Shown in pieces: positions 1 to 12,108 of a stretch of DNA of 12,108 nt. The stretch lies in the NCBI GenBank assembly GCA_963977445.1, contig CAXBPH010000212.1:1-12108 (forward strand). The letters run 5' to 3'. The translations under genes were made by a program, and so were the position numbers. Position 1 is the first letter of the stretch; the number at the start of each line of letters is the position of its first letter. The notes beneath the pieces are model-generated. The model saw only the letters and a list, made by a program, of their open reading frames with translations. It ran no database searches and had not been told where the DNA came from. This stretch comes from an uncultured bacterium (GTDB lineage: Bacteria > Hydrogenedentota > Hydrogenedentia > Hydrogenedentales > JAEUWI01).

Positions 1-1508
1 ACTTCAACGATAAATGCTTCAATCTGTACCTGTTTACGTTGCACATCCCAGACCTGAATGAGCTTATCGATTTCATCCAGGCGGGAAGGAATGCCCCGGA
101 CCGTGATTTGGTGAACTTCTTCCTGAACGATAACCTCGCCCATCTCGGGGGGGATGCGGGCCTCAATCTGCTCCGCCAGAAACTCCAGATCGGCGTAGTC
201 TACAACCCAGGTGCGTGTATCCAATTCCTGATCGAGCACCATGAGTACTTCTTCGATACGTGCAAGACGCTCGGGGAGGTCCGACACGATGATGGCGTTG
301 TAGCGGGGATCGATATGAACGACGCCACGTTCTGAGAGGAGTACTTCCAGGTGGTCGAGCATGTCTTCCGCAAGGACATGGCTCATGTAGAAGGTCTTTG
401 ACGCGGCAGGCACATCAATAACGTGCAGCGCCTCACCCATACGATCGAGCACATCGGCCTGATCCCACACGATGATGGTGCTGGTGCGGCTGTCGGGCAG
501 GAGGCTTCCATTGCTGCTGAGCATGGAGGTCAGTGCTGTTTCCACATCGGCAAACTCGGCGAAGGCCACGTTGAACTCGTGCTTCTCCAGGGGCACATCG
601 GCCCCGGAGACCGCCTCCGTCATCATGGCAATATTGTCGGTGGTGTCCCACACATAAATGTGACGGGTCCGTGGGTCCACAATCATGCGTCCCCGACTCG
701 AGAGGAGGGACTGGACAATACTGTTTACGTATTCGCCATCCACATGCTCCAAGGCAAACGTGTGTTGCGCAAGGTCACCGAATTCCCGGTCCTGCCACTC
801 TTCAACAGTCATTACATAGAGGTATTTTGTCGCCTCGTCAAATTCATAGTAGAGATCATGAAACTTAAGTATTTCCATGGCCTGTTGGGGCGTCGTTTCG
901 GTAATGTAGAAATCCAGTTCCAGGTTTCGTGCAGACTCGGATACCAGAATATTCCAGAGCGTCGCCATGCGGATGTCTTCCATAAACTGGGAGACGGACA
1001 TGGGGCCCGTGAGTTCTATAATGACCTCACCGCCGTCCGGTAGGGGGGGATAAACCACTTCCCGCTGCAGGATTGCATCGAAATTTCCAACGACCACGTC
1101 CGTATGATTGGCCGGGGTCTGTGGTCGTTGTCCGTCGGCAGGGGGCGCGCCGCTACTGCCTGTAACCAGTGCCGACCCGCCCGTAGTATTGGATGAATTG
1201 CCGGAAAGGGTGCGAACGCCTGGCGTGGCGCTGGGCCGCCTTTCCTGCAGCGTGGAACGGCGGGTTGTGGGGGTGGTCGTGCCGCTGTTTTGTTTGTTCC
1301 CGGGCTCAAAGCGGCCACCGGCATTTCCAAAGCGCCCGTTATTGTTGCTGGTTTCGTTGGTGGTGTTCGTCGAAGGGGTTTCGTTGGGAATGTCGGGGCG
1401 GGGCCGTGGCGACGTTGGTGACTGGCCTTGGCCATTGGCCAGACATATGCCCAGCAATACGACCAGGACAACGGTGACCATTGTTTTGTACCGCACTAAT
1501 CTCTTCAT
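1..1508 (-). CDS. gspD: Type II secretion system secretin GspD, N-terminal part (3' end beyond the left edge of the window)
   Basis: Hand translation gives an open frame from ATG 1508 (alternative in-frame ATG 1529, preceded by GAGG) to the window edge. It has a signal peptide (MKRLVRYKTMVTVVLVVLLGICLANG), an S/T/P/N/G-rich linker, an N0-like domain and four NolW/secretin_N-like repeats (e.g. GVVHIDPRYNAIIVSDLPERLARIEEVLMVLD). It ends in WDVQRKQVQIEAFIVEV, matching the secretin-domain entry motif D-x3-QVxIEAxIVEV. It is the last gene visible in the pseudopilin operon. Confidence 0.93.
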   Translation of the reverse strand, partial: MKRLVRYKTMVTVVLVVLLGICLANGQGQSPTSPRPRPDIPNETPSTNTTNETSNNNGRFGNAGGRFEPGNKQNSGTTTPTTRRSTLQERRPSATPGVRTLSGNSSNTTGGSALVTGSSGAPPADGQRPQTPANHTDVVVGNFDAILQREVVYPPLPDGGEVIIELTGPMSVSQFMEDIRMATLWNILVSESARNLELDFYITETTPQQAMEILKFHDLYYEFDEATKYLYVMTVEEWQDREFGDLAQHTFALEHVDGEYVNSIVQSLLSSRGRMIVDPRTRHIYVWDTTDNIAMMTEAVSGADVPLEKHEFNVAFAEFADVETALTSMLSSNGSLLPDSRTSTIIVWDQADVLDRMGEALHVIDVPAASKTFYMSHVLAEDMLDHLEVLLSERGVVHIDPRYNAIIVSDLPERLARIEEVLMVLDQELDTRTWVVDYADLEFLAEQIEARIPPEMGEVIVQEEVHQITVRGIPSRLDEIDKLIQVWDVQRKQVQIEAFIVE

Positions 1509-1581
1509 TGTCACCCGTACCTGTCCCATGCATCGCCTCACGTGCGACGCCCCATACGTTCACAACCCGTCGGCAACGGGA

Positions 1582-1618
1582 ATAGTAACACAATAACGAC
1601 TTTATGACGATTCAGCAA
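1582..1618 (-). promoter_or_regulatory. Possible internal sigma70-type promoter upstream of gspD
   Basis: Minus strand reads TTGCTG (1618-1613), a 17-nt spacer, then TATTGT (1595-1590), plus an overlapping extended -10-like TGtTACTAT (1590-1582). It lies in the only sizeable, AT-richer gap of the operon. Confidence 0.4.
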
Positions 1619-1624
1619 GCCCGG

Positions 1625-2125
1625 CTATTTTCTTGGCAGGGTGATGTGGAGCGTCTCATCGCCTTCTTCCCAGAAAAACGAAAATATGGCTTCTTCGCGG
1701 GTGAAGGATTCCAGCGTGCAGCCACCGATGTGTTCTCCCAACTGCAACCAGGTTCCCCGAGGCGAGTCGGGCGTTGTAATTTTTATTTTCGTCGTGCCGA
1801 TCTGTCCCCTGCCTACTTCGATGGCCGACAGCATTTCGGCCAGGTCAGGCGCCTGCGGTTTCGGCGGCGGCGGTGGTGGGGCAGGCGGTGGCGGTGGCAC
1901 CAGCTCCGTCCACAGGGCCGGGGCATCGCGAAGGTCTTTGACCATCAACTCGAAATCGGTGGCCTCGTCGTCTGCAAGGAGGGCATGAGAGGGTACTTCG
2001 GCCAGCGCGTCGGCAAGTTCCTGCCGCTTTACGTCCATAGGGCTGACGACCATATTAAGCAAGACTTTAGCAATCAGAAGGCCGGCAATACCGACGGCGA
2101 ATATCGATGCGTGGCGTTTGGTCAT
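1625..2125 (-). CDS. GspC/PilP-like inner-membrane connector protein (N-terminal TM, polyproline linker, HR-like beta domain, no PDZ)
   Basis: 166 aa with a hydrophobic N-terminal segment, PPPPPAPPPPPPKP linker and C-terminal GTWLQLGEHIGGCTLESFTREEAIF resembling the GspC HR/PilP pattern. It sits between gspM and gspD, with an ATGA overlap to the upstream gene at 2122-2125. Confidence 0.65.
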   Translation of the reverse strand: MTKRHASIFAVGIAGLLIAKVLLNMVVSPMDVKRQELADALAEVPSHALLADDEATDFELMVKDLRDAPALWTELVPPPPPAPPPPPPKPQAPDLAEMLSAIEVGRGQIGTTKIKITTPDSPRGTWLQLGEHIGGCTLESFTREEAIFSFFWEEGDETLHITLPRK

Positions 2126-3144
2126 GACGCAGCCACCGGGATTACGGCAATCCGCTCGATTTGAATCGTATCATTGGTATTTTCGAATACGATGAAGGGC
2201 CCATCGACGTGGGTGTCCTGTCCCGTTCCCGAGGGTGCGGTGAAGCGTAGTTGTATCAGTTGGTGTGGGTCGGTTCCATCGAGCACCAGGCCCTTGTCGC
2301 CCGTCATGGAAATCGCACCGGCGGCCACGGAAAGGCGAATGGGGTCGCGGGAATGAATCTGGATATCCATGTCGAAGGTCATCCCCGCCGGAAGGGTGAT
2401 GGGGAGCCACGCACGGGCTCCGGCCTCTTGTGCCTGAAGAACCAGGTGACCCTCCCCGTTTTTCTCTGCACTACAGCCCTCCATGGTCCAACTGGCGGGC
2501 TCTAGTGGTCGGAAATCAGGCAGGGTTGCCGTGTCGACGATGATTCGGGAGATGTCGACGTCTGCACGTACATGATTCTGTGCGGGGTCTCGCCGCATAT
2601 CGATGCGATCAAGGCGAAGGGATTGGGGGCTGCCCTGAAGTCGCTCCAGGAAGGCCAGCATGTCGGTAACGGGGGCCGGAGGAATCTGGACCGTAATCTG
2701 ATACTCCCGAAAACCTTCACCACCCGCGTTCAGGCGCCCCTGGCCCAGCTTGGGGATAGATACCAGCGTACCGCTATTGCTATTGGTGCTGAGGGGAATG
2801 CCGTCGGCGTCGAGTTCAGGCGGTACGCGATTGGCGAGACGGTAAATTTCCTGTCGTAAGCGGTCACGAATCTCCGATTCGCTCCAGGCGCTGGAGTGCT
2901 GATTGGCTACGGCCTTGAATCGGTCCTCCACGCTCTGTCGGCGCGCCACTTGATAGTTGAAATTCACGAGGTCCGAGGAAAGCCGATCAATCTCCCGATC
3001 AAGTCGGTCCAGGGTAGACCAGGCCCCTCGAATTCCCAAGAGCACGACCAATACAGCGACGAGGCTAGCTACGGCCAGTGCGAGCAATTGTTCCCGGGTG
3101 CTTCGCCCGGACCAGAAATCAGCGAATGCCTGAAGTGACGACAT
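2122..3144 (-). CDS. gspM: GspM/PilO-like assembly platform protein with C-terminal extra domain (340 aa)
   Basis: Start reassigned to ATG 3144, which has GAGGAGG just upstream. Begins with FWSGRSTREQLLALAVA (GspM-like W..S.RE motif), then a TM helix, a coiled coil and a ferredoxin-like segment (EYQITVQI...DMLAFLERLQGSPQSLRLDRIDM). About 120 extra C-terminal residues follow. Confidence 0.72.
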   Translation of the reverse strand: MSSLQAFADFWSGRSTREQLLALAVASLVAVLVVLLGIRGAWSTLDRLDREIDRLSSDLVNFNYQVARRQSVEDRFKAVANQHSSAWSESEIRDRLRQEIYRLANRVPPELDADGIPLSTNSNSGTLVSIPKLGQGRLNAGGEGFREYQITVQIPPAPVTDMLAFLERLQGSPQSLRLDRIDMRRDPAQNHVRADVDISRIIVDTATLPDFRPLEPASWTMEGCSAEKNGEGHLVLQAQEAGARAWLPITLPAGMTFDMDIQIHSRDPIRLSVAAGAISMTGDKGLVLDGTDPHQLIQLRFTAPSGTGQDTHVDGPFIVFENTNDTIQIERIAVIPVAAS

Positions 3145-4555
3145 GGGCGTCCTCCTCGGGCTGGGGAATTGCGATCTGGTAGTTAAAGATGGGCACGCCC
3201 CGCTCGGTGCCCTCTGTCTCATAGAGGCTGTGGGCATTTGAAAAATGGGAGAGACTACCCTCGGCACCCTGGCGCAACTGGCCCAGAAATTCCTTAAGAA
3301 TGAGATCCTTTGAAGCGGCACGTCCCCAGATATTCATCCCCGTTTCCCGGTCAAATTGCACGCGGGTAATATTGAAATCTGCGGGTGGTGCCGCGGCCGA
3401 GACGCCCGATAGTAATTCCAGGAAGGAACCTCCCCGGTCTACCTGACGTGAAATGATGTGGAGGCTTTGTTGTTTGGCGGCGATGCCCTGGGCATTGGGC
3501 GCGATGTGGTCTCGTTGCTCCTGGAGTTCGGCAATCAGATTGCTCCGCTGCCACAGGGCTTGCCCAAACCAGAGGAGGAGCGCACAGACTACGATCGCGC
3601 ACAGGCCGGCCCCGAAAAGGAGTTGGGATTGTAAGGCCCGTATTGCCCGTGATTTCGCCAATCCGGCCGGGGCCAGGTGGAGCTGTAACGGGCCATCTCC
3701 GTCTATCAGATGAAGTGCACCCGCAAGCGTGGCGGGGCAGGGTGTGTTCTCATCGCTTAACGTTGTTTCCGTTGGTGCGATGGAAATATCTTTTTGCGTC
3801 TCTGCGCGAAGGATGTCGCAGAGCGCTGGGGCAGGAACAGCCAGGGTACTCAGGTAGATCGTGTCGGCTCCGAGGCCGTCATCACTCTCCCGGCGGTAAG
3901 CCGCCAGCAGTTCCCGAACTTCATAGACCAGGGCCTCGCGACTGTGGGCATCCTCGAGGTTCCAGGGCGCGGCCTGGACGATGGCCCGACTGAAGCGGAG
4001 TATGCCCTCTCGAAACACCGCAAGTTCCAATGCGGCGGAGTCTACGTGAAGGAGAGCGACATCGCCAGGGGCATCGCAGCGCGTTGCGATGGCGGCAAGG
4101 CACGCGGTACTCAGAAATATCTGTACAGGTTCTCGGCCAGCATCGGCAAGTCGCTTCAGGTGGCCATTCAGCACGTCCTGCTGCACGAGCACGACCAATA
4201 CGTGGGATTCGCCGCCGGGTAGCTGAGCCAGCGATTGATGGGTGACCACCATCTCTTCAATGGGGTAGGGGACGAATTCTGCCGCACTCAGGCGGACCAT
4301 CGCTTCGATTTCGCGGGGATCCTGGGTGGGGAGGGTGATGATGCGAAGGGTGGCTTCGTGTCGCGGTAGCAGGAGGTAACAAGCCCCGTCTGCGGAGTGA
4401 TGCGCTGAGAACACGTCCCCAAGGCCATTTGGCATGGTGAAGTGCAACGTTGTCATCGCCGCAGCTTGGGCATCACCCGTCTGGTCGCTGATAAGACAGA
4501 CGGCTCCAGCTTCATTGAACTGGACAATGGATATGACCGCATTATGGGGAGCCAA
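3119..4555 (-). CDS. gspL: GspL-like protein (PilM-like actin-fold cytoplasmic domain, TM helix, PilN-like periplasmic domain)
   Basis: Likely TTG start at 4555 with GGAGGA 5 nt upstream, overlapping the gspK stop (the ORF track starts at 4612). PilM/GspL-like motifs LLLPRHEATLRIITLP...EIEAMVRLSAAEFVPYPIEE and ALLHVDSAALELAVFREGILRFSRAI. TM segment LLFGAGLCAIVVCALLLWF. PilN-like LELLSGVSAAAPP..FNITRVQF...MNIWGRA. Confidence 0.8.
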   Translation of the reverse strand: MAPHNAVISIVQFNEAGAVCLISDQTGDAQAAAMTTLHFTMPNGLGDVFSAHHSADGACYLLLPRHEATLRIITLPTQDPREIEAMVRLSAAEFVPYPIEEMVVTHQSLAQLPGGESHVLVVLVQQDVLNGHLKRLADAGREPVQIFLSTACLAAIATRCDAPGDVALLHVDSAALELAVFREGILRFSRAIVQAAPWNLEDAHSREALVYEVRELLAAYRRESDDGLGADTIYLSTLAVPAPALCDILRAETQKDISIAPTETTLSDENTPCPATLAGALHLIDGDGPLQLHLAPAGLAKSRAIRALQSQLLFGAGLCAIVVCALLLWFGQALWQRSNLIAELQEQRDHIAPNAQGIAAKQQSLHIISRQVDRGGSFLELLSGVSAAAPPADFNITRVQFDRETGMNIWGRAASKDLILKEFLGQLRQGAEGSLSHFSNAHSLYETEGTERGVPIFNYQIAIPQPEEDAHVVTSGIR

Positions 4556-5507
4556 GGGATTCCTCCGACCACGACAGGATACGGGCAACATCGGATCCGT
4601 CGGGAACTTCAACGATAGCGGAGCACTCCGAATGTATCATGCCGCCCCGACGCGTTGCCACAGCGGTTATCTTAAAGCAGCTCGAATTGAACTTGCAAAA
4701 TTGCTGGAGTGCGAGCAGCCCGTCCCCGGAGATCCCGGTTTGTTCCGAGAACGCCTGCCAATCAGAAAAGCCGATATCATCGCGCGTCCCCGTGATGCCG
4801 TCTGGGCCGCTTCGAATGTGGAGCAGGTCATCGACCACGCTTTCCTCAATCTCAGGCAGGCTGGCCAAGACTTCTCTTGGTGCCGTGTTAACATTGATGT
4901 GCCCATCACCATAGGTCGTCAGAATGTCCCGAAGTCCGGGTTCATCTCCATCGCCATACCAGGCGTTATCGTCCAGACCACGAATGCTGCGCAGTTCGGA
5001 GATATCCTGGAATCGTTGCCCATTTACTTGCGCGTCAGCGTCGCCGGTGACGCGATAATGGATGCGTCGTGCGACGGGCAATGAAATGCCGGGGAGCGCT
5101 GCCATCATTTCATCGGAAACATGGTTGATGTTGATGAGTCGTTCCATATCCTCAATGTGATATTGGGCAACGTCATTTACAAAGTCGTCACCCGGTGTCA
5201 GTAAGCCGCCGTCGCGATAGAGGTCACCGACCTGGGCCCACGATTGGCCAAGATGGGTGGAAGGGGCCCGTGGCGCTTCGGTGGGATCCTGCCGTAGCGC
5301 GTCGAAGACGGTTTTGTTGCGTAGCTCCAGTATGCCCCGTTCCAGCGCGGCCCGGGCGGTCATTCGGGCTTGTGCGCTGTCGAGACTGTATCGAGCCGCC
5401 CGGACCTCGAGGCGAGCGCGATAGTGGTAGGAAATAGTAATGACCGTGAGCAGGGCCACCACCCACAAGACACTCACCAGGACAAATCCGTTGGATGATC
5501 GGCTCAC
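4542..5507 (-). CDS. gspK: Minor pseudopilin GspK
   Basis: Class III signal peptide SSNG/FVLVSVLWVVALL lacking Glu5, as is typical of GspK. Motifs IEDMERLININ, FQDISELRSIRGL and GHINVNTAPREVLASLP. 321 aa, GTG start overlapping the gspJ stop. Confidence 0.92.
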   Translation of the reverse strand: MSRSSNGFVLVSVLWVVALLTVITISYHYRARLEVRAARYSLDSAQARMTARAALERGILELRNKTVFDALRQDPTEAPRAPSTHLGQSWAQVGDLYRDGGLLTPGDDFVNDVAQYHIEDMERLININHVSDEMMAALPGISLPVARRIHYRVTGDADAQVNGQRFQDISELRSIRGLDDNAWYGDGDEPGLRDILTTYGDGHINVNTAPREVLASLPEIEESVVDDLLHIRSGPDGITGTRDDIGFSDWQAFSEQTGISGDGLLALQQFCKFNSSCFKITAVATRRGGMIHSECSAIVEVPDGSDVARILSWSEESLGSP

Positions 5508-6232
5508 AAGGCATCCCCCAGCATATTGACCAGTTGGTAGGCCTCACGGCGCTGACTGGCGGTTCGGGTAGGAAAGCGTGCGTGGACCACGAAGGGGGTG
5601 GATTTCTCCTCATCGAGATAGGTGAGTTCTACGTCAAGGGCCTGGGGCAATCCCCATTCCATGGCATGGTAGCGGGCAATCATGGGTTCGACGAACACCG
5701 GTGCCGCGCGCCAGTACGGTCCATCGGGGTGGGGCATCCAGACATAGTGAAATGCTACGTCGGCGAGGCCCCGGGCGATAGTTTGTCGACTTGTATCCGA
5801 AAACTCTATCGCCCCATCCTGAAACCCGCCCGAGTCCGGTGCTGCGGGCGGAATGGGCGATTGGACCAGCGCTTCCTCGCGCGCGAGCGTGCCGTCTGAT
5901 GGATTAAATGTATAGCGAACGCGCATCAGACGGGGAGCACGGCTCTCTCCGGATTCCATGGGCGGCGCATTTACAAACAGCGTGACTTCGTCGTGTGTGC
6001 CTTCCATGAGGTGGGCCGCAGGGGCGAAGACATTGTCGTATTCCCGTTGAATCAGGGACAGCGTATTTCTCGCCTTGCGATGGGTCCCTTCATCGTTTTC
6101 TATGGAGCGCCACGACTGAATGACGGTGAAAAACAGGGTGTACACCGCGGTCATGACGATGGTGAGTAACATGGTCGCCACGAGGAGTTCCACCAAGGTA
6201 AAACCACGCTGGTTCCTTGGGGGGCGTCTCAT
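5504..6232 (-). CDS. gspJ: Minor pseudopilin GspJ-like
   Basis: Prepilin motif NQRG/FTLVELLVATMLL. GspJ-like RVRYTF....GTLARE and LPQALDVEL segments. 242 aa, located between gspI and gspK. Confidence 0.85.
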   Translation of the reverse strand: MRRPPRNQRGFTLVELLVATMLLTIVMTAVYTLFFTVIQSWRSIENDEGTHRKARNTLSLIQREYDNVFAPAAHLMEGTHDEVTLFVNAPPMESGESRAPRLMRVRYTFNPSDGTLAREEALVQSPIPPAAPDSGGFQDGAIEFSDTSRQTIARGLADVAFHYVWMPHPDGPYWRAAPVFVEPMIARYHAMEWGLPQALDVELTYLDEEKSTPFVVHARFPTRTASQRREAYQLVNMLGDAL

Positions 6233-6696
6233 GGTACGAACACCGACGAATCGCGCCAGGCCTGGTCGGGACTGAGGAGGGTTTCCCCCGCGATGTTGAG
6301 GGCTTGTCCACCCCGGCTCCAGGAAATTTCTACCTGGAGTTTGCCCATATAGTTGAGAAATCGCTGCTCCACCGTTTCGTCACGGGCCACGCTCATCTGG
6401 ACGTCGAGGGCGGGCAGAGGGACGGCTACTTCGTCGAGACTCCAGGCGTACTGAAACCGTTCGTTGGGCGGTGGGAAAGTGCCCGAGTCGACGGTGCCGA
6501 TTGCGATGCGGGGCTGAAGTGTCTGGTCGGCCACAAGGTTCTCCAAGAGAAACTGGGCGGTGGTGTAATCCTGGGCCAAGCCGCGGGCCTGGATGGCGAC
6601 CTGTATGGCCCGCTGCACCGTCAACGCCGTAATACTCAGGATGGCCATGGCGGTCAGGGTCTCGATGAGAATGTAGCCCCGATGGCGGTGTTTCAT
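6229..6696 (-). CDS. gspI: Minor pseudopilin GspI-like
   Basis: Prepilin motif HRG/YILIETLTAMAILSITAL with Glu5. GspI-like SGTF....RFQYAW and LQVEISW segments. ATGA overlaps with both neighbours. Confidence 0.82.
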   Translation of the reverse strand: MKHRHRGYILIETLTAMAILSITALTVQRAIQVAIQARGLAQDYTTAQFLLENLVADQTLQPRIAIGTVDSGTFPPPNERFQYAWSLDEVAVPLPALDVQMSVARDETVEQRFLNYMGKLQVEISWSRGGQALNIAGETLLSPDQAWRDSSVFVP

Positions 6697-7202
6697 GGCG
6701 TCACCAGAATTTCACCGAGGGCACCGGTAATCTCGATCTCAATGTCTTTCTCATCTCCCTTTCGCCCATTCAGTTGAATACGAGCGGCATCGGACGCGCC
6801 ATTGGGATAGAAGGTAATGTAGTAAGAGCCACCCCGATCTCGGCGTGCCGTGACCCGCCCAAACTGAAGTGAATCAGGAAGTTGGCGCGTTTCGCCCAGA
6901 GCAGTATCTGCCAGGGGCATATAGGTCGCATCTTCGTCGATGCCAGCCACCCAGCCGGTCGCCCAGTAGTTCCCCGTGTCTTTATCCAAGTGGAGGCGGA
7001 GCTCTCGAGACTGGCGTATGGAGAGTTCCTGGAGATATTGGATGGTTGCGACCAGATCACCTCGGGCAGCGCGACGTTTCATGGCCCCCATGGACGCCCC
7101 ATAGAGGGGCACTATCGCGGCGGTGATTATGGTGAGGAGAGCGACGACTACCACGAGTTCCAGGAAGGTGAAGCCTCCGGCCCGCCGCGCGTGCGCCAAC
7201 AT
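6693..7202 (-). CDS. gspH: Minor pseudopilin GspH/FimT-like
   Basis: Prepilin motif RAGG/FTFLELVVVVALLTIITAAIVP with Glu5 and Pro22. C-terminal ITFYPNGAS...IEITGALG is typical of GspH/FimT. Directly follows gspG. Confidence 0.87.
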   Translation of the reverse strand: MLAHARRAGGFTFLELVVVVALLTIITAAIVPLYGASMGAMKRRAARGDLVATIQYLQELSIRQSRELRLHLDKDTGNYWATGWVAGIDEDATYMPLADTALGETRQLPDSLQFGRVTARRDRGGSYYITFYPNGASDAARIQLNGRKGDEKDIEIEITGALGEILVTP

Positions 7203-7206
7203 GCCC

Positions 7207-7602
7207 CTATTCCTTAGAAGACGTGCTCGTCACATCGTCTTCATTACCGGGCACGCCGTCGGGCCCGGAGGACCAGACCACGTAGTCCGCTTTTATGGCA
7301 TCGGTGGCCGGCGTGTAGTTGTAGGGATTGCCCCAGGGGTCGTCTCGGAGTTCTTTGAGGTAATTGCGCTTCCCATTTACCGCTTCGGTGAGGGCATCGA
7401 GCGCCGGGGGATAGGTATCGTTATTGTCCAGAGCGTACAGGTCGATAGCGGTCGAAAAACTCGCAATATCGCCCTTTGCTGCCCGTATTTGCGTCTCCTG
7501 GACCCGTCCACCAAAGGTGACGACGACCATGCCCGCGAGAATACCGATGATCACGGTTACCAGAATCAATTCGATGAGCGTGAAACCGCTATTGCTCTTC
7601 AT
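7207..7602 (-). CDS. gspG: Major pseudopilin GspG
   Basis: NSG/FTLIELILVTVIIGILAG N-methylation motif; AIDLYALDN..YP; DPWGNPYNY; C-terminal SSGPDGVPGNEDD calcium-loop motif of GspG. AGGAAG lies upstream of the ATG. Confidence 0.95.
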   Translation of the reverse strand: MKSNSGFTLIELILVTVIIGILAGMVVVTFGGRVQETQIRAAKGDIASFSTAIDLYALDNNDTYPPALDALTEAVNGKRNYLKELRDDPWGNPYNYTPATDAIKADYVVWSSGPDGVPGNEDDVTSTSSKE

Positions 7603-7663
7603 GAGATGCTCTTCCTACAGGTATTACCTACAACCCACTACCGGGGAATATTGCTCACGGAAC

Positions 7664-7699
7664 AGTATAGTACAGAACGGGCTCCCGCCCCAATGGCAA
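7664..7699 (-). promoter_or_regulatory. Possible promoter of the gsp operon
   Basis: Good -10-like TATACT at 7669-7664, overlapping TACTAT. The -35 is ambiguous: TTGGGG at 18 nt spacing, or TTGCCA (7699-7694) at non-canonical spacing. Confidence 0.35.
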
Positions 7700-7727
7700 T
7701 CCGGGTTCTATCGGGCTGCTCCGCAAC

Positions 7728-8141
7728 TCACTCGCTCTTGGCATCTTCCTGGGCTTCAAGGCGCAAGGAGGCCGAGTTGATGCAGTAGCGGTGTCCGGTG
7801 GGGGCCGGGCCATCGGGAAAGACATGGCCCAAGTGGGAATCACAGCGGCTGCAGTGCACTTCAGAGCGCCGCATCCCGAAACTTACATCCTCTTCGGTCT
7901 CCACATTATCGGGGCCGATAGGCTGGAAATAGCTGGGCCATCCCGTGCCGGAATCAAATTTATGCGCCGCATCGAAGAGAGGTTGTCCACAGCCCACGCA
8001 ATGATAGACCCCCGGACGCTTCTCGTCATTGTATGCCCCGGTGAAGGCCGGTTCCGTCCCTTTTTGTCGCGCGACACGATATTGCTCCGGCGTCAGGAGT
8101 TCTTGCCACTCGTCATCGGATTTTGAAATCTTATCGACCAT
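7728..8141 (-). CDS. msrB: Peptide-methionine (R)-S-oxide reductase MsrB
   Basis: LTPEQYRVARQKGTEPAFTG, two Zn-binding CxxC motifs (CVGC, CSRC), KFDSGTGWPSY, HLGHVFPDGP and catalytic RYCINS. Start reassigned to ATG 8141, which has GAGGT upstream; 137 aa. Confidence 0.98.
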   Translation of the reverse strand: MVDKISKSDDEWQELLTPEQYRVARQKGTEPAFTGAYNDEKRPGVYHCVGCGQPLFDAAHKFDSGTGWPSYFQPIGPDNVETEEDVSFGMRRSEVHCSRCDSHLGHVFPDGPAPTGHRYCINSASLRLEAQEDAKSE

Positions 8142-8295
8142 AACGCTACCTCGTTTCTTTTCGCTCACTGGAAACCGTATGTTTCTTCAGTCTAACACGG
8201 AAGTGTACTCTTTTTGCGACCTGTCTCCGAAATAAATTTCGGTAATAAAGGCCAGAATTCAGCGGGGGGTTACGACGCAAAGCGACACGTACTGC

Positions 8296-8380
8296 TTGAA
8301 TTTGTGCTCCGCTATTATGTTTTAATTGATTGTTAAGATTTGGCAATAATGCAGTAAAATGGCGGATTCCTATTCGCCAC
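8296..8380 (+). promoter_or_regulatory. AT-rich divergent promoter region with candidate promoter for the 8432 gene
   Basis: Markedly AT-rich tract between divergent genes. TAAAAT (-10-like) at 8355-8360 with TTAAGA 16 nt upstream, followed by the hairpin TGGCGGAT-tcct-ATTCGCCA (8360-8379). Confidence 0.4.
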
Positions 8381-8431
8381 GAAAAACGTAGTCTGAATCA
8401 ACCCGCCGACTACGAATGAGAGGAGTATCCT

Positions 8432-8776
8432 ATGGCAACCATGACAGCAAGCGGTTACAAGTGGCTATACGACGCGACGCGAGCAAAAGTTTCCGACAAG
8501 CTTCAAAAAGAAGGGGTGGACGTGGAAACGATCCAGCGCTTTTTTAACGAGCTGGACAAAAAGAAAAAGGCGAAATCAGGAAAGAGCGCCCGGCTTGCCG
8601 AAGTTGCCCATCAGGATCGCGTGATGGAGCTTCTAGAAGACAAGGGCCTCACCTCGATTGAGGATGTGAAGAAGAATGCCGTCAAGTATGGCAAGAAGGT
8701 CAAAGTAGTCGTGCGCAGCAAAAATGGCGCAGTTCAACTTTCCGTGGACGGCAAAAAGGTTGCAAGTGCCGGTTAG
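8432..8776 (+). CDS. Hypothetical small basic (Lys-rich) protein, 114 aa
   Basis: Strong Shine-Dalgarno GAGAGGAG upstream of the ATG, protein-like composition and its own terminator downstream. No family recognised. Confidence 0.85.
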   Translation: MATMTASGYKWLYDATRAKVSDKLQKEGVDVETIQRFFNELDKKKKAKSGKSARLAEVAHQDRVMELLEDKGLTSIEDVKKNAVKYGKKVKVVVRSKNGAVQLSVDGKKVASAG

Positions 8777-8807
8777 GGAAATCCTGCGGACAACACGCCA
8801 GATAAAT

Positions 8808-8855
8808 CGGGCGTATGCGACACCAGGTGTCGTATACGCCCGTCTTCATTTTTTT
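8808..8855 (+). terminator. Intrinsic terminator after the small basic gene
   Basis: Near-perfect inverted repeat CGGGCGTATGCGACACC-A-GGTGTCGTATACGCCCG (8808-8842, one G:U pair), followed by TCTTCATTTTTTT. Confidence 0.8.
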
Positions 8856-9169
8856 CATGAGAAGGGTTAATGGTTGGAGATCACCAACTGTTCCTTTTGG
8901 GGGAGTGTGGGAAAGGGCTGGTGCGGTTCCCGCTGATACCAATAGGCGAATGAAGCCAGAATGTCGTTGAGAGGCAGATAGCGTCTTTCTCTCCGGTGCC
9001 TTCTTCCAAGGTGTCCCTAACGCCCGGACCTTTTTTACCGGTCGGGTTTTTCGGGCTGATGGACCGGGATTGGGCATCTTTGAGCTGATAGCGTTGCGCG
9101 AGGGGGGGCAGGGGTCGTGTGGGAAAAATCTCTGGTTGATTTGCGGTCCCATACACGGGCATCGCAGGT

Positions 9170-9199
9170 TTGAACGCTCACTGGGCGCGTCAGTACACT
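9170..9199 (+). promoter_or_regulatory. Candidate sigma70-type promoter for the hydrolase-corA unit
   Basis: TTGAAC (9170-9175), an 18-nt spacer, then TACACT (9194-9199), about 50 nt upstream of ATG 9251 with an AGGA RBS. Confidence 0.45.
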
Positions 9200-9250
9200 G
9201 GTGCATCACGCGAACCCATCGAAACGCTCCACTTTACATAGGAATTTGAA

Positions 9251-10771
9251 ATGGCCTTTTGGAAATCAGGAATACTCATTTGCCTGGTGACGCTTCTTGC
9301 GGTACCAGTTTTTGGCCAGAGCACGCCAACCCTACGCGCTGGTGCCGCTAAAAGTGACCTGTCCCGCGTGGAGGAAGGCCTGCGTATTAATGACCCGGTC
9401 TATGCCAAGGCTTTGGTCTTGGATGACGGTGTGACCAAGGCCGCTATTATTGGCATGGATGTAACAGCGATTGGGGGAATTGGAGAAGTTTCCGATGCGT
9501 TTCTGCCCGAACTACGTGCCCGAATCGAAAATGAGTTGGGCATCCCGGGGCTGAATGTGCTGGTAAATGCTTCCCACAACCACCCACCACTGAATTTCCT
9601 GTGTTCCCACGAAGAGCAGGTGGCGAAAACCTTCGATGCCGTGAAACGGGCTGCAGCGCAGTTGGAGCCTGTGACGGCCGGGGCGGGAGAGGGGCTCGAA
9701 AAACGTATTTCCATGAACCGCACCTTACGTCTCAGTGATGGCACGGGTTGGACCATTCGTCACAGTAACCCCTCGCCGCCCGATGACGTGGTGGAGAGTG
9801 TGGGGCCGGTCGACCCAGAGATCGGCATCCTCCGACTCGACAGGGCCGATGGAACACCGCTGGCCGTGGTTTACAATTTTGCCTGCCATCCCTATGTCAC
9901 CGTGCCTGAGGGCGGCGTCACGGCGGATTTCCCTGGTTTTGCTTCGAAGGCTATCGAGGAAAATCTTCCTGGTGCCCTCGCGATTTTCCTGCAGGGCGCG
10001 GGCGGTGACATTACGCCCATACTCTATAAAGATGTGAATCGTGCGCGGGATTCCGCACCCGAGGGACGTATCCTCGGGTTGACCACCCTAAAGGCGGTGC
10101 GGGCCATCGAAACCAAACCCGCCACACTGCGGGTGGTAAACGAGGCCCTACGGCTGCCCCGAAAGGCAGACTTTGACGAACGGGTTGCCGAATTGGAGGT
10201 TGAGCAGGACCAACTGCTTCGTTCACTCCGTGGGACCAGTCTGAACTTCAAGACCTTCGTGCCCCTTTATGTCAAGCACCTGATGGACCCAGAACATCCA
10301 CTGGATTACAAATATCGCTATCTTCAGTCAGCATCCATTGGCGAAGATGAATTCGGCGATATCGATGAGCAGAACCGCTCCCATCTGGATAAATACATCC
10401 GGAATATTCGTGCTATGGAACAAATGGCCCGAAATCAGGATAAGATAGCCACGCTACGCCGTCACCAGAAGATTAATGATGACTCCGGAGAAGATACGAT
10501 AGCCACCGAAGTTCAGGGTATTCGCATTGGCGACTTTGTTTTGGTCTCTTCACCGACCGAAATGCTCTCCACCGTCGGGATGAATGTGAAGAACGCATCG
10601 CCCTTCGAACACACCTTCGTTGCGGCCTATTCAAATGGCTATATCCACTATGGCCCGCCCGCCTCTGAGTATGCCATGGGCGGGTATGAAGCCACCGAAT
10701 GCTTGCTGGATCCCGCCTGGCAGTCCCTGTATGAAACGAAAGCGGCGGCAGTGCTGAAGGCCCTGGAGTAA
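9251..10771 (+). CDS. Exported neutral/alkaline ceramidase-like metallo-amidohydrolase (substrate unknown)
   Basis: Sec signal peptide (MAFWKSGILICLVTLLAVPVFG-Q). Motifs LRAGAAKSD, DPVYAKALVLDDG, NASHNH (family ATHTH), NFACHP, ADFPG, FLQGAGGD and GYEAT match the neutral ceramidase N-terminal-domain family. Confidence 0.8.
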   Translation: MAFWKSGILICLVTLLAVPVFGQSTPTLRAGAAKSDLSRVEEGLRINDPVYAKALVLDDGVTKAAIIGMDVTAIGGIGEVSDAFLPELRARIENELGIPGLNVLVNASHNHPPLNFLCSHEEQVAKTFDAVKRAAAQLEPVTAGAGEGLEKRISMNRTLRLSDGTGWTIRHSNPSPPDDVVESVGPVDPEIGILRLDRADGTPLAVVYNFACHPYVTVPEGGVTADFPGFASKAIEENLPGALAIFLQGAGGDITPILYKDVNRARDSAPEGRILGLTTLKAVRAIETKPATLRVVNEALRLPRKADFDERVAELEVEQDQLLRSLRGTSLNFKTFVPLYVKHLMDPEHPLDYKYRYLQSASIGEDEFGDIDEQNRSHLDKYIRNIRAMEQMARNQDKIATLRRHQKINDDSGEDTIATEVQGIRIGDFVLVSSPTEMLSTVGMNVKNASPFEHTFVAAYSNGYIHYGPPASEYAMGGYEATECLLDPAWQSLYETKAAAVLKALE

Positions 10772-10825
10772 CCCCTTGTCTTCAGCGATGGTGTACCCGA
10801 TACCCCTTGGGGTGGAGAAGTCCAG

Positions 10826-11911
10826 ATGAGACGCAGAAAACGAAAAAAGGGATCGAAGGGCCAAAAGTTCAGTGATAAGGCCGGTCTGTCGCCGGGCACG
10901 CCGGTATTTATTGGTCGTCGTAAACAAAAGACCACCGAATTGGACGTGTTGAGTTATGGCCTCGATACGATTCGGGAAATTATGCCGGCAAGCCTGGAAG
11001 ACTGTGTTCTTTCTGACCAGAGCGGTGAAGTAACGTGGATAAACGTATTCGGTATCCACGACGTGGATCTCATCAGCGCATTGGGGGAGCGTTTTAATAT
11101 TCACCCCCTGACCCTGGAAGACATCGTAAATACGGCGCAGCGACCAAAAGCAGAGGAATTCGACAACTACTTCTTTGTGGTGCTGAAGATGATGACCTAT
11201 AGCGAGAAGACCCATGAGATCGACATTGAAACGGTCAGCATGGTCTTTGGTGAAGGCTTCGTCATCTCCTTTCAAGAACGGGACGGCGATGCCTTTGATT
11301 CTGTCAGAGAGCGGATCCGGGCCAACAAGGGGCGCATTCGAAAAATGGCGGCCGACTACCTCGCCTATGCGCTGATGGATGCGGTGGTCGATGCCTACTT
11401 TGTTGCGTTGGAGCAAATCGGCGAGCATATCGAAATGGTGGAGGACGAGATAGTCGCGAATCCTGTGTCGGCCCAAATGCAGGAAATCCACCGCCTGAAG
11501 CGGGAGATCCTCTATCTTAGAAAATCCGTCTGGCCCCTGCGAGAAGAGATTGCCGCTATCCTGAAGACCGAATCCACCTTGGTTAAAGAGGAAACCCGGG
11601 TCTACTTACGCGACGTCTATGACCACACCATCCGGGTTATCGACATGGTGGAGACGAGTCGCGATATATTGAGCAGCATGCACGATATCTATCTGTCGAG
11701 CGTGAGTAATCGCATGAACGAAGTCATGAAGGTGCTCACTATTATTGCCACCATCTTCATCCCCCTGACCTTTATCGTAGGTGTCTACGGGATGAATTTT
11801 GACCACATGCCGGAATTGCGCTGGCGGTGGGGCTACCTCTATGTTTGGGGAATTATGTTTACCATGACCCTTGCCATGGTGGGCTATTTTCGAAAGAAGC
11901 GCTGGCTTTAA
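10826..11911 (+). CDS. corA: Magnesium/cobalt transporter CorA
   Basis: KAGLSPGT N-terminus, WINVFG, IHPLTLEDI...QRPK, NRMNEVMKVLT, YGMNF signature, MPEL loop and two C-terminal TM helices; 361 aa. Confidence 0.98.
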   Translation: MRRRKRKKGSKGQKFSDKAGLSPGTPVFIGRRKQKTTELDVLSYGLDTIREIMPASLEDCVLSDQSGEVTWINVFGIHDVDLISALGERFNIHPLTLEDIVNTAQRPKAEEFDNYFFVVLKMMTYSEKTHEIDIETVSMVFGEGFVISFQERDGDAFDSVRERIRANKGRIRKMAADYLAYALMDAVVDAYFVALEQIGEHIEMVEDEIVANPVSAQMQEIHRLKREILYLRKSVWPLREEIAAILKTESTLVKEETRVYLRDVYDHTIRVIDMVETSRDILSSMHDIYLSSVSNRMNEVMKVLTIIATIFIPLTFIVGVYGMNFDHMPELRWRWGYLYVWGIMFTMTLAMVGYFRKKRWL

Positions 11912-11912
11912 C

Positions 11913-11951
11913 CGTGCCGCCTGGTCGGTGGGGGGGGGCGGTACGTTCATT
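11913..11951 (+). terminator. Possible terminator-like hairpin after corA
   Basis: CGTGCCGCC (11913-11921) can pair with GGCGGTACG (11937-11945) around a G-rich loop. Only a weak T-tract (TTCATT) follows. Confidence 0.3.
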
Positions 11952-12012
11952 CGGCGCGCAGTGCACCTTGAGATAGTTGACATCCCGAATCGACCATCCC
12001 TGCTAAATCATA

Positions 12013-12108
12013 GTTAATCCACCGGCTCTGCCGGTGAGAATTCATCAGGCTCAGCCGTTCCGTCGAGTTCTTCTATGGTTAGCTCAAGCGGCGTAATTTT
12101 TGTAGTGT
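12013..12108. mobile_element. Possible end of an IS200/IS605-type element (subterminal hairpin), continuing beyond the window
   Basis: TTAATC-CACCGGC-TCT-GCCGGTG-AG perfect hairpin (12020-12036) resembles, from memory, the subterminal hairpins of IS200/IS605 (Y1 HUH transposase) elements. No transposase is visible in the window. Confidence 0.35.

Follow-up and report, generated by a model that had tools for sequence, protein, structure and literature searches.

A CBM-type beta-jelly-roll domain predicted at the periplasmic C-terminus of GspM in type II secretion operons of Hydrogenedentota

Results

The DNA analysed here, a stretch of 12,108 nucleotides from an uncultured bacterium of the Hydrogenedentota (hereafter the window), carries a type II secretion system (T2SS) operon in which the gspM gene codes for a two-part protein. 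The GspM part is followed by a short disordered linker and then by 129 residues that are predicted to form a beta-jelly-roll of the CBM_4_9 / galactose-binding-like type at the periplasmic C-terminus. We are close to certain of both this architecture and the fold.

Gene and operon

In the list of open reading frames, the frame of this gene (gspM-CBM) spans 2122..3321 of the minus strand. Translation probably begins from the ATG at 3144, which yields exactly the 340 residues of the original prediction, ending in IERIAVIPVAAS. That this is about twice the size of a typical GspM was a fair description, the Pfam T2SSM profile having 160 positions. The strings quoted from the protein were also correctly placed: VRADVDISRIIVD at residues 192-204, WTMEGC at 219-224, HQLIQLRFTAPS at 294-305 and IQIERIAVIP at 327-336. 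The features of the window are the following.

3..1541, minus strand: secretin gspD, N-terminal 513 aa, frame leaving the window (Pfam Secretin_N)
1625..2125, minus strand: small GspC-like gene downstream of gspM, 166 aa (open reading frame list)
2125..3144, minus strand: gspM-CBM coding sequence, 340 aa, stop codon at 2122-2124 (open reading frame list and translation)
2125..2511, minus strand: predicted C-terminal CBM_4_9-superfamily beta-jelly-roll, residues 212-340
2512..2532, minus strand: flexible linker, residues 205-211 (the sole segment with pLDDT below 50 in the AlphaFold2 model)
2533..2880, minus strand: GspM periplasmic alpha-beta-beta-alpha-beta-beta region, residues 89-204 (AlphaFold2 secondary structure)
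2926..3129, minus strand: Pfam T2SSM match, residues 6-73, profile positions 3-71 of 160
3031..3087, minus strand: single hydrophobic transmembrane segment LLALAVASLVAVLVVLLGI, residues 20-38 (sequence; inside the AlphaFold2 helix 16-80)
3151..3157, minus strand: Shine-Dalgarno-like motif GAGGAGG, lying 6 nt ahead of the probable start codon at 3144 (read from the sequence)
3119..4612, minus strand: gspL (PilM-like plus GspL-like), 497-aa frame (NCBIfam matches to GspL at E 6.3e-10 and to PilM at E 1.3e-8, neither score reaching its cut-off)
4542..7602, minus strand: pseudopilin gene block gspK-gspG (Pfam and NCBIfam), with its genes in the next five lines
4542-5507, minus strand: gspK (Pfam/NCBIfam)
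5504-6232, minus strand: gspJ (Pfam/NCBIfam)
6229-6696, minus strand: gspI (Pfam/NCBIfam)
6693-7202, minus strand: gspH (Pfam/NCBIfam)
7207-7602, minus strand: gspG (Pfam/NCBIfam)

The operon order is gspG-H-I-J-K-L-M-C-D, with gspM between gspL and gspC/gspD, and this order is kept in the relatives. The start of gspM and the end of gspL (at 3119) overlap by 26 nt, and the ATG of the GspC-like gene overlaps the gspM stop codon as ATGA; these last two genes adjoin each other in the relatives too. The GspC-like protein comprises a transmembrane helix, a poly-proline linker and a C-terminal domain of about 75 aa. It exhibits no PDZ domain and matches no Pfam or NCBIfam family, and we name it GspC/PilP-like by its position only. 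Against PDB sequences, its HR domain gave a weak and non-significant match to a GspB chain (E 0.84).

The secretin shows four Secretin_N stretches (Pfam, E 1.7e-35) preceded by a S/T/N/P/G-rich stretch of about 148 aa ahead of N0. The search of PDB sequences with the secretin N0 profile returned nothing significant, with PilQ at E 0.27. The pre-N0 region has a median length of 180 residues in loci with the C-terminal domain of GspM versus 112 in loci without it, and its S/T-rich stretch was considered as a candidate glycosylated partner co-varying with that domain. This candidate was set aside as confounded by phylogeny, since the nearest relatives that possess the domain have an equally short pre-N0 region.

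The GspM part

The N-terminal part of the protein is, as judged by its profile matches, a distant GspM homologue and not an equivalog. Pfam T2SSM (PF04612) matched it with 39.5 bits versus a cut-off of 27.8, and the NCBIfam GspM equivalog NF040576 scored 18.3 bits, under its cut-off of 60. T2SSM was also found in 39 of 41 homologues at E<=1, and in 67 of 140 family members at E<=1.4e-5. Together with the gene order, these matches bear out the original identification of a T2SS operon with a gene homologous to gspM. Beyond the window's own protein, 45 homologues were collected, mostly of 334-366 aa.

The protein follows the bitopic pattern of a short N-terminus, one transmembrane helix and then the remainder. 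Because R14 and R17 precede the transmembrane segment, the N-terminus is probably cytoplasmic and the remainder probably periplasmic; this orientation was taken from the known GspM topology and not from a topology predictor, and the segment itself from the hydrophobic stretch 20-38. In the AlphaFold2 model the helix 16-80 extends over about 65 residues, and the order of secondary structures in the GspM part fits a ferredoxin-like (alpha-beta-beta)x2 fold as in EpsM and PilO. The periplasmic region 89-204 is strongly conserved in the alignments, with H83, S84, W87, R185 and R200 invariant or almost so across them. The Foldseek list for the full-length model was filled by CBM matches. The full-length profile search of PDB sequences returned nothing significant, chains of GspM, EpsM and PilO all being absent at E<=10.

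A C-terminal jelly-roll domain

The AlphaFold2 model of the full-length protein, built on a 41-sequence alignment, showed only strands over residues 212-340, with block pLDDT values of 81-95, in agreement with the all-beta region that had been read from the sequence. When folded alone (28 sequences), this C-terminal domain (C-domain) exhibited ten strands with a pLDDT of 91.8 and a pTM of 0.85. A Foldseek search of this model against the PDB gave 271 matches at E<=0.001 and a beta-jelly-roll matching solved CBMs: the top matches were CBM4, the hyaluronan-binding module of Streptococcus pneumoniae hyaluronate lyase, CBM4-2, CBM35, CBM6 and CBM16, with TMq values of 0.60-0.68. The domain starts at about residue 212 (window position 2511), a few residues before the span of the original prediction, 2122-2490, which covers the stop codon as well as residues 219-340. 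The linker, measured from the last strand of the N-terminal domain (N-domain) to the conserved W, comprises 11-54 residues (median 26) in 153 proteins, and its length and composition differ among the relatives.

We found also that membership of CBM_4_9 can be reached transitively, through clear homologues of the C-domain. Pfam CBM_4_9 (PF02018) matched 7 of 28 C-domains at E<=10, the best at 2.6e-5 with 25.0 bits versus a cut-off of 25.9 and over profile positions 6-120 of 136; a second match extended to position 127. Among the full-length members, 3 of 140 were matched at E<=1.4e-5 (best 5.9e-8). Two truncated members, P0070 (31.7 bits) and P0123 (29.5 bits), exceeded the cut-off of 25.9, and both are recognised by the C-domain profile (E 3.6e-29 and 8.9e-24, respectively). 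In the ESM Atlas features, 17 of 30 matches fell in clusters bearing CBM_4_9 (score 0.94). The CBM4/9-type jelly-roll of the original prediction is thus upheld by the model of the C-domain alone, by Foldseek and by CBM_4_9 matches in the relatives.

The window's own C-domain gave no Pfam CBM match at E<=10, and the whole protein none at E<=1. Residue 296 is L versus a consensus R (73%), residue 297 is I versus a consensus Y (85%), and residues 330/331 are E/R versus D/N. In the family consensus, positions 296/298/300 read R, R/H and R/Q. CBM4/9-like modules typically exhibit N-x-[GSA]-F-E in the first strand and D-[ND] in the last one. The first motif is present in 52 of 158 family members and the second in 61 of 158; the window's copy lacks both, with ...DFRPLEPASW... 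and ...IQIERIAV... at these places. W219 and P316 are conserved at 99% in the C-domain family, and the remaining conserved positions (Gly, Pro and alternate hydrophobic residues) look structural; no conserved exposed aromatic platform was identified at the level of the alignment. The domain is acidic, with a net charge of -9 in the window's copy and a family median of -6.

Searched against PDB sequences, the C-domain profile found nothing significant (best E 0.94). The same profile matched CBM_4_9, GH16 and SLH proteins at E 1e-13 to 1e-17; these values were discarded as evidence, because they are sums of many weak repeats, each of at most 22 bits, and because repeat proteins of unrelated kinds (fn3, Calx-beta) obtain similar scores. 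Pfam detected no LysM, OmpA-like, PG_binding, AMIN or SPOR domain anywhere in the protein. The extra region does not correspond to GspN: Pfam gave no T2SSN row either for the whole protein (E<=1) or for the C-domains (E<=10).

Distribution and selection

The fusion is spread across the phylum: its gene is present in 120 of 135 Hydrogenedentota genomes and in 41 of 41 related genomes. The fusion is one uninterrupted reading frame, and in 74 loci no C-domain occurs in an open reading frame devoid of the N-domain; it is neither an artefact of assembly nor, in the relatives, a gene in two pieces. The fusion architecture is far above chance; the GspM N-domain is also present in 133 of the 150 best database matches to the C-domain profile. 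Short proteins (96-232 aa) among the C-domain matches were examined as possible stand-alone domains, and eight sequences were read, P0183 and P0189 being left out. P0062, P0063, P0068 and P0069 are truncated gene calls whose first residues lie in the linker or in the final strand of GspM, and P0085 and P0164, which start within the C-domain itself, also look truncated. P0139 has 190 aa and a Pro/Ala-rich N-terminus, and P0170 is an apparent chimera. As far as the databases show, the fusion appears limited to Hydrogenedentota, where it looks ancestral because it occurs in another order as well. The host organisms are uncultured.

The C-domain is kept in 48 of 58 distinct loci, in two orders, and was lost independently at least twice, most parsimoniously four times. 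Ten complete short-form gspM genes lie within operons of unchanged gene order, so the C-domain is not required for a T2SS as such. The domain is under purifying selection, yet evolves much faster than the GspM part. Its dN/dS values range from 0.07 to 0.50 (12 of 13 pairs gave a value), with 0.32-0.34 for the three least saturated pairs, and in 11 of 12 pairs they exceed those of the GspM part. No other part of the protein is less conserved (identity of 0.31 versus 0.59 for the GspM part), and the C-domain outpaces the GspM part 2-5 times in its rate of evolution.

Discussion

GspM is usually regarded as a small and invariant partner of GspL. The protein described here shares with canonical GspM (EpsM/PulM/XcpZ; PF04612) the short cytoplasmic N-terminus, the single transmembrane helix, the periplasmic alpha-beta-beta-alpha-beta-beta region, the position between gspL and gspC/D and a Pfam score over the cut-off. 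It differs in that canonical GspM is half as long, the present protein adding the 129-residue jelly-roll behind a flexible linker, and in that Pfam matches it at residues 6-73 only. We found nothing on a GspM-CBM fusion or on the T2SS of Hydrogenedentota in the literature, at the level of titles and abstract openings, in line with the original statement that no GspM of this architecture was known. The further claim of a new T2SS subtype is too strong: the jelly-roll is better seen as an accessory domain, specific to the phylum and carried by a single subunit.

The CBM-type fold is usually found on secreted enzymes. Modules of the CBM4, CBM22, CBM6 and CBM35 types belong to secreted or surface glycoside hydrolases, lyases and toxins, whereas the present module is carried by an inner-membrane subunit of a secretion machine and would face the periplasm, its sugar binding being putative; the window's copy differs from them also by its lack of a Pfam match and of the usual end motifs. 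Type B CBMs bind chains along their concave sheet. The GspA/GspB (OutB) scaffold, which anchors to peptidoglycan and the secretin, is described as an accessory of the T2SS linking the machine to the cell wall (PMC9239104). Those are separate proteins with other domains, unlike a jelly-roll fused to GspM. A precedent for a periplasmic jelly-roll of the same superfamily on a cell-wall enzyme is the CBM35-like domain of the Campylobacter peptidoglycan O-acetylesterase Ape1 (8gkd, Foldseek E 3.3e-5), which ranks 49 among the structural neighbours of the full-length model. It is part of an enzyme and not of a secretion machine, and the match is no stronger than those of many other CBMs.

The C-domain is probably a binding module rather than an inert one. 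We propose, tentatively and with somewhat less than even confidence, that it is a tethered periplasmic module, putatively glycan-binding, which positions the platform or concentrates cargo. It would be a dispensable accessory that swings in the periplasm over the GspL-GspM platform, held by its tether. The leading candidate ligand would be a glycan or glycoconjugate, such as the strands of peptidoglycan, a different polysaccharide of the envelope or cargo decorated with sugars, an identity that we consider possible and well under an even chance. Binding would keep the assembly platform aligned with the cell wall or the secretin, or would enrich cargo there. The absence of a PDZ from the GspC-like neighbour would leave room for an accessory binding domain on another subunit. 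Glycan binding, wall anchoring and cargo docking all call for caution, because the window's copy has no Pfam CBM match, because positions conserved in the family are absent from it and because the C-domain was repeatedly lost from otherwise intact operons.

The jelly-roll might instead dock cargo, binding folded secreted proteins by protein-protein contacts or through sugars and passing them to the pseudopilus, the job ascribed to the GspC PDZ in classical systems; we judge this unlikely. The C-terminus of GspC is a PDZ or coiled-coil, an accessory periplasmic domain that varies among lineages. The jelly-roll resembles the PDZ in that each is an accessory domain attached C-terminally, in the periplasm, to a T2SS platform protein of the inner membrane; it differs in its fold and in being on GspM. 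The GspC-like neighbour has just 166 aa and is devoid of a PDZ, the flexible tether is consistent with docking, and the fast evolution of the C-domain would fit the tracking of lineage-specific cargo. However, relaxed constraint fits this rate equally, there is no cargo candidate, and the GspC-like gene of the short-form lineages is similar in length, with no compensating change.

Less likely again is a structural bridge, in which the C-domain would contact the secretin N-domains, the HR domain of the GspC-like protein or GspL and stabilise the connection of the inner-membrane platform to the channel in the outer membrane. Its place at the periplasmic tip of GspM, past the long helix, and the ATGA translational coupling of gspM with the GspC-like gene are consistent with this reading, as is the single same-genus genome devoid of the C-domain, whose locus lacks the secretin gene too. 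But the other short-form loci all retain the secretin (9/9), and 8 of these 9 also a detectable GspC-like gene; moreover, surface conservation of the C-domain is low and the pre-N0 difference (180 versus 112) tracks phylogeny. Very improbable, finally, is a decaying passenger, an old fusion without specific ligand that is retained as its truncation mildly harms GspM folding or stability: the independent losses, the low conservation of the domain and the departure of the window's clade from the family-consensus residues and CBM4/9 motifs would fit, but dN/dS is well under 1 in all 12 valued pairs, including the three least saturated, most distinct loci across two orders keep the domain and its fold is predicted at very high confidence.

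The fusion shows that a CBM-type fold was recruited to the periplasmic portion of a secretion machine. A bolder reading, which we hold to be quite improbable, is that the jelly-roll is a cargo-selecting receptor, a sugar- or protein-recognising module on GspM that took over the role of the GspC PDZ. If it were true, secretion in Hydrogenedentota would be gated by a glycan mark or a cognate cargo surface, and lineages without the C-domain would have an altered secretome. How folded cargo is chosen, and how the platform keeps its alignment with the cell wall and the secretin, are open questions of the T2SS. A GspM that carries a tethered domain of binding type throughout a phylum offers a natural handle on both, and the lineages that lack the C-domain in otherwise unchanged operons would serve as natural deletion variants.

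Organization of the operon and the GspM part

The ORF list and the Pfam and NCBIfam matches showed a type II secretion operon on the minus strand of the window:

7207-7602 (-), gspG, Pfam T2SSG 6.7e-16
6693-7202 (-), gspH, Pfam GspH 2.5e-7
6229-6696 (-), gspI, from the ORF list and Pfam/NCBIfam
5504-6232 (-), gspJ, from the ORF list and Pfam/NCBIfam
4542-5507 (-), gspK, NCBIfam GspK 9.4e-24
3119-4612 (-), gspL, GspL 6.3e-10 and PilM 1.3e-8, neither reaching its cut-off
2122-3321 (-), gspM-CBM frame, open over 399 codons
1625-2125 (-), small GspC/PilP-like gene, assigned by position only
3-1541 (-), secretin frame, leaving the window at base 3; Secretin_N in four stretches, 1.7e-35
about residues 40-148 of the secretin frame 3-1541 (-), stretch rich in S/T/N/P/G/Q

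The plausible start of gspM-CBM is the ATG at 3144, preceded by GAGGAGG at 6 nt, so the product is the 340-aa protein of the original prediction, whose length was confirmed. Its stop codon overlaps the start of the small gene as ATGA. The product of this latter gene (166 aa) has a TM helix and a PPPPPAPPPPPPKP linker, and its C-terminal domain, of about 75 aa, is conserved; the protein shows no Pfam or NCBIfam family match and no PDZ domain. Every secretin of this operon type (loci L009-L074 and the window) carries an S/T/N/P/G/Q-rich stretch between the signal sequence and N0, of 94-226 aa (about 148 aa in the window) and with 42-65% of these residues. The length of the stretch tracks phylogeny, not the presence of the CBM, and the stretch may be glycosylated or act as a spacer.

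After gspG comes msrB (SelR, 1.8e-52). No gspE or gspF adjoins the operon (window 7603-8168; genomes G000 and G008); the window's genome has 19 T2SSE matches, and in a complete chromosome of the same genus the closest one lies about 42 kb away from gspM. The window also codes, on the plus strand, for a protein with a signal peptide, of which the C-terminal part alone matches neutral/alkaline ceramidase (9251-10771, PF04734, 4.9e-11), and for a CorA Mg2+ transporter (10826-11911, 2e-75).

In the GspM part, Pfam T2SSM matched residues 6-73 with 39.5 bits (cut-off 27.8), the only T2SSM match in the genome; of 41 homologues, 39 matched this family at E<=1. The NCBIfam GspM equivalog scored 18.3, far under its cut-off of 60, and the protein is thus a distant GspM. 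A single hydrophobic segment (residues 20-38) follows two arginines. The full-length AlphaFold2 model (41 sequences, mean pLDDT 83.6, pTM 0.45) showed helices at 16-80 and 89-103, then a beta-beta-alpha-beta-beta succession to residue 203, a predicted order that fits the known GspM plan. When this model was used in a fold search for the putative ferredoxin-like fold of the GspM part, the list was filled by matches of the C-terminal domain.

The C-terminal domain adopts a CBM_4_9-type fold

In the full-length model, residues 205-211 were the sole stretch with pLDDT below 50, and residues 212-340, hereafter the C-domain, were all-beta with block pLDDT of 81-95. Folded alone with an alignment of 28 homologous C-domains from genome loci, the domain exhibited ten strands (pLDDT 91.8, pTM 0.85). 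Foldseek against the PDB gave 271 matches at E<=0.001. A CBM4 stood at the top (1gui, E 1.5e-6, TMq 0.64), and next came the hyaluronan-binding module of Streptococcus pneumoniae hyaluronate lyase, CBM4-2, a porphyran-binding CBM, CBM35, CBM6 and CBM16. The CBM4/9-like beta-sandwich proposed from the sequence was therefore borne out, and the predicted fold is certainly a CBM_4_9-type jelly-roll.

Pfam recognized the domain through its relatives only: the window's own C-domain had no Pfam CBM match, even at E<=10. CBM_4_9 matched 7 of the 28 C-domains at E<=10 (best E 2.6e-5 with 25.0 bits, the cut-off being 25.9), the best match spanning profile positions 6-120 of 136 and another one extending to 127. 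Among 140 full-length members, three matched at E<=1.4e-5, the lowest value being 5.9e-8, and two N-terminally truncated members reached 31.7 and 29.5 bits. In the more distant members, the C-domain opens with N-[GPA]-[GS]-F-E...W and closes with [YFL]-[ILV]-D-N-[VL], both typical of the CBM_4_9 superfamily. The start motif occurs in 52 and the end motif in 61 of 158 family members, and the window's protein has neither. At the level of sequence, homology to CBM_4_9 via such intermediates is well supported. The C-domain profile also matched GH16/SLH/CBM_4_9 proteins at E 1e-13 to 1e-17; these scores were sums over four to eight weak repeats, none of which exceeded 22 bits, and a protein with fn3 repeats scored equally high, so they were not counted as evidence.

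The C-domain is loosely constrained

Over 820 pairs from 41 sequences, mean pairwise identity was 0.585 for the GspM part and 0.308 for the C-domain. Nei-Gojobori dN/dS, computed on 13 non-independent pairs at 70-97% identity, ranged over 0.058-0.221 and 0.070-0.502, respectively; of the 12 pairs giving a value, 11 had the higher ratio in the C-domain. In the three closest pairs, the only ones with unsaturated dS, it was 0.32-0.34 compared to 0.06-0.08 for the GspM part. These values indicate that the C-domain is kept by selection, though loosely.

Among the 158 members, conservation is highest at W219 and P316 (99%), P304 (87%), Y at 297 (85%), F301 (83%), L251, Y/F257 and R at 296 (73%), together with R/H 298 and R/Q 300. 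Judging by how these residues alternate, 295/297/299/301 would point into the core and 296/298/300 to the solvent. The window has L296, I297, Q298 and R300; judged by its residues, this copy has drifted from both the superfamily motifs and the family consensus. Whichever ligand the ancestor had, other copies would be better choices for first ligand tests. The domain is acidic (net charge -9 in the window, family median -6). The tether from the last GspM strand to W219 counts 11-54 residues (median 26), the window's being the shortest. With a rough regular expression, a C-x-x-C just past the conserved tryptophan (e.g. W-x-C-E-G-C) was seen in 21 of 158 members, and a disulfide is possible in some C-domains; residues 219-224 of the window hold one cysteine only, C224.

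The fusion is found throughout the phylum

A word-indexed search returned 45 other proteins, 40 of them of 334-366 aa with query coverage of 78-100%, and one labelled Candidatus Hydrogenedentes; in precomputed Pfam annotations, these proteins and the query (46 homologues in all) carry T2SSM or no family at all. The C-domain profile gave 299 matches at E<=0.001 among 1.84 billion representatives. Among the best 150 of these, 133 were also matched by the GspM-part HMM (length 134-378, median 356), and the remaining 17 were ten short proteins (96-232 aa) and seven large repeat proteins. Six of eight short matches inspected look like truncated gene calls, whereas P0139 and P0170 are ambiguous; P0062, P0063, P0068 and P0069 begin either within the linker or within the final GspM strand, and P0085 and P0164 within the C-domain. 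No ORF in 74 loci had a C-domain without a GspM part. The search thus upheld the fusion against a split gene or an assembly artefact.

The gene was present in 41 of 41 related genomes. Within the phylum it occurred in 120 genomes out of 135, and in 80 of the 86 that are of high quality. The one genome belonging to a different order codes for a fused protein of 387 aa (C-domain E 3.8e-10). The 34 named loci are all from Hydrogenedentota except one untitled metagenome chromosome and eight records labelled Nitrospirales/Nitrospiraceae (seven) or Bathyarchaeia (one) (L044, L048, L050, L058, L059, L061). Four of the latter (three and one, respectively) were nested among Hydrogenedentota sequences in the tree, and the eight are likely mislabelled or mis-binned. 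In one genus (G126-G133, 87-96% complete), 8 of 8 genomes gave no GspM-CBM profile match, and the entire operon may be absent there. A literature search at the level of titles and abstract openings returned no account of a GspM-CBM fusion or of a Hydrogenedentota T2SS.

A complete short gspM, ending 4-40 residues past the last GspM strand, was found in ten loci, in genomes where no stand-alone C-domain copy was seen. Nine of these operons keep the gene order, with gspL upstream and the secretin downstream, and eight of the nine have a detectable GspC-like gene; the stretch analysed covers the upstream pseudopilin genes in only five. The tenth (L063, G004:C11:80528-89160), from the window's own genus, has gspH-I-J-K-L, the short gspM and the GspC-like gene, followed not by a secretin but by sugar-metabolism genes judged by eye (oxidoreductase-, TIM-barrel- and kinase-like), and may reflect rearrangement, decay or misassembly. 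From 58 distinct GspM parts, 48 of them fused and 10 short, a tree was built with the other-order sequence as its root, leaving out identical rows, rows under 170 profile positions and contig-end-cut rows lacking a C-domain. This tree needs four changes of state, at least two being forced by well-supported branches, and is read most simply as one old gain followed by several losses.

Possible role of the C-domain

Given the topology of GspM, the C-domain stands on the periplasmic side, on a flexible tether, with the fold of a binding module, as an accessory and not a core element. It would bind something near the platform. Sugar binding is the known job of the CBM_4_9 superfamily, and among the structural neighbours is a peptidoglycan enzyme of the periplasm that bears a related jelly-roll. 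Cell-wall anchors are known from T2SS and type IV pilus machines; on the T2SS anchoring scaffold GspA/GspB (OutB), see PMC9239104. On these three grounds, a glycan or glycoconjugate is our tentative first candidate for the ligand. Docking of cargo, in favour of which stands the GspC-like neighbour devoid of PDZ, comes second and appears rather doubtful, and a structural role, bridging to the secretin or to the GspC-like protein, is an unlikely third. That the domain is a decaying passenger is improbable and was ranked last.

The original prediction had seen here a candidate for a new T2SS subtype, which goes too far: the protein would work like a GspM with an added module, and the system is not of a new kind. 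GspM-CBM is real and phylum-wide, and offers a handle for experiments.
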